Origin: a virus
Reading direction: 5' to 3' (one strand)
DNA: 64,000 nucleotides
IMG/VR virus record: IMGVR_UViG_3300009085_000002
Coordinates: 24,966-88,965 of that record
Shown: in pieces, positions 1 to 64,000 of the stretch
How the letters are laid out: the number at the start of each line of letters is the position of its first letter
Numbering within the stretch: the stretch's first letter is position 1
Notes under the pieces: generated by a model
Seen by the model: only the letters and a program-made list of their open reading frames with translations
Told to the model about the DNA's origin: nothing
Database searches by the model: none
Made by a program: the position numbers and the translations under genes

Positions 1-55
1 ATTAGCCACTCTAATAGAGTCTTTTAGAATATTTTATGAGAAAAATCCAAAGAAA

Positions 56-340
56 ATGATTGAAAATAGGGAGTACCAAAAAGTACTTCCTTATATGTTA
101 TTATTATTAGAACAAATTAAGCCTATCTTAGAAGCTATACAAACAATATTTAATACATTTTTATTTACAGCTTCTTTAGTTGTTGTAGATGGATATATTT
201 ATTTTTGTGTTGATTCTAGTTTAAACATTAATTTAGTAGGAACTATTAGAATGGGAGAATCTGATGATGGTTTCTTTGTAATTGATAGGTTAACAATTGC
301 TAGTGATCCTCCTGTATGGGATAATTTATTTAAAAGTTAA
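56..340 (+). CDS. hypothetical protein, late/virion region
   Basis: 94-aa ORF co-oriented with the downstream virion genes; no recognisable motif. Confidence 0.55.
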   Translation: MIENREYQKVLPYMLLLLEQIKPILEAIQTIFNTFLFTASLVVVDGYIYFCVDSSLNINLVGTIRMGESDDGFFVIDRLTIASDPPVWDNLFKS

Positions 341-350
341 AAATATAAGT

Positions 351-3300
351 ATGAAAAAAAAGATATTATTATGTTTAATGCTATTAGGTTCTTTATTATG
401 TCATGGTCAATTTGATACTTCTTTTTTTTATAAGAATGTAAAAATACAAAATAAGGACTTAGTAGTTGATACAGTTAAACTTAGATATGGAATATTATTT
501 AGTAATGGAAGTTATCAGAGTATAGCTTTTGCTTCTAGTAATTATTATACAAAGTTACAAATAAATGATACTTTATTAGATTATTTAAGAAGTAATAATG
601 ATACAGCTACAAATTTAAGCATATCTGATTCACTTCTTAAATTCAATATGGGTAATAACTCTATATTATTTTTTGATGATACAGGAAATGTATATATAGG
701 TAATTATCCTACAGTTCCAACACCTTCAGGTACCAGGAATGTTTTTATTGGATATCGTACTGGTTGGAAAGTTACAACTGGTTATGGTAATATAGGTATT
801 GGATATCTATCATTAGATTCAGTAACTACTGGCAATAAAATTGTATCAATAGGTGACTACTCAGGAACTAGAATTAAAACAGGTAATTCAAGTTTATTTA
901 TTGGATCTTTTTCAGGTCAAAATACACAAACTACATCTGGACAGACTAATACGTTTGTAGGATATGGTTCTGGAACTCAAAATACAACAGGTTATGAAAA
1001 TGCTTATTATGGTTCATTCTCTGGTAATCAAAATATAACTGGAATAAGAAATACTGCTTTAGGTGAATATAATTATTATGGAGATTCAGCTAATGCAGGT
1101 AGTTATAATGTCTATGTGGGTTATGGGGTTGCAAGACAAAATAGAGGGAACTTAAATATAATGCTAGGTGCATATTCTGGTTATGCTAATGTGGCTAATC
1201 AATATACAGGAGATACAAATATTTATTTAGGACCATACTCAGGTTATGGATCTTATGGTGATAAAAATATTTATTTAGGCCCATATGCTGGTTATAATCA
1301 AACATCAGAAGATAATCTTCTCTTGATTGGCAATCAAAACTATGGATCTAAAGCCAACGAGTATACAAATTCTCTATTATACGGTAATTTTAGTACAAAA
1401 CGATTATATATAAACAATTGGGTAAGTACTGATACTATAGAAAACACAGACTCATTAACAATAAAGGCAAGTTCAAATGTTTTTAAATTTAAAAATGATG
1501 GGTTTCATGTTGGTACTAATGCAGATGGTTCTATATATACAGGTAGTTTAACTTTTGGAAATGGTGCAAATATAGCAGATTCTTATAATACAATACAATT
1601 AGAAGATGATACTTTATTAATACGAAATACTGCAAATGATAGCATTACATTAATACCAGGCGATACAGCTAAAATAGTATCAAATCATGATGATATATAT
1701 ATTAAAGAATTAACAACAGATTCAATTCATAATTTTAAAACTGATAGAATAGTTATTCCAGATCAGACATTATATAAAGGAACTCAATATTGGGGTAATA
1801 ACTTAGGAGGTCGTTATTTAACTACTATAGGTGGTAATAATGTACCAGGGTGGGGAAACATAAGTGTAGGTGATAGTGCTGGAATGAATATTACTAACGG
1901 ACACTATAATACATTTTTAGGCTTTAAGGCAGGATATGCAGCAACGCAGGCAATGGCAAATACTTGTATAGGTTATAGATCAGGGGAAAAAATAATTGGG
2001 AACGATACTATTTTTTATAACAGTGGAGTTGGATATGCCAATACTTTCGTAGGCAGTCAGGCAGGACGTGACTGTGATACAGGAGGTTATAATACAGGTG
2101 TTGGTGTTGATGTACTACATAATTTAACCGGAGGCAAAAATAATTGTGCATTTGGGGTGCATGCTGGAAACAATACTACAGTAGGCATGTACAATTGTTA
2201 TTTTGGATTTAGTTCTGGTTATAATAATACGACAGGGAGTTACAACGTAGCAATAGGATTAAATGCATTAACAGGAGGTGTTACTGTTAGTAATGCCGTA
2301 GGTATAGGACTGAATGCAGGAGCAGCTAACTTGGTAGATGGCAATATATTTATTGGTGGGCAGTCAGGTATAGCTAACACAACAGGTGCTGCTAACCAAT
2401 ATTTAGGATATTATGCAGGACGTTATAATCAATCAGGTGAAAATAACACTTTCTTTGGTAATTACGCAGGATATAATATGAATGGTGGTGGATACAATGT
2501 ATTCATTGGCCACCAAGCCGGATATGGATCAACAGGTATTACTACACGTTATTACAACACAATGATAGGTTGTCAGGTAGCTACTGCCAACCAGGGGAAC
2601 GCCAATACAATTATAGGATATCAGGCGCAGAAAACAGCCACAAATGCAGGATCATGCACGATGATAGGGTATAAAGCCGGATATTATGAAACTGGTAATT
2701 ATAAACTATATATAGCTAATTCAGACGATAGAACCCCTTTGATATATGGTGAGTTTGACAATAATAAAATAAATGTTAATGGTTCATTCGCTATCACAAC
2801 TGAAAGCAATATGGGTTTAACTGATTCATGTGAAAAAACAACATTCAGTTCAGGAAATCCAGTACATACAATGATGGCTACAGACGGAGATGATTGGAGT
2901 TATACTATTAATACATCCGATCAGGCATTATTTCAAAATGCTGGTGGAGGGTATGTGTTTGATAATGATTTAAGTTATGAATTGAGACATGCATATATGG
3001 ATTTTCAAGATAGCTCAGAAGTTGTTAATGTATCTCAAAACGTATATAGTTACATTACAAATGATAATAAAACATTGTTTACAACAATAGAGGCTTCAAA
3101 TATTACAGAATCTGGTGATACATTGACAATAATAACACCTGGTGATTATATTATAATGTTTTCATTTGAAGTTGAAAACTCATCGGTGGGTGATAGATAT
3201 AGAATTGGTATTTTTAAAAACAACATAAAAGTTTTTTCTATAGGACAAAAATTCCCATCTGCCTCAGATACTAAAATAATATCAGGGTTTTATTATTTTG

Positions 3301-3410
3301 AGAATTTAGTAGCTGGGGATGATATTAGTTTTAGAGTTACAAATACAGTAGATAATGATGATCCTACATTTGTTACAGGTACTGTTTATTTTAGAAAAGA
3401 ACATAATTAA
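351..3410 (+). CDS. tail fibre/adhesin-like protein with Gly/Asn-rich beta-roll repeats and C-terminal C1q/TNF-like domain; N-terminal signal-peptide-like segment
   Basis: ATG at 351 (in frame with the 297 ORF) gives MKKKILLCLMLLGSLLCHG-Q; many ~14-aa NxFxGxxAG repeats in two blocks; C-terminal TLTIITPGDYIIMFSF...LVAGDDISFRV resembles C1q/BclA-type heads. Confidence 0.7.
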   Translation: MKKKILLCLMLLGSLLCHGQFDTSFFYKNVKIQNKDLVVDTVKLRYGILFSNGSYQSIAFASSNYYTKLQINDTLLDYLRSNNDTATNLSISDSLLKFNMGNNSILFFDDTGNVYIGNYPTVPTPSGTRNVFIGYRTGWKVTTGYGNIGIGYLSLDSVTTGNKIVSIGDYSGTRIKTGNSSLFIGSFSGQNTQTTSGQTNTFVGYGSGTQNTTGYENAYYGSFSGNQNITGIRNTALGEYNYYGDSANAGSYNVYVGYGVARQNRGNLNIMLGAYSGYANVANQYTGDTNIYLGPYSGYGSYGDKNIYLGPYAGYNQTSEDNLLLIGNQNYGSKANEYTNSLLYGNFSTKRLYINNWVSTDTIENTDSLTIKASSNVFKFKNDGFHVGTNADGSIYTGSLTFGNGANIADSYNTIQLEDDTLLIRNTANDSITLIPGDTAKIVSNHDDIYIKELTTDSIHNFKTDRIVIPDQTLYKGTQYWGNNLGGRYLTTIGGNNVPGWGNISVGDSAGMNITNGHYNTFLGFKAGYAATQAMANTCIGYRSGEKIIGNDTIFYNSGVGYANTFVGSQAGRDCDTGGYNTGVGVDVLHNLTGGKNNCAFGVHAGNNTTVGMYNCYFGFSSGYNNTTGSYNVAIGLNALTGGVTVSNAVGIGLNAGAANLVDGNIFIGGQSGIANTTGAANQYLGYYAGRYNQSGENNTFFGNYAGYNMNGGGYNVFIGHQAGYGSTGITTRYYNTMIGCQVATANQGNANTIIGYQAQKTATNAGSCTMIGYKAGYYETGNYKLYIANSDDRTPLIYGEFDNNKINVNGSFAITTESNMGLTDSCEKTTFSSGNPVHTMMATDGDDWSYTINTSDQALFQNAGGGYVFDNDLSYELRHAYMDFQDSSEVVNVSQNVYSYITNDNKTLFTTIEASNITESGDTLTIITPGDYIIMFSFEVENSSVGDRYRIGIFKNNIKVFSIGQKFPSASDTKIISGFYYFENLVAGDDISFRVTNTVDNDDPTFVTGTVYFRKEHN

Positions 3411-3431
3411 TACTCACTAAAAATAAATTAT

Positions 3432-3677
3432 ATGGCAAAAATAGGATTTTTTCAAGAAGATGTAGGAATAAATTCTTCAACAAGATTAATTTTTATAATA
3501 GGCTCTATTATTAACTTATCTGTTTTAGTAGGAATGGTTTTTAAATTAAAAGTAGATCCCATAGTAGCTGCAACTTTCTTTGGAATGGTTGAAAGTGTAT
3601 TATGTGGTTTAAAATTAATACAAAATCATCAAGAATTAAAATCAACTAATAAACCTAATAAAGAGGAGGAGGATTAA
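3432..3677 (+). CDS. putative holin-like small membrane protein
   Basis: 81 aa, two hydrophobic helices after SSTRL, charged C-terminal tail, located in a membrane-protein cluster. Confidence 0.5.
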   Translation: MAKIGFFQEDVGINSSTRLIFIIGSIINLSVLVGMVFKLKVDPIVAATFFGMVESVLCGLKLIQNHQELKSTNKPNKEEED

Positions 3678-3817
3678 TGTATACTTTTATGTTTATAAGT
3701 GGAGGAGATATGTGTACTGAAAATATATTTGCATCTTCAGCTACTGAAGCATGGAAAATATTTGAAGCATCACATCCTGGAATTCATCCTATTAGTGGTC
3801 CTAAAAAGGAAACCTAA
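3677..3817 (+). CDS. small hypothetical protein (46 aa, not in ORF track)
   Basis: MYTFMFISGGDMCTENIFASSATEAWKIFEASHPGIHPISGPKKET; ATG overlaps the upstream stop (TAATG) and the stop lies 1 nt before the next ATG. Confidence 0.6.
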   Translation: MYTFMFISGGDMCTENIFASSATEAWKIFEASHPGIHPISGPKKET

Positions 3818-3818
3818 T

Positions 3819-4253
3819 ATGAGAAAATTAATAGATATATCAGTAATAATAAGTATATTTATTTCTATAATTTGGTTATTTTATTTTGAAGATCTTGTTT
3901 ATCCTAGTAATAGTAAATTTTTATTTATTCAAGATAAAATAAATTTAAACAATAATATAGAAATTGAGTGTAATAATAATATAAGAGTGGTTATGCTATT
4001 TTTATATTATTCTAAAGAATACTTACCTTACATATTATTACTGATATTCTATTACAAGTTTACAGAATTTAAATCTTTTTATTTTGGATCTATTATATTT
4101 TTTATTTCAATGTTTTTAATTTCTACATTATTGTTAATATTTGAAACTACCAACTATAAAGAATTAATAGGAGATCCTATAATAGGATATGGTTTAATTT
4201 TAATATTTATAGTTGCCTTATTTACTAGAAAACATATTATAAAAAATTTATGA
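3819..4253 (+). CDS. multi-pass membrane protein
   Basis: Likely true start MRKLIDISV at 3819 (the track start at 3699 overlaps the 46-aa ORF); about 4 hydrophobic segments. Confidence 0.55.
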   Translation: MRKLIDISVIISIFISIIWLFYFEDLVYPSNSKFLFIQDKINLNNNIEIECNNNIRVVMLFLYYSKEYLPYILLLIFYYKFTEFKSFYFGSIIFFISMFLISTLLLIFETTNYKELIGDPIIGYGLILIFIVALFTRKHIIKNL

Positions 4254-4717
4254 AAGAAAAAATTGTAACACCTAATCTATTTTTTAAATGGTTTAAAAAT
4301 AACTGGAGTACAACAATAATAATAGTAACACTAATAGTAACTGTATATGGATATATTACAAGTACTCAAGTTACTGCATATAATGTAAAAAAGTTACAAG
4401 ATAAAGAGCTTATAAAGGAAAATATAGAAGATTTAAATGATCTTATTAATGAAAAAAATTCTAGAATAAATAAGTTACAATATAGAAATATATGTAGAGA
4501 TATAAGTATTTCAAGAAAAAAGAGTAAAGAAACTATTGAAACTTTATTAGAAGAAATACGAAAAGATAGTGAGGAAATTCTTAAACTAGAACAAGAAGTA
4601 GAAAGATTGATAGAAGATAAAAAAGAAGAAAAGGACAAATTAAAGGGTATTTATTATAGAACTCTTCCTCTTAATTCTGATGAGGTGTTAGTTAATTTAA
4701 ATGAATTACAAGAATGA
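4250..4717 (+). CDS. membrane-anchored coiled-coil protein (lysis cassette candidate)
   Basis: One N-terminal TM helix then E/K-rich heptad pattern; ATGA overlaps with both neighbours. Confidence 0.5.
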   Translation: MKEKIVTPNLFFKWFKNNWSTTIIIVTLIVTVYGYITSTQVTAYNVKKLQDKELIKENIEDLNDLINEKNSRINKLQYRNICRDISISRKKSKETIETLLEEIRKDSEEILKLEQEVERLIEDKKEEKDKLKGIYYRTLPLNSDEVLVNLNELQE

Positions 4718-5289
4718 AAAGATACAATTTTGGACTAACTTTATTATTAATAATAATAAGTTTTATATTAGGTTTATATACTAGACCATATATTTTTAAA
4801 GAAAAAGTAGTTACTTTAATAGATACTATATTTATTGATACTAGTACTATAATAATTGATACAGTTCCTACATTAATTACTCAAACAGTTATAATACCAC
4901 AATATGATACTATAATAAAGATAGTTGAAGGAAAGATTAGAATTGATACTTTGGAAGTAGTTCAAGACTATATATTGGCTAGAGAATATGAAACTAAATT
5001 AGATACAAATGAAGTATCTTTAGATATAATAAGTATAGTACATTTAAATAAACTAAAAGAACAAAGATTAGCTATAAAAAATAATAGAATTACTTCTATA
5101 ATCAATAAAACAGAAATTATAGATAATAGTAAAGGTTGGTATATTGGAGGTAATATAACACAATCTATTAAAACTGAGTTTGGTATATCTTCTTTATATA
5201 AGACTAAAAAGAATGATATATTTGAGATAGGTGCGCAATTTACTAACCCTAACATAGGATTAAAATTAGGTTATTATAGAAAATTTTAA
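4714..5289 (+). CDS. membrane-anchored protein with C-terminal amphipathic beta-strands (spanin candidate)
   Basis: N-terminal TM helix, DT-rich linker, C-terminal strands ending LKLGYYRKF. Confidence 0.45.
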   Translation: MKRYNFGLTLLLIIISFILGLYTRPYIFKEKVVTLIDTIFIDTSTIIIDTVPTLITQTVIIPQYDTIIKIVEGKIRIDTLEVVQDYILAREYETKLDTNEVSLDIISIVHLNKLKEQRLAIKNNRITSIINKTEIIDNSKGWYIGGNITQSIKTEFGISSLYKTKKNDIFEIGAQFTNPNIGLKLGYYRKF

Positions 5290-5291
5290 AT

Positions 5292-6023
5292 ATGGAAAAT
5301 TTTGTAACTTTAAATAAAATTATATATAGAATATGGGAATCCTTAAGAGCTGGTATATATAATGATGATTCTTTAAATGATAGAATCATAGAGAATGATA
5401 TTGTAAATGCTAGAGGATTATTACTTAGAAATGAATTAAGTAAAAATAGAACTATTGATGTGTCTATAAGACAAAGAATATCTAATATAAAAGTAGAAGA
5501 AACATCAAATCCTAATTTATATGGGTATAATAAAATGTATCTTAAAACAAAAACAACTATTCCTAGGACTATAGAAAGATATCATAAACCTACTATAACT
5601 AGTATAACTATAGCAAATGATAGTTATAATAATATCCCTTTATTAGATTTTAATATAGTAGATTTAGTAGGAAATGGTAGATTTAATACTAATAAGGAAT
5701 TTTCATTTTTACATGATGAGTATTTGTTTATACATAATCCAACAAGAAGTACTGCATCTAGTTATATAACATATTATAAAACTACTTATACTTCTCTATC
5801 TGCATTGACTGCTGATGAAATTAATTTAGATATAGAGGGAGTATTTCAGAATCCTAAGGATGCAAATGTATTATTAACTAATGATGATGAGTATCCATTA
5901 TCTACTTGGATGGTAGATGTTATTATTGGAATGATTTTAGATAAATATTTAAAAGTAGATGTGCGTGCTCTCAAAGATACTACTAATGATAATAATCTTA
6001 AGTTAGAAGCAACAAATGGATAG
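5292..6023 (+). CDS. crAss-like tail ring/structural protein
   Basis: 243 aa; position before the IHF-like, tubular and stabilization genes follows crAss-like gene order; IEGVFQNP and YPLS..MVDVI motifs. Confidence 0.55.
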   Translation: MENFVTLNKIIYRIWESLRAGIYNDDSLNDRIIENDIVNARGLLLRNELSKNRTIDVSIRQRISNIKVEETSNPNLYGYNKMYLKTKTTIPRTIERYHKPTITSITIANDSYNNIPLLDFNIVDLVGNGRFNTNKEFSFLHDEYLFIHNPTRSTASSYITYYKTTYTSLSALTADEINLDIEGVFQNPKDANVLLTNDDEYPLSTWMVDVIIGMILDKYLKVDVRALKDTTNDNNLKLEATNG

Positions 6024-6534
6024 TGGATATAAGTACAGAACTCATGTAGGAGCAAAGGATATATATAAATATTATTGTAAGAAGACTGGTAATCCAATGA
6101 AACTTACAAGAGGTCAATTCACTAACCTTTTTAAGGAAATAATCAATCATTTTATGGATCTTATGATTCATAAAAATTTCCATTTAAAATTACCTAGAAG
6201 ACTAGGAACAGTTTGTATTATTGAATATACTATACAACTTAAAGAATATGATGGTAAATTAGTTAAAAGAGGATTAGCTCCAGATTGGTCAAAATGTCAT
6301 ATATTATGGGAAAAACTATATGGAAAAATGTCTTTAAAGGAGTGGGGTAAGATAAATAATAAACCTATAGTTTATTTTAAAACTAAAAGAAGATGTAAAT
6401 TTCTATGGGATAAAAGAATATGTAATATTTCAAATACTAGAAGATATAGTATACATCATTTAAAACACCATAAACAAGAATTAGTACATAGTATAATTGA
6501 AGATGATAATTTAAAATTTAACAATAATAATTAA
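6016..6534 (+). CDS. IHF/HU-like basic DNA-binding protein (crAss-like)
   Basis: Basic 172 aa with LKLPRRLGTVCI HU-like signature; sits next to the tail tubular gene as in crAss-like phages. Confidence 0.6.
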   Translation: MDSGYKYRTHVGAKDIYKYYCKKTGNPMKLTRGQFTNLFKEIINHFMDLMIHKNFHLKLPRRLGTVCIIEYTIQLKEYDGKLVKRGLAPDWSKCHILWEKLYGKMSLKEWGKINNKPIVYFKTKRRCKFLWDKRICNISNTRRYSIHHLKHHKQELVHSIIEDDNLKFNNNN

Positions 6535-6536
6535 TT

Positions 6537-7244
6537 ATGTTATCAGGAAAATTTGTATCATTAAAAACAATACTTGAAAAAGTATTTAGAGATTATCAGG
6601 GTACTATTAATCCTGATGATTTATATGTAGAAGAAGCTTTAGAATGGACAGGAGAAGCTTTAGGGTTATTAGGAATAAATGCAGTTTATGAGGATGTAAT
6701 AGAAGAAATAGAAGTAGAAGATTATTCTTGTGATATACCTACAGGATTAGTACAAATTAATTTTATTAGATCCGTAGATAGTTATGTTCCTATTTATAAG
6801 AGTACAGACTTAATGTATAATTCTGAGAATTCTAAGTTTTTTGGAGATAGTTATACTTATAAAGAAAATAATGGGCACTACTTGTTTAATTTTGAAGAAG
6901 ACACAGTAGAAATATCTTATAAGAAATATATAACAGACACTTATGGTCCAATGATTCCTGATGATGATACATTTAGATGTTATGTAGCTGAATTTATAGC
7001 TTGTAAAGTTGTAAAAAGATTATGGAGAATAGGAAAAATACCTGATAAGATTAGAATAGATTGTGAACAAGAATTATCTTTTTATGCAAAAAGAGCTCAT
7101 ATGAGAGGTATAACACCAGATTTAGCAAGTATGCAAAATTTTGTGAATATGTCTTTAAGACTATTACCAAATATTAATTGTTTTGATACAGCTTTTGGTA
7201 GTTTAAGAATGCAAGGACAGAGGCCAACCCCTAATGTAAGATAA
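6537..7244 (+). CDS. tail tubular / ring protein
   Basis: 235 aa immediately upstream of the stabilization protein; EEALEWTGEAL and PMIPDD motifs. Confidence 0.6.
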   Translation: MLSGKFVSLKTILEKVFRDYQGTINPDDLYVEEALEWTGEALGLLGINAVYEDVIEEIEVEDYSCDIPTGLVQINFIRSVDSYVPIYKSTDLMYNSENSKFFGDSYTYKENNGHYLFNFEEDTVEISYKKYITDTYGPMIPDDDTFRCYVAEFIACKVVKRLWRIGKIPDKIRIDCEQELSFYAKRAHMRGITPDLASMQNFVNMSLRLLPNINCFDTAFGSLRMQGQRPTPNVR

Positions 7245-7245
7245 T

Positions 7246-10200
7246 ATGAAACATAAAATAGGATTTTCCAAAGGATTAAATAAAGATATTTCTCCAGATA
7301 AATATGATAGTGAAAATTATTGGGATGCTATGAATATTCAGATTATGTCTGATACAGAGCATGGTGGGTATGCAGTTTCTCAAGAATTAGGTTTAGGAAC
7401 TTTATTTTTATTTCCTACAGGCCATGAATTGCTAGGATGGACTACAATGAGAAATTATTTAATTTGTTTTACTGGAAAGAAATCTACAGCAGACTATTTA
7501 TATATATGGCTGCTTGAATTTGAAGGTTCAATAGATAAGATAAAAAAATCTTCTACTCCTGGAGATTACATAACTTATATGGATACTTTAAGTACTTCTT
7601 ACCATTTAAAGTACTCTGCTGATCTAAATATAAACTTTAGTGATTCTAATGAATTAAAAATAGATTGTCTTGCAAAGTATATAAATTCTACTTACGGTAA
7701 AGTATATTGGACAGATTTTAATAACCCCCTAAGATCTATTAATATATTAGATCCATTAGTAGCCTCTACAGATTCAGGATTACTAGATGTTATTCCTGAT
7801 ATAGAATTAACTAATCCTAAGTATAATGTAACTTCTACAACATCTACAGAAGTACTACCTGGAGGTATTATTCCTTCTGGTATGGTTCAATATTGTTATC
7901 AACTCTTTAATAGAACTGGTGTTTATTCTGCTATATCTTCAATGACAGCACTGTTACAATTAACTTCTGTAAGTCATGCTGTTGCAGATCCTCATGATTA
8001 TATAGGAGATAGTTTAAGCACAAGTTCAAATAAAAAAATATCTATAAATATTACTAATACAGATAGTAATTATGAATATATAAGAATAATAGGTATATAT
8101 TATACAGATAGCACGAATATTCCTTCAGTAAAAGTAGTTAAAGAGGCTATAAATCCAAAGACAGGAACTTTAATTGTAGTAGATAATGGTAGTAATTATT
8201 TAGAAACACTTACTATAGAGTCCTTAATAGGATCTAGTAATTTATTTACATGTAAAACTTTAGCAGTTAAAGATAAAAGACTTTGTGCTGGTAATATAGA
8301 AGAAACTTTCTTTGAAGTAGATTATGATACTAGAACTTATAGATTTGAATATATAACTCCTTCTCCAAGATTATATGCAAGAATACAAAATGTTGATGGT
8401 ACGGAAGCAATAACAAGTGATCCTATATTATATTTGGGAGGAGCTTGGAACTATGATAGAGCTTGGTTTGATACTATAATGAACGGAGGAGAATCCATTC
8501 CAGAGGAACATGACTGTTTTATTGGTTATAATAGTTTATATGATGCTACAGCAAATAATACTAATAATCCCTTATATTTCTATAAGTGGATGTTATATGA
8601 TAATGGAGATGGTACTTGGACTAGAAGATTAGGAGGTATGGGAAAAAATATAGACTATTGGTTTACAATAGATCCTATAATAATGTTAGATAATGATGTT
8701 AATTCTGAGGAATATTTATCATCAAAAGGAAATTATAACTATGATTCTTGGTATCCTAATGCAAGTAGAGTATCAGATGCTTATGATGATTGGATTAACT
8801 ATAAATGTTATACTAATTCAGGTTGCTTTAGGGGATATCAAAGAGATGAAATATATAGATTTGGAATAGTTTTTATTAATGGAAAGGGCCAGAGATCCTA
8901 TGTATCTTGGATTGGAGATATTAAAATGCCCGCTATATGGGAAGAAGATGCAATTGAAACTATTACTGGAATATATACATTTCCTACAGCTATATGGGAT
9001 AATACTTATTCAGAATTAAAAGGATGTACACTATCAATAAATTTTAAATTATATAATATACCTATAGATCCTATTACTGGTGTAGAATATAGATATCAAA
9101 TAGTTAGAGTAATTAGAAATCAATCAGATCAATCTATACATTCTCAAGGTGTATGTAGAACTTTACAAGATGTTGGAACTGCAATGACTGAGTGGTATAT
9201 GGACTTTCCAATAAATGCTACTCCGGCAGGACAAACTTATGCTAAATATTTTACTTCTCCTGAAATATGTTTTTTAGGTAGTAATTTAAATGATCTTACA
9301 TCTTATTATTTAGATAATCAATACACCTTTTATGAAACTGGAGATACTGTCTATGGAGTAAATAATTTACAAAAAATGGGAGAAGAGACAAGTATATCTT
9401 CTCCTATTGAAGCTTATGTATATAAGGGAAGGACTTGGGATAGAATGTATAATACAGTTACTCCTGGATTTGAAAAGCCTTTGACTGAAGCTACTCATAA
9501 AGTAGAAACTATATTAGATAGTTTTATAGCAGATCAAGAAGTTGATACTTTAACTGAATCTTTATCAGGACCATCTGGAGGCTATACAATTCTTATGAAT
9601 ATTAATGAGTTTGATCCAACTAATATGTATGGAAAAGTAGCTTTTATAACAACAAATATGTTACAAAGGCATGATGATTCAATTAGTTGTGTATCTAATT
9701 TAAAAACTATTAATATAAATCAATATGGTGGGTCTACTTATATAGCAAGACAGAATAATGAATATATAATTTGTACAGGAATACTTAATGGAGAAAACTC
9801 CAGAAAACAAGTATTTGGAGGAGATATTTATATATGTTATTTCTCTTGGTTAATGGCTGTAAATAGAGGACTTTTAGGAGCTACTTATGCAAGCAATGTA
9901 CAAATTGTAGGGTTATATCCTATAGAAACTAGGTATAATTTAGATATGCAGCATGGTGATTTTTGGCCTTATTTAAAAGAAGTATATTTAAGTGGTTATG
10001 CTGGTAGTTCTTATGCTCCTACAACTCAAACCAAAGACTATTATTTATATAATTCTGTGTATTCTAGAGAAGAAGATGTTATTAAATATTATGCTAAACC
10101 TGTATTATTTGAAGAACAACAACATATAGATACTCAAATTAAAATATCAGATCAAGCAATAGGTTCTGAACTTATAGATAGTTGGTTATCTTTTCAAACA

Positions 10201-11394
10201 AATAATATTTCAGAAGTAGATACTGAGTATGGAGCAATAAATAAATTATTAACTTGGAAAGATAAATTATATTTTTTTCAAGATATTGGCTTTGGTATTC
10301 AAGCATTGAATGAAAGAGCTTTAATGAGAACTGAAACTGGAGAAGAATTAGTTATGGGTTCTGGAAATATAGTAGGAGATTATGGATATATATCTACTAA
10401 CTATGGAACTAAATTTATGAGATCTGTATTAGGTACAGAATCTTCTATATATTTTATAGATTCCTTATCAAAAGCTTTAGTATCTTATAATATGTCTCAA
10501 CAAATACCTATTAATAAAATTAAAGGATTAAACAGTTATTTTAATAATTATTTAAATGGGGATATTACTGTAGAAGATTACGGAAATTTAGATATAGATA
10601 TAAATTCTGGATTTGATAAAGAGAATAATAGAATATATTATACAATAAAAAATTCCTATACTATTACAGTACCTACAACAAGTAATTACTTCTTATTATA
10701 TACAGGATATGCTTATAAAATGGATCTAATAAAAGAGGGATCTATTTGGTATTATGGTACAACTCCTATAACTATAACATCAATAAATACAAGTTATTCT
10801 CCAGTAAGAATATATTTTACTGGAGCAACTATAACTAATGCTTATACTAAACTTACAATACCCTTACAATTTACTATTTCATATAATGAATTATTAAACA
10901 TATTTGAATCATTTCATGATTATTTACCTGATTTTTATGTAAGTGTACAGGATAAATTATTGCAGCACACTAGAAATGCAGTATCAGGTGGTGCATCTGG
11001 AACTAGATTAACTTCTGTACATAATGCAGGATTACCAAATAGAACTTCTTATATAACTATACTTAGTAATCAATATCCAGATTTAATTAAGACTTTTACT
11101 AATTTAGAATATGACTTATCTACAAAATATTTAGATAAAGATATATATGATAGTAATCTTTCTTCTATTCAAGTATATAATGATTATCAGAATACTAATG
11201 AAATAACTTTAACTAGTAATAATAGTAAAAGAAGAATGAGAACATGGAGATATACAATTCCTAGAAGTATAGCAATGACTACAGGTGATAGAACTGATGC
11301 CAGAATAAGAGATTATTATAGTAAGATAAAATTTAAATTCATAACTAATAAAATACAAAAACTTAGAAATGTGATAGTTAAGTTTTTACCATAA
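7246..11394 (+). CDS. tail stabilization (muzzle) protein
   Basis: 1382 aa, beta-rich; FSKGLNKD N-terminus, VYWTDFNNPLRSIN, GYQRDEIYRFGIVF and RIRDYY motifs typical of crAss-like stabilization proteins. Confidence 0.75.
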   Translation: MKHKIGFSKGLNKDISPDKYDSENYWDAMNIQIMSDTEHGGYAVSQELGLGTLFLFPTGHELLGWTTMRNYLICFTGKKSTADYLYIWLLEFEGSIDKIKKSSTPGDYITYMDTLSTSYHLKYSADLNINFSDSNELKIDCLAKYINSTYGKVYWTDFNNPLRSINILDPLVASTDSGLLDVIPDIELTNPKYNVTSTTSTEVLPGGIIPSGMVQYCYQLFNRTGVYSAISSMTALLQLTSVSHAVADPHDYIGDSLSTSSNKKISINITNTDSNYEYIRIIGIYYTDSTNIPSVKVVKEAINPKTGTLIVVDNGSNYLETLTIESLIGSSNLFTCKTLAVKDKRLCAGNIEETFFEVDYDTRTYRFEYITPSPRLYARIQNVDGTEAITSDPILYLGGAWNYDRAWFDTIMNGGESIPEEHDCFIGYNSLYDATANNTNNPLYFYKWMLYDNGDGTWTRRLGGMGKNIDYWFTIDPIIMLDNDVNSEEYLSSKGNYNYDSWYPNASRVSDAYDDWINYKCYTNSGCFRGYQRDEIYRFGIVFINGKGQRSYVSWIGDIKMPAIWEEDAIETITGIYTFPTAIWDNTYSELKGCTLSINFKLYNIPIDPITGVEYRYQIVRVIRNQSDQSIHSQGVCRTLQDVGTAMTEWYMDFPINATPAGQTYAKYFTSPEICFLGSNLNDLTSYYLDNQYTFYETGDTVYGVNNLQKMGEETSISSPIEAYVYKGRTWDRMYNTVTPGFEKPLTEATHKVETILDSFIADQEVDTLTESLSGPSGGYTILMNINEFDPTNMYGKVAFITTNMLQRHDDSISCVSNLKTININQYGGSTYIARQNNEYIICTGILNGENSRKQVFGGDIYICYFSWLMAVNRGLLGATYASNVQIVGLYPIETRYNLDMQHGDFWPYLKEVYLSGYAGSSYAPTTQTKDYYLYNSVYSREEDVIKYYAKPVLFEEQQHIDTQIKISDQAIGSELIDSWLSFQTNNISEVDTEYGAINKLLTWKDKLYFFQDIGFGIQALNERALMRTETGEELVMGSGNIVGDYGYISTNYGTKFMRSVLGTESSIYFIDSLSKALVSYNMSQQIPINKIKGLNSYFNNYLNGDITVEDYGNLDIDINSGFDKENNRIYYTIKNSYTITVPTTSNYFLLYTGYAYKMDLIKEGSIWYYGTTPITITSINTSYSPVRIYFTGATITNAYTKLTIPLQFTISYNELLNIFESFHDYLPDFYVSVQDKLLQHTRNAVSGGASGTRLTSVHNAGLPNRTSYITILSNQYPDLIKTFTNLEYDLSTKYLDKDIYDSNLSSIQVYNDYQNTNEITLTSNNSKRRMRTWRYTIPRSIAMTTGDRTDARIRDYYSKIKFKFITNKIQKLRNVIVKFLP

Positions 11395-11424
11395 TATATA
11401 TATTTAATATTAATATAAAATAAA

Positions 11425-11456
11425 TTTGATTTTACTTAAAATAAGTATTAATTTTG
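11425..11456 (+). promoter_or_regulatory. Bacteroidota sigma-A-type promoter upstream of cargo genes
   Basis: TTTG (11425-28), 20-nt spacer, TAATTTTG (11449-56) matches the -33 TTTG / -7 TAnnTTTG consensus in the intergenic gap. Confidence 0.55.
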
Positions 11457-11475
11457 TTAAATAAGGAATTTAAAT

Positions 11476-13587
11476 ATGTCTTATAATAATAAAAAAAATA
11501 AGAAACTATCTTTTGCTGATTTAGCAAAGAAAATAGATAAAAAGTATTCTAAAGCTTCTAAATATGATAAAGTAGCACAGGAGTCCAAAGAATCAGAATT
11601 AGAAACCCTAAGATTACAACAAGAGGGTATTAAAAATAATCTTCCTCAGTATGGTGGAGGTGGTGCATTACAAGGGGGTGTCACTGGATTATCTACAGGT
11701 GCTCAAATAGGTACTATGATAATGCCAGGTTGGGGTACTGCTATAGGGGGAGGTTTAGGACTAATTGGTGGTGCTTTAATGGGTAGTAAAGCAGAAGATA
11801 AGGCTAAAAAAGAAGAAGAAAAAAGATATCAAGATCAATTAGAAATGCAAAGAATTGCTTTACAGATGCAATCAAAAGCAATGCAACCTATGCAATATGC
11901 TAATATGGGAATGTCTAATAAACCAGTAGTTTCTTTTGCTTATGGAGGAGATTTAGCCAAAACAATGCAAACAGGATTAATGCAGTATAATGGACCTTTA
12001 CATGGTAATAATCCTAATGGTGGTATTCCTATTGATAAAAATGGAGTTCCTACAAATATAAGTAATAATCAACCAATAGCTTCTACTGAAGGTGGAGAAC
12101 TTGCTTATAAGGGATATATTTATTCTAATAAATTAGGACCAGAAGGAGAAATAATTAATAAAAAAACTATATCAAAAACTACTACTCCTATAGAATCTAT
12201 ACAAAAAGTTCCTTATAAAACTATAGAACAATTACCTTATGAAATAAAAGAAAGAATACAAGGCAGACAACAAACTAATATTAATAAAACTGAATCTACT
12301 AAAACTTATTCAGTAAGTCCTAATTTTAGACCAATTACTTCTGAAACATTTAGACAGCATAATAAAAAAAATTCTATATTTTCAGATGATGAGTTAAAAA
12401 ATATATATAGTAAAGATCCTAAAGAAGCTGCTGAATTAGCAAACAAAAGAATAAAAGAAACTTATGGTACATTAGAAGATAATTATTTACCTTACAAGTT
12501 TGAAGCAAAAGATGGTAAGTTAAATATTAGAAATAATAGAGCTATAGTTACATTTAATAAATCTGAATATAGTGAATCTGGAAAGAAGAAACCTAAATCC
12601 ATAGGAGATACTTATGAATTATATGATTATGATAAACCAGTTAAAGATCAATTGGGAGATATTCAAAAAAGGTTTATATTAACAGGAGAACAACCTAAGA
12701 TGCAATATGGGGGAGAATTAGGAGATATATCTGGTTTAGGTTCTTTATTAGGAGATACTAGTACTGGATTAGGAAATTTAGGTACAGGACAAATTATGGA
12801 CACAAGTTCTGAATTAGGTAGTGTGTCAAACTTAAGTTCAATACTAGGAGGAGAATCTGGAGGAGGATTTATGCAAGGATTAGGTAATGTAGGATCTTTT
12901 CTTAATAAAAATCAGGGATTATTAAGTGGATTATCTGGGTTAGCTTCTGAAATAGGAGTTAATAAAAGAGATATTAGAAATGCAATTCCAGCACCAGTTA
13001 ATTATCAAAGAGTTACTCCTTATATGGTTAATTATAATCAAGAAAGACAAGATATAGGTCAAACTTTTGATATTGCTGAGAATCAAGCTAGAAAAAATGC
13101 TATAAATTCTTCTAGAACTAGAGGAGAATTAATGACAAGTATGGCTGCTGCAAATGCTGGTTTAGCAAGACAAAGAGGTAGTGCTATAGGACAATCTTAT
13201 CAGAATGAACAAGTACAAAATGTTAATAGTTTAACTCAAGCTAATAGAGTAAATTCTATGATTCAAATGGAAGAAGCAAATACTAGACAACAAGAACTAG
13301 ATGCTGCTGAAGCTAAAAAATCACAAGCATATCATAACATATCTCAGTCTTATCAAGGATTTTTAAGAGATCAGTCTGCTGAAAGAAGTCAAGATGAAGC
13401 AATGAAATATCTAGGATTAGGTAGTCCTTCTTTAGGACAAATAGAAGTAAGCGGATCTAAATATCCTTCAGTTAATGTAGGAAATGGATTATCTTATGCA
13501 AATGTAAATGGAGAAAAGATGTATTTCTATAATAATAATCCTATAACTCAAGAACAATATAAGAGTATATTAATGGGAGGTTCCTAA
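11476..13587 (+). CDS. virion cargo (ejected) protein
   Basis: 703 aa; Gly-rich hydrophobic segment (GWGTAIGGGLGLIGG), GPLH..GGIP..EGGE motif, Q/A-rich helical C-terminus; follows the muzzle gene as in crAss-like phages. Confidence 0.6.
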   Translation: MSYNNKKNKKLSFADLAKKIDKKYSKASKYDKVAQESKESELETLRLQQEGIKNNLPQYGGGGALQGGVTGLSTGAQIGTMIMPGWGTAIGGGLGLIGGALMGSKAEDKAKKEEEKRYQDQLEMQRIALQMQSKAMQPMQYANMGMSNKPVVSFAYGGDLAKTMQTGLMQYNGPLHGNNPNGGIPIDKNGVPTNISNNQPIASTEGGELAYKGYIYSNKLGPEGEIINKKTISKTTTPIESIQKVPYKTIEQLPYEIKERIQGRQQTNINKTESTKTYSVSPNFRPITSETFRQHNKKNSIFSDDELKNIYSKDPKEAAELANKRIKETYGTLEDNYLPYKFEAKDGKLNIRNNRAIVTFNKSEYSESGKKKPKSIGDTYELYDYDKPVKDQLGDIQKRFILTGEQPKMQYGGELGDISGLGSLLGDTSTGLGNLGTGQIMDTSSELGSVSNLSSILGGESGGGFMQGLGNVGSFLNKNQGLLSGLSGLASEIGVNKRDIRNAIPAPVNYQRVTPYMVNYNQERQDIGQTFDIAENQARKNAINSSRTRGELMTSMAAANAGLARQRGSAIGQSYQNEQVQNVNSLTQANRVNSMIQMEEANTRQQELDAAEAKKSQAYHNISQSYQGFLRDQSAERSQDEAMKYLGLGSPSLGQIEVSGSKYPSVNVGNGLSYANVNGEKMYFYNNNPITQEQYKSILMGGS

Positions 13588-15896
13588 TGCCAAGATATAA
13601 CTATACACCAAGTAATCTACAACCAGGTTATGTATCTCAATTTGTACCTATAGATTACCAATTTATTACTGGAGAAATTGATAAGAGGCAACAAAGAATA
13701 GATACTGCTACTCTTAATAAAGGAAAAGCTGTAGAAGATTTAAATAAAGATTTTGCAGTTACTCCAGAAGATCAGGAATATCTTGATAATATGAGAGAAG
13801 GCATAAAAAATGATTTTAAAGATATTATAAATAAATATGATGGGGATTTAAGTACAGCTTCCAATGATTTAGTTACTTATATAGGAAATATGAGGAGTGA
13901 TCCATTTTGGCAATCAAATGAAATAAATAAGTTAAAATGGGATGAGTATGAAAAGAAAAGAATGGAGTTTGGGGATCAAGCAGTACAATTTATGAAACCA
14001 TCTTCAGTAACTAAATTTGATGAAAATGGTACTTTTAGGGGTATTAAAACTCCACAAGAATTACAATATGAAATAGAAAAAAAGACAGATTCAGAACAAA
14101 TAGCTACAGATATATATAAAAATTTGCAAGCAGATAGTAAATTTAAAGGTATAGATTATATAGGGTATTGGGCTAAGTTCAATGATATAAAAGAGATTAC
14201 AGATCAGAAAATTAAAGATGTAGCACATAACAGTATTAATGCATTTAAGGAAGCAGACCCTCAGTTTCTTAGAAGAATATTATTAAATAATGGTATGTAT
14301 AATGCATCTGGAATTACTCCAGAACAAGCAGAACAATTACTTAATAAAAAAGCTAGAGAAGAAGGGGTGATATATAATGGTAAATTATATAAAGGAGATA
14401 ATCAAGTAGATAATATTATTTATAATTTTTTAATTGCATCTAATGCAGATAGACCTTATGAACAAGAGGATTATAAAGTATTAGAAAATCCTTATGCTGT
14501 AGAAAAGTTAAGAGCACAATTTACTCCTCAACCTAGGCAGTATCCTGGAGAATCTGGCTATTTACAACAAGTAGACCCAATACAGGAAGTTAAAGATGCT
14601 TTAGTAAAGAATAAAGAACTTACTTTAACTGATTTAGGTGCAGTAGGAAGAATAATAGAAAACACTAATATAGAAAAAGACCCTAATGCACAAAATACAT
14701 GGTTTGAAAGACTTGCGTGGAATTTAGTTCCTTCTAATATTAAAAAAGCTGGAGCAGTTCTTAAAGAAGTTAAAAATAAGCAAGTATCTACTATAATGAA
14801 TTCTAAAGGAATAACAGGAGATCCTAATGATTATCTTATAAAAAAAGATATAGATGGTAATCCTACTTTAGTAAGAGCAACTCAATTTCAGAAAGTTCCT
14901 TATACTGTAACTGGAGGAGAAATGTCTCAGGAAACTCTTAAATTTTTAAAGAATAGATACGCAGGTACTTTGTATAATGCGGGGTTAGTTCTAAGCCAAG
15001 ATCCTTCTGGTAATTTAGATATAAAATCTAAGGAAGGTAAGCCTCTTAATTTCGATGAGTATACTAAAGTAAATCAGTTTGTTGCAGATAGGATTAATGA
15101 TAATTATACATTATATAATCCTACTTGGGAAAATCCTATAGTTGTAGATGCAAAAGGAAAAGAATCTACTTATGGACAATCTAGAGAAGATGATTTGGGT
15201 CTTACAGAATTTAATAAGAATATTTATGGAGAGAAAGATAAAGATAAAATAATATCTTCAGCTGCAAGTAATTTAAATATAGATTTAGATAATAAAAACT
15301 TTTTCTATGTGGGAGGTAACTCAGATTATGAGGGGCAATATTTAGAAAATGCTTCTTTTAGTGATATTATTAAGAATAATAAGTTACCTTTAATAGGATT
15401 TAATGTAATTGGTAATTCTAATGATTTACCTGGAGTTGGACCAATGGATATAATTGAAATAAGAATGGGTGCGCCTGGAGGTAAAGAAATTAAAACTATT
15501 AAAACTGCCAGACCTAGATCAGATGCTTCTATATTAGATTATTTAGATGCTGGACAAAAACAAATACAGTATGGGTATGAACATAATAATGAAATAGTTA
15601 TACCACTAGATAAAACTGCTCAAACAGATATTTTAAATTCAAGAGAATTAGGAGAAACTACTGAGTTCGCACAAAATCCTAAAGGAAAGTTTGTTAAAAT
15701 TGTACCAGTTACTAGAGGTAATAATAGTATTGGATTTGAAGTAATATATCCTAGTACTGGAGGAATAATGAAAAGTATGAATAATCCTACAAATGATCCA
15801 AATTTACCTAATTCTGCCTATTATCCTAGTGTAGAAGAAGCTTATAATGGTTTCTATTCTAGTTATATTGATATGTTAAGTAAACCTAAGAAATAA
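13587..15896 (+). CDS. virion cargo protein
   Basis: 769 aa, YVSQFVP N-terminal motif, translationally coupled (TAATG) to both neighbours, upstream of the vRNAP. Confidence 0.55.
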   Translation: MPRYNYTPSNLQPGYVSQFVPIDYQFITGEIDKRQQRIDTATLNKGKAVEDLNKDFAVTPEDQEYLDNMREGIKNDFKDIINKYDGDLSTASNDLVTYIGNMRSDPFWQSNEINKLKWDEYEKKRMEFGDQAVQFMKPSSVTKFDENGTFRGIKTPQELQYEIEKKTDSEQIATDIYKNLQADSKFKGIDYIGYWAKFNDIKEITDQKIKDVAHNSINAFKEADPQFLRRILLNNGMYNASGITPEQAEQLLNKKAREEGVIYNGKLYKGDNQVDNIIYNFLIASNADRPYEQEDYKVLENPYAVEKLRAQFTPQPRQYPGESGYLQQVDPIQEVKDALVKNKELTLTDLGAVGRIIENTNIEKDPNAQNTWFERLAWNLVPSNIKKAGAVLKEVKNKQVSTIMNSKGITGDPNDYLIKKDIDGNPTLVRATQFQKVPYTVTGGEMSQETLKFLKNRYAGTLYNAGLVLSQDPSGNLDIKSKEGKPLNFDEYTKVNQFVADRINDNYTLYNPTWENPIVVDAKGKESTYGQSREDDLGLTEFNKNIYGEKDKDKIISSAASNLNIDLDNKNFFYVGGNSDYEGQYLENASFSDIIKNNKLPLIGFNVIGNSNDLPGVGPMDIIEIRMGAPGGKEIKTIKTARPRSDASILDYLDAGQKQIQYGYEHNNEIVIPLDKTAQTDILNSRELGETTEFAQNPKGKFVKIVPVTRGNNSIGFEVIYPSTGGIMKSMNNPTNDPNLPNSAYYPSVEEAYNGFYSSYIDMLSKPKK

Positions 15897-18800
15897 TGCC
15901 AGATCCAAAACTTGATATAAGAGCTTTAGAAGAATTAAATAACTCAACCCAATCTAATGATATTAGACAAAAAGAGTTTGGAGATGAGGATTTAAAAAAA
16001 AAGAATCTTCCTAAATTATCTCAGGAAGATTTTGAATATTTAGCTAATACTCAAACTGAATTAGAGCCTCATAAAGCTATAAGTAGACCTTTCTTAACAT
16101 CTAAATATGATGAACCCCTTCAACCTGGAGAAAGTATTAAAGATAATAGTTGGATAGAAAAGCATAGAGCTAATAATCAACCTTGGCATCATGAAGCTAC
16201 AAATGCTATTGCAGGAGGTATTACTAAAGGAGTTTTTGGGGCAATAGAAAATATGGGGTATCTTCTAGATTTTACTACACAATTAGGTTATAATAATATT
16301 TTAGATAAAGCAGAGTCTAATGCAGTATCAGATGCATTTAGGCAAGCTAGATTAAAAGTAGATGAAGTATTACCTATATATAAAGATAATCCTGATACAT
16401 TTTTAGATGGCTGGAGAGCAACATCAGACATACTTCAGAATGTTACTGAGTTTGCTATACCTGGAGGTATTATAGCTAAAGGTATAGGTAAAGGAGTTTC
16501 TTTATTAGGAAAATTAGGTAGATATGGTAATTTATTAGCAAATAGTGAAACTGCTACAGAAATATTAAGTACTGTTCCTACAGCATATTTAACTAATAGG
16601 ATGGAATCTGCTAGAATGGCTGTAGAAGATTTTGAACAAAATATGCAAATGCTAAGTCCCTATATTAAAGCAGGACAAATATCTTCTGAGAAAGCTGCAC
16701 AAATAGCTCAAGATGAGGCTAATAAGATTTATATGAGAAATCTACCTATGATGTGGACTGATATATTAGCATTAAAAGGTATAATAAAAGGTTCTAAGTT
16801 AACTAGGGGTGCATATAATAAAACTCAAAAACAATTAAATAGAAGTCTATTTAATAAAGTTACAGAATTTACAGGACAAAATGCTTTAGAAGGTTTAGAG
16901 GAAACTTACCAAGGAATTGCTGAAAGAGAAGCAACTTATAATACTTTAAAGAGAGCAGGAATAGATCCTAAAGGAATATATAATGGAAATTTAGGAGAAA
17001 GAATTAGTAATTATTTAGGAGATAAATCTTTACAATACGAAGCTTTATTGGGATTTATGGCTGGAGGTATGCAAAGATTAGGTGCTCAAGTAGTTAGTGG
17101 TGGATTTTATAGTAATAAAGATAGAGATAGAGATCAACAATTACAGAATGATAGAGAAGAATTATTAACAAGTACTTCTTCTAATTTACAAGGAATGCTT
17201 CAATCTTTTATAAAAAAAGAAACTTCTAAACAAGAAGCTATAAATAAAGGATATTCTCATGAAGCAGAACTGTGGGATGATATAGATTATATAAATAATA
17301 TAACTGCACATTTATCTTATGGTACAGTAGATAAGCTAGAATCCGTGTTAGATGTTGTAGAACAAGATGGTATTAAATCCTTTGGAGAAGAATCTTCATT
17401 AACTCAAGAAGATGAGCCTCAGATTAAAACTGCTGCAAGAGAATTAAAAGATAAATTAAGGTTTGCTGAAAAGAAATGGTTAAAATATAGCAATCTACCT
17501 TTTAAATCTAGAGTTAGTACTGTAAATAATGAAATGATATATACTTCTCTGGAAAAAGTTGGAAAAGGATTAGACTCTAAAATATCTGAGATTAAAGATG
17601 ATATAAGAAAAGTTATTGAATCCTCTAATTTTAAGGAACATTTAGGAAATATAAAATTAGATGAACCTAGAAAAGCTTTCTTAGGTAATAAAGATCTTAA
17701 TGCACAATATACTAACTTTATTGAGCAGACAAGTAATGATAAAATAACTGAGTTAGAACAATTACAACAGGATAAAGCTGGAATAGAAAATTATAAAAGA
17801 AATTTAAGAACTAGTATATCAGAATCTACTACTCCTAAAGCTATAGCAAAAGCTAAAAGAGAGGAAATGAATGATATAGAAAAACAAAAGGAAAAAATAG
17901 TTGAAGAAACAAACAATCTTAAAAAAGAAAAAACAAGAGAAAATAGAAGTAAACAAGAGTATGATAATTTATCTTCTAGAGCTCCTAATGCAGATAATAT
18001 TTCTAAATTAGATAATATTGATAAGGAAATAAAATCTAATAAGTTTCTTAATAGTCGAGATAAAGAGGAATTATTCAAGAATATAAAAGCTCAAAGAGAC
18101 CATTTAGAAAAGATTAAAACTCAACCTAAAGTAGTTTCTACTGAAGAGGAGGTAACTAAACCTTCGGAATTTACAGAAGGATTTACTACTTTAGAAGATA
18201 TGGGTATAGAACCTCCAACAGGTACTAACAAAGTTAAAGATATACAAATAGGAAATCATATAGCTAAACTTAATTATGATAATACATATTCTTTCTTTAG
18301 AAAATCTAAAGAAGGTAAATTATCATTATTAAATAATCCTACAGTATCTACCATTAAGGAAGCTAAAATAGTATTAAGTGAATTAAATAAAGAATTAGAT
18401 ATAAAAGAATCCAATAATCAGGAAGAATTATCAGAATTATTATCTAAACAGGATAGAAATAGTGATCCTGATACTTATACTTCTGAAAGTAATAAATCTG
18501 TTAATTCTAATAACACCCAGTCAGAATTAAATGAAGGTTCTTTAAAACAACCTGGAAGTATTTTTGATACTAATAAAGATGATAAGAACTCTGGTTATTC
18601 TTCAATAACTCAAGCTTATAATACTATAGCGTGGTTAGGTAGAAAATATAGACAAGAAACTAGGGATAATAATACAGTTATAATTGATTTAGAAGATGAA
18701 TTAAATGAATCTTCTTTTAAACTATTAATGGATCCAGATAAATTCCTTCCTGGATCTAAAATTACTCTAGAAGTAGAAGATGATGATTCAGTTCCAATGT

Positions 18801-21800
18801 ATGATTTAAATCTAAGAGATTTTGAATCTATAACTACTTGGGGAGAATATAAGAAATCCTTAATGGAAAATAGAGTATTTGAAGATTTAACTAATGAAGA
18901 AAAAGACTTATATATATCTAATATCCCAGTAAGAATTATTGATGAATATAATAATAAATTAGGATATATACATAGAACTGAATGGAGTGATATAGATAGA
19001 ATTTCAGGAGATGTAGAATTAGATAGAAAAAATAATTTAGAACTAAGAAAATCTGTATATGAAAAGAGTTCATTAAATACAGAAATTACTTATAAATCCT
19101 ATGGTTCTTTAATGAGTGCAGTGGATAATAAAAAAGATTCTTTAAAGAATAGATTTAAAGATCCTAACTTAGTTATATCTGTATGGAATCATGAAACTCA
19201 ATCTTTACAATTGAGTAGAGATAAAAAATATAAAGGACATAAAGATGATATTTTAGTAAATACAACTTTAGTGTCTGGTATTCCTTATGTTATAGCAAAA
19301 ATTCAGAAGAATACTTATATGGGTATACCTGTAACTTCTTCTAAGATAAAAGATTATAACAAAGATTTATCTAATAGCCTATTAAAAGTAGTAGATATAT
19401 GGACAAAATCAAACAGTAAACAACCTTTAATTCCTATAGAACAATCATTAGTAGATCAAATAATGGATATGACTAATAATGATGTTAGAACTTTTAGAGG
19501 ATTTAGAGATTTTATAAAAATCTTTTTGAAAGATTATAATACTAAAGGAAAAGATCTAAAATCTTTTGATAGAAATGATTTAAAAGTATCTGATGCTGAT
19601 GGTATAATTCATTTTACTGGAAACAGTATAGAATTTTTTACAGGTGGCTTAGATAAAGTATTAGAAATAGGGACTAATACTCCTATTAATTCTATAAATA
19701 ATCTTAAACTTATTTTAAAAAACGTAGTAGATAATGCTTATATTAATGTCAATCTTGATTATATGGAAAATAATAATTTCTATGTTCCGTTTATTCAAGA
19801 AAATAAAGTTATAGACTTAAACAATGGTAAATCTTATAAAGATTTTTTAAAAGAAGTTTTGAATACCAATTTATTATCATTTAATATAGGAACTGAAGAG
19901 ACTCCAAATTTTATATATACTACTCAGCAAGTAATAACTTTTGATTCTAAGTTAAATCCTATATCTACCAGAGAAGAAAACAATACAATTACTACTCCTC
20001 AAAGTTTAATAACTAAAAATGTTAATATAGAAAATAAAACTAAAGAAGGATTTAATGAATTCTTTGGTAAATATACTGCAAGTTTAGATGATTTTATAGA
20101 TGAAATGCCTTTAGTAACTAAAGAAGAAGATATAGAAATAGATGATCCTTACATAATGAAAGGATTTAATTTCTATGAACAATCCTTAATTATTAATTCT
20201 AGTCTAGGAACTATATTAGATTTTGTAAAAGCTGCTGATGAACAAAATGCAGGTCTTAAAGTTAATAAAACTTTAGAGTCCTATAAGAAGTCTATAGAAA
20301 GTGTTAGAGATGATTATCAAGAGATTGGTAATAAAAAAATGACAGATTTCTATAATAAATGGTTAAACAATTATGATAAATTTTCTAATATTCTTAAACT
20401 AAAATTCCAAAGATTAAGGGATGTTCATAATAAAGGTTTAATTGGAGATATAGAAGAAATTCTAAATGAAGACTTTGAAGATACAACTACATTAGAAAAA
20501 TCTTTTAATGATGACTTTTATTTAACTTTGAATAAAGCAAATAAGACTACAGCAAGATTTAGATATTTCTTAACTGGAATTAAAAGATTAGATAAGAATG
20601 GTAATCCTCAATTATATGCACCTGGTTTATATAAGACTGTAAATTTTGATGAGGTATTTTCTACCTTACAAAGATTATTATCTAATATAAGATCAAATTA
20701 TAATACTATGTATAATGAATTACTTCAGTATAAAAATAGTATTGATTGGATGCCAGATTTCTTAAAAAAGTTAGATAAATCTTCAGAAAGAACTAAGAAA
20801 GAATTTGCTGTAACAATGGGATCATCATATATTAATATGAAATTTAGTATGTGGTCTCAGCAAGGTAAAGAAAATTATTTTCAAACCTGGGATGCAAATG
20901 CTAATAGTACATCTAAATTTCTACAACAACAATGGAAAGATAATATAGTAGATACTAATTTAATAATATTAGATCCTAAAAGCACAGAGTATAAATTAAA
21001 TGAAAGTATATCTAATAAGTTATTGGAAGATTTTAATAAGTTTAAAGAATCTTTAGTTACTATAGATAATAAAGATATAATAAACTGGTTATCTAATTTA
21101 GGTATTAATGTTTCAGATGGAGTAATAAAGCACATAAGAACTAATAATATAAGAATTCAAACTTCTGAGAGTAATAAAGTAGGAGTTAAATTAAGCTGGG
21201 ATCAACAATTTGAAACTAGTGGAATATTTGGTAATTTAAATGAGAAACTTAAAACTTTATTAAAGCAACAAAAAGATGGAGAAGAAATAAATTTTACAGA
21301 TCTATTTAATGGTAGACCTATAAATACTTTTGCTAGAATAATTGCATCTATAGAAGATATTATATCACCTAATTCTTTTGTTATAGCTAATAAAACATAC
21401 TATCCTTTTAGTTTAACTAAATTCTTAACAGATAGAACTAGAGATATATTAGAAGATAAGATGGTAATAAATGCATTATTAAATAATTCTTATTCTAAAG
21501 ATTCTTTATTACTTAATAGAATGGTATCTAGAGATAAGGGCGGTAATATAGAATTCTTAGATTCTAGTATTAGAAAAGTATTTGATATACAGTATACTTC
21601 TCCAGAAGCTTTAAGAAAGATAAGTGATAAAGAAGGTAGAAAAGATGAAATTAATGAGTTTACTCCACAGGAACTTGAAGCATTTCAAGCTAATCTATTC
21701 TTTGATACCAGATCAAAATTAAATAATGGAAAGGATAGAAAAGTAATAATTACATTACCCCCACTATCTGATAAACATAATTTAATGTTATTAGAAACAA

Positions 21801-24800
21801 TTGCATACAGACCTTCATATATTGAATCTAAGGCACAATTATCCAATTCTGATCTCCAAGTATTATATAGCCAGTTAGTGCTCCCAGATTTGAGAAGAAT
21901 GCTTGTAGAGAAGGAAAATTTGCCAGATATTGATAAATATAAAGAAGGGCAGAATTTATTCTATCTATTCCCTGAACTTAATAAGTTTGATGAATTTTTT
22001 GATAATAATGGAAAAATAGTAGATGATATTTTAGACCCAAATAAAGATTATATAAGTAAAATAAAATCAATACTTAATGATTTCTATATTAAGGAAGCTA
22101 ACACTATTGTAAATAAATGGAAAGAATTTGGCCTTATAACTAAAGATAGTAGATATCTTAATGAACAATATTTTAAAGAAAATTTAGATAACAAAGAATT
22201 TGATGAACAAAACTTCTTAGCAGCTTTAGATTATTCAATTAATCATGCAATAATGAAGTCTAATATATATCAGTTATATGTTGGAGATATTGCACAATAT
22301 TATAAATCTTCTAAATCTAAGAGTAAACTAGATCAAGTAAAAGATACTATAGATAATGTAGGTAAGAGATTAGCAGGTTTAAATGCCACTGGTATTGATT
22401 TAACTAATAATGATGAAAATACTTTTGATATATTAATTGCAAAAGATATTAGTACTACTTCTTTTAATATAGAACAACTATCTAATACTTTGTACAATAA
22501 GTCTTTTACTAGGCAACAATTATTACAAATGAATAAAAAGACTTTAGAATCTGAATATCCATATTTGTATCCTTATGTATATATTAATTCTACAGATGCT
22601 CAAGAATTAACTACTTGGAGAGATCACTTATATATAATGAATCAAAGAGGTTTACTAGATGAAGAAGTTTATAAAGAGATCTATGATAAATTAGAGCAAG
22701 GAAAAGAACTAACTTCAGAACAATTAGGTACAGTAATGCAACCTATGAAACCTGTATACTTTGGAGATGTGTATGGAGAGAATCCACAGTTTCTTAGAAA
22801 ATTATATGTTAAATCTTCTAGTTATCCTTTATTATCTCAACTAACTAAAGGTACTAATTTAGATAATCTTAGAATTAAGTTAGAAGATTATGAAAAAGAA
22901 ACTAAAAGAAATATTAGAGTTGCTTATGAATCTGCCGTTAAAGTAGGTAGTATAAAAAATAAAGCTACTCTCTTTAATGAAGATGGTATTTTTAATGAGA
23001 AGTTAGATATTAATAATCATGTGATTAAGAATGTACCTAGAAGACACTTTAAAATTCAACAAGATATACCTTATAATGAAGCTAAGAAAGAAATATCTAT
23101 GGGTACTCAAGGATCTAAACTTCTTTTTGATACAGTTAGATTTATAAAAGATAAAGTTTTTAATGGTAAAACTGGAACAGAATTATATTCTAATTATTTA
23201 CAATTACATAAAGAATTATTAAAAATAGGTCAAAAAGAATTAGAAGATAAATTAAATTATAATTCTTCTACAGGAACTATAAATATTAAGAAATTACAGG
23301 AACTACTATTAAATGAAGCTATAGAAAGAGGTTTTTCAATTAATGAAATAAAAGGATTAGGTTTAAAAAATAACAAGTTTGTTATACCTCCTTATTTATC
23401 AGGTAATTGGAAAAAATACCAGGCTTTGTTAACTTCTCTGGTTACCAATAAAATTATTAAACAACAATTTCCAGGGATAGCTGTAGTACTAGGATCTGAA
23501 ACTGGATATAAAATAAAAGAAGGTACTGAAGAAACTATAAATTCTTATAATATAGTCTATACTAATAAGGATATAAAATTCTTAAAACCTATAAGATTAG
23601 TAAAGAAAGATATTTATGAAAAAAGTAAAGTAGAAGAAGAACCTTCTAAACAAGATTTAAATAATGGTAATTATATTACTTTAGGTTCTCAAGTTATATT
23701 ACCTTGGAGATTTAAAGATAATGAAGGTAATCTTATAAATATACAAGATTATTTAAATGAAGATAACACTCTAAATCTAGATAAGATAGACCCTAAATTA
23801 TTAGAATGGATAGGATTTAGAATTCCTACACAAAAACATTCTTCTATGACTAAGATAGAAGTAGTAGGATTCCTACCTAATCTGTCTGGAGATTTAATCA
23901 TAGCTTCTCAGGATTTAGTTGCACAAATGGGGTCTGACTTTGATGTTGATAAGTTATATATGTATAGATATAATTATATGGTAGAAGATGGAATACTTAA
24001 AGTTGGAGTTAATGATGAAAATGCAAAAAAAATAAATCAAAATAAAATAATAGATATATATCATCAAGTACTTAGTAATAAGGAGATAGTAAAAAAAATG
24101 ATGAAGCCGTTGGATTATGGTAAGTTAAAGGAATTATCAGATAAATATAAATCTTTTATAAAAGAAGATTCTTATAACCCACTCTCTCCTTTATGGAATA
24201 TGGATAAATTCTTTCAGGCAAATTCTGGAGGTAAATTAGGAGTAGCTTCATTTGCATTAACTAGTGTATTAAATGCACAGGCCCAAGGATTAAATCTACA
24301 ATTCTTAAAAGATGATGGAAGTCCTTTTGAAATTAATTTTGGAGATTTTAAGTCTAATGGTACTATTTCAGGAGAACATGTAATAGGAGATAATACTAGA
24401 TCCATATCTGATGTAATATCTGCATATTTATCTTCTTCTGTAGATAATGAGAAAGAAAGAATACTAGAAAAGCTTAATATAAATAATCATACATTTCCTA
24501 TTATTAAAGTATTAACTTTGATGGGATTTGATGAAGATGTAGTAATACCTTTTATTAACCAACCTATTATTAAACAATATATAAATGAAGTATTTAAATT
24601 AAATTCTAAGTTTTCTCAAGTAAAAGGTAAGATAGGAAAAATTGCTTTTGATAATATTATTAATTCTGATACTTATAAAACAAATACTTCTATAAAAGAT
24701 TTAGAAGCTATATCAGATATTGGACCTATAGAAATGGTTAAATTTTTAACTATGGAAAATCCTCCTAAAGATATACAAATAGGACTATTAAGGAAATTTA

Positions 24801-26875
24801 AAAAAATTGAAGTATTAGGAGAAACTTTACAAAGATTAGAAACTACGTTTAATACTGATTCTAAAGGAGTTGGTAAAAATTTTATAGAAGTACAAACTAA
24901 ATTAGACAATCTACAAAGTTTAGAAGGAGAGTTTTCCAATATTAGTAATATAGGAAATTTACTTAATAATTCTATTTCAGGATTTGCAATTACTGAAGGA
25001 TTATACAATGTTAATAAATACTTTGGAGCTTTAAATCCTTTTAATAGTAGAAGTTTTAATAAAGTAGAAGAAGACTTTAAGAAAGCTACAAATAATGTTA
25101 CTTCTCCAAAGATTAAGCAATTACTTTGGAATGGTATGAAAGCTTATCTTTATAATACTACTGGTACAGATCTATATATAAATAATATAGAACAAGAAAG
25201 AAAAAGAATCTATTTTGATACTTATAAAAAAGATATAAAAGGGCACTACTCTTTAGCTTCTATAGTTAAAGATATACAAGATAAAAAGATAATAAAAAAC
25301 TATTTATTAAGTTCATTCCAACCACAAATTGAAAAGAATGGTAATCCTTCTTTATTAAAATTTAATGCAGCACAGGGAGAATTATTTGATGATAGTATTT
25401 ATTTTCAAGCTTTTTATGACTTATTAAGAAATAAATCTTTAGGGATTTATAATGGTAAAGAATATACTACTTTAGATTTAGCAAATGATTTAGTAAGATA
25501 TACAATGCTAAATGGTAATTTACAAGAATCTAAAGATTTTGCAAGATATATTCCTGTTGATTATTTAAAGTTAAACAATCAATTCTTAAATTATCTTAAT
25601 ACTATAAACTTAGAAGATGATTCTAAATTTGGTATTATAGAAGGAGGTAAAGATTGGGATATATCTAATTTTACAATTCAATTTATACAACATAATCCTT
25701 GGTACATAAACTACGAAGTTACTTCTACAAAAGAGTTATCTAGTATGGATAATAAATCTTTAACTAGTGTTAAGAAGTTTAAGATAGAAAATATAAAAGA
25801 TCTTCCAGTATTTGTTAAAATTGCAACTACTAATAATACTAAAGGATTTAATATTTATAAATTTAATGGAGAATTTTATGAAAAATTAAATGTTTTGGGT
25901 TCTAATTTCTTTACTGAATATAATATGGATAATGATAATATACAATCATCTATATATAGGAATTTTGATCCTTTTATACCTAATAAAACTTTAGTACCTA
26001 ATTCTCCTATTAATCCTATTAATCCTAAAGTATTAGATAAAAATATAGTTACTGAATTTGGAATTAAGGAAGGTAAAAATATAGAACAAATTATGATTAA
26101 TATAAGAGATCATACTAGTTCAGATTTTTATAAACACTTAATAGATCATCTACTTAGAAATAAACAGATGATTCAAGATACTATGGTCTTAATAGATTCT
26201 AAAGTTATTGAAGCGGCTTCTTATAATTCTAGAGATAATTTATTAACAATTAATCCTACTGCACCAGTAAGGAACTTTGAAGATACTTTGATACATGAAC
26301 TATTACATGCTTATACTTCTAGATTAATTAGGAATCCTCAAACTCCTGAACAACAACTAATTGTAATGAGATTACAGAATGTACAGGAGTTATTAAAATC
26401 TAAAATAAAAGAAGGTTTTAAAGGATTAAATCAACAAGAATTAGAATCTTTTGAAAAGAAACTTAAACAATATAAGATTGATGGTAAAGTTACTTTTACT
26501 TCAACCGATTTATCTAAGTATTATGCAACTATTTCTTTACCCGAGCTAATATCTATGACTATAGCAGACCCTATTACTAGAGATTTAATGAAGGATATAG
26601 AAATAGAACCAAATACTTCTTTATTACAGAAAATAAAAGAAATACTTATAGATCTTTTAAATACTCTAATTTCTAAACCAGAATTTTTAACTAATACTGC
26701 TTTTAGTGAAGTGTTAAGTAATACTTTACTGTTAACTTCTAAAGAATCTAATCTTATTGAAATTGAAGAAGGTATTAATGAAGAGAATAATTTTGTAGAT
26801 TACCAAGATGATATTATCTTTACAGAAGAAGAATTAAATGAGTATGATAGTATGAATAAATGTAAAAAACTTTAA
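15896..26875 (+). CDS. giant virion-packaged DNA-dependent RNA polymerase with C-terminal zincin-like domain
   Basis: 3659 aa; catalytic-type GSDFDVDK (DxDxD, ~23936-23950) preceded by GFRIPTQ; KRLAG, STDAQ, KPVY and ESAVKVG motifs; HELLH at ~26294-26308. Confidence 0.85.
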   Translation: MPDPKLDIRALEELNNSTQSNDIRQKEFGDEDLKKKNLPKLSQEDFEYLANTQTELEPHKAISRPFLTSKYDEPLQPGESIKDNSWIEKHRANNQPWHHEATNAIAGGITKGVFGAIENMGYLLDFTTQLGYNNILDKAESNAVSDAFRQARLKVDEVLPIYKDNPDTFLDGWRATSDILQNVTEFAIPGGIIAKGIGKGVSLLGKLGRYGNLLANSETATEILSTVPTAYLTNRMESARMAVEDFEQNMQMLSPYIKAGQISSEKAAQIAQDEANKIYMRNLPMMWTDILALKGIIKGSKLTRGAYNKTQKQLNRSLFNKVTEFTGQNALEGLEETYQGIAEREATYNTLKRAGIDPKGIYNGNLGERISNYLGDKSLQYEALLGFMAGGMQRLGAQVVSGGFYSNKDRDRDQQLQNDREELLTSTSSNLQGMLQSFIKKETSKQEAINKGYSHEAELWDDIDYINNITAHLSYGTVDKLESVLDVVEQDGIKSFGEESSLTQEDEPQIKTAARELKDKLRFAEKKWLKYSNLPFKSRVSTVNNEMIYTSLEKVGKGLDSKISEIKDDIRKVIESSNFKEHLGNIKLDEPRKAFLGNKDLNAQYTNFIEQTSNDKITELEQLQQDKAGIENYKRNLRTSISESTTPKAIAKAKREEMNDIEKQKEKIVEETNNLKKEKTRENRSKQEYDNLSSRAPNADNISKLDNIDKEIKSNKFLNSRDKEELFKNIKAQRDHLEKIKTQPKVVSTEEEVTKPSEFTEGFTTLEDMGIEPPTGTNKVKDIQIGNHIAKLNYDNTYSFFRKSKEGKLSLLNNPTVSTIKEAKIVLSELNKELDIKESNNQEELSELLSKQDRNSDPDTYTSESNKSVNSNNTQSELNEGSLKQPGSIFDTNKDDKNSGYSSITQAYNTIAWLGRKYRQETRDNNTVIIDLEDELNESSFKLLMDPDKFLPGSKITLEVEDDDSVPMYDLNLRDFESITTWGEYKKSLMENRVFEDLTNEEKDLYISNIPVRIIDEYNNKLGYIHRTEWSDIDRISGDVELDRKNNLELRKSVYEKSSLNTEITYKSYGSLMSAVDNKKDSLKNRFKDPNLVISVWNHETQSLQLSRDKKYKGHKDDILVNTTLVSGIPYVIAKIQKNTYMGIPVTSSKIKDYNKDLSNSLLKVVDIWTKSNSKQPLIPIEQSLVDQIMDMTNNDVRTFRGFRDFIKIFLKDYNTKGKDLKSFDRNDLKVSDADGIIHFTGNSIEFFTGGLDKVLEIGTNTPINSINNLKLILKNVVDNAYINVNLDYMENNNFYVPFIQENKVIDLNNGKSYKDFLKEVLNTNLLSFNIGTEETPNFIYTTQQVITFDSKLNPISTREENNTITTPQSLITKNVNIENKTKEGFNEFFGKYTASLDDFIDEMPLVTKEEDIEIDDPYIMKGFNFYEQSLIINSSLGTILDFVKAADEQNAGLKVNKTLESYKKSIESVRDDYQEIGNKKMTDFYNKWLNNYDKFSNILKLKFQRLRDVHNKGLIGDIEEILNEDFEDTTTLEKSFNDDFYLTLNKANKTTARFRYFLTGIKRLDKNGNPQLYAPGLYKTVNFDEVFSTLQRLLSNIRSNYNTMYNELLQYKNSIDWMPDFLKKLDKSSERTKKEFAVTMGSSYINMKFSMWSQQGKENYFQTWDANANSTSKFLQQQWKDNIVDTNLIILDPKSTEYKLNESISNKLLEDFNKFKESLVTIDNKDIINWLSNLGINVSDGVIKHIRTNNIRIQTSESNKVGVKLSWDQQFETSGIFGNLNEKLKTLLKQQKDGEEINFTDLFNGRPINTFARIIASIEDIISPNSFVIANKTYYPFSLTKFLTDRTRDILEDKMVINALLNNSYSKDSLLLNRMVSRDKGGNIEFLDSSIRKVFDIQYTSPEALRKISDKEGRKDEINEFTPQELEAFQANLFFDTRSKLNNGKDRKVIITLPPLSDKHNLMLLETIAYRPSYIESKAQLSNSDLQVLYSQLVLPDLRRMLVEKENLPDIDKYKEGQNLFYLFPELNKFDEFFDNNGKIVDDILDPNKDYISKIKSILNDFYIKEANTIVNKWKEFGLITKDSRYLNEQYFKENLDNKEFDEQNFLAALDYSINHAIMKSNIYQLYVGDIAQYYKSSKSKSKLDQVKDTIDNVGKRLAGLNATGIDLTNNDENTFDILIAKDISTTSFNIEQLSNTLYNKSFTRQQLLQMNKKTLESEYPYLYPYVYINSTDAQELTTWRDHLYIMNQRGLLDEEVYKEIYDKLEQGKELTSEQLGTVMQPMKPVYFGDVYGENPQFLRKLYVKSSSYPLLSQLTKGTNLDNLRIKLEDYEKETKRNIRVAYESAVKVGSIKNKATLFNEDGIFNEKLDINNHVIKNVPRRHFKIQQDIPYNEAKKEISMGTQGSKLLFDTVRFIKDKVFNGKTGTELYSNYLQLHKELLKIGQKELEDKLNYNSSTGTINIKKLQELLLNEAIERGFSINEIKGLGLKNNKFVIPPYLSGNWKKYQALLTSLVTNKIIKQQFPGIAVVLGSETGYKIKEGTEETINSYNIVYTNKDIKFLKPIRLVKKDIYEKSKVEEEPSKQDLNNGNYITLGSQVILPWRFKDNEGNLINIQDYLNEDNTLNLDKIDPKLLEWIGFRIPTQKHSSMTKIEVVGFLPNLSGDLIIASQDLVAQMGSDFDVDKLYMYRYNYMVEDGILKVGVNDENAKKINQNKIIDIYHQVLSNKEIVKKMMKPLDYGKLKELSDKYKSFIKEDSYNPLSPLWNMDKFFQANSGGKLGVASFALTSVLNAQAQGLNLQFLKDDGSPFEINFGDFKSNGTISGEHVIGDNTRSISDVISAYLSSSVDNEKERILEKLNINNHTFPIIKVLTLMGFDEDVVIPFINQPIIKQYINEVFKLNSKFSQVKGKIGKIAFDNIINSDTYKTNTSIKDLEAISDIGPIEMVKFLTMENPPKDIQIGLLRKFKKIEVLGETLQRLETTFNTDSKGVGKNFIEVQTKLDNLQSLEGEFSNISNIGNLLNNSISGFAITEGLYNVNKYFGALNPFNSRSFNKVEEDFKKATNNVTSPKIKQLLWNGMKAYLYNTTGTDLYINNIEQERKRIYFDTYKKDIKGHYSLASIVKDIQDKKIIKNYLLSSFQPQIEKNGNPSLLKFNAAQGELFDDSIYFQAFYDLLRNKSLGIYNGKEYTTLDLANDLVRYTMLNGNLQESKDFARYIPVDYLKLNNQFLNYLNTINLEDDSKFGIIEGGKDWDISNFTIQFIQHNPWYINYEVTSTKELSSMDNKSLTSVKKFKIENIKDLPVFVKIATTNNTKGFNIYKFNGEFYEKLNVLGSNFFTEYNMDNDNIQSSIYRNFDPFIPNKTLVPNSPINPINPKVLDKNIVTEFGIKEGKNIEQIMINIRDHTSSDFYKHLIDHLLRNKQMIQDTMVLIDSKVIEAASYNSRDNLLTINPTAPVRNFEDTLIHELLHAYTSRLIRNPQTPEQQLIVMRLQNVQELLKSKIKEGFKGLNQQELESFEKKLKQYKIDGKVTFTSTDLSKYYATISLPELISMTIADPITRDLMKDIEIEPNTSLLQKIKEILIDLLNTLISKPEFLTNTAFSEVLSNTLLLTSKESNLIEIEEGINEENNFVDYQDDIIFTEEELNEYDSMNKCKKL

Positions 26876-26877
26876 TT

Positions 26878-29800
26878 ATGATATGTCCAAATTTTAATGA
26901 TAAAAAAGTTAAAGAAGAATTTACTGAATTAGTAAATGTTTTAGGTGAAAAGGTTGCATATCATGTATGGAATTTAAATAATGGATATCATTTAGATAAA
27001 GCTTCTAATGGTAAAGATAGTAAATTATTTAATGATCTACTTAAATTATATAAAGATAATAGAAGCTTAGCAATTACAAGTAAAGCAAAATATTATTCAA
27101 GTAATATAAATTCTAAAATAAGTAAATCTGATGTAGATGAGAATAATGAACCTATATTAGAAGAGTTAAAAGAAGATAATATAAAAGATTTACTTCCCAA
27201 AACTTTAGTAAATGATAAAAAATTTACTATAGTGGAAGATAAAACTTTACTAGAAATTAGATCATTAAAAAGAAAGAGAGCTAAACTTAGAAGAGAAAGT
27301 AAAGATATACAAAATAGAGATGATATAAATAAACAGATATTAAAAATAGATCAATTAATAGAAGAAAAAGAAGATGATATTAAGAATATTAGAAGTATGG
27401 AAGCTATTAGTGATCTTGAAGATATTAAGAATAGAGATTTTAAGTTAATAGATTCTTACTTAGAACATTCTACTGAATTAGACTTTGATGATCTGGATTA
27501 TATTAAGAATATAATTAAATTCTGGCAAAAAGCTGGAGATTTTACTAATGGCAGAAATCATATATTCTTTGATGAATATGATTTAAATAAATTAGAATTG
27601 GTACACAAATTTCAGTCTTGGAAGAATAATGCAGATTTGTACTATGACAAATTAACAGATATATTAAAAGCTAAAATAGAACTATTTGTTAATAAACAGT
27701 TTCCAAATGCCAATTTGACAACTGATGATATATTTAAAATTACTAAAGATATAGGATGGTTTACTGCACAAACTATGGATATTAGTGAAATTAATAATAT
27801 AATGCTTCAAGCAACCCATCAGGCAGTTAAGATAGAAAATAATAGAGCTTTTAATGAGTTTAAAGAAAGAACTGAAGAGTTAGATAAATTATATGATAAA
27901 GCTAAAAAAGCTGGAACTTCTTTATATGGTAATAATTGGAAAGATTTATTTAGACAAGAAGATGAAAATGGTTTTGAAACTGGGGGATTAACTTATAGAA
28001 TTTCTCAGAAGTTTTGGGATAACAGAATGGAATTTTATAAGAAAACTAGAGGAGTATCTTTTAATAAAGCAGTACAAGCTAAATTAACTTGGAGAAAAAA
28101 TAATGAAATATTCTTTGACCCTAGAATATTATTTCCAGATCTAGAAATATATAATAAACAATATTCAGAAGAATCTAAGACTAAATTAGAGGATGAATTA
28201 AAAGAAGTATTAGGCTCTGATTATGATAAATATTATAATAAAGCTAAAGAAGCCATAGAAACTTTTAAAGAGTATAGAAAAGCTTCATTTGATTATATAG
28301 AATCTGTTGGAGAAAATATTGAGAATGCAAAAGAGATATGGAATGCAGAACATTCTCCATATTATTATATGGATAATATAGATGGAGAAAAATATCAAAA
28401 TAAATATGCTATAAGTGCTGAGGAATTTATAAAAGCTATACCCCAAGATAAAAATGGATATTATGATGAGAAGTATAAAAAGATAGAAAGAAATATAGAT
28501 ATAAAAAACTATCATTCTTTTATATCAGATATTTTAGTTACTTTAAAAAATATAGTACCTCCTGAAGTATCTAAAGATATACATATTAATAGTTTACCTA
28601 TACTAGATAAAGGTATAACAGAAGAATTTTCTGCAAATGGTATGCAATTAGGTATTAAACCTTTTTGGAATAAATTACAAGATAATTTAGCAAAAGCAAC
28701 TAGAGAATCTGGATTAGAGGTAGGTTTAAATATTCCTAGAAATGTAGAGGGTGAAGAAATAAAAGAAGTTAAGTTTAATATTCCTATGAATATTAAATCT
28801 ATAGTTGATAGAAAAATTGAATTAGAAAAAATTAAATGGGAAAATGAGAATGGAGAATTACCTTCAGAAGAGTGGGAATCTTTAAGAAGGAAAGAACTAA
28901 CAGATCAAATAAGTAAGAGTAAGAGTTGGGATTTACCCGCATTGATAAAATTCTATACTATGGCTGCCGTAACTTATAAACATAAACATTTAGTAGAAGA
29001 TCCTATTAAAGCTATTAAGAGTATTATAGCTGAAAGTAAAGGAGAAGTTACCAATAGGACAGGTATACCAGTTCAAAGAAGAGATGGTAAAACAATAGAT
29101 AATAAAGATCTTAAACATCTTAAAGATCAGTTTGATTATTACTTTCAGAATTTCTTAGGTGAACCTGGTAAATCTCCAGAAGGAATTTCTGAGACAAAGA
29201 AAGTTTATACTACTGAAGAAAAACAGTTACTTGAAGATTATAATACAGAATTAAAAACTTTAGAAGATAGATACAATAAAGGAGAATTTAATAATAGAGA
29301 AGATTTATATGTTGCACATAAGAATATTTTAGAAGAAAGAATAAAACATTTAGGAGGTAAAAGATCCACTGGTAAATATGGTGATATGATTCTTAAGTAT
29401 TATCAACTTAAAGTTATGGGTTGGAATGTTAAAGCTGGTATTGCTAATATGGGATTTGGATTATTATCTAATTTAGTGCAAGGTGCAGAAGGAAGACTCT
29501 ATACTAATGGATCTTTATTTAAAGCTTATAATATAGTATTTAAGAATTCTTTATTGGGTAGAATATTACCTAGTGATAGTAAAATGAAGAAAAAAGTTAG
29601 AGCTTTAATGGAAAAATTTGATGTATTAAAAGATGCATCACAAGAACTTTTCTTTAGTAGAACTCCTTCTAATGTATCTATTAAACTTAAAAAATTAGCT
29701 CCTTATGAAATAACTAAATCTACTGAATATATTAATCAAGCTCCTATAATGATTGCTGTATTGATGGATACTAAAGTAGGAGATAAGTCTTTATGGGATT

Positions 29801-30666
29801 TATATGATGAAAATGGGAATTTAACTGAAAAAATAGATGAATCTATTATAGACCAGGTTAAAGTTAAAATTGATAAAACTAATAAGATAAATCATGGTAA
29901 CTATGATAGTTTAGATTCTCCATTAATGGCTAAAAAAACTTGGATAGGTAGAGCAGCATTACAATTTAGAGTATGGGCATTAATGGGCTTTTCTAATAGA
30001 TTTAGGAAAGAATATCCTGATTATCAATTAGGTATACAAAGAAAAGGTAGATATAGATCTGTTATAGATATATTTGGTAAGACTAGACCAGAACAATATT
30101 CTATAAATAGGGCAGGTAAATATAAAAATTTACTAGCAACAATGGATGTACTAAAAGTTAATTTACAGTATCTTATAAAGAAGTTAAGCTTTAACAAAAT
30201 ATACTCTGGGTTAACTTTTGAAGATGAAGGATTTACTGAAGTAGACGCTGCAAACATGAGAGCAAATTTAACTGAACTTATTATCTATGCTTCTATGTAT
30301 GGGTTTGGCGCATTAATTTCAGCAATTGCTTATGATGATGAAGATAAAGAAGAAATGAATGCTAGAATTGCAATGGCAAACTTTTTAATGAATTCTTTAT
30401 CTAGAGTTGAATCAGATGTTATGTATTATATATCTCCAGTTCAGATGGAACAATTACAGAAAAATCCTATAGCAGTTGCAGGTCTAGTAGAAGATACTTA
30501 TAAAATAGTAGAAGGATTCCAAAGGTTAATTAATGGAGAAGATATAATTAAATCTGGCCCAGATAAAGATAGAAGTTTCTTATTAAGAGAAACTTTAGAC
30601 TGGTTACCTTTAGGATCTCAAGTAAATAGAACAGTAAAATCTATGCAAGAAAGATTCAATCAATAA
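26878..30666 (+). CDS. large helical virion cargo protein
   Basis: 1262 aa; MICPN...AYHVWNLNNG N-terminus; helical with a hydrophobic C-terminal segment; last gene of the virion block. Confidence 0.55.
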   Translation: MICPNFNDKKVKEEFTELVNVLGEKVAYHVWNLNNGYHLDKASNGKDSKLFNDLLKLYKDNRSLAITSKAKYYSSNINSKISKSDVDENNEPILEELKEDNIKDLLPKTLVNDKKFTIVEDKTLLEIRSLKRKRAKLRRESKDIQNRDDINKQILKIDQLIEEKEDDIKNIRSMEAISDLEDIKNRDFKLIDSYLEHSTELDFDDLDYIKNIIKFWQKAGDFTNGRNHIFFDEYDLNKLELVHKFQSWKNNADLYYDKLTDILKAKIELFVNKQFPNANLTTDDIFKITKDIGWFTAQTMDISEINNIMLQATHQAVKIENNRAFNEFKERTEELDKLYDKAKKAGTSLYGNNWKDLFRQEDENGFETGGLTYRISQKFWDNRMEFYKKTRGVSFNKAVQAKLTWRKNNEIFFDPRILFPDLEIYNKQYSEESKTKLEDELKEVLGSDYDKYYNKAKEAIETFKEYRKASFDYIESVGENIENAKEIWNAEHSPYYYMDNIDGEKYQNKYAISAEEFIKAIPQDKNGYYDEKYKKIERNIDIKNYHSFISDILVTLKNIVPPEVSKDIHINSLPILDKGITEEFSANGMQLGIKPFWNKLQDNLAKATRESGLEVGLNIPRNVEGEEIKEVKFNIPMNIKSIVDRKIELEKIKWENENGELPSEEWESLRRKELTDQISKSKSWDLPALIKFYTMAAVTYKHKHLVEDPIKAIKSIIAESKGEVTNRTGIPVQRRDGKTIDNKDLKHLKDQFDYYFQNFLGEPGKSPEGISETKKVYTTEEKQLLEDYNTELKTLEDRYNKGEFNNREDLYVAHKNILEERIKHLGGKRSTGKYGDMILKYYQLKVMGWNVKAGIANMGFGLLSNLVQGAEGRLYTNGSLFKAYNIVFKNSLLGRILPSDSKMKKKVRALMEKFDVLKDASQELFFSRTPSNVSIKLKKLAPYEITKSTEYINQAPIMIAVLMDTKVGDKSLWDLYDENGNLTEKIDESIIDQVKVKIDKTNKINHGNYDSLDSPLMAKKTWIGRAALQFRVWALMGFSNRFRKEYPDYQLGIQRKGRYRSVIDIFGKTRPEQYSINRAGKYKNLLATMDVLKVNLQYLIKKLSFNKIYSGLTFEDEGFTEVDAANMRANLTELIIYASMYGFGALISAIAYDDEDKEEMNARIAMANFLMNSLSRVESDVMYYISPVQMEQLQKNPIAVAGLVEDTYKIVEGFQRLINGEDIIKSGPDKDRSFLLRETLDWLPLGSQVNRTVKSMQERFNQ

Positions 30667-30676
30667 TACAGATAGT

Positions 30677-30711
30677 AAAAAAAAATAAGTCCTCAATTAA
30701 GAGGACTTTTT
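30677..30711. terminator. bidirectional intrinsic terminator between convergent gene blocks
   Basis: AAGTCCTC-aattaa-GAGGACTT hairpin (30687-30708) with an A-run on the left and a T-run on the right. Confidence 0.8.
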
Positions 30712-30719
30712 AGTTATTA

Positions 30720-30887
30720 TTATTTATATTTTCTTAAAATATCTTGAATTGATTTAAGTTTATAAGGTAATTTACTTTGTAAAGTTAATAGATGAAACTG
30801 TGCTGACATTGCTAAATAAGTGTCCTTTAATGCTTCATTAATTTCATCTACAAGGGCACTTATTTTTTTAATGTCATCTTGTTTCAT
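30720..30887 (-). CDS. small hypothetical protein (55 aa, not in ORF track)
   Basis: MKQDDIKKISALVDEINEALKDTYLAMSAQFHLLTLQSKLPYKLKSIQDILRKYK fills the gap before the terminator. Confidence 0.55.
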   Translation of the reverse strand: MKQDDIKKISALVDEINEALKDTYLAMSAQFHLLTLQSKLPYKLKSIQDILRKYK

Positions 30888-30901
30888 AATTAATTTTAAT
30901 T

Positions 30902-31390
30902 TTATTTTATTCTACCACATACTCTATGTGCTACATAATACTTAGATTTAAGGTTTATATAGAAAAACCAAATATTTTGATTAGTTATATTACAATTTTT
31001 TAAGAACTCATAGATTTCTTTAGTTAAATTTGCTCTTAATAGGTATAACCATTTCCATTCATAACAAATAGATAATTTATCTGCATAACATAATTTAGAT
31101 GGATTTACTTTATCTTCTATTGAATAATACCTAGAATGATATTTAATAAAATTATACCATTTTTTTCCAAATATACCTATTATTTTAGCACCTAATAAAG
31201 GATGTGTTTTTCCTTCCTGCCCATCTATATTAGATTTTCCCCAATAACCTAAATCATGAATAAAAATTGCTATCCATATCCTAGGATCATAAGGAAATCC
31301 ATATAATTTAATCCAAGCTATTAATACAAATATAGGATGTATAAAAAAACAATGTACACCGAATAGAATTGATTTTGTACCTATTTTCAT
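30902..31390 (-). CDS. HD-domain phosphohydrolase-like protein
   Basis: Metal-ligand pattern H...IHDLG...H...YHS...ADK. Confidence 0.6.
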   Translation of the reverse strand: MKIGTKSILFGVHCFFIHPIFVLIAWIKLYGFPYDPRIWIAIFIHDLGYWGKSNIDGQEGKTHPLLGAKIIGIFGKKWYNFIKYHSRYYSIEDKVNPSKLCYADKLSICYEWKWLYLLRANLTKEIYEFLKNCNITNQNIWFFYINLKSKYYVAHRVCGRIK

Positions 31391-31473
31391 TATATTTATA
31401 AAATTTGTTACTAAATCGGTTTAGTTCTTATTAGTTTAATTGTAAGTACCTAAATGAATACTTTATATTACTT

Positions 31474-31797
31474 TTATATCTTTTTTAAACATTCCATAGA
31501 TAATCTATGATAAAAGTTGTTTATTTCTTTTTTATCTAAAGTATTATTTAATAAGTCACTCAATTCATTTGTGATATTCATGGTAAACGCATCAATACTA
31601 ACAGATTGAGATCCTGAAAGAATATATTCTGATATATCTTTGTTAGATATATTAATCTTAGTTATTTTAAACCCAGCAGGAATGGGCTCAACTTCATTAA
31701 CTTCTTTTATAAAATTATTTATAGGAGGATCATATTCTCCAGTAATTAAAAAATTACTATCTCCTAGAATAATACTTACTACAACTTCTTTTTGCAT
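31474..31797 (-). CDS. hypothetical protein
   Basis: 107-aa ORF on the coding strand. Confidence 0.5.
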   Translation of the reverse strand: MQKEVVVSIILGDSNFLITGEYDPPINNFIKEVNEVEPIPAGFKITKINISNKDISEYILSGSQSVSIDAFTMNITNELSDLLNNTLDKKEINNFYHRLSMECLKKI

Positions 31798-31967
31798 AAA
31801 TTAATTATTATTGTTTTTCTAATATTTTTTGAACTGGTGTAAAATATAACCCAATAACCTTTTTTAATTTTATAAAAGGAAAATTTAAATAAAACTTTTA
31901 ATGAAGAATATATAAAACCTATTAAGGATAGTATTCCACAAATTATTAATATAGTGACTTTATCCAT
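31779..31967 (-). CDS. small membrane protein
   Basis: 62 aa with an N-terminal hydrophobic helix. Confidence 0.4.
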   Translation of the reverse strand: MDKVTILIICGILSLIGFIYSSLKVLFKFSFYKIKKGYWVIFYTSSKNIRKTIIINLCKKKL

Positions 31968-31969
31968 TT

Positions 31970-32683
31970 TTAATTAATTAGAGGAGTTATGAAATTATGT
32001 AGATCTATATGTTTTTGTATAAACGTAATAGGATGAGTTAATTTTAAAGATTCTGTAATATGATTATACATATCCCACATAGTATATTCTCTATCAGTTA
32101 TTTTCCTAAAATTAGTTGAATTATATAACTGATCTTTTATACAATTTAATTGAATTGAATTAATAATATTTTCTTCTAGAAACATTCTACCTATTAATTC
32201 TGCATTAATTTTAGAATTAATAGCTACATTATCCATTTTATTTTTATCTTGTAGTAATCTTTCAAATGTTTCTTGAATACTTTCAATACCTATTCTTATT
32301 TTTTCTTTAGCAATTTCATTAGCATTTCCAGTATGTTTTCTTTTCAGATTAATTTCTCCACAGATCATTCCATTTGTACATGCATATACAACTGCACCAA
32401 CTGCAAGTCCAAAGCTCATAGATTTATCATAAGAATTTTTAAATCCTAGTCTCATACCAATGTTAGAATTACTTGATTGAATATCAAATAAACCTATAAA
32501 TTTATCTCCTTCTAAAGTAGATTTATAATTTTCATTTAGAATAATTAAATTATTTTTATGGCATTCTTCTTCAATTAAATTTAGTATAAATTCATTTGGT
32601 ATAGGAGTATATGTATTTGTTTTCTCTGGTAAAGGTGCATTTAATAAAATATCCCTATCTGGAATTAAATTTAATTTTATCAT
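31970..32683 (-). CDS. DUF932/DUF945-like phage protein
   Basis: NSYDKSMSFGLAVGAVVYACTNGM...RKHTG and TMWDMYNHITE motifs. Confidence 0.7.
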   Translation of the reverse strand: MIKLNLIPDRDILLNAPLPEKTNTYTPIPNEFILNLIEEECHKNNLIILNENYKSTLEGDKFIGLFDIQSSNSNIGMRLGFKNSYDKSMSFGLAVGAVVYACTNGMICGEINLKRKHTGNANEIAKEKIRIGIESIQETFERLLQDKNKMDNVAINSKINAELIGRMFLEENIINSIQLNCIKDQLYNSTNFRKITDREYTMWDMYNHITESLKLTHPITFIQKHIDLHNFITPLIN

Positions 32684-32709
32684 ATTTTCTATAATATTTA
32701 AGTTATAAA

Positions 32710-33087
32710 TTAACGATATACTTCAATAATAGCATCTGGATTTTCTTTGCAGGCTTTTAAATATTTCTCAACCCAAGGAATAAAATTATCATAAGTTCCC
32801 CACCCATTTGGTGAATTAAATTTTTTGAATCTTTCAGGGTCTTTTATCATTAAAGTTAGGCCAATAGATAATTTTTTAATTATGTCCTTTGCTTTTACTA
32901 CTCCAACTTCTTCTGGTCTCCATAATATTTCATAAATTCCAGCTTCACTAGCCATTTTATATAAGTTGTGTGTAATATTAGCTTCAAATATAGTTTCTTT
33001 TTCAATCTTAAAATCTTCATGACCACACTCAGTACAAATAAAGGTAACTATTTTTCTTTCTTCAACTAGATAAACACTTAAGCTCAT
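32710..33087 (-). CDS. hypothetical phage protein with CxxC
   Basis: CTECG; NITHNL..MA..AG and NGWG motifs. Confidence 0.6.
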   Translation of the reverse strand: MSLSVYLVEERKIVTFICTECGHEDFKIEKETIFEANITHNLYKMASEAGIYEILWRPEEVGVVKAKDIIKKLSIGLTLMIKDPERFKKFNSPNGWGTYDNFIPWVEKYLKACKENPDAIIEVYR

Positions 33088-33093
33088 ATTTAT

Positions 33094-33264
33094 TTATTTT
33101 TCTATAATTTCATATTCAAATGATATATCTTCTTCTGTTATATCTACAATAGACTCTTTTATACTTTTTAAATCTTCTTGTTCTATATCTGATAAGCTAT
33201 AAATCATTTCTTTTCTTTTTAAATCCATAAGTTCCTCTAGTGGAACTAATACATATTTTGTCAT
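33094..33264 (-). CDS. small acidic hypothetical protein (56 aa, not in ORF track)
   Basis: MTKYVLVPLEELMDLKRKEMIYSLSDIEQEDLKSIKESIVDITEEDISFEYEIIEK; ATGA overlap with the upstream gene. Confidence 0.55.
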   Translation of the reverse strand: MTKYVLVPLEELMDLKRKEMIYSLSDIEQEDLKSIKESIVDITEEDISFEYEIIEK

Positions 33265-33575
33265 ATATTTTTAGATTTTTTTAATTTAGTTAATTCTTTA
33301 ATATGGTATTCTAACCACTTTATTCTAATTTCTTTATTATTTGGATCCCAATAAAAAAGATTATAAGTAGGATCATAAAATATACCTTTCTTTGGCTCAT
33401 GTAATTCTATGAAGTTATATAAATTTTGTTTTTCATTATAATCAATAATACCTACGAAACATATACCTGAAATATAACAGCATAATCCATTTTTTTCATA
33501 TGGCATATTTTTTTCATGCTTTAATGCTTTAACTACTATTTTTAATAAAGTTAAAATACTTCTTTTTCTTGCCAT
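33261..33575 (-). CDS. hypothetical protein
   Basis: 104 aa; GLCC and FYW...RIKWL pattern. Confidence 0.55.
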   Translation of the reverse strand: MARKRSILTLLKIVVKALKHEKNMPYEKNGLCCYISGICFVGIIDYNEKQNLYNFIELHEPKKGIFYDPTYNLFYWDPNNKEIRIKWLEYHIKELTKLKKSKNI

Positions 33576-33593
33576 CTTTATAATTTTAAATTA

Positions 33594-33621
33594 AATAGTC
33601 TAGTATTTCTACTAGACTATT
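33594..33621 (-). terminator. intrinsic terminator-like hairpin
   Basis: Perfect 12-bp stem AATAGTCTAGTA/TACTAGACTATT, GAAA loop on the - strand, T-rich tail. Confidence 0.65.
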
Positions 33622-33631
33622 ATTACACAAT

Positions 33632-33685
33632 TTAACAACCTCCGCCACCTTTAGGTTTCTTTGGTTTCTTAGGTTTTTTTGCCAT
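33632..33685 (-). CDS. 17-aa basic micropeptide MAKKPKKPKKPKGGGGC
   Basis: ATG..TAA in the intergenic gap, AT-rich leader like neighbouring genes, followed by a terminator hairpin. Confidence 0.6.
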   Translation of the reverse strand: MAKKPKKPKKPKGGGGC

Positions 33686-33714
33686 AATTAATATAAATTT
33701 AGATGCCAAATATA

Positions 33715-34077
33715 CTAAAGTTTTTTATATTTTTTAAGTAATTTCTTAGCTTTATTTATTACTTCTTGTCTAGGCTCTACTTTATAAATTTCGAACCAAT
33801 AACCTGATATAAGATATTTAGATTTTAAAGGTTTATAGAAATAAAGCTCAGGAAAACATTTTTTAAATATAGTATTATCATATACATAGACTATACTATT
33901 TAATTCAAACATGAGCCAACCACAAATTCCACAAAAATCAGTATGCTCAGTATTAAAATTCTTATCAAAATTCCTATAAATATTAAATCTTACACGAGGT
34001 TTTATAATACCTGAAGTAAATTTTAAATAGTACAAACATACTAACTTATTCCAATAGTATTTTAAGTATTTTATCAT
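33715..34077 (-). CDS. hypothetical protein
   Basis: 120 aa; CGIC, FPEL and GYWF...R pattern. Confidence 0.55.
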   Translation of the reverse strand: MIKYLKYYWNKLVCLYYLKFTSGIIKPRVRFNIYRNFDKNFNTEHTDFCGICGWLMFELNSIVYVYDNTIFKKCFPELYFYKPLKSKYLISGYWFEIYKVEPRQEVINKAKKLLKKYKKL

Positions 34078-34604
34078 ATCTTATAAATTATAAATATTAA
34101 TTCTCTTTCTTCTAAAGTATTACAGTTAATCCAGGTATATGGTCCTTCTTGAGTTATATATTTTATATTATCATTAGGTATTATATCTAATCTAATAGTC
34201 TTATTACCTAGATCTGCATCTTGTGATTGTAATACATCTAAAAATACTTTAGACCATAAATAACCATAGTTTCCTATATCCCAATTAGGCTCATATTTCT
34301 TAGAAGGTATTTTCCAACAAATTTCTTTATTTCTTCTTTGGACAGAACCAAAATTAATAGGTACTTTTAATTGAGTTTCTATGGCTATAGGAAAAGTAGT
34401 TACAGAAATATTAGCCCAGTCCTGATTATTAGCCAAGTATTTCTTCATATTTTCTACAACTATTTTCCTAGTCTGGGGGTGCATATTTCCTGAATATAAT
34501 TGATTTCCATTAATTTTTAAATACTTATTAGGAGCTTTCTTATTATTTGTACAAGCAATATGTGTTGGAAACTCTTTATATATAATTTTATGTAATATTT
34601 TCAT
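34074..34604 (-). CDS. RusA-like Holliday junction resolvase
   Basis: WDIGNY...KVFLDVL...IIPNDN resembles the RusA DxDN..K..D..DD pattern (partly degenerate). Confidence 0.55.
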   Translation of the reverse strand: MKILHKIIYKEFPTHIACTNNKKAPNKYLKINGNQLYSGNMHPQTRKIVVENMKKYLANNQDWANISVTTFPIAIETQLKVPINFGSVQRRNKEICWKIPSKKYEPNWDIGNYGYLWSKVFLDVLQSQDADLGNKTIRLDIIPNDNIKYITQEGPYTWINCNTLEERELIFIIYKI

Positions 34605-34610
34605 AATATA

Positions 34611-35435
34611 TTATTTAGACCAACAATTAGATATTTTAACATCTACAACCACTGGAACTTTTTTTAATATTATTTGTCCTGCTTTTATCATAAGTTCTTG
34701 TAATTTAGCTTTCCATAGCTCTGCTTCACTTTTTAAGCACTCAGTTTGTAATTCATCATATATCTGAAGAATAATTCCAGCATTCCATTCATTATCATCT
34801 ATTTCGTCTTGTATATAAATCATTGCTTGCTTAATAATATCTGCATTAGCGCCTTGTATAGGAGAATTCATAGATGCCCTATTTATACTACCTAACCATT
34901 TATTTTTAGAAGGTGTATTAGGATTATCTTGAATATAATTCCATTTTGGAAATTGTCTTATTCTTCTAAAAGGTTTAGGAGTTCTAATATAACCATAAGT
35001 TTGACCAAATAAACCCCTTTCTTTTAAAAAAGCTTCTACTTTAGGAACTTTAGAAAAGAATTTTTTAATTATCTCTTTTGCTAGATCTACAGATATACTA
35101 GCTGTATTGGATAATTTATATTCGGTCATACCATAGCTCAAGCCAAAGTCGATGGTTTTCTGTAAGTATCTATAAGTAATTGAAGGATTATGAGGATAAG
35201 GCTCATTAACCCTACTAATATCTATATCAAATGTTTCACTACATAATATACTATGAAGATCTTTTCCTTCTTTAAATGTATTAATCCATAGAGGTTCTTC
35301 AGATAATTCAGCTATTATCCTTAGTTCCATATTAGAATAGTCTCCCCCAACAATAACATAATTATCATCCCTTGGTATAAAACAACTTCTAATTATAGTA
35401 CCTAGCTTACCCTTACGTGGTATCTGATTTAAATT
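34611..35435 (-). CDS. polA: DNA polymerase family A, exon 2 (polymerase motifs A, B, C)
   Basis: NLNQIP; motif A DYSNMELR; motif B RYLQKTIDFGLSYG; NSPIQG; motif C QIYDEL; joins exon 1 in frame after intron removal (660 aa total). Confidence 0.9.
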   Translation of the reverse strand, partial: NLNQIPRKGKLGTIIRSCFIPRDDNYVIVGGDYSNMELRIIAELSEEPLWINTFKEGKDLHSILCSETFDIDISRVNEPYPHNPSITYRYLQKTIDFGLSYGMTEYKLSNTASISVDLAKEIIKKFFSKVPKVEAFLKERGLFGQTYGYIRTPKPFRRIRQFPKWNYIQDNPNTPSKNKWLGSINRASMNSPIQGANADIIKQAMIYIQDEIDDNEWNAGIILQIYDELQTECLKSEAELWKAKLQELMIKAGQIILKKVPVVVDVKISNCWSK

Positions 35436-36256
35436 CACCATTTGTTATGATTTATCATTTCATAACGGTGGACTATATCATCTACTAATAATTTAATTTG
35501 TAATTTTTTTCTTTCTAAACAAAATTCATCATAATCTTCATATAAATCAATAGAGTGTTTCCAAAAATCTGTTCTTGTACTCATCTCTTTACCTAATTTA
35601 TTTTTTACAGGGTTTATACTTAGATCATAATTATACCAATATTTAAAGGCATTCTTTAAATCTTCTACTAAATATGATGAATGAGAATACCACCTAATAA
35701 TAATATTATGCTCCGTATTTCTTATATTACCATCTCCATCTATAAATCCTCTTAAAGCCATTTTAAAACAAGTTTTATTGTAAAATATTGGAAATTTTAC
35801 ATTACTAGTTTTATTTGGAACTCCAACACCTAATGATATTAATAAGTCTACTAAATATTTATTACTTATAGTTAACTTATAAGAGTAATGATTGTCCTTA
35901 GTCTTAAATTTATATACAGGAGTTAATTTATCTTTAGAAAAATATTTTGATAACCTTTCTAATATTTTAGGAGAATCAGTTATAGCTAAAGCTACTCTAC
36001 TATTTTTTAGATCTATGTATCCATCAGATACTATACATCCTATATAATATGCAAATATTGGATTATTTATATCAAATAAATCTTCATTGTAAGTATACTT
36101 TATTTTTGATCTAATATTTGTTAATTTATAATCTTTTATTAGTTTTTCTATATACCATAATCCAACATTTTGTTCTTCTGCTATTTCTCTTTGGGACTTT
36201 CTATTTAAGACCCACTCATCATGTAAAAATTGTTTAGTTATTTTTATTGTATTCAT
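35435..36256 (-). CDS. intron-encoded LAGLIDADG homing endonuclease (two motifs, N-terminal HTH-like segment)
   Basis: FAYYIGCIVSDGYI and ALRGFIDGDGNI motifs; located between intron P3' and P7'. Confidence 0.88.
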   Translation of the reverse strand: MNTIKITKQFLHDEWVLNRKSQREIAEEQNVGLWYIEKLIKDYKLTNIRSKIKYTYNEDLFDINNPIFAYYIGCIVSDGYIDLKNSRVALAITDSPKILERLSKYFSKDKLTPVYKFKTKDNHYSYKLTISNKYLVDLLISLGVGVPNKTSNVKFPIFYNKTCFKMALRGFIDGDGNIRNTEHNIIIRWYSHSSYLVEDLKNAFKYWYNYDLSINPVKNKLGKEMSTRTDFWKHSIDLYEDYDEFCLERKKLQIKLLVDDIVHRYEMINHNKW

Positions 36257-36528
36257 AGGAATATTTTATAATATTTCCACAAATATAACAAATTTTATGA
36301 AACATTCAAGTAAAAATTAAAATTATTTTTTTAGTAGTCGGACGCTTTTTCATTAATTTATTATTAATTACTTCCTGTTATTAAGTAGACTTTACTACTC
36401 AGGTAGTCTCTGAACCTTCTAAAAGTGTACTTTTAGCTTGGCTGCTGATTGCCCTTATTATTTGATGGGTTTCCAGCAATTCATCCGATTCATTATAAAA
36501 ATTACTTTTTATACGCCCAATATATCTT
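35436..36528 (-). mobile_element. group I self-splicing intron (1093 nt) in polA
   Basis: Core elements on the - strand: AATTGCTGGAAA (P), AATCAGCAG (Q), GTTCAGAGACTA (R), GATATAGTCC (S); P3 TCGGAT/GTCCGA; exon 1 ends in U with P1 CCU|AA:UUGGG; terminal G at 35436; splicing restores TGRISVSVP-NLNQIP. Confidence 0.92.
36280..36310 (-). promoter_or_regulatory. Bacteroidota-type promoter inside the intron, upstream of the endonuclease ORF
   Basis: CTTG, 19-nt spacer, TATATTTG on the - strand, ending 24 nt upstream of the ATG. Confidence 0.55.
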
Positions 36529-37686
36529 AGGGACACTTACAGAAATCCTACCGGTGCTGAGTATCTGCCATATAGAAGGATGGATTCTCTTGGTAATAGG
36601 GTTTATCTCAGATAGTAAGGAGTCTCCAAAACTTGTATATAATTTATGATATTCATTATATTCTAATAACTCTTTTACTATGGGATATTTATTCTGGATC
36701 TTCCTAAGAGATTCTGATTTAGTATCTTTTAGTGTCTTATCATATTCTTTTAATATACCTAATTTTTGTTCTGGAGAATCCCAATTTATATTAACATTTA
36801 CTTCATGGGTATACATATCTTCTGTTAGAACAATAGGAACTTTCTTATTTCTATTCTTCTTCTTTACAGTTATATATTTTATCTTATCTTTTAATATAAA
36901 AGAATTTAACTTTCTTTTAGACTCTTCTAAAGTTTTCTTAACTTCTGTAATAACTTCTTTTGTATACTTCTCTTTATCTAATCTTATACCTCTATAAAGC
37001 ATTTTAGCAAATACTCTGACTACTTTATTTTCTAGAATTTCAACTTCTCCTGTAGAATAGAATCTTTTATTAAATCTAATTAAAGCTTCTTTCTGCTTAT
37101 TTATTATAGGCTCTAATACTTTAACATCATTTGCAGCATATTCTATTACAGCTTGAGTTAAACCCATATACTGTATATTACCTCTTATAGACTTATCAAG
37201 ATTAAATTTTAGATACTTTTCTGATAATTTACCTAATGAAAACTTTCTAACTACATATTTCTTAGAATCTTCTATTGTAGATTCTTTTGCTATATCTTTT
37301 TCATCTAAATCATTATTATAACCACAATATAAAATATTTTCTTGTAGTTGAGTATCTGATATATTTTTAACATCTGTACTATGATGTAATAGAAACCTTA
37401 AGTCAAATTGGGCATTAGCAAATATGAAAGTTTTATTACTTTCTAAAAGATCTTTATATCTTGATATATTAATACTTGATAAATCTATAACAAATTGATT
37501 ATTCCAATCTCCTAATTGAAGAGTTAACATTTTTTTAGTATAGGGATCAAATCCTTCTGTTTCACTATCTATACCTATAAAAGCATGATTCTTAAAATAA
37601 TTTATAGAATCTTCTATAGAACAATACTGAATTAAGTCTTCATTATATTTACTTAAACTAGTTTGATTAGTTACTAAATATATCAT
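36529..37686 (-). CDS. polA: DNA polymerase family A, exon 1 (3'-5' exonuclease and thumb)
   Basis: ExoI IDSETEG, ExoII NAQFDL, ExoIII YAANDV; NWDSPEQ; RIHP..STGRIS. Confidence 0.9.
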
Positions 37687-37692
37687 AATATT

Positions 37693-37896
37693 TTATTTAT
37701 CCAATGCATCTTTTCTATATTCTTTTAATATGTTACAAAATTCATCTACTTCTTTAGCACTACAAAACCATAATCTACCCTTATCTCTTTTTTTTAATTG
37801 AATATATAGTTGCGTATCATAAGGATCTAGTTCTTGATCTATTACTATTCTAAATTCTTGATTAGAATTATTAGTATATACTTTCTTTTCTTCCAT
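37693..37896 (-). CDS. hypothetical protein
   Basis: 67-aa ORF tightly packed in the operon. Confidence 0.5.
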   Translation of the reverse strand: MEEKKVYTNNSNQEFRIVIDQELDPYDTQLYIQLKKRDKGRLWFCSAKEVDEFCNILKEYRKDALDK

Positions 37897-37898
37897 TA

Positions 37899-38249
37899 TT
37901 ATAAAGTTATATTATTTACTTGATCTTCTAGCTTATCTAATTTTTCTTTTAGACCTTCTACTTCTTTCAGAAATAATTCTGTTTCTGTTTTTATATACTT
38001 TGATAAATTATTACTATAAGCTTCTTTATAAATTCTATAGTAAGAACTAAATATATTATGAATATTAATATTAATAAGTTTAGAGGAATTTTCTAAATCT
38101 TCTGGATATTCTTCAATATTTATTGTTATATTTGCATATAGATCTTTAAATTTATTTCTTTGATTCAAATCCATATTATCTAAAAAGCTTAAATCTTTCT
38201 TTAATTTTTCTATTGCCCTTTCTTCTATTTTTTGTTGTAATATATTCAT
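37899..38249 (-). CDS. hypothetical protein
   Basis: 116-aa ORF with a coiled-coil C-terminus. Confidence 0.55.
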   Translation of the reverse strand: MNILQQKIEERAIEKLKKDLSFLDNMDLNQRNKFKDLYANITINIEEYPEDLENSSKLININIHNIFSSYYRIYKEAYSNNLSKYIKTETELFLKEVEGLKEKLDKLEDQVNNITL

Positions 38250-38731
38250 TATTTTGTTATTAAATAATTATTATTCCAAGTTGATTGTTTTGTATTATAG
38301 TTAATCCAACCCCAAGTTTCTTTTGCTATTAGAATATCTTTGTTTGAATAGTTTAAATACCATAAAAGCATTTCATAATATTTATCATTGTCATTATCTG
38401 GAGCATTCCAAAATATACAAAATTGCCAATAAAAGAAATATATTTGAAATGATGGTGACCATTCATATCTAGGAGTTCCAAATTTATCTTTCCAACCTAA
38501 TCCATACCAAGTAATATAAATAGGCCAACCATAACTAATTTGATATCCAAACAATGTAAAAAAGTTACAGCGTATAAACTTAGGCTTAACTTTTCTTATA
38601 TTTAATATATTTTTATTAAAGCCCCAGGGATAAAAATAAGGAGAACCATAATGTATTTTTCCTAAATAATAAACTTTCTTAGGAGATTTAAATATATTTT
38701 TAGTTTCTTTTAATATGTATCTAAGTTTCAT
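38249..38731 (-). CDS. Trp/Tyr-rich hypothetical phage protein
   Basis: 160 aa; LGWKDKFGTPRYEWSP motif. Confidence 0.6.
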   Translation of the reverse strand: MKLRYILKETKNIFKSPKKVYYLGKIHYGSPYFYPWGFNKNILNIRKVKPKFIRCNFFTLFGYQISYGWPIYITWYGLGWKDKFGTPRYEWSPSFQIYFFYWQFCIFWNAPDNDNDKYYEMLLWYLNYSNKDILIAKETWGWINYNTKQSTWNNNYLITK

Positions 38732-38993
38732 TTAACTCTTTTTTAAGTTCTCTTCTAATAGTTAATATTGATTGTTTGGTTATGCTTGGAAAAAGACCTA
38801 ATATACCCAAGTCATTATATTTAGTACTGACTTCTTCCATACATCTTTTAGTGACTTCTTCTATAACTTCGATTTGTACTAGTTTAATAAATCTAATTAC
38901 TTGTTCTTTCGTATAGTAGAATTCATAATCATTTGTAATATCTTTTTTAGTGATAGTATCTTCTATTTTAATATACTCTTCTGCTTTTTTCAT
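38721..38993 (-). CDS. hypothetical protein
   Basis: 90-aa ORF overlapping the next gene. Confidence 0.5.
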   Translation of the reverse strand: MKKAEEYIKIEDTITKKDITNDYEFYYTKEQVIRFIKLVQIEVIEEVTKRCMEEVSTKYNDLGILGLFPSITKQSILTIRRELKKELNET

Positions 38994-39001
38994 CTATCAA
39001 T

Positions 39002-39379
39002 TTATTTATTTTTATGGTATTGATAAAACATAATATTAGCCATTATATGACCTACATGAGATAATTTAGATTCTTTATCAAATTCTTCTTTATTAATTAA
39101 TTTAAATAAGTGTCTTGCTAACGATTCCAATGTTTCATTTGAATCTAATCCTTTTTTCCAATTATCTTTACCAGAAGATATTAATTTGTATTTATTAATA
39201 TCTTCTATTGGTATTTCAGAACCTCTAATTTGATTTCCTTTATCATCTTCATAAATACTATATTTATGTGCACCATATTCTAGAACTTCTACTAGAGGTA
39301 ATAGTGACTCAAAATCTATTAAACTCCATTTAGGTTTTCCAGAATTATATCTTAATGCTTTTTCTTCTTTATTTTCCAT
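39002..39379 (-). CDS. dATP/dGTP diphosphohydrolase-like protein (DUF5664)
   Basis: RYNSGKPKWSL...VLEYGAHKY...DNWKKG...SLARHL...DKESKLSHVGHIMAN. Confidence 0.75.
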   Translation of the reverse strand: MENKEEKALRYNSGKPKWSLIDFESLLPLVEVLEYGAHKYSIYEDDKGNQIRGSEIPIEDINKYKLISSGKDNWKKGLDSNETLESLARHLFKLINKEEFDKESKLSHVGHIMANIMFYQYHKNK

Positions 39380-40284
39380 TATATGTCTATAACTTGATTT
39401 ATTTCTATTTGTTTAGGTACTTCAGTTATTACTGGAAATTTAGGCAAAACTCCAACCTCTCTTATAAAATCTTCGTCACAATCTAATAAACGGAGTAACC
39501 TATAATTCTTTTGAAATTCATAAATACCTTGAGAAATACCATATTTATTGATATATTCCGTGGGTATTAATTCTTCAAAAGTATTTCCATATTGAGAATA
39601 TTTTTCACATATTTTCTTAAAATAAGCCTCACCTTTTCCCTCAATACCTTTTATTCCATCAGGAACATCTCCACAAATCATTGATTTCCAGAAACTTATA
39701 TAGGCGCCTTCTACACTAGTTTCAATCCACCAACCTTTATTAAAGTCACTATCTGTTAATAATTCTTTAGATTTACTCTTAGATTCTTCTTTAATTTTAT
39801 AAGAATAGTTAAAGTGTCTGCCTGGCATGTTTTGAAGAATATCCTTATCAGGACTACAAATTATTTTTGTAACTTCTTCTAAACAATCTCCTAATTCTAC
39901 ACAAGTTAATTTATAAAAGATATTTTTATTATCTTTTTCATTAACATAGCCATATATTAAATCTTCATTATACCAATAAGCAACTAAATCATCTGCTTCC
40001 ACCAAATTCATCCATTGTGCATTCCATTTCTCAATTAGATAAGATTTAAGACACTTTAACCATTTAAGTGGACTCTCATACTTACTTCTATTAGATTTAT
40101 AATTAGAATCAATCTTATGCCTAAAATATGGAGAATTTGAAATAAACATTATATAATGAGTTGCTTCTGTTTTTTTAAACATGTTTTGAATTCTTTCATC
40201 AATACTAAGTAAGGACTCTTCTAGAGAATCCTTACTTGAATGATATACTAACCCATCTGCATCAATCAATAAGAGTTTTTTCAT
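39379..40284 (-). CDS. 5'-3' exonuclease (T7 gp6 / Pol I 5'-nuclease-like)
   Basis: LIDADG, FR..I...YKSNR, EADD, SPDKD, GDVPDGIKGIEGKG motifs. Confidence 0.85.
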   Translation of the reverse strand: MKKLLLIDADGLVYHSSKDSLEESLLSIDERIQNMFKKTEATHYIMFISNSPYFRHKIDSNYKSNRSKYESPLKWLKCLKSYLIEKWNAQWMNLVEADDLVAYWYNEDLIYGYVNEKDNKNIFYKLTCVELGDCLEEVTKIICSPDKDILQNMPGRHFNYSYKIKEESKSKSKELLTDSDFNKGWWIETSVEGAYISFWKSMICGDVPDGIKGIEGKGEAYFKKICEKYSQYGNTFEELIPTEYINKYGISQGIYEFQKNYRLLRLLDCDEDFIREVGVLPKFPVITEVPKQIEINQVIDI

Positions 40285-40786
40285 ATTCTAAAAATTCTTT
40301 AGATAATTGTTCTTGTGTTTCTGATTTATAATCTTCTATTGTAGGATTATGAACTTCTAAAAATTCAGATATTATTAAATGAGGTTCCCACATTAATAAT
40401 TTAGTTCTACTAGAAATTCCTAAAGAGTTCATTGATCTCTTTAGTCTGGAAAAATATGTAGGATTTATATTAAAAAATATGCTATTTGCTATTACATAAG
40501 TAGTATTTACTTTTCTATCTTTATTTTTAATTACTAATAAAGCAATAGGGTCCTCTATAAGAATACCTCCAGTAAATTCATAGTAATTAATACCTCTTCT
40601 ACTTATTATGTGATTAATAAAATTATTCTGAATATTTAAACAGTTATCTAGTTTAAACATATTCTTAGTATCTCCATATATATTATTCTTTAACTCTTCT
40701 ATTCTATAATACAACTTATTTTGTAAATTTTTACGTTGAAATATAATAGGACTAAATTCACTTCCTCTTTTTAATATTATTCCCAT
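40262..40786 (-). CDS. hypothetical protein directly downstream of the E1-like gene
   Basis: 174 aa, starts 2 nt after the E1 stop and overlaps the exonuclease start. Confidence 0.55.
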   Translation of the reverse strand: MGIILKRGSEFSPIIFQRKNLQNKLYYRIEELKNNIYGDTKNMFKLDNCLNIQNNFINHIISRRGINYYEFTGGILIEDPIALLVIKNKDRKVNTTYVIANSIFFNINPTYFSRLKRSMNSLGISSRTKLLMWEPHLIISEFLEVHNPTIEDYKSETQEQLSKEFLEYEKTLID

Positions 40787-40788
40787 AA

Positions 40789-41448
40789 TTATTTTATTTC
40801 TATATAAAAAGGTTCTCCTACTTCTTTAATACTGAAAGGTATACTACAAATAGGTTCTGAAGAATATTTATTAGTTAAATAATTTGCTACTACTTGAGTT
40901 ATTCTAGCACCTATTAAGCCTGCAAAAAAAGCTGTTTGCTTAAATGTACAAGGACCTTCATCTACTTCTTTATCATCAAATAAAGTTTTTTCATACTCTT
41001 CTTCTTTTCCTGGAGTAACTATATATATTTCATATAAAGTTGCTCTTAGCCTACCATCTATTAACAATTCTCTACTATTTTGAACTTTCCAAGCTTGATA
41101 TACTAATTTTCTAGTTTCCATATTATCTAAAGCTGTAATAGTTATAGGACTACAGAATTCTGAACTATAAGATTGTTTAAAAGTACGTATATAGCCTAAT
41201 TCACAATTTGTTTTAATAGATTCTACTTTATATTTTCCAAGTTGATCTTTTTTAAAAAACTGGCTGCCTATATTATGACTTTCAACTATATCTTTGTCTA
41301 TAATATTATATATAGCTGGAATACTTTTAGTTAAAAAATATAATGCATTACTTCCTATTCCACCACACCCAACTAGTAATATTTCTTCGTTTTGACTCTT
41401 TTCAAACCAAGGAGAATCTTTAGTTCTGTTAAAATATTTTATATCCAT
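40789..41448 (-). CDS. ThiF/MoeB-family E1-like ubiquitin-activating enzyme
   Basis: LVGCGGIGS nucleotide-binding loop, IDKDIVESHNIGSQ, K, ALDN, DGRL; candidate catalytic Cys in EGPCT; no CxxC Zn pairs. Confidence 0.85.
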   Translation of the reverse strand: MDIKYFNRTKDSPWFEKSQNEEILLVGCGGIGSNALYFLTKSIPAIYNIIDKDIVESHNIGSQFFKKDQLGKYKVESIKTNCELGYIRTFKQSYSSEFCSPITITALDNMETRKLVYQAWKVQNSRELLIDGRLRATLYEIYIVTPGKEEEYEKTLFDDKEVDEGPCTFKQTAFFAGLIGARITQVVANYLTNKYSSEPICSIPFSIKEVGEPFYIEIK

Positions 41449-42531
41449 TTATTCAATGTAAGTTATTAATATATTTTTTATAATTTCAAAGAAATCTTTA
41501 TTTTCATAAGTATCCTTAAAATCCATTAATCTATTTAAGGCTTTTATACAATTATATCCTAATTTAGTTGGAGAATTATAAATACTTTCATGAATTAATT
41601 CTAAATTAATATCCAAACTATTTTCTAAAATATCTAAATCAGCGTCTTTTACAGAACCTAAATATTTAAGAGTTTCTTCTATACTATTGTTAGATTTAGT
41701 TACATCTAAATTTAGCCAAGCACTTAAAAAAGAATCTACATTATTGTTAGATATAATTTGATTATTATCCTTTATAGTAGAACTTTTATTAAAGACTTTA
41801 GATAAAGAATTTCTGTAAGTACTATTATGATTATAAGGATATTCAAAATCAGAATATGAGCTTATATTAGCAACAGAAAGTTCTTTTTTCTTATCTTCTA
41901 AAATTTTAATTCTATTCTTTAACCACTCAGGATTTTCTATATTATTATCTATAATAACCTCTAAATCTCCTATTAATAATATATCTTCTTCTTTAGTATT
42001 CTTAAATGGAGTTAATTTACCTAATGTATTTTTAAACCAACATTCTCTAGTTGTTTTAGATTTAGAAGGAACTGCTATTTTTGCACAATATTCATGCGAA
42101 AAATTAACTATTAAGGATACATAATAATTATAATTATAAGCATTAGTCTCTAACTCTGATAAATCTGTATTTGAGAAAAATGTGCTCATATTATGATGAG
42201 AATGTATTAATCCAGTAGACATGCTAATACCTTCTTTATGTATATCATAAGCATTTATTATTTCTCCATTATATTCAAATTCTGTATAAGCATGTGATCC
42301 TATATTCATAGGATATATAAAATCTGCTAGCACTTCTAGATCCTTTAGGTTATCTATATTTCCTTTAGAAATCTTATAGAATAGTATACCAGACCATTCA
42401 GTACTTCCTACTTTGTAATGTAAATAATTTATAATTTTTAGTAAATCTTTAGTTATTCTTAAAACACCTATTTTACCAATAGATACTTTTTTAACTTCTT
42501 TAATTATATTATTTGATATTGTTTCAGACAT
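41449..42531 (-). CDS. JAB/MPN+ (JAMM) metalloprotease with C-terminal extension
   Basis: EWSG...IHSHHNMSTFFSNTD = E...HxH-x7-S-x2-D. Confidence 0.85.
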   Translation of the reverse strand: MSETISNNIIKEVKKVSIGKIGVLRITKDLLKIINYLHYKVGSTEWSGILFYKISKGNIDNLKDLEVLADFIYPMNIGSHAYTEFEYNGEIINAYDIHKEGISMSTGLIHSHHNMSTFFSNTDLSELETNAYNYNYYVSLIVNFSHEYCAKIAVPSKSKTTRECWFKNTLGKLTPFKNTKEEDILLIGDLEVIIDNNIENPEWLKNRIKILEDKKKELSVANISSYSDFEYPYNHNSTYRNSLSKVFNKSSTIKDNNQIISNNNVDSFLSAWLNLDVTKSNNSIEETLKYLGSVKDADLDILENSLDINLELIHESIYNSPTKLGYNCIKALNRLMDFKDTYENKDFFEIIKNILITYIE

Positions 42532-43724
42532 TATATAGTTATATTTAATTTTTTATTAATAAGATATTCTTCAAAATTAGACTCTATTTTATCTACTACT
42601 TCTCTTAATATAATTCTATGAATTTGTTTAGGATAATTATCTTCTTTCATATTATTAATAATTTTAGAATATATATCTTTTCCATTAAATTCTAAACAAA
42701 GTTTAGGATCATCATTAATAAAATTATTATCAACTATAGGAGTATAAGAAATATTATTTTTTTGTATATAACAATTTTCTGGATATTTATTTGTTAATAT
42801 AGAATCTATTAAATCTATTGATGATTGACTTAACTTTATTGTATAACAATCTTTTACTATTTCAAAAGTATATTTAAAATTATTTATAGTATTAATAATA
42901 TAATTATAATACATATTATTCAAAAGTTTATTATTCTCATCAGTAGAAAGAATACACTGCGAAAGATTATTAGTTTTTAATAAATTACTAATAAACATAT
43001 AAGGACTACCTTCAATACTTTCCCAACTTAAATAAGAAGGTATACTTATTAATATAGAAGAAAAATCACTAAGCCCACCTTTATATATTTTATTTATAGA
43101 TTTCTGTAACTCTGTATTTCCAAAGCACAAACTACTCCATTGTCCTATCTTATTACTACGAGCATGAGAAAATAAATAATTATTTAAATATTCTGCAATA
43201 GATACAGTAGTTCTTGTCATATTAATATTTTCTACTAGCCATTTAGAATTTGTATATCTGAAAGTAAATTTAAAATATATATCATACATAGTATGAGATA
43301 ATTCAATACTATTTGTAATAGTTGTTTCTGGAAAATATAATGTTAAAGTAATAGTACGACTATCATAAATATTTAGCTCATAAGAATCTTTAGAATATAG
43401 TTTGCATACTGTAGCTTCTAAATAATGTGCAAATTTTTCATTATTAAATTTATGTATTTTGTTAAATAATAATTCCTTTAAATATATTTTTATATCTTTA
43501 TAATTTAGAGGTATAAAGGAATCATGAAAATTAAAGTACGACGCCATACAAATATTAGTACTAGTTAAAGTTTTATAGAATATATAATTTTTAAACACAT
43601 ATTCTTTTATTATTATATATGTATTATTAATATCTATAAAATATTTAGCTTGATGAACCGATTTACTTAACTCCTCTTTTAATTCCTTCTCTGATAACTT
43701 TAATAATTCTTCTGGTATTTGCAT
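42531..43724 (-). CDS. prokaryotic E2/UBC-like conjugating enzyme (putative)
   Basis: Beta-meander followed by YLFSHA-x-LCFG (His at ~43165, Cys at ~43126) then helices; sits between the Ubl and JAB genes. Confidence 0.6.
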   Translation of the reverse strand: MQIPEELLKLSEKELKEELSKSVHQAKYFIDINNTYIIIKEYVFKNYIFYKTLTSTNICMASYFNFHDSFIPLNYKDIKIYLKELLFNKIHKFNNEKFAHYLEATVCKLYSKDSYELNIYDSRTITLTLYFPETTITNSIELSHTMYDIYFKFTFRYTNSKWLVENINMTRTTVSIAEYLNNYLFSHARSNKIGQWSSLCFGNTELQKSINKIYKGGLSDFSSILISIPSYLSWESIEGSPYMFISNLLKTNNLSQCILSTDENNKLLNNMYYNYIINTINNFKYTFEIVKDCYTIKLSQSSIDLIDSILTNKYPENCYIQKNNISYTPIVDNNFINDDPKLCLEFNGKDIYSKIINNMKEDNYPKQIHRIILREVVDKIESNFEEYLINKKLNITI

Positions 43725-43742
43725 AATTTATTAAATAAAAGA

Positions 43743-43772
43743 AAGATAGACTATAATACTATAGTCTATCTT
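43743..43772 (-). terminator. intrinsic terminator between the Ubl and E2-like genes
   Basis: Perfect 13-bp stem AAGATAGACTATA/TATAGTCTATCTT, 4-nt loop, followed by TCTTTTATTT on the - strand. Confidence 0.7.
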
Positions 43773-43782
43773 ATAGTTAATA

Positions 43783-44301
43783 TTATTTTACTCTTCTTGC
43801 TAAATCTTCAACTTCAGCTTGTAATTCTTTCTTTGTAGTATAATCAACTAATGTATTTTTTTCTATTGCTTCTGAATTTTTTATTACAACATTATCTGAG
43901 TTCTTTGTTATAGTTTTAGTAGCACTTTTCATAGGTTTCTTAGTTATACTATTCCAAAAACCATTTAATTCTTCTGTAGTTGCATGTGTATAATTAAATG
44001 GAACATCTCCTCCATTTTCTTTATACTCTTTAATTTTTTCTTTAACTTCTCTATAAGATAAGTCTACTCCAGATTTAGTCTTAATAGGTACTACAAATAA
44101 CAAACAATCAATAGCAGGTAGTACTGCTTCATCTAATTCATAAGTATCGTGTGTAGCTCTGTCAATTAACTTTACAGAGCCCCAATTAATACCATATGAT
44201 GATAATTCTGAGCATAGTTCTCCTCTAGTGCGAGCACTAGTCTTTACTGTAATAACATCTTGTTGAGTTAACAACTTTAATTTCACAACACGTGTTGTCA
44301 T
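43783..44301 (-). CDS. ubiquitin-like (beta-grasp) protein precursor with C-terminal extension
   Basis: Residues 1-78 follow a beta-beta-alpha-beta-beta-beta pattern ending LLFVVPIKTKSG (Gly78), then a 94-aa extension. Confidence 0.65.
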   Translation of the reverse strand: MTTRVVKLKLLTQQDVITVKTSARTRGELCSELSSYGINWGSVKLIDRATHDTYELDEAVLPAIDCLLFVVPIKTKSGVDLSYREVKEKIKEYKENGGDVPFNYTHATTEELNGFWNSITKKPMKSATKTITKNSDNVVIKNSEAIEKNTLVDYTTKKELQAEVEDLARRVK

Positions 44302-44329
44302 ATTATATAATTTAAATTAATATTCTTAT

Positions 44330-45037
44330 CTACCAAATAATTTCAGATTTATTTCTTAACTTTAATTCTTCATTTGCCAATAAAAAACACTTGCTTCCTG
44401 TAAATGCTATAGGTGCTTGTTTAAGATTAGCTTGCTGTGTAGGACTTGGATGAGATGTATTAATTATACAATGAGTTCTATTATCTATTATATGTCCTAC
44501 TTTTTGAGCATCTCTACCGAATAGTAGCCAAATTAGATCTGGTTGCTTATTCAAAACTTTTATTACATATAAAGTAAATAATTCCCAATATTTAGTATGA
44601 GATTTTGGTTTACCTTTAATAACAGTTTGAGCTATATTATATAAAAATACTCCTTGTTTTGCCCATCTAGTTAAGTCTAATTCATCTAAAGTAAGAGTAT
44701 TAGGGTAACATTCTTTAACTTCTTTTAATATATTAACTAAAGATGGGCTAGGATATAAACTGTTTGAATTACTAAAGGCTAATCCATCATAAGTATAAAT
44801 TCTATTTGGCTCTACTGTAGGATAAGGATCCTGTCCTATTATTACAATTTTAACTTTATTTAAAGGAGTTTCTCTAAAAGCTCTAAATTGGTATTCAGCA
44901 CCTTTTTCTGGTATTATTTCATTAATAGATCTTTCTTGATTAATTAATTTTATCTGAGTACTAAAATGATCTGATTCTAAAGAATCTTTTAATTCTTCAT
45001 ACCAATCTTCTGAAAAGTATTGTTTATATTTATTCAT
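44330..45037 (-). CDS. ung: uracil-DNA glycosylase (family 1)
   Basis: IIGQDPY, GLAFS, PSLVNI, WAKQGV and SHPSP motifs. Confidence 0.92.
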   Translation of the reverse strand: MNKYKQYFSEDWYEELKDSLESDHFSTQIKLINQERSINEIIPEKGAEYQFRAFRETPLNKVKIVIIGQDPYPTVEPNRIYTYDGLAFSNSNSLYPSPSLVNILKEVKECYPNTLTLDELDLTRWAKQGVFLYNIAQTVIKGKPKSHTKYWELFTLYVIKVLNKQPDLIWLLFGRDAQKVGHIIDNRTHCIINTSHPSPTQQANLKQAPIAFTGSKCFLLANEELKLRNKSEIIW

Positions 45038-45404
45038 TTTCTAGTTTACAATAATTATCTAAGTAATCTTTTATAGTATTCCAATTAATACCTAGTTCAG
45101 CATCATGTTTATGAATCATTAACTCTAAAGTTTCTTGAAATTTAGATCTATCATATATTTTATTTCCTTCATTTTCATAATCTTCTATTTCTTGAGCTTG
45201 TTGTTCAAAATCTCCTATTGACCAACATATAAATCTATATCCTCTCCTATAATCATTAATTAGCTCTACTTCGTAAGGATCAGAAGTTCTAATACAAAAA
45301 TTACTTATATTATTTTGTTTAGGAAATCTAAATCCTCTTATTAGCATAATAATTAAGAATATAACTGAGAATATCAATAAAATATCTAAAGTACTTATTT
45401 TCAT
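45030..45404 (-). CDS. membrane-anchored hypothetical protein
   Basis: N-terminal TM helix; WSIGDF and HDAELGINW motifs. Confidence 0.55.
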   Translation of the reverse strand: MKISTLDILLIFSVIFLIIMLIRGFRFPKQNNISNFCIRTSDPYEVELINDYRRGYRFICWSIGDFEQQAQEIEDYENEGNKIYDRSKFQETLELMIHKHDAELGINWNTIKDYLDNYCKLENE

Positions 45405-45405
45405 A

Positions 45406-46023
45406 TCATTTCTTTCTTTTTATTGTTTGCCAAATGATTATATTATCAGGAAATTCTTGTTTATTTTTGTCAAGATACCTAATATTATCATTAAAATCAA
45501 TAATCTTGTAGCCAAAAGTCCAAAAAACTGAATAATCATAATCATAATAAACAGTATCTGACATTATTTTACCAGTGTGTTCATCTATATCCTCAATATA
45601 ATGACTAATAGAATATACTCTTTTTATATTACATACTAACAAATAAACCGAAATAGTGTCAAATTGTTTCTGATTGTAAGAACCACAAGATTTAGTTAAT
45701 TTACCTCCATAAGACATATTATTAGTGTCTAAAGGAGTAAAACCAATAAAAGTTTTAGCATATCCTTTTTCATTATAATCCACAGCATCTTTGTCAATAT
45801 GATAAGGTTTTGGTTCGATTCCAAAAAAAATATCTGCGTTGGGTATTGTTTTGTTATGTTCTTTCTCTGAATCAATATTATAATGAATATATCGTTTACC
45901 TTTATAAACTGGATGACAATCAGGTTCACCCCACGCAGGATTATATGATACTGAATCTTTATAACTCTGATTAAACGAATTAAGTGAAATCAATACAAAA
46001 TAGATAATTAATAATTTTTTCAT
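45406..46023 (-). CDS. secreted hypothetical protein
   Basis: Sec-type signal MKKLLIIYFVLISLNSFN followed by Q. Confidence 0.55.
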   Translation of the reverse strand: MKKLLIIYFVLISLNSFNQSYKDSVSYNPAWGEPDCHPVYKGKRYIHYNIDSEKEHNKTIPNADIFFGIEPKPYHIDKDAVDYNEKGYAKTFIGFTPLDTNNMSYGGKLTKSCGSYNQKQFDTISVYLLVCNIKRVYSISHYIEDIDEHTGKIMSDTVYYDYDYSVFWTFGYKIIDFNDNIRYLDKNKQEFPDNIIIWQTIKRKK

Positions 46024-46028
46024 AACTT

Positions 46029-46559
46029 TTAATCTTTATATAAGTTTAATTGAGATTTTAATTCACTCATTACCATATCTAATAAAGTTCTAAATAATGT
46101 AATATCAGAAAATTTTACCGAACCTTTTAAAAATTTATGATATTGTATTGTTACAGCACTAGTATTTCTTTGAATATAATCCCCTATATTTTCTCTAGTA
46201 TAACCTGCTAATATTGCTAAATATATAAATCCACTATTTAATACATTTTGTACTTTATCATTTCTAACTTTTTCTTTAGATATATTAGTTTTATGAGGCC
46301 TATAATCAATTAAATCTTCAAATTTATATCTAGTTACATATAAGGCATTAAAAATTCCTATTGTAATATTAGCTAAGATTTCTATTGATATAGTCTTAAA
46401 TGGTTTTAACATAAAGAAAGAGTCTTTATATAAAATATTAGCAGATAAAGATTTTTCAGTAAACTCTATATTTATCTTGGGAATTTTAGTATTTATTTCT
46501 CTATTTTCATTTATTTCAACATCATACTCGACAACTACTTTAAAACTTAGTTTATTCAT
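46029..46559 (-). CDS. hypothetical protein with possible C-terminal HTH
   Basis: GYTRENIGDYIQRNTSAV resembles a DnaA-C-like HTH. Confidence 0.45.
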   Translation of the reverse strand: MNKLSFKVVVEYDVEINENREINTKIPKINIEFTEKSLSANILYKDSFFMLKPFKTISIEILANITIGIFNALYVTRYKFEDLIDYRPHKTNISKEKVRNDKVQNVLNSGFIYLAILAGYTRENIGDYIQRNTSAVTIQYHKFLKGSVKFSDITLFRTLLDMVMSELKSQLNLYKD

Positions 46560-47385
46560 ATATAGTTTCTTTAGTTAAATCTGGAATTGATAATAATTCT
46601 GCATCTTTTTCAATAATGCCACCTAATTTATTAGATAGCTGTTCTCTGTACTTATCATTCTGATATAATATATTTCCAAGAGTACTATTTTTATGTAATC
46701 CTCTAAAATTGAGTATTTTATTCTTATACTCTTCAGAAAACTTAGAGTATTTCCCATCTATAAATATATTAAGTATAGATAAATCTGGTATAGAAAAACA
46801 ATATAAATGTCTATTTCTATCTAGAGTTTCATCATATAAATAATTTTTATGCTTACACAAATAAGAATCTAGTTCTATCCAAGAATCAGTACAATATCTT
46901 CTATATAATAGGTATATATTTGATTCAGAATCTAAATTATCTCTACCTTTTTTATCTCTATAAATAAAACTATTCATAAAATATGTATTCCAACTACATA
47001 ATTGAGAACTAGGAATTAAAGAAGGTAATATAAATTCACTAGTTTTTGTAAGTAATTCTTCAGATAATCTAAATTCTATAGGAGATTCTTGAATAATACT
47101 ATTTATTAAATATTTAGTTAATCCAAATCCTTTAGTATCTACCCCAGTTAAGCTTTCTTTGTACTTTATATTAATAATATCTTGTAAAGATATTGTATGA
47201 AATAATTTCTTCTTATTATAAAATTTTAAATTAGATATACTATTAAATATCTTTTCTTGTTTACACTCTCCTTTATAGCTTAATAAGAGTATTCTTGCAT
47301 TTATTGCTCTTATAGATATCTTCTCTCTTTGTTCTTCATCTAAAATAATTTGTTCCTGAAAGGATAAATCTTTCATTTCTCTCAT
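46552..47385 (-). CDS. hypothetical replication-module protein
   Basis: 277 aa; FIDGKYSKFS motif; adjacent to primase. Confidence 0.55.
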   Translation of the reverse strand: MREMKDLSFQEQIILDEEQREKISIRAINARILLLSYKGECKQEKIFNSISNLKFYNKKKLFHTISLQDIINIKYKESLTGVDTKGFGLTKYLINSIIQESPIEFRLSEELLTKTSEFILPSLIPSSQLCSWNTYFMNSFIYRDKKGRDNLDSESNIYLLYRRYCTDSWIELDSYLCKHKNYLYDETLDRNRHLYCFSIPDLSILNIFIDGKYSKFSEEYKNKILNFRGLHKNSTLGNILYQNDKYREQLSNKLGGIIEKDAELLSIPDLTKETIYE

Positions 47386-47401
47386 ACTTCTAATTTAATA
47401 A

Positions 47402-48442
47402 TTAAAATGAACATAATAAATTGTTCAATAATTCTTTTGTTTTATACTCTCCATATATTTTCCTATAATCAGAAATATCTGATGTAGTATTATCTGGAGT
47501 ATGGATATAAGAAATATTATATTTCTCTTTCCATTGCTTTGCATATTCTATACCTGGATTTGGATTCTTATTAAAATCATTATTTGCAAAATATATTTTA
47601 TGTTTATAATCTGTATTTAGTTTAGTCCAAATATTTGTAGAAAAAATTGTATTTTCAGAATTAGGTGCTATTATGTTTATATACCCTAATTCTTCCATAC
47701 ACATTATATCTTTTAGACTGGTTTGTATAATTAATAATTCACCTGGTTGTATAAAATTCTTATTAAATATCAAGCTTTTATCAGTATTACCAAACCAATA
47801 TTTATTAGGAGCATAAATTTTAATTGCTTCTATACCCTTTAAATTATTTCCTAGACCTATATAAGCATAAGCTAGGTAATTTCCTATATTTATAGCTTTA
47901 TCATTAATCCAATAAGTTGTTATAGGAATAACCAATTTTTCTTTTAATTTTTTCTTAGAAATTCCATACTGTTTCCAATAAGATAAATCCTCATTAGAGT
48001 AATATATAGAATTTCCTTTTATTTTTGCTTTTATTTTAATTTCAACTTCTATAGGATTATCTTGAATCTTAGGAACATTTTTTATTAAAACTTTATTACA
48101 AATAACATCAAATCTAGGTTTAACTAGATTTAGATTAAAAGCTTCATTTACTTCTGCTAAACATCTAATAAAACTATTATTATAACTATAATATTTAGTT
48201 CTTTGTAGAAATTGATACCATGTTTCAGGCTTTAATTGATTAGGATCTCCCCAATCTTTCATAAGAAGATCTCCTCTTGTACCATAACATATAGTACAAG
48301 AAGGATGATCTTCTTCTTTTCTCATTTTAAATGGTTTATTAATATTTTTATAATCAACTAAGTATGACCAAATTTCTTCTTGTGAAAGCTTCTTATGAAT
48401 ATTATCCAGATTAAGATTTGGTTTTATTTTAATCATACTCAA
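47402..48442 (-). CDS. DNA primase (DnaG-like TOPRIM, crAss-type)
   Basis: PF..R.EEDHPSC...KDWG N-terminal region; YWKQYGIS; SLKDIMC; APNSEN; NND; DISDY. Confidence 0.75.
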   Translation of the reverse strand: MSMIKIKPNLNLDNIHKKLSQEEIWSYLVDYKNINKPFKMRKEEDHPSCTICYGTRGDLLMKDWGDPNQLKPETWYQFLQRTKYYSYNNSFIRCLAEVNEAFNLNLVKPRFDVICNKVLIKNVPKIQDNPIEVEIKIKAKIKGNSIYYSNEDLSYWKQYGISKKKLKEKLVIPITTYWINDKAINIGNYLAYAYIGLGNNLKGIEAIKIYAPNKYWFGNTDKSLIFNKNFIQPGELLIIQTSLKDIMCMEELGYINIIAPNSENTIFSTNIWTKLNTDYKHKIYFANNDFNKNPNPGIEYAKQWKEKYNISYIHTPDNTTSDISDYRKIYGEYKTKELLNNLLCSF

Positions 48443-48831
48443 TCTTTTGGGTAGTATTTATTTACTAAAAATATATAAAATCCTTCAAATGTAGGAATAG
48501 TATGTTCCCAAATAAACCATCTACCTAAATAAGTTAATCCATTCTGATCTTTAATTGGATAGTTATATTGAGTTACTTCTACTTTTCCTATATAATTATT
48601 TTCATCTTTAAACCAATCATATTCAATCAAAACACTATCATTATAACTTTCTACTGAGTAATCTAATATATCTTGTAAAGTTATTACTGGATATCCCTGA
48701 ACTAACATAGGAATTTTAAATGAAGCATAAGGTTTATTATTAATATCTTTTACTTGCCATATACTATCTTTATTCTGGCTATATAATAACAAAGGAATAA
48801 AGAATACTAAAGCTAATAATACTTTTTTCAT
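48439..48831 (-). CDS. secreted hypothetical protein
   Basis: Signal peptide MKKVLLALVFFIPLLLYS followed by Q. Confidence 0.55.
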   Translation of the reverse strand: MKKVLLALVFFIPLLLYSQNKDSIWQVKDINNKPYASFKIPMLVQGYPVITLQDILDYSVESYNDSVLIEYDWFKDENNYIGKVEVTQYNYPIKDQNGLTYLGRWFIWEHTIPTFEGFYIFLVNKYYPKD

Positions 48832-48836
48832 ATAGT

Positions 48837-49106
48837 TTACTCTTTTAAATTGTATAAATATTCTTCAATATTTTCAGAGTTATTAAATTTAGATTCGTTA
48901 ATTTGTTCTTTATGTGTATGAGGATTTGTATCTTCTACATCATTAATAGAACAACAATACCCGCATATAAAACATTTGTAATGAGATTTTGGATCAAAAA
49001 AATGTCTTAGTTTTCTTTTACATTTTGTTAATATAGAATAACAATTAGGACAATGATTATTAGTGGTTTGCATATTTTTAGTTTTTAAATAAACAGCTCT
49101 ATCCAA
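48837..49106 (-). CDS. small Zn-ribbon protein
   Basis: CPNC...CFICG pairs; start may be the ATG at 49073. Confidence 0.5.
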   Translation of the reverse strand: MDRAVYLKTKNMQTTNNHCPNCYSILTKCKRKLRHFFDPKSHYKCFICGYCCSINDVEDTNPHTHKEQINESKFNNSENIEEYLYNLKE

Positions 49107-49170
49107 TTAAGAACAGAGCTGTTTCCAAATTTCACTTAATGTAGTTAATAATGTAAATTAATATATAAAT

Positions 49171-49872
49171 CTAAATATCATCATCTTCAACTATTTTATT
49201 AGCTAAAGATTTAGTATCATCTGGTTTTATATCATACTTTTTATAATCCCATTTAGAGTTCTTATCAAACTTAAAGAATTTCTTAACTCCTTCTTTTACA
49301 TAATATAAAGTTTGTACATCTTTATCTATTACTAACTCTTCTACTTCTATAATATTTTTAGTTAAGATATACCAATTACTATCTTTTCCTTTATATTCTC
49401 CAAAAGATAGAGTATATTTTCCAGGTTCATACTCTTCTGCTTTAAGCTTAACCCAAAAAGAACAATTCTTTACTATTGCTAAATACTTATCTAAATACTC
49501 TTTTAAAGTAGGTGCTTCTATTTTATCTACTTTACCTCTAGTATCTGTAATATCTGCAATAATAGCCAGATTTGCTAAAATTCTATCTATATAATTTTGA
49601 TCTTCTGGATCAAAATATATACCCATTTTAATAAATCCATAAGGTCCTTCTGCTGTTATTTCTGGGTCAGTATTTCTCCATTTAGCCCCTGTAAAGCCAC
49701 TACCAGAATATTTATCTCCTTCTAAATGAAAAGATAATTGAACTTTAGTATTATCCTTATTATACTTTAAATCATAGCCTTTTATACTAACTTTATTAAA
49801 GCCATAATTTAAGTAAGAACTAGTAAATTCCTGTGCTTCTGTGTGTGTTTTTCCTTTAGTTGTAAACGCCAT
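49171..49872 (-). CDS. putative single-stranded DNA-binding protein
   Basis: Beta-rich, acidic C-terminal tip (VEDDDI), located between the primase and AAA ATPase genes. Confidence 0.45.
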   Translation of the reverse strand: MAFTTKGKTHTEAQEFTSSYLNYGFNKVSIKGYDLKYNKDNTKVQLSFHLEGDKYSGSGFTGAKWRNTDPEITAEGPYGFIKMGIYFDPEDQNYIDRILANLAIIADITDTRGKVDKIEAPTLKEYLDKYLAIVKNCSFWVKLKAEEYEPGKYTLSFGEYKGKDSNWYILTKNIIEVEELVIDKDVQTLYYVKEGVKKFFKFDKNSKWDYKKYDIKPDDTKSLANKIVEDDDI

Positions 49873-49892
49873 AATAATTTATTGTTTTATAT

Positions 49893-50123
49893 TTATATTC
49901 TTTCATTATTCTCTGGAGCTTTATTGGGTGCTGGACTAAGCCCAGTAACTACTATACCTATTGTATATTTCTTAGGTTTTTTAAATTTTAATTCTTCTAA
50001 TCCCCATAAAAAGTCAATTTCTGCTGGATTAAGTTCCAACTCTTCATTAATTTCTGATCTCTTTTTTCCTTCATTAAGCATATCCAAAATAGTTTGGATA
50101 TTAATTTCTCTTTTTTCTGACAT
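49893..50123 (-). CDS. small hypothetical protein (HTH-like)
   Basis: LNEGKKRSEINEELEL resembles an HTH; coupled to the upstream gene. Confidence 0.45.
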   Translation of the reverse strand: MSEKREINIQTILDMLNEGKKRSEINEELELNPAEIDFLWGLEELKFKKPKKYTIGIVVTGLSPAPNKAPENNERI

Positions 50124-50662
50124 TATTTTATTATATATTTAGTGTTGTTAATAATTGCGTATATAAAAGTTCTTGTATTTATAGCTTTAAATACATTATC
50201 TTTTTCAGCATCAAAGAATTGAAGATATCCTCTTTCATCTTGATTATTTTCATGATATCCTACTATAAGTCTTAATTCTCCAGGAATTATTTTAGTAATA
50301 GGATTTTCAATTAAATCTTCTAATAACTTAGGAATATCTGTTACTTTAGCATTGCTAATTTGTTGTATCTTAGTACTCTTTTCTGATTCATAAGCTTTTT
50401 TGATTTTATCCTTATCTGCTTTCTTAAAGTATATAGACATTGCAGTTCTAGGATTATTAAGAACTATTTGTATTAATTCTGTTTGATTAACTATAGTTTC
50501 AGTAGAATAATCACGAGCAGATTTAACTAGAGCATCAACATAATTTTTAGATAAAGTAGCTTCTTGTGTTGTTCCTAATATATTAACTACTATATCTCCA
50601 TTATATTTAACTTCTTTAACTAAATAATAACTTGTTTCACTTAAAAAATTTCCTTTTTGCAT
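50123..50662 (-). CDS. hypothetical phage protein
   Basis: 179 aa; GELRLIVG...DERG motif; adjacent to the vWA gene. Confidence 0.6.
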   Translation of the reverse strand: MQKGNFLSETSYYLVKEVKYNGDIVVNILGTTQEATLSKNYVDALVKSARDYSTETIVNQTELIQIVLNNPRTAMSIYFKKADKDKIKKAYESEKSTKIQQISNAKVTDIPKLLEDLIENPITKIIPGELRLIVGYHENNQDERGYLQFFDAEKDNVFKAINTRTFIYAIINNTKYIIK

Positions 50663-50663
50663 A

Positions 50664-51467
50664 CTAATTATTTAATTTTTTATAAAATCCTTTACTAACA
50701 TCTTTTCCATCTAGAACAGATTGAGTATATACTTGTGTAGAATTCAAAGACTTATTAAAAGCTTCTTTAAATCCTTCTCCTGTATTATCTATAGCTAAAC
50801 AGTTGGATTCTTCTAATTTTAGATCATCAATAATTCTTCTTAAATCATAATTAGTGCCTACAAAAGTTACTGTAAAATTCTTAGATTGAACTTCTTTAAT
50901 CTTATTTGCACAAATAGATTTATAATGTTCTAGTCTGTTATTATCTCCATCAGTATAAACTTTTAATAAAACTTTATCTGAATCTGATATTCCAGGCTGT
51001 ACTTTTTCTATAATATCTAAAACTGCTTTATATAAAGGAGTATTATTTCCTCTAGCTCCATAAAAATGCAAATTCTTACTATTAGGATTATTTAATAATG
51101 TATGAGTTTTCTTTTTTATTTCCTTATCATACTTATCTTCTTCAATAAATTCTTCAACTGTAACTGTATAATTTACTTCAGTTTGAGTTTTTATCCATTC
51201 TAATTCCTTTAATATACCCTTTATAGAATTATCATATTTAGGTCCACTCATAGAATATGTAGCATCTAATAATACTACATTATGTATAGTAGGCTTAATT
51301 TTAGATTTTTTAACTTTTTTTACAATTTCCTTTACTATAGTACCTTTTTTTAAATAATTTCTATAATCTTCTACATTTGCAAATCCATTTCTAACAGCAA
51401 GTTTTAATTTTCTTTCTTGATTAGATCTCTGTAAATCTTGATATTCTTTTTGATAGTCTCTTATCAT
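50664..51467 (-). CDS. von Willebrand factor A (vWA) domain protein
   Basis: MIDAS-like VVLLDATYSM, TPLY and YTDG motifs. Confidence 0.8.
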   Translation of the reverse strand: MIRDYQKEYQDLQRSNQERKLKLAVRNGFANVEDYRNYLKKGTIVKEIVKKVKKSKIKPTIHNVVLLDATYSMSGPKYDNSIKGILKELEWIKTQTEVNYTVTVEEFIEEDKYDKEIKKKTHTLLNNPNSKNLHFYGARGNNTPLYKAVLDIIEKVQPGISDSDKVLLKVYTDGDNNRLEHYKSICANKIKEVQSKNFTVTFVGTNYDLRRIIDDLKLEESNCLAIDNTGEGFKEAFNKSLNSTQVYTQSVLDGKDVSKGFYKKLNN

Positions 51468-51477
51468 TATATATTAT

Positions 51478-52290
51478 TTATATTCCGTTATATTTTCTTA
51501 TTTCAGTTAGTACTATTTCTAAATTATTTGGTATAAAAGTATCTTTAAATAATTCAGACATTCTAGCATTATACTTCCCATGTTTTCTGGTTACAAATTT
51601 GTAACTATCCGATGTAACTACTCCATCATCTTTAACATTAACATGAGTATATAACATAAAATCATAATAAGAATCTAATTTAAATTTTTCTATAATCATT
51701 TTACCACCAGGCATAAATATTTTCCAAGAATCTAAATTTTCATCATATTCTGAATGGAATTCTGTAACTACTATAAGATCTTCTCTAAGTTTATCTATTG
51801 ATTCTATAATTCCATTAAGAACTTCTCCAGCTAATTCCCAAAATCTTTGATAGGCTTCTCCACCAGCTTTTCTTTTAATAAATTCTTTATCTGCAATAAC
51901 TGAACTAACAAAATGAGTAACATCAGGCAAAATAATAGTTTTAATACTAGGCATAAACTTATCTACAAACAATAAGCAACTTTCAAGTGTTCTCAATTTA
52001 GTTAATATGAAATTACCTGTAATAGTTAATTCATTAGGCTCTTTCTTTAATAAAACTGGAATTATATCCGAAATCATTTCTAGATTATTTCTATCTCTCA
52101 TCTCTTCTAATGACTTAGATTTTTCTGTAGAGACTTGTAATCTTTTTAGAGGTAATCCTTCTGAAGTTGTAATATGCATAGCCTTAGATGAAGGAGCTAT
52201 AATAAATACTTCTTCTCCTTTTTTTAAAAATTTTCTACTATAAGACTTTCCTGTATTGGGTTCTCCAATTATACCTAGTTTTAATGCCAT
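51478..52290 (-). CDS. AAA_24 / Sak4-like P-loop ATPase
   Basis: Walker A GEPNTGKS, Walker B IILPD, FH motif; in the replication module near the SSB-like gene. Confidence 0.75.
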   Translation of the reverse strand: MALKLGIIGEPNTGKSYSRKFLKKGEEVFIIAPSSKAMHITTSEGLPLKRLQVSTEKSKSLEEMRDRNNLEMISDIIPVLLKKEPNELTITGNFILTKLRTLESCLLFVDKFMPSIKTIILPDVTHFVSSVIADKEFIKRKAGGEAYQRFWELAGEVLNGIIESIDKLREDLIVVTEFHSEYDENLDSWKIFMPGGKMIIEKFKLDSYYDFMLYTHVNVKDDGVVTSDSYKFVTRKHGKYNARMSELFKDTFIPNNLEIVLTEIRKYNGI

Positions 52291-52293
52291 TTA

Positions 52294-52617
52294 TTATTCT
52301 TCTTTTGATAAGTTATTATTTTCCCAAAACTCATTTGTTAATAAGAGATTATCAGAATCTATTGCTTCACATATTTCATTATAAACTTTAAACATCTCAT
52401 TTTCAATAGATTTTTTGATATCTTTTTTACTAGAATCTGTAGTTACTAATAAAGATTTAGTAATTTTATTATCTGTTATTTTATCATCTCCGCTGCTCCA
52501 ATCATCTTTAGGTTTTCTACCTGTTAATTGTATACAAATTTCTAATCCTAATTTTTTAATTTTAGGTGCTGTTTCTATAGTCCAATTAGACTCTTTTTTA
52601 TTTTTAAATAAACTCAT
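52294..52617 (-). CDS. hypothetical protein
   Basis: 107-aa ORF in the operon. Confidence 0.5.
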   Translation of the reverse strand: MSLFKNKKESNWTIETAPKIKKLGLEICIQLTGRKPKDDWSSGDDKITDNKITKSLLVTTDSSKKDIKKSIENEMFKVYNEICEAIDSDNLLLTNEFWENNNLSKEE

Positions 52618-52620
52618 ATA

Positions 52621-53088
52621 TTAAATCTTAATTTGTTTTAATATTTTTATATAATTAATGTTTGATGCATATCCAATAGAACTTAAAAACTTATAATAAT
52701 CTGTTAAGTCTTTACCTTTATCTATCCAATACTGTTGATATAATAAATAATCTTCTATTGAATCTTTCCAATGTTTATAAACTGCACATTTAGCACCATG
52801 ATCTGCTATAATATAACCGGATATTTTATTTGGTCTTTTAGTAGTATAGTGCATACCAAATAAATTATTATGTTTAACACATAACTTACTTTTAAACCAT
52901 CCAGTCTCCACTATAGCCTGTTTATAAACAATCTTGGAATGTATTATTCCTATTTCTTCTATATAATTTAATATATTTTCAGGAGTTAATTTATCTTCTT
53001 TTATTGTTTCAGTTAAACTACTTCTACTTGAAAATACACTAACTGAAGTTAATAGAAATATGAGCACGAGTAATTTCAGTTTTTTCAT
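52621..53088 (-). CDS. GH73 glucosaminidase/muramidase with N-terminal signal peptide
   Basis: QAIVETGWF (catalytic Glu), NNLFGM, GYA; likely start MKKLKLLVLIFLL at 53088. Confidence 0.8.
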   Translation of the reverse strand: MKKLKLLVLIFLLTSVSVFSSRSSLTETIKEDKLTPENILNYIEEIGIIHSKIVYKQAIVETGWFKSKLCVKHNNLFGMHYTTKRPNKISGYIIADHGAKCAVYKHWKDSIEDYLLYQQYWIDKGKDLTDYYKFLSSIGYASNINYIKILKQIKI

Positions 53089-53154
53089 AATCAATAAATT
53101 TTTTGTGATGAGAACCACAAATATAATTAATTTTTGTCTATCTATCAAATTTAA

Positions 53155-54273
53155 TTAATATGTTTTATTTCTAATTTTTAAATAAGCCTCTTCAGTCATA
53201 TCTTTTAACTCTGGGAGTTCTTGAATATATCCTGATTCTCCATAAATACAGCAACCTAAATCTATAAATCCTTCAGTATCTCTGCTTTCTAATAAGTGAA
53301 TAAATAGATCATTTTTGTTCATAGATCTTATTTTCCATTTCTTTTCTGAATTACCTAAATAGCTATCTATATGAGGATATATAGAAGGTTTAAATAAAGA
53401 ATATAATTGATCTACATCTTGAGCAGTATTCCCGCTATCCTTAAAATCTTCCTTAGTAGGTTTTAAATCTTCTCCTGAGAATTTAAGTCTTTCTATTTTA
53501 GCAATATCTCTATTAAATTGTTGAGTTATAACTATTAAAGGCTTATAAATATTTCTAATATTGACAAAATATTCAGATAGTTTATCAATATTTTCTTTAT
53601 TATTAAAGCCTCTTTCTTTAGAAACTAAAGCTATATGATCTACTATAATAATAGTTTTTCTGTTCTTAAATTCTTCCTTTAATTTATAAACAGAAGTTTT
53701 TATCTGCTCTTTATTACCTTCTTTTTCTACATAAGCATAACCTTCTTTATATTCACCTATAGAATTAAAATAATTTGTAATATAATTTCTAATACCTGTA
53801 GGATTAGTTTTTCTCTCATGGAAATCTATTTTACCTTGTTTTATAAGTAGACCATCTTCATTATAATCTCCAAGCAAAGGAATTATATCTTCTTCTAATA
53901 CTTTATATACTAAGTTTTCATCTTCTTTAGATAGTGTATGCTTTCCTTTACTCAAAATATAAGCAGGATCCATCTCTTTTTTATATTTTTCTCTAATAAA
54001 CCAAGAAATCCATTTAGGAACTTTCTTTAATCTACTTATTTCATAGGAGAAATATATCCAATGAATATCTTCTTCTGGGTTTAATAAATAAGGATTTAGA
54101 ACATATCTAGAATCTATATAAGCAGTTTTACCAGTTTTAGGAGCAGCACCTATACAATGATAGGATTCCATTTGAAGATTAGAAGTAAAATTATCAAGTC
54201 TAGAAAACCCAGATTTAATACCTTTATTTGTGCCTAATTTACCTTTTTCTACTACTAATCTAAAATCTTTCAT
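53155..54273 (-). CDS. DnaB-like (SF4) replicative helicase
   Basis: GAAPKTGKT Walker A, FSYE, IIVDH Walker B, QQFNR, KDSG...QDVD. Confidence 0.85.
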   Translation of the reverse strand: MKDFRLVVEKGKLGTNKGIKSGFSRLDNFTSNLQMESYHCIGAAPKTGKTAYIDSRYVLNPYLLNPEEDIHWIYFSYEISRLKKVPKWISWFIREKYKKEMDPAYILSKGKHTLSKEDENLVYKVLEEDIIPLLGDYNEDGLLIKQGKIDFHERKTNPTGIRNYITNYFNSIGEYKEGYAYVEKEGNKEQIKTSVYKLKEEFKNRKTIIIVDHIALVSKERGFNNKENIDKLSEYFVNIRNIYKPLIVITQQFNRDIAKIERLKFSGEDLKPTKEDFKDSGNTAQDVDQLYSLFKPSIYPHIDSYLGNSEKKWKIRSMNKNDLFIHLLESRDTEGFIDLGCCIYGESGYIQELPELKDMTEEAYLKIRNKTY

Positions 54274-54845
54274 ATACTAGTAGAATTTATCTTTTCTTCA
54301 AATGAAGAATTAGAATCTAAATGTATATAATCTTTTTGCCACTCCTCTTGTTCTATATAATTAATGATTTGTTTCATATACATTAAATCATTTTTAGAGC
54401 ATTTTTGGAGTTTAGCTGATAAAATAGAATATATTAAATCATCTTCTTTCTTAGTTTTTACCCTGGCTAAATATTTCTTTCTGGCTGTTTTATACTCATT
54501 AGTTAATCTTCCATTAAATTCTTTATTACTAGATCTTAATAATCTTCCAGCAGGATTATTAGGGGAAGGAACTCTATATGGATATGCAGTATAAAATCTG
54601 TCAAAATCTATATCAGAATTATTTTCAAATACTTTCTCTCCTTTTTCTCTAACTATTACATCACCATCTTCCTGTTCTACAACATATCCATTATTCTTTA
54701 AGTATAATAAAGATCCAGAATAATCAAAAGAATCTATAGATTTAAGACTATTAACAGCTCTTTTATCCTTTAAATGTAAATAATATAATAAAACATAAAC
54801 TTCTAATTGTAATTCACTTCTTTCAAATTCTTTTAAATCTATCAT
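54270..54845 (-). CDS. replication initiator / helicase-loader-like protein
   Basis: N-terminal winged-helix-like region plus FDRFYTAYP motif; directly upstream of the helicase. Confidence 0.5.
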   Translation of the reverse strand: MIDLKEFERSELQLEVYVLLYYLHLKDKRAVNSLKSIDSFDYSGSLLYLKNNGYVVEQEDGDVIVREKGEKVFENNSDIDFDRFYTAYPYRVPSPNNPAGRLLRSSNKEFNGRLTNEYKTARKKYLARVKTKKEDDLIYSILSAKLQKCSKNDLMYMKQIINYIEQEEWQKDYIHLDSNSSFEEKINSTSI

Positions 54846-55147
54846 AATGCTGATTTTATTTTATTCATAAGATCTTTAGGAGAATATTTTCTAGAGGGTG
54901 GATGAATTATATAATCTCTTATATAAGATTCTCCATTTCTTACAAAGCATAAAAATACTTTATGTACTCCTATTCTTATTCTATAGGGCTGAAAAGTATT
55001 CTTATCCATATAAAACAATTTTCTATTATTATTATTATATATAGCTATTCTTTCATAACCATGTATAATAGAAGATCCTTTATTATTAGGGAGGATATCT
55101 TGTTTATATTTATCTAAAATATGTTCTTTTAATGCATCTTCTCCCAT
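54842..55147 (-). CDS. hypothetical protein
   Basis: 101-aa ORF coupled to neighbours. Confidence 0.5.
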   Translation of the reverse strand: MGEDALKEHILDKYKQDILPNNKGSSIIHGYERIAIYNNNNRKLFYMDKNTFQPYRIRIGVHKVFLCFVRNGESYIRDYIIHPPSRKYSPKDLMNKIKSAL

Positions 55148-55290
55148 TATGAAGTTTTTAATTTATATTCTTGCTTTCTATTCTCTAAATCTAAATTCTC
55201 AAACCAACCTGGTAAGTTCTTATTAGGAATATAAGTAGGATTAAGATTAACTTTAATGTTTAATTTTGGTATAGTCTTAATTTTATTCAT
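55147..55290 (-). CDS. small hypothetical protein (47 aa, not in ORF track)
   Basis: MNKIKTIPKLNIKVNLNPTYIPNKNLPGWFENLDLENRKQEYKLKTS; ATGA and TAATG overlaps on both sides. Confidence 0.55.
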   Translation of the reverse strand: MNKIKTIPKLNIKVNLNPTYIPNKNLPGWFENLDLENRKQEYKLKTS

Positions 55291-55787
55291 ATTAAATATT
55301 TAACTTTTTCTATCAAGTCTCTGAAATTTTCTAGAAATAGATCTCTAAGTTCTTTAGATTGGAAAGATAAACATTTATTTGTTAATGAATAACTCTCTAT
55401 TTCTATTTCATTTCTAGCTTTATTATAACCAATAATATATGTAAGTTTATTATCTATACTAGGAGTCCAATTATCTCTATAGATATCCCTTAAAAATAGT
55501 AGTTGTATAAAAGCCAGTACTTCTTCATATCTTTCTTTAGATATAAGAATATTTTTATTATAAACTTCATCTACTGAACCACTTAAACCTGATATAGAAC
55601 CAATATAACTATTTGTACTTATATAATAAAGATCTTTAGTATACTCAGTATAAGCTTCTTTCCATGTTTTAGGTAATTTATTATTCTTATCTAGTATTTC
55701 TTTATATTTTATACATTTAAAAGTACTATTTTCTTCATCAACTTCATAACCTTCTGGTGGTATGATTTTTAATTCTTTTTCTTGCAT
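55287..55787 (-). CDS. hypothetical Bacteroidota-phage protein
   Basis: PPEGYEVDEENSTF, LPKTWKE and LSFQSKELRDLFLENFRDLIE motifs. Confidence 0.6.
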   Translation of the reverse strand: MQEKELKIIPPEGYEVDEENSTFKCIKYKEILDKNNKLPKTWKEAYTEYTKDLYYISTNSYIGSISGLSGSVDEVYNKNILISKERYEEVLAFIQLLFLRDIYRDNWTPSIDNKLTYIIGYNKARNEIEIESYSLTNKCLSFQSKELRDLFLENFRDLIEKVKYLI

Positions 55788-55804
55788 ATTTATAATTTTA
55801 ATAA

Positions 55805-55838
55805 AAATACTCTCTAATTATTAAACTAGAGAGTATTT
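55805..55838 (-). terminator. terminator-like hairpin
   Basis: 12-bp stem AAATACTCTCTA/TAGAGAGTATTT followed by TTATT on the - strand. Confidence 0.6.
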
Positions 55839-55848
55839 AAAAATTCAT

Positions 55849-56211
55849 TTATTTTTCCTCTTTTGACAATGAAGACAACTCATCTTCTAAGAATTTAATT
55901 AAATTATTAAAGTTATTAAGCTCTTTTTCAGCTTCAGTAAGCTTATTTTTAGCATTAGTTAAATCCTGGATATATTTATTTCTATCTGAAATAGATTTTC
56001 CATTATTAACTCTGGCTAAAGATAAAGCTTCTTTTGCTTCAATTACTTTATCCTCTTTTCCTATCAAATCTCCTTTCATAGAAGAAATTTGACTAGTTAA
56101 AGCTGAATTAGCTTGTCTCCATACTTTTTGTGCAGTAGCTTCAGCATCATCACCTTTAATAACTGCAATAAACTGTTTTACAAATGAATTCATTACTTTT
56201 GCTGTACTCAT
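55849..56211 (-). CDS. coiled-coil hypothetical protein
   Basis: 120 aa, heptad pattern. Confidence 0.6.
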   Translation of the reverse strand: MSTAKVMNSFVKQFIAVIKGDDAEATAQKVWRQANSALTSQISSMKGDLIGKEDKVIEAKEALSLARVNNGKSISDRNKYIQDLTNAKNKLTEAEKELNNFNNLIKFLEDELSSLSKEEK

Positions 56212-56228
56212 AATTTAAATTTAAATTG

Positions 56229-58757
56229 TTATTCAATTAATTTATTATTTATTGTTTTTACTGGAATAGGACTTTCTAATAAGAGTGTAGTATCAGAATA
56301 ATCTAATAATTTTAATTCTTTGTTTGGTTTAGTTGGTTCGGCAATGTACATATTAGTAAAAATCTCTGGAATTACTCCTGAAGTATCAACTAAAAAAGGT
56401 TTACCTAATTCAACCACATCTATACCGTACATATCTGCTACTGCGTTATTTATTCTATTTTCTAAACTTTCTTCTAATACATATTTTCTAAACTGTTCAA
56501 AAGTAATTTCTTTAAACTCATAATCAGGCCTATTACTATACACATGACCAGGTTCCTCACCATATTTATGATACATTAGGCTTCTTTCATCTTGATAATA
56601 TGTTTTATAATACTTACATCCATAATTTTCATCAAACCATTTACCTATGATAAAAGCTTCTTCTTTATCTTTAGGTTTAATACACCATTTTTCTGGTAGA
56701 ATAAAAGAATCTTTCATTTCTGTTTCTATCATTTTATGATACTCTTCTATAGCTTTACTACAAAATGTACCATTGGTCATGCTCATAACTATTTTATGGT
56801 CACATTTAAAATTAATTTTTTTTATAATAGAATCTTCGCAAAATTTACATATTTCTTCATCTTTATTAGAAATATCTTTTGATTTATCTACTTTCTCTAA
56901 TACAAAATGAGGAAAAGTAAAGTGTTCTAATTCAACACCAATATCAGCTAAATCTTTTTTTACCTCCTGTACTAATCCTATATATAAATCCATTTTAGGG
57001 ATCCATTCCATCTTCCATCCCCTTTCACCATATTTTGCTTTTCTTAATATTTTAACTTTATCTCCAGGTTTATATCTAACATCTAAAGGATAAGTATCAT
57101 CTTCTTTTCTATCTTCAGTAACTATTTCTGCCCATTTACCATCTTTATATATGGTAGGATTTGAACACGTACGACTATCACATTTAATTCCATTAGATGA
57201 ATATACAACAGAATTGTTTGAATCAAAATTCCAAAATACTTCTTTATCTGCTTCAGAGTATGGAATAACTTCTCTTATTATTCCTACTTCCTCCTTGTTA
57301 ATAGACTTAAACTTAATTCCTATAGTATACTTATCATGAGCATATTTTAATAAAGCTTCTTTAACTTCTTCTTCAGAAGCTTCAATAGAATCATTTCTTA
57401 TACCTAATTTACTTCCCCATTTTCCTGCCCAAAGACCATATCCATAGTATTCATTTCCATTTCTATAAGTAGAATATATATAACTATTATTTAACTTATT
57501 ATCCTTGTACCACTTACTAATTTCAAATTTAGTTTCTTTATTTTCTTTCATATAGCCATTTTCTTTACACCAGTCTTCGTAAGACATAATTTCATAGTTA
57601 TTTTTATTATACCAATCAAAACAATCAAAGGCTTTATCCACTAATGAAATTACTGAATTTTCTTTATATCTATCCCAACGACCTGTTGCCCAATAATATC
57701 CTAAATTTTTAGTTACAAAATCCCACTCTTCTTGAGTTTTTACATGAACTGCTTTAAGTTTATTTGTTGTAGTTTCAGAATTTTGTTTAGGTTCATCTTT
57801 AGATAATAATTCTTCTGAGAATTCCTTAGCTTCTTTTAAAGTTGCAAACCATTTAATTCCTTCAGTTTTTTCTGTACTTTCGCTAATTGCGAAATTCATA
57901 GAATAGTTTTGTTCACATTGTATATAAGGAGTAGTATAAGTATCATTAATAATTATGTAAGGTTTTCCTTTAATTAAGGGTTCTAATCTTGTTAATAATC
58001 TGTCTTGTAAAGGAACTATATAACTACCAACACTCCATTTTTCAATAAGCATATTATCTTTTTTAGCTCCTATCTTTAATACTCCATTATCATCAAATAA
58101 ATCTAAGAGATTTAGTGAAATAAATTTATTCTGTTCTACACAAGTGTTTAACCATTTCTTTTCTTCTAGAGTTGCTAATCTGTCTGGCTTAGAATTATAA
58201 TCTGCCATAGCTGCTTTTTTTAAAAAAAACTCATGTCCAGGTGATATTGCTATATTATTACATTTATAAGGATTAGGGGATACATAATCAAATATCCATC
58301 CATCTCTATAATAAATTTCTCCTATAACTAATTTAATTGAAGTTAGAAATTTATCTGGGTGTCCTTCTGGTAAATACTGCTGTATTTCTGATAAATCTTC
58401 TAATAATACCGGCTTCCAATCAAGACCAATCCAATCATGTATTTTAACATAGTATCCGATATATATTCTTTCATCATAATAAAATCTATTATTCCAAGGT
58501 TGTGCTGCTGTTGAACATTTACCATAGTAGGAGCCAGCATACTTATACCATCTTCCAGGTATAAACTTATTAAATTGCTTATCATACTCTTCTTTAGTAG
58601 ATTCTACAAAAGCACCCACTTCATCTCTAAATAAGTCTTCCCATATATAAATATCATCAAATTCACAACAAACAGGTTTATCTTTATCTATATCATATAT
58701 TTTATCTTTACAATTAAACCCTACACAGGATTCTATACATTTTACGTATTTTTTCAT
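56229..58757 (-). CDS. large mosaic multi-module hypothetical protein
   Basis: 842 aa of short aromatic-rich modules (GRWYK, IGEIYY, WSVGSY, SKWYK, YKPGDKV, LPEKWCI). Confidence 0.65.
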   Translation of the reverse strand: MKKYVKCIESCVGFNCKDKIYDIDKDKPVCCEFDDIYIWEDLFRDEVGAFVESTKEEYDKQFNKFIPGRWYKYAGSYYGKCSTAAQPWNNRFYYDERIYIGYYVKIHDWIGLDWKPVLLEDLSEIQQYLPEGHPDKFLTSIKLVIGEIYYRDGWIFDYVSPNPYKCNNIAISPGHEFFLKKAAMADYNSKPDRLATLEEKKWLNTCVEQNKFISLNLLDLFDDNGVLKIGAKKDNMLIEKWSVGSYIVPLQDRLLTRLEPLIKGKPYIIINDTYTTPYIQCEQNYSMNFAISESTEKTEGIKWFATLKEAKEFSEELLSKDEPKQNSETTTNKLKAVHVKTQEEWDFVTKNLGYYWATGRWDRYKENSVISLVDKAFDCFDWYNKNNYEIMSYEDWCKENGYMKENKETKFEISKWYKDNKLNNSYIYSTYRNGNEYYGYGLWAGKWGSKLGIRNDSIEASEEEVKEALLKYAHDKYTIGIKFKSINKEEVGIIREVIPYSEADKEVFWNFDSNNSVVYSSNGIKCDSRTCSNPTIYKDGKWAEIVTEDRKEDDTYPLDVRYKPGDKVKILRKAKYGERGWKMEWIPKMDLYIGLVQEVKKDLADIGVELEHFTFPHFVLEKVDKSKDISNKDEEICKFCEDSIIKKINFKCDHKIVMSMTNGTFCSKAIEEYHKMIETEMKDSFILPEKWCIKPKDKEEAFIIGKWFDENYGCKYYKTYYQDERSLMYHKYGEEPGHVYSNRPDYEFKEITFEQFRKYVLEESLENRINNAVADMYGIDVVELGKPFLVDTSGVIPEIFTNMYIAEPTKPNKELKLLDYSDTTLLLESPIPVKTINNKLIE

Positions 58758-58776
58758 ATTTTTATTTAAGATTTAA

Positions 58777-58808
58777 GAAAGCTCTAATAACTTAATACTA
58801 GAGCTTTC
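58777..58808 (-). terminator. terminator-like hairpin
   Basis: 10-bp stem GAAAGCTCTA/TAGAGCTTTC in the intergenic gap; weak U-tract. Confidence 0.5.
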
Positions 58809-58843
58809 ATTATTAACCAAAATAATTAAACCGCTATGAAAAT

Positions 58844-59020
58844 CTATTCAGGTTTAATTCTTAATGAGCTATAAATATCTGCATCTAACAGATTATTCAT
58901 CTTGTTTAAACAACTTAGAGGATTATTATCTTCATACATAACCTCAAATCTATTCTTTTCATTAATTATTGTACTTGAAAAGAAATATTTATCTAAGAAT
59001 TTATCTTTTATAATATACAT
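58844..59020 (-). CDS. small hypothetical protein (58 aa, not in ORF track)
   Basis: MYIIKDKFLDKYFFSST...SSLRIKPE open frame filling the gap. Confidence 0.45.
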   Translation of the reverse strand: MYIIKDKFLDKYFFSSTIINEKNRFEVMYEDNNPLSCLNKMNNLLDADIYSSLRIKPE

Positions 59021-59140
59021 ATTACGTATACTTTAAGAATTGCAGATCTTCTGGCTTTAGTACAATGCCATATTCTTTCTTAATATCCCTAAAAGCCTTT
59101 TGTTTAGATTTTGGATATAATGTATCTTTCTTTTTATTTT

Positions 59141-59566
59141 TCATCTTAAGAAAGTTTTAGTTATAGTATATCCTTTTTCTGTAAGATCTAAAATGATATT
59201 TGATGTATCATCCTTATAGCATTTAAAGCTATGAGTAGTTTTAAAGTCTTTAAGACCTTGTGTATTTTTAACATGTACAATTAATTTTACTCTTTGAATA
59301 GAGTCCTCAGAATAAGTAGATAAATATACCTTATCTTCGTAGAAAGAATTTGCTTTAAGAACCTTTAATTCTTTTATTTCTTCTTCAGTTCTTTTTTCTT
59401 TCTTTATAAGAACTATATCTCCTTTTTGAGTTAGTTCCTCTGTTCTTAATGGTCCATATTTTCTAACTGTTCCACAAATAGTGTATGTACGAGGTTCCTT
59501 AGTATGTTTCCATACATTTTTTATGACCTCATTAATTAGTTCTTGGTGATTTCTGTTATATTCCAT
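59141..59566 (-). CDS. hypothetical protein
   Basis: 141-aa ORF on the coding strand. Confidence 0.55.
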   Translation of the reverse strand: MEYNRNHQELINEVIKNVWKHTKEPRTYTICGTVRKYGPLRTEELTQKGDIVLIKKEKRTEEEIKELKVLKANSFYEDKVYLSTYSEDSIQRVKLIVHVKNTQGLKDFKTTHSFKCYKDDTSNIILDLTEKGYTITKTFLR

Positions 59567-59605
59567 TTCTCCGAAAAGTTTAAATGTTTATAAATAAGAA
59601 AATTA

Positions 59606-59693
59606 GCTCCAATCCTAGGATTTGAACCTAGCCTTTTATTATTTTAAGTACCAGTTTAATTCTAAATACTCAGTATATGAACTTGATTGGAGT
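59606..59693 (-). ncRNA. tRNA-like element (non-canonical / pseudo-tRNA)
   Basis: T-arm CTAGG-TTCAAAT-CCTAG directly followed by GATTGGAG pairing with 5' CTCCAATC (8 bp); central arms irregular. Confidence 0.5.
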
Positions 59694-59701
59694 ATAAGTT
59701 G

Positions 59702-59989
59702 TTAAAGATCATCAAATTCTTTTTCTTTAAAATTTTTATGTTCTTCAAATTTGTCTACTACAAAGTTAATAAATTCTATATATTTTGAATTTATATTTTT
59801 TATAGAAATATCAGAAAGTAATTCTTTATTTAAAATATTAGCAGGACTTCCTCCTATAGTAATAATTAAATTATTATTAGGATCAGAAGATATTTTAATT
59901 TCTTCATTTTCCAATGCAGATATTTTATTTTCTAAATTTTCAATAGAATTTCTTAATTCTAAAGCTCTTATAAATTCTTTTTCTTTCAT
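59702..59989 (-). CDS. hypothetical protein
   Basis: 95-aa ORF. Confidence 0.5.
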   Translation of the reverse strand: MKEKEFIRALELRNSIENLENKISALENEEIKISSDPNNNLIITIGGSPANILNKELLSDISIKNINSKYIEFINFVVDKFEEHKNFKEKEFDDL

Positions 59990-60000
59990 AACAGTTATAT

Positions 60001-60507
60001 TTAGTTGGTTAGTACAATATTATTTATATCAAAGTTTTTAGTATACGGAAATACAAAGAATAATTTAACACAAGTTATACTAGGATCTATATAAATAGTT
60101 GTATCTATACATCCTTTCTTATTTAGTAATTCACATGTACTTAACATAATACCTTTGTTAGATACAAAATGTGTATAAGCTAAACTATTTTGTCCCAAAT
60201 CATAATTAAAAGATAATCTAAAACTTCCATTATTAATTATGTAGTTACTATTTATACTAATACATTCGTGTTCATGACCACAATAACCATGAATAGAATG
60301 AGTAATAGAATTATATATCAAGGTATCTATAACTACTCCACTTGGTAATATATATTGAGTAAATTCTGTTATAGTATCTGTTGTTCCTTCTGGATACTTA
60401 ATAGTATGTATAGGAGATTTTTCAGGCACTAAATCTTTATTTATATCTTCTTTTTTACAAGAGAATAAAAATAAAGAAAATAAAGTTATTAAAATTATAT
60501 TTTTCAT
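60001..60507 (-). CDS. lipoprotein
   Basis: Lipoprotein signal MKNIILITLFSLFLFS-C followed by KKED. Confidence 0.7.
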   Translation of the reverse strand: MKNIILITLFSLFLFSCKKEDINKDLVPEKSPIHTIKYPEGTTDTITEFTQYILPSGVVIDTLIYNSITHSIHGYCGHEHECISINSNYIINNGSFRLSFNYDLGQNSLAYTHFVSNKGIMLSTCELLNKKGCIDTTIYIDPSITCVKLFFVFPYTKNFDINNIVLTN

Positions 60508-60514
60508 TGCTTGT

Positions 60515-60874
60515 TTATTTAATTATTTTTAAAATTTCATACAAACCTTCTTCTAATGCTTCTTCGTAACTATTAAATTTGTATATATTTTGTCCAATTT
60601 CAAAACATCCAGACTCATCTACTTGATTTTCTAAATTAACTCCACATTGTTTTGATATATTTACATCATACATATGATAATCATATTTTCCGTGACAATC
60701 ACAATAAATCGTTAAGAATATATTATGAGCTTCTCTTATCCATTTTTGAAGCAAAGATTGAGTAGGACAATGTAAAATCATTTCTTTACCTTTTCTAGAA
60801 GCAATAACTATCTTATCAAATCCTTTTTCTTTTGCTAATTTAGCTGTTTTAAATGAAATTAATGTTTCGTGCAT
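60515..60874 (-). CDS. hypothetical Bacteroidota-phage protein
   Basis: ISFKTAKLAKEKGF, PTQSLLQKWIRE and SYEEALEEGL motifs. Confidence 0.65.
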   Translation of the reverse strand: MHETLISFKTAKLAKEKGFDKIVIASRKGKEMILHCPTQSLLQKWIREAHNIFLTIYCDCHGKYDYHMYDVNISKQCGVNLENQVDESGCFEIGQNIYKFNSYEEALEEGLYEILKIIK

Positions 60875-60885
60875 ATTTAAATATT

Positions 60886-61077
60886 TTAATATTCTAAAAT
60901 AATAGGTTTGTTATTAATGACAATAATATATACTACCATCATAATTAATAGTACAAATTCTACAATAAAAGACACTATAAGTCTAAAATCTAGTGATTTT
61001 TGTTTTAAATATATTAAAAAGTCTATAGTTATATTTAGCAAAATTAGAAGACCAGGTATTAATATTAATACTGTCAT
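60886..61077 (-). CDS. small membrane protein
   Basis: 63 aa, two hydrophobic helices. Confidence 0.5.
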   Translation of the reverse strand: MTVLILIPGLLILLNITIDFLIYLKQKSLDFRLIVSFIVEFVLLIMMVVYIIVINNKPIILEY

Positions 61078-61078
61078 A

Positions 61079-61288
61079 TTATTTTCCTTTCCAAATTACT
61101 ATATCTAATACAGATAAAATATCATCTAGAAAAAAAATAAAGCAAACAGGCCCAAGAATACCATATATAGCAAAATTAGCTATTAAACTACCTATTGTTA
61201 GTCTTTTAATTTTTATTATATCTAGTATAAATCCACAAATTACTCCTATAGAATACCATATTATCATGTAAATCAATAAGTTATTCAT
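61079..61288 (-). CDS. small membrane protein
   Basis: 69 aa, two hydrophobic helices, LGP motif. Confidence 0.5.
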   Translation of the reverse strand: MNNLLIYMIIWYSIGVICGFILDIIKIKRLTIGSLIANFAIYGILGPVCFIFFLDDILSVLDIVIWKGK

Positions 61289-61309
61289 ATTTATTTTATT
61301 TTAGTTTAA

Positions 61310-61420
61310 TAAAATAGAGACTATTGGAGTCGAACCAATCTTTTATTCTAGTTGAATATTGTGCATCAAACTATTAAGATTTTATCTATATAGTCATTCT
61401 ACACTATCATCTCTATTTTA
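61310..61420 (-). ncRNA. tRNA-like element with canonical T-arm
   Basis: ATTGG-TTCGACT-CCAAT T-arm; 12-bp closing stem TAAAATAGAGAT/GTCTCTATTTTA; D-like arm ATAGT/ACTAT; no standard anticodon arm. Confidence 0.5.
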
Positions 61421-61427
61421 GATTATT

Positions 61428-61625
61428 TTATACTTTTATTTCTTTAATTATCTTAGATTCAGGATTAAGATATACTTGAATAAAATCTTCACAAGCTTTT
61501 GCTGAGTGTAACCAGTTACTAACATCTTTCCAATATTTCCACCATAAAAAAGTATGCTGTCTCTGTACTTTATAGGTACTTAGTGTTAAATCAAGTGGCT
61601 TATTTGCTATAATTCTAAATTTCAT
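61428..61625 (-). CDS. small hypothetical protein
   Basis: 65 aa; YKVQR..FLWWKYWKDV motif. Confidence 0.55.
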   Translation of the reverse strand: MKFRIIANKPLDLTLSTYKVQRQHTFLWWKYWKDVSNWLHSAKACEDFIQVYLNPESKIIKEIKV

Positions 61626-61639
61626 AGGTATTTATTATT

Positions 61640-61990
61640 AAGTTTATTAAGTTCTTTGTATGCAATTTGAGTAAATGAAGGCTTAGTTGATAGTTAATAA
61701 GTGAAATTGGTATCATGTCTTCTAGTGTCTTAAAGTGGTGACAGATGGCATGACTTAGCAATAACTAATTATTTTCATTTCAACACTCATTATCACTACC
61801 AATATTCACTTATATTATCAAATAGTTTGTAATCTCCTTTTCGTTTAATAAGCTCGTCTATCAATCTTAATTGATTACAGACTTCTAATTAAACTACAAT
61901 AATACTCACTCTTCCAACTTAATGAATTTAATCTATCACCAAATTCTTATGTGTATGGTGTGAGTTTTAGGATACTTTCAATTATAGTTA
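61640..61990. ncRNA. candidate structured non-coding RNA A
   Basis: No ORF of 60 aa or more; several long complementary pairs (61687-61712 with 61797-61821; 61713-19 with 61747-53; 61825-34 with 61873-82). Confidence 0.4.
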
Positions 61991-62009
61991 AACTAGTTTG
62001 ATAATGTTT

Positions 62010-62186
62010 TTATCCTGTATTTATATTAGTCCATATTTCTACTTTTTCATCCTCAATTATAGAAACATCATTACTACAAAAATATCCAGTAGCTCCATAA
62101 TGAGCAGTTAAAGTAATATCTAAATCATCTACTAATAGTTTTAATAGATTTACTTTATCTTCAAATGTTAAATTATCAATATTCAT
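62010..62186 (-). CDS. small hypothetical protein (58 aa, not in ORF track)
   Basis: MNIDNLTFEDKVNLLKLLVDDL...EIWTNINTG. Confidence 0.55.
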   Translation of the reverse strand: MNIDNLTFEDKVNLLKLLVDDLDITLTAHYGATGYFCSNDVSIIEDEKVEIWTNINTG

Positions 62187-62217
62187 ATCTCTAATTATTA
62201 ATTAATAATCACTTAAT

Positions 62218-62454
62218 TTAAATTTTTGTTTCAAGACCTTTTAAGACTAAATAACCTATATTACTAGGCTTATATCTTCTTTCATCTCTTATAAATTCTT
62301 TAAATACTACATTAACTAAAGGTTGCCATTGAGAAGACCATACATGCCCATTATTTTGTTCTTTTAAATAATTATATATCTTAATACAATCCTCAGCATC
62401 CTTTTTATAATCTGTTTTTAGCTGCTTTTCTAATCTTAAAAGTAGTTTTCCCAT
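62218..62454 (-). CDS. hypothetical protein
   Basis: 78-aa ORF. Confidence 0.55.
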   Translation of the reverse strand: MGKLLLRLEKQLKTDYKKDAEDCIKIYNYLKEQNNGHVWSSQWQPLVNVVFKEFIRDERRYKPSNIGYLVLKGLETKI

Positions 62455-62469
62455 AGTTTTTAATTTTTT

Positions 62470-62510
62470 TAAAAGAAGAGAGGCTCTTAGTTGAGTTTTC
62501 TCTCTTCTAT
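62470..62510 (-). terminator. terminator-like hairpin
   Basis: AGAAGAGAG...CTCTCTTCT stem followed by TTT on the - strand. Confidence 0.55.
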
Positions 62511-62985
62511 TGTATGCAAATTTAAATCAATATTTCCAGGTGTATCAATAATCTGGACTGCACAATTAGTTATAATTCATCTTCTTTATTACTCATAGAG
62601 TGTTTTGTTATAACCATATGATCAAATATTTCTATTTGAAAGGCTAAATAATTTCGATTGGATTAAGCCAATTCTACTTCAACTGCAAATTACATAGCTG
62701 CCAATACAAACAGATAGAGGTCTAATACTTTCAACAAATGTATTTCTTTTCGAGTTGTTACCTTGTTATAATATATTATTACCATATCAATTAAATACTT
62801 CATATTCCTTACTACCAAAGAGTAAGATCCATAATTAATTGACTTAGGCATAAATATGAAAAGAACGATTAATGAAACTAATTTGGCTCTGTTACTACTC
62901 AAGTATACTATTGTAGAATTAGTTTATTCGTGTCTCTACCCATCATTAATTGTTCTAATAATTAATCTAAGGTGTATTATTTTAC
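62510..62985. ncRNA. candidate structured non-coding RNA B
   Basis: Multiple nested stems (62862-75 with 62943-56; 62875-83 with 62917-25; 62799-806 with 62853-60; 62622-39 hairpin; 62568-75 with 62608-15). Confidence 0.4.
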
Positions 62986-62988
62986 TTA

Positions 62989-63225
62989 TTATTCTAATAT
63001 AGATTTACTACAAGTTTCTCTCCAGTCAGGCCATGTTTCTCTACATTCTGGTTGATAATTTTCAAGAGTATTACCTCTAAATCCATTATTATATGCATTA
63101 GCAACCAATTTATCTGCTTCTGATTTCTTTTGAACATGATAAATTTGCCAAATCATTCCACCCTTATGGTTACGAATCATTAAAGTTTTAGGATACTTAT
63201 TATTCTTTGTTAGGTCTGTATACAT
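62989..63225 (-). CDS. hypothetical protein
   Basis: 78-aa ORF. Confidence 0.55.
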   Translation of the reverse strand: MYTDLTKNNKYPKTLMIRNHKGGMIWQIYHVQKKSEADKLVANAYNNGFRGNTLENYQPECRETWPDWRETCSKSILE

Positions 63226-63250
63226 ATTTTTATATTTGTAAATAATTAAT

Positions 63251-63421
63251 TTAAGATATATTATGTATCTTTATTTCTTCTTTTGTCATAGGCACTACTA
63301 AATATTCAAACTTATTTTTATCTCTAAAGTCTATACATTCTTTATGTGTACCTGTATGCACTATGTTATCTTTAGTAAAATCACTATCTATTACTAAATC
63401 TATTACTTTATAGGTTTTCAT
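63251..63421 (-). CDS. small hypothetical protein (56 aa, not in ORF track)
   Basis: MKTYKVIDLVIDSDF...KIHNIS fills the gap between genes. Confidence 0.5.
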   Translation of the reverse strand: MKTYKVIDLVIDSDFTKDNIVHTGTHKECIDFRDKNKFEYLVVPMTKEEIKIHNIS

Positions 63422-63444
63422 AGCATTTAAATTTTAATTATTTA

Positions 63445-63831
63445 TTAATCTGAAAAATCTTTTATAATTTCCAAATATTTTAGTTTATTTGATGCTAAAG
63501 ATTTATAACTCTCACCCCTAAAATTAAATGACCCCTCATAATATTTAGATCCTTTAGGTATTACACATTTTACTAATGTAACTAATTTATCTTTAGCCAT
63601 ATAACAAGCATCTTTTTTATACTTCATTGAGTGTAATCCTTCATTAATAAGGCCTTTAGTAAATAGTAGTTGTATTTTTATAAGTTTGGATCTATAAGTT
63701 TTACCTATTTTTATTATCTTATGTCGGTAATAAGTTAAATAAGCTTGATTAACTTTTATTATATACTTATAAACCACTATATCTTTTTTTGCAATTAGGG
63801 GTTCTTTTGTTGTCAAATTCTCTAAGCACAT
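63445..63831 (-). CDS. hypothetical Bacteroidota-phage protein
   Basis: MCL..., IAKKDIVVYK, INEGLHS and CVIPKGSKYYEG motifs. Confidence 0.65.
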   Translation of the reverse strand: MCLENLTTKEPLIAKKDIVVYKYIIKVNQAYLTYYRHKIIKIGKTYRSKLIKIQLLFTKGLINEGLHSMKYKKDACYMAKDKLVTLVKCVIPKGSKYYEGSFNFRGESYKSLASNKLKYLEIIKDFSD

Positions 63832-64000
63832 ATTATTTTAAATTATTTATTAAGTTTTGAATGTAACTTTCCTATAGGTCTGCCTCTAAGGTCTATTTCT
63901 TGATAGGATAGTATTTCAGATCCAGCATATACTATATTATTATCAAGCATATTAGTATATCCACGATCTGTACCTTTATATATAATACCTCCTAGAGTTA

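What the first reader, a model, noticed from the sequence alone, without database searches (positions are those of the whole stretch)
40789..44301. Complete phage-encoded ubiquitin-like conjugation operon (Ubl - E2 - JAB - E1)
Seen: four consecutive - strand genes, with E2/JAB overlapping (TAATG) and JAB/E1 abutting. (1) A 172-aa protein whose first 78 residues follow a beta-grasp pattern and end in K-S-G78 (ubiquitin is 76 aa). (2) A 397-aa protein with YLFSH-x12-CFG, resembling the E2 His...Cys active-site segment. (3) A 360-aa protein with a full JAMM motif (E...HSH-x7-S-x2-D). (4) A 219-aa ThiF/E1 protein with GxGGIG and a candidate catalytic Cys (GPCT). Established: Ubl+E1+E2+JAB sets form prokaryotic ubiquitin-like pathways (PRTRC-type operons; bacterial Bil defence systems conjugate a Ubl to phage proteins), whereas ThiS/MoaD sulfur relays lack an E2. 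Inference: here the phage itself carries a protein-tagging machine inside its replication module, with no cofactor-biosynthesis genes nearby. It may modify host or phage proteins or counter host Ubl/CBASS-type defences. I know of no characterised target or function for such a phage-borne pathway, although single components may already be annotated in crAss-like genomes.
Basis: partly seen in the sequence, partly recalled or inferred. Interest (0 to 1): 0.9.

Follow-up and report, generated by a model that had tools for sequence, protein, structure and literature searches.

The report
Phage-borne ubiquitin-like conjugation gene cassette
A crAss-like bacteriophage carries, inside its DNA-replication genes, four conserved genes that look like a complete miniature ubiquitin-type protein-tagging machine (tag, activating enzyme, carrier enzyme, trimming protease); cultured model phages carry them too, annotated there only as 'ThiF', 'metalloprotease' and 'hypothetical'.

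Summary
Four consecutive minus-strand genes lie at 40789-44301 with the stated motifs and junctions.

- **172-aa protein:** residues 1-72 are modelled as a ubiquitin-type beta-grasp. Gly78 is the only invariant column in 46 homologues, and the tail after it is 1 to 267 aa long.
- **397-aa protein:** no sequence-family match. A confident model (pLDDT 91) has a UBC/RWD-like core; 40 of 50 rows in an all-PDB structural search are E2/UEV/RWD-type, at modest Z of 5-6.8. His187 and Cys200 are invariant.
- **360-aa protein:** invariant JAMM motif.
- **219-aa protein:** ThiF/E1 with invariant ATP-site residues and Cys167.

The gene order is kept in 55 of 66 related loci. The other 11 are contig ends or interrupted or duplicated genes. 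The cassette is also in crAss001 (Gp79-76) and Flavobacterium phage FpV4.

The nearest non-phage relatives found are PRTRC-like plasmid cassettes.

Best reading: a phage-encoded Ubl-E2-JAB-E1 conjugation pathway. The chemistry and the target are untested. I class it as a new variant of a known kind.

The parts
43783..44301 (-). Ubl precursor gene (172 aa)
   Evidence: ORF. 41 homologues. PHROG 15560 only, unknown function. No Pfam, NCBIfam or PADLOC hit.
44068..44301 (-). Ubl domain, residues 1-78: beta-grasp (strands 4-10, 16-21, 43-47, 66-72; helix 26-32) plus flexible tail ending K-S-G78
   Evidence: AF2 blocks 1-70 at pLDDT 90-96. Foldseek PDB hits are DWNN, UBX and ubiquitin. Gly78 is invariant in 41/41, 55/55 and 46/46, where it is the only invariant column. 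Translation checked.
43786..44067 (-). C-terminal extension of the Ubl precursor (residues 79-172), predicted to be removed
   Evidence: In homologues the part after the Gly is 1-267 aa and of several unrelated types. 5 distinct short forms (6 loci) end 1-4 residues after the Gly. The model has helices 83-95, 109-121 and 157-171 and a disordered stretch 123-153.
43743..43772 (-). Terminator-like hairpin (13-bp stem, 4-nt loop, T-run) between the Ubl gene and the enzyme genes
   Evidence: dG -15.2 kcal/mol, z -3.6; 1 of 200 shuffles folds as well. A simple hairpin is predicted in 38 of 42 equivalent gaps of related loci, 28 of them with a U-rich tail. No control set was run.
42531..43724 (-). 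E2-like protein gene (397 aa): N-terminal domain (1-90), UBC/RWD-like core, C-terminal alpha+beta domain (258-397)
   Evidence: ORF. Family of 3019 representatives at E<=0.001. AF2 pLDDT 91.1, pTM 0.82.
42957..43451 (-). UBC/RWD-like core, residues 92-256, with His187 (43164-43166) and Cys200 (43125-43127)
   Evidence: Model: helix 95-107, four-strand meander 115-175, then the His/Cys loop, then helices 205-233. VIA-align wide search: 40 of 50 rows are E2/UEV/RWD/FANCL/Cap2 by my reading of the titles, Z up to 6.5. pdb_via: all 50 rows are E2/UEV/RWD-type, Z 5.8-6.8, 101-138 residues aligned. H187 and C200 are invariant in 75/75 and 57/57.
41449..42531 (-). JAB/JAMM metallopeptidase gene (360 aa); Glu45 at 42397-42399, H-x-H-x7-S-x2-D at 42163-42204
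   Evidence: Prok-JAB E=0.0022, below Pfam's cut-off. PADLOC JAB 0.0038. PRTRC_A 0.043. E45, W46, G78, H110, H112, S120 and D123 are invariant in 38/38. Codons checked.
40789..41448 (-). ThiF/E1-type adenylating enzyme gene (219 aa); G-x-G-G-x-G at 41353-41370, Cys167 at 40948-40950
   Evidence: Pfam ThiF 8e-15, 55.1 bits against a cut-off of 28.1. A profile of 40 homologues hits UBA5, UBA6, MccB, NAE/UBA3, ThiF, MoeB and Cap2 in the PDB. R8, G27, G29, I31, D53, N59, K74, D108, R113, W120, R133, Y152, F157 and C167 are invariant in 40/40.

Best explanation
The four genes encode a self-contained ubiquitin-like protein conjugation pathway carried by the phage. It is a strongly diverged, phage-borne relative of the stand-alone Ubl/E2/JAB/E1 cassettes of mobile elements (PRTRC, or '6d' type). 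Proposed steps, all inferred by analogy: (1) The 172-aa precursor is made in excess over the enzymes, because a hairpin terminator follows its gene. (2) The JAMM peptidase cuts after Gly78, removing the variable C-terminal extension and exposing the Gly carboxylate. (3) The minimal 219-aa ThiF-type E1 adenylates Gly78 with ATP and takes it onto Cys167. (4) The tag passes to Cys200 of the UBC-like core of the 397-aa protein. Its extra N- and C-terminal domains would choose the target directly, since no E3 is present. (5) The tag ends on a lysine of a phage or host protein, and the JAB enzyme may also reverse this. Shown here: the folds, the motifs, their invariance, the synteny and the genomic setting. 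Not shown: any chemical step, and the target.
For: - **Tag:** beta-grasp at pLDDT >90, last strand 66-72, then a lower-confidence tail to Gly78. The PDB hits are ubiquitin-type domains, and none of the listed rows is ThiS or MoaD. Gly78 is the only invariant column among 46 homologues, and what follows is 1-267 aa of unrelated types. 5 distinct near-mature forms end 1-4 residues after the Gly, as expected of a processed Ubl.
- **JAB:** full JAMM motif invariant in 38/38.
- **E1:** ThiF above Pfam's cut-off; ATP-site residues and Cys167 invariant in 40/40.
- **E2-like:** confident model with helix, four-strand meander, invariant His187, invariant Cys200, then helices. 40 of 50 rows in a search of 48,161 representative chains are E2/UEV/RWD-type, as are all 50 rows of the second look.
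- **Synteny:** order Ubl-E2L-JAB-ThiF in 55 of 66 loci. The other 11 are contig ends (6) or genes interrupted or duplicated (5).
- **Position:** the E2-like gene sits directly upstream of JAB. The Prok-E2_D/PRTRC_B gene occupies the same place in the Bacillus plasmid cassette, whose ThiF is among the fullest plasmid matches to the phage ThiF (88% covered).
- **No sulfur pathway:** no ThiS, rhodanese or PP-loop match in the complete phage genome.
- **Precedent:** cleavage of a Ubl fusion by a JAB-E1 protein, and E2s proposed to pick targets without an E3, are reported for Bub and Bil (PMC11601596; abstract and section 5 read).
Against: - No sequence profile links the 397-aa protein to any E2. 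Pfam gave nothing on 75 + 41 members. A family profile against PDB sequences gave nothing. Prok-E2_D gave nothing on the own genome or 5 related virus records. hhalign against Bacillus Prok-E2_D gave probability under 1%.
- Foldseek gave no PDB match at E<=0.001 for it.
- The structural Z-scores (5-6.8) lie at or below what the tool's own notes call typical for unmatched models. The fold call therefore rests on the composition of the list.
- The E2 'HPN' motif is replaced by F-S-H.
- The tag ends in S-G or A-G, not G-G.
- The E1 is far smaller than Bil E1s and has no separate Cys domain.
- The Pfam JAB match is below the gathering score.
- The loci were collected through the E2-like or ThiF gene, so co-occurrence is conditional on those genes.
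- There are no expression or biochemical data.
Confidence: 0.68

Rival explanations
1. The E1 and the JAB peptidase act on the beta-grasp protein, but the 397-aa protein is a non-catalytic UEV/RWD-like scaffold or an unrelated enzyme. The activated Gly78 would then go straight from the E1 to its acceptor, or be used for another adenylation-driven reaction of the MccB/PaaA kind.
For: E2 identity is fold-level only, at Z 5-6.8, and UEV and RWD domains score as well as true E2s. No E2 profile match was found. MccB and PaaA are among the best PDB matches of the E1 profile. The 397-aa family has further invariant polar residues outside the His/Cys loop (N138, H144, D148, R171, E178, W234-E-S) that classical E2s, as I recall them, do not share.
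Against: Cys200 and His187 are invariant in 75/75 and 57/57 sequences at 21-38% identity to the window's protein. They lie in the loop after the beta-meander, in the same order as the His and Cys of classical E2s (the E2 layout is as described by Iyer et al. 2006, section 14). Non-catalytic UEV/RWD domains lack the Cys, as that section states for RWD. The gene occupies the slot of the PRTRC E2.
Confidence: 0.14
2. It is a sulfur-carrier relay of the ThiS/MoaD/CysO kind. The E1 adenylates the beta-grasp protein, a thiocarboxylate forms at Gly78, and it donates sulfur to a nucleotide, DNA or tRNA modification. The JAB enzyme would mature or recycle the carrier.
For: The best NCBIfam matches of the E1 are ThiF/MoeB equivalogs, although they cover only residues 14-82 and score far below cut-off. 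Ubl+JAB+E1 sets linked to sulfur assimilation are described in Iyer et al. 2006 (passages seen). Nucleotide-metabolism genes lie nearby: dATP/dGTP diphosphohydrolase N-domain and UDG.
Against: The complete 88,965-bp genome gave no ThiS-family, rhodanese or PP-loop ATPase match, while the control genomes did. No listed structural hit of the tag is ThiS or MoaD. The tag ends in a single Gly. A protein with a UBC-like core and an invariant Cys is strictly co-conserved. By Iyer et al. 2006, the E1s of the E2-containing operon types never carry a rhodanese domain (section 14).
Confidence: 0.08

Closest known systems
PRTRC cassettes (NCBIfam TIGR03735-03737 A, B and ThiF; operon type '6d' of Iyer, Burroughs & Aravind 2006) on plasmids and integrative elements. 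That PRTRC equals 6d is my own inference from the taxon lists and from recall.
   Same: Separate genes for a small Ubl with a conserved terminal Gly, an E2-like protein with a conserved Cys, a JAB peptidase and a small ThiF-type E1. They are carried by mobile elements and their function is unknown (section 14 read). A Bacillus mycoides plasmid cassette has the order PRTRC_B/Prok-E2_D, PRTRC_A, 133-aa ORF, PRTRC_ThiF. Its ThiF is among the fullest plasmid matches to the phage E1 (88% covered, 23% identity). It too lies beside a replication gene (dnaN).
   Different: The phage proteins do not reach any PRTRC model cut-off: ThiF 30 against 144.75 bits, A 13.4 against 101.8, and no hit for B or C. 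The phage E2-like protein is about twice as long, with extra N- and C-terminal domains, and has His before the Cys. The Ubl carries a long variable extension. The host element is a lytic-type crAss-like phage replication module.
Bil (BilABCD) antiphage systems
   Same: Stand-alone Ubl, E2, JAB peptidase and E1, with no E3. The E2 is proposed to recognise targets directly (PMC11601596 section 5).
   Different: [quoted passage not shown] The phage E1 is a single 219-aa ThiF domain. Bil is a host defence that tags phage tail proteins; this cassette is encoded by the phage.
Bub ('6E'/DUF6527) operons
   Same: Ubl precursors with varied architectures. A JAB peptidase cleaves a Ubl fusion to expose the reactive end (abstract, outline headings and section 5).
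   Different: Bub enzymes are fusions (Ubl-E2, JAB-E1 or E2-E1), work through oxyester (Ser) intermediates and include a DUF6527 serine protease. The phage has separate genes, invariant cysteines, and no DUF6527 match among the ORFs scanned.
Type II CBASS Cap2/Cap3
   Same: E1 and E2 modules plus a JAB peptidase. PADLOC E1-E2 models hit the phage E1 at up to 2.9e-10, over the nucleotide-binding part only. Cap2 appears among the structural matches of the E2-like core (Z 5.2).
   Different: [quoted passage not shown] No nucleotidyltransferase was seen in the phage cassette.
Lambda/T1 tail-assembly TAPI (Ubl) with TAPK (JAB)
   Same: Phage-encoded beta-grasp with a conserved Gly followed by a C-terminal domain, predicted to be released by a JAB peptidase (Iyer et al. 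2006, passages).
   Different: No E1 or E2 there, and it lies in the tail module, not the replication module.
ThiS-ThiF / MoaD-MoeB sulfur carriers
   Same: Beta-grasp with a C-terminal Gly activated by a ~220-250-aa ThiF-type adenylating enzyme (one search lists ThiF and MoeB among the matches).
   Different: No E2-like partner there. No ThiS-family or sulfurtransferase match in this genome.

Membership tests
E1/ThiF/MoeB adenylating enzyme superfamily | Match to the Pfam ThiF model above its gathering score | tested here: met
   55.1 bits against 28.1, E 8e-15, residues 16-190.
E1/ThiF/MoeB adenylating enzyme superfamily | Conserved nucleotide-binding G-x-G-x-x-G loop and Asp/Arg/Lys ATP-Mg site residues | tested here: met
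   G27, G29, D53, N59, K74, D108, R113 and R133 invariant in 40/40. Their assignment to ATP/Mg binding is from recall of MoeB/ThiF.
E1 that forms a thioester | Conserved catalytic cysteine in a loop after the adenylation core | tested here: inconclusive
   Cys167 is invariant in 40/40. Its equivalence to the E1 catalytic Cys could not be shown: PDB profile alignments stop at residue 121, and hmmalign did not align the Bacillus ThiF C-terminal half.
JAB/JAMM metallopeptidases | E ... H-x-H-x7-S-x2-D motif | tested here: met
   E45, H110, H112, S120 and D123 invariant in 38/38. Codons verified.
JAB/JAMM metallopeptidases | Match to Pfam Prok-JAB above its gathering score | tested here: not met
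   18.3 bits against 25, E 0.0022, residues 106-136 only. PADLOC JAB 0.0038.
Ubiquitin-like beta-grasp modifiers | Beta-grasp fold | tested here: met
   AF2 pLDDT 90-96 over residues 1-70. Foldseek gave 2 PDB matches at E<=0.001, then many ubiquitin chains at TM by target 0.63-0.73.
Ubiquitin-like beta-grasp modifiers | Conserved C-terminal glycine at the end of the fold, exposed or followed by a removable extension | tested here: met
   Gly78 invariant. Tails of 1-267 aa; 5 distinct near-mature forms. Cleavage itself is not testable here.
Ubiquitin-like beta-grasp modifiers | Di-glycine end | tested here: not met
   The end is [ST/N]-K-[SA]-G in most homologues, with a single Gly.
UBC/E2 superfamily | UBC fold (N-terminal helix, four-strand meander, active-site loop, C-terminal helices) | tested here: met
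   Model elements 95-107, 115-175 and 205-233. 40 of 50 rows and all 50 rows are E2/UEV/RWD-type, at Z of only 5-6.8. Foldseek alone gave nothing at E<=0.001.
UBC/E2 superfamily | Conserved catalytic Cys after the meander, with an upstream His | tested here: met
   His187 and Cys200 invariant, 13 residues apart, between strand 161-175 and helix 205-214. No residue-level structural superposition was available.
UBC/E2 superfamily | Sequence-profile match to an E2 family (UQ_con or Prok-E2_A-E), including the H-P-N motif | tested here: not met
   No hit. hhalign probability under 1%. The motif is F-S-H. Lead only: Atlas neighbour clusters carry Prok-E2_D in 15-20% of members.
PRTRC system | Proteins reach the NCBIfam PRTRC_A, B, C and ThiF cut-offs | tested here: not met
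   ThiF 30 against 144.75 bits; A 13.4 against 101.8; none for B or C.
PRTRC system | ParB-related gene in the cassette | not tested
   The neighbours scanned showed no ParB. The whole genome was not scanned for it.
Bil system | E1 with inactive plus active adenylation domains and a Cys domain | tested here: not met
   The phage E1 is 219 aa with one ThiF domain. The Bil architecture is as described in PMC11601596 section 5.
Bub system | Fused Ubl-E2 / JAB-E1 or E2-E1 proteins and a DUF6527 protease | tested here: not met
   Four separate ORFs. No DUF6527 hit among the 10 ORFs scanned.

The most novel reading that the evidence does not exclude
crAss-like phages, including the cultured crAss001, DAC15 and FpV4 groups, encode a complete and active ubiquitin-like conjugation pathway of their own. 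During infection they would use it to tag a phage or host protein tied to genome replication, or to disarm a host defence. That would be protein 'ubiquitination' run by a bacterial virus, not by its host. The variable extension after Gly78 would be a releasable second product, or a tether. Weak HeH/SAP-like matches in some tails hint at DNA binding.
Probability: 0.5. Interest if true: 0.9.

Novelty: new variant of a known kind. Interest (0 to 1): 0.77.

Why it matters
Bacterial ubiquitin-like conjugation (CBASS Cap2/3, Bil, Bub) has so far been characterised as host defence against phages (PMC11601596 and PMC11601603; parts read). Here the same kind of machinery is a conserved part of the phage. 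It sits in the replication module of a group that includes the most studied gut crassviruses.

Two of its four parts (tag and E2-like protein) are invisible to the Pfam, NCBIfam and PADLOC searches run here; of the four libraries, only PHROGs matched the tag, to a family of unknown function. The public records examined call these two genes 'hypothetical'.

Because crAss001 with Bacteroides intestinalis, and DAC15 with B. thetaiotaomicron, are in culture, the function is directly testable. Candidates are a target in replication, a takeover step, or counter-defence.

It also gives the long-unexplained PRTRC-type cassettes of plasmids a tractable viral relative. In the one plasmid cassette examined, that cassette likewise sits next to a replication gene.

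Tried and rejected
- **Complex prediction.** E1 + tag(1-78) + E2-like protein, with the last as partner: score 0.00, verdict 'no answer'. This is not evidence either way.
- **Sequence routes to an E2 assignment.** All were blank:
  - Pfam on the window protein and on 75 and 41 family members.
  - NCBIfam and PADLOC.
  - Family profile against PDB sequences.
  - Prok-E2_D model on the own genome and on 5 related virus records.
  - hhalign of the family, and of its core, against one and then four Bacillus Prok-E2_D proteins; probability under 1%.
  - My phage HMMs for the E2-like protein and the tag against the Bacillus loci, which found nothing. The ThiF HMM did hit (about 1e-14), and the JAB HMM ranked the Bacillus JABs first at 0.003-0.05.
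- **Foldseek against PDB** for the E2-like model: no match at E<=0.001.
- **Second word-based homologue search** with the 75-sequence profile added almost nothing.
- **Genome-collection scan** with the close E2-like alignment: 22 pattern hits, none confirmed.
- **Prok-E2_D** is rare among the genomes sampled: 2 of 401 in the phylum of the Bacillus genome. No deep E2_D alignment could therefore be built.
- **JAB profile against PDB sequences:** no meaningful hit.
- **Sequencing runs:** no RNA holder listed. Two DNA holders, one of them possibly the source.
- **hmmalign** of the Bacillus ThiF did not cover the Cys167 region.
- **Earlier findings** of this scan were not open.
- **Literature.**
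  - No paper in the held library contains both 'crAss-like' or 'crAssphage' and 'ThiF'.
  - 'Crassvirales' + 'ubiquitin' (4 papers) and 'crAss-like' + 'ubiquitin' (13 papers) gave nothing on this cassette, judging by the listings and by the passages read in two of those papers.
  - One 2026 preprint notes in passing a gut-phage family resembling UBA5 (passage).
  - The search for crAss001 gp76-79 found nothing relevant.
  - The id I recalled for Yutin et al. 2018 was not held.
  - Supplementary gene tables of crAss papers could not be seen and may name these genes.
- **Considered and rejected:** chance ORFs (conserved families); a thiamine or molybdopterin biosynthesis role as the public label 'thiamine biosynthesis protein' implies (no partner genes); and membership of Bil, Bub or CBASS (architectures differ).

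Full report
**What is in the sequence**

One search lists four consecutive minus-strand ORFs at the stated coordinates:
- 43783-44301 (172 aa)
- 42531-43724 (397 aa)
- 41449-42531 (360 aa)
- 40789-41448 (219 aa)

The 397-aa and 360-aa genes overlap by one base in TAATG. The 360-aa and 219-aa genes abut as TAA-ATG. A 58-nt spacer separates the 172-aa gene from the rest. It holds a perfect 13-bp hairpin followed by a T-run (dG -15.2 kcal/mol, z -3.6).

- K-S-G78 in the 172-aa protein.
- His187 and Cys200 in the 397-aa protein.
- E45 and H-S-H-x7-S-x2-D in the 360-aa protein.
- G-C-G-G-I-G and Cys167 in the 219-aa protein.

The window is part of a complete 88,965-bp virus record with direct terminal repeats. 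G+C is about 25%.

The cassette lies in a replication module:
- Upstream on the coding strand: a DnaB-type helicase, an AAA_24 ATPase and a UDG.
- Downstream: a 174-aa orphan ORF, a 5'-3' exonuclease, a dATP/dGTP diphosphohydrolase N-domain protein and a family A DNA polymerase.

**The two enzymes that sequence alone identifies**

*The 219-aa E1.*
- It matches Pfam ThiF above its cut-off (55.1 against 28.1 bits).
- A profile of 40 homologues finds UBA5, UBA6, MccB, the NEDD8 and SUMO E1s, ThiF, MoeB and Cap2 among solved structures, over residues 16-121.
- In those 40 sequences, at 26-64% identity to the window's protein, R8, G27, G29, I31, D53, N59, K74, D108, R113, W120, R133, Y152, F157 and Cys167 are invariant.

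*The 360-aa JAB protein.*
- It has only sub-threshold JAB matches: Prok-JAB 0.0022, PADLOC JAB 0.0038, PRTRC_A 0.043.
- The whole JAMM signature (E45, H110, H112, S120, D123) is invariant in 38 of 38 homologues.

**The tag**

The 172-aa protein has no Pfam, NCBIfam or PADLOC match.
- AlphaFold2 with 41 homologues models residues 1-72 at pLDDT 90-96 as strand, strand, helix, strand, strand. The last strand is at 66-72, followed by a less confident tail up to Gly78.
- Foldseek's best PDB matches are the DWNN domain, UBX domains and many ubiquitin chains (TM by target 0.63-0.73, rmsd 2.1-2.8, 75-81 columns). No listed row is ThiS or MoaD.
- Conservation is the strongest point. Gly78 is invariant in 41 of 41 database homologues and in 55 of 55 distinct homologues from related contigs. 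It is the only invariant column in a 46-sequence alignment whose mean column identity is 15%.
- After the glycine the proteins diverge completely, with tails of 1 to 267 residues of several unrelated types. Five distinct sequences (six loci) stop 1-4 residues after it.

This is the pattern of a ubiquitin-like modifier made as a precursor and trimmed to a C-terminal glycine.

**The E2-like protein**

The 397-aa protein belongs to a large family, with 3019 cluster representatives at E<=0.001. No annotated domain was found.
- With 75 homologues AlphaFold2 gives pLDDT 91.1 and pTM 0.82.
- The model has an N-terminal domain (1-90) and a core. The core runs helix 95-107, a four-strand meander 115-175, a loop carrying invariant Y183, S186 and H187, a short strand, invariant C200-x-G202, and then helices 205-233. 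A C-terminal alpha+beta domain follows (258-397).
- Foldseek found nothing at E<=0.001.
- VIA-align against 48,161 representative chains gave a top Z of 6.5. By my reading of the entry titles, 40 of the 50 rows are E2 enzymes, UEV or RWD domains, FANCL or CBASS Cap2. The other 10 are Mediator subunits, THO, a capping protein, a transposase, Spt6 and DR_1245.
- A second look at Foldseek's best 1000 chains gave 50 of 50 rows of E2/UEV/RWD type, at Z 5.8-6.8 with 101-138 residues aligned, most targets being about 150 residues long.
- The tool's own notes say that Z under 8 is common for unmatched models. The fold call therefore rests on the overwhelming enrichment of one superfamily, not on any single score.
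- The order meander, then His, then Cys, then helices is that of E2 enzymes as described by Iyer et al. 2006 (section 14).
- His187 and Cys200 are invariant in 75 of 75 and 57 of 57 sequences.
- Every sequence-profile route to an E2 family failed.
- The only hint is that neighbouring viral clusters in the ESM Atlas carry Prok-E2_D on 15-20% of their members. This is a lead, not a test.

**Synteny and spread**

I fetched 2 loci through the E1, 61 through one conserved peptide of the E2-like family and 2 annotated GenBank phages. With iterated HMMs I labelled ORFs in all 65 plus the window.

The order tag, E2-like, JAB, ThiF holds in 55 of 66 loci. The other 11 break down as follows:
- 6 are cut by a contig end: 3 tag-E2L-JAB, 2 tag-E2L, and 1 that starts inside the E2-like gene.
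- 5 have the JAB gene or both enzyme genes split by an insert; the one gap measured is about 1.1 kb (L016). One of these also has a duplicated tag gene.

Some loci are duplicates of one another, and all were chosen through the E2-like or ThiF gene.

In L016 the two inserts encode LAGLIDADG endonucleases.

A tblastn search with the E1 finds 74 GenBank phage records, all covering at least 80% of it:
- 29 Flavobacterium phages, FpV4-like, at 38% identity.
- 29 Bacteroides phages: crAss001, DAC15/17 and PhiCrAssBcn.
- 12 uncultured crAss-like phages, and 4 others.

They are labelled 'thiamine biosynthesis protein' or 'hypothetical'. In crAss001 the cassette is Gp79-Gp78-Gp77-Gp76, between the primase and the UDG. 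In FpV4 it follows the UDG. Both sets match my four HMMs (E from 1e-28 to 1e-94). Both keep the K-S-G end and the JAMM motif, and crAss001 Gp78 also keeps the His...Cys loop.

**Nearest relatives outside phages**

- A scan of the genome collection with two conserved peptides of the close E2-like alignment confirmed no relative (limited sensitivity).
- Against plasmids, the fullest E1 matches (88% covered, 23% identity) are in Bacillus cereus-group megaplasmids.
- There the E1 sits in a cassette of Prok-E2_D/PRTRC_B (214 aa), PRTRC_A JAB (321 aa), a 133-aa ORF and PRTRC_ThiF. The PRTRC matches are all below the NCBIfam cut-offs. A plasmid dnaN lies a few genes upstream.
- The E2, JAB, E1 order matches the phage. 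This gives positional support for calling the phage's 397-aa protein the E2.
- Iyer, Burroughs and Aravind predicted such stand-alone Ubl/E2/JAB/E1 operons in 2006 (type 6d; section 14 read).
- The phage proteins do not reach any PRTRC model cut-off. I file the cassette as working like that kind, not as a member of it.

**How it most likely works**

Everything in this section is inferred.
1. The JAB peptidase trims the precursor after Gly78.
2. The minimal E1 adenylates the glycine and holds it on Cys167.
3. Cys200 of the E2-like protein takes it over.
4. The E2-like protein's extra domains select the target, as is proposed for the E3-less Bil systems (PMC11601596, section 5).
5. The JAB enzyme may also deconjugate.

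The hairpin after the tag gene would give more tag than enzyme. A simple hairpin is predicted in 38 of 42 equivalent gaps (20-450 nt) of 48 distinct related loci, 28 of them with a U-rich tail. By contrast the enzyme genes overlap; the median gaps are 61, -49 and -11 nt, and the overlaps are inflated by my choice of the longest ORF. I ran no control set for the hairpins.

The setting points to a target connected with replication or early takeover, or to counter-defence. Nothing here tells these apart.

**Rivals**

- *Sulfur-carrier relay.* This is disfavoured. The complete genome gave no ThiS, rhodanese or PP-loop hit, while 13-14 of 14 control genomes did. The tag's structural neighbours are ubiquitin-type. 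The UBC-like partner is strictly co-conserved.
- *E2-like protein as a non-catalytic scaffold or another enzyme.* This cannot be excluded. Homology is fold-level only, and the family has further invariant polar residues that I cannot explain (N138, H144, D148, R171, E178, W234-E-S).

**Novelty**

- In the held library no paper contains both 'crAss-like' or 'crAssphage' and 'ThiF'.
- The 'Crassvirales' or 'crAss-like' plus 'ubiquitin' papers do not describe the cassette, judging by the listings and by passages read in two of them.
- One 2026 preprint mentions in passing a gut-phage family resembling UBA5.
- The id I recalled for the 2018 crAss-like survey was not held. Supplementary tables are closed, so an earlier annotation there cannot be ruled out.

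I rate it a new variant of a known kind. The kind, mobile-element Ubl/E2/JAB/E1 cassettes, was predicted in 2006. A phage-wide, replication-module version with an unrecognisable tag and E2, present in cultured crassviruses, appears undescribed.

Noticed in passing
window 43743-43772 (- strand): Terminator-like hairpin (13-bp stem, T-run) between the tag gene and the three enzyme genes. A hairpin is predicted at the same place in 38 of 42 related gaps, 28 of them with a U-rich tail. No control set was run.
   Followed up: partly
window 34611-37686 (- strand): The family A DNA polymerase is in two ORFs: 36502-37686 (exonuclease plus Pfam DNA_pol_A positions 29-127) and 34611-35441 (positions 127-380). 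A LAGLIDADG ORF (35435-36256) lies between them. This suggests an intron, an intein-like insert or a split gene.
   Followed up: partly
L016 6827-11053 (also L021, L023, L042, L045, L046): In some related phages the JAB gene, and in L016/L021 also the ThiF gene, is interrupted by an insert of about 1.1 kb. In L016 both inserts encode LAGLIDADG endonucleases. Homing elements usually sit in conserved, needed genes.
   Followed up: partly
L067 1-6200 (Bacillus mycoides plasmid NZ_CP036001): A diverged PRTRC-like cassette (Prok-E2_D/PRTRC_B, PRTRC_A JAB, 133-aa ORF, PRTRC_ThiF) lies a few genes downstream of a plasmid dnaN. A nucleotidyltransferase/HEPN pair follows it.
   Followed up: partly
tails of tag homologues, e.g. 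L013 4836-5447, L015 5042-5632: Several tails after the conserved Gly share an S-Y-x-E-L-R motif. Pfam HeH and SAP_new25 each match 1 of 46 members at about 4e-4. Many other tails share an N-Y-T motif. This hints that some extensions bind DNA; it is not established.
   Followed up: partly
L080 4545-5696 (crAss001 Gp76); L030 7989-9143: In crAss001 the ThiF protein is 383 aa, and the ThiF match starts at residue 149, so it carries an extra N-terminal part of about 150 aa. L030 has a 384-aa form.
   Followed up: no
L023 4706-5697: Two tandem tag genes (148 and 157 aa), both with the conserved N-K-A-G end.
   Followed up: no
window 40262-40786 (- strand): A 174-aa ORF directly downstream of ThiF has no family match. 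Homologues are found in only 8 of the 66 loci, so it is not part of the conserved core.
   Followed up: partly
window 39002-39379 (- strand): dATP/dGTP diphosphohydrolase N-terminal domain protein (Pfam 1.8e-21) near the UDG and exonuclease genes. This may bear on nucleotide-pool control or DNA modification in this phage.
   Followed up: no
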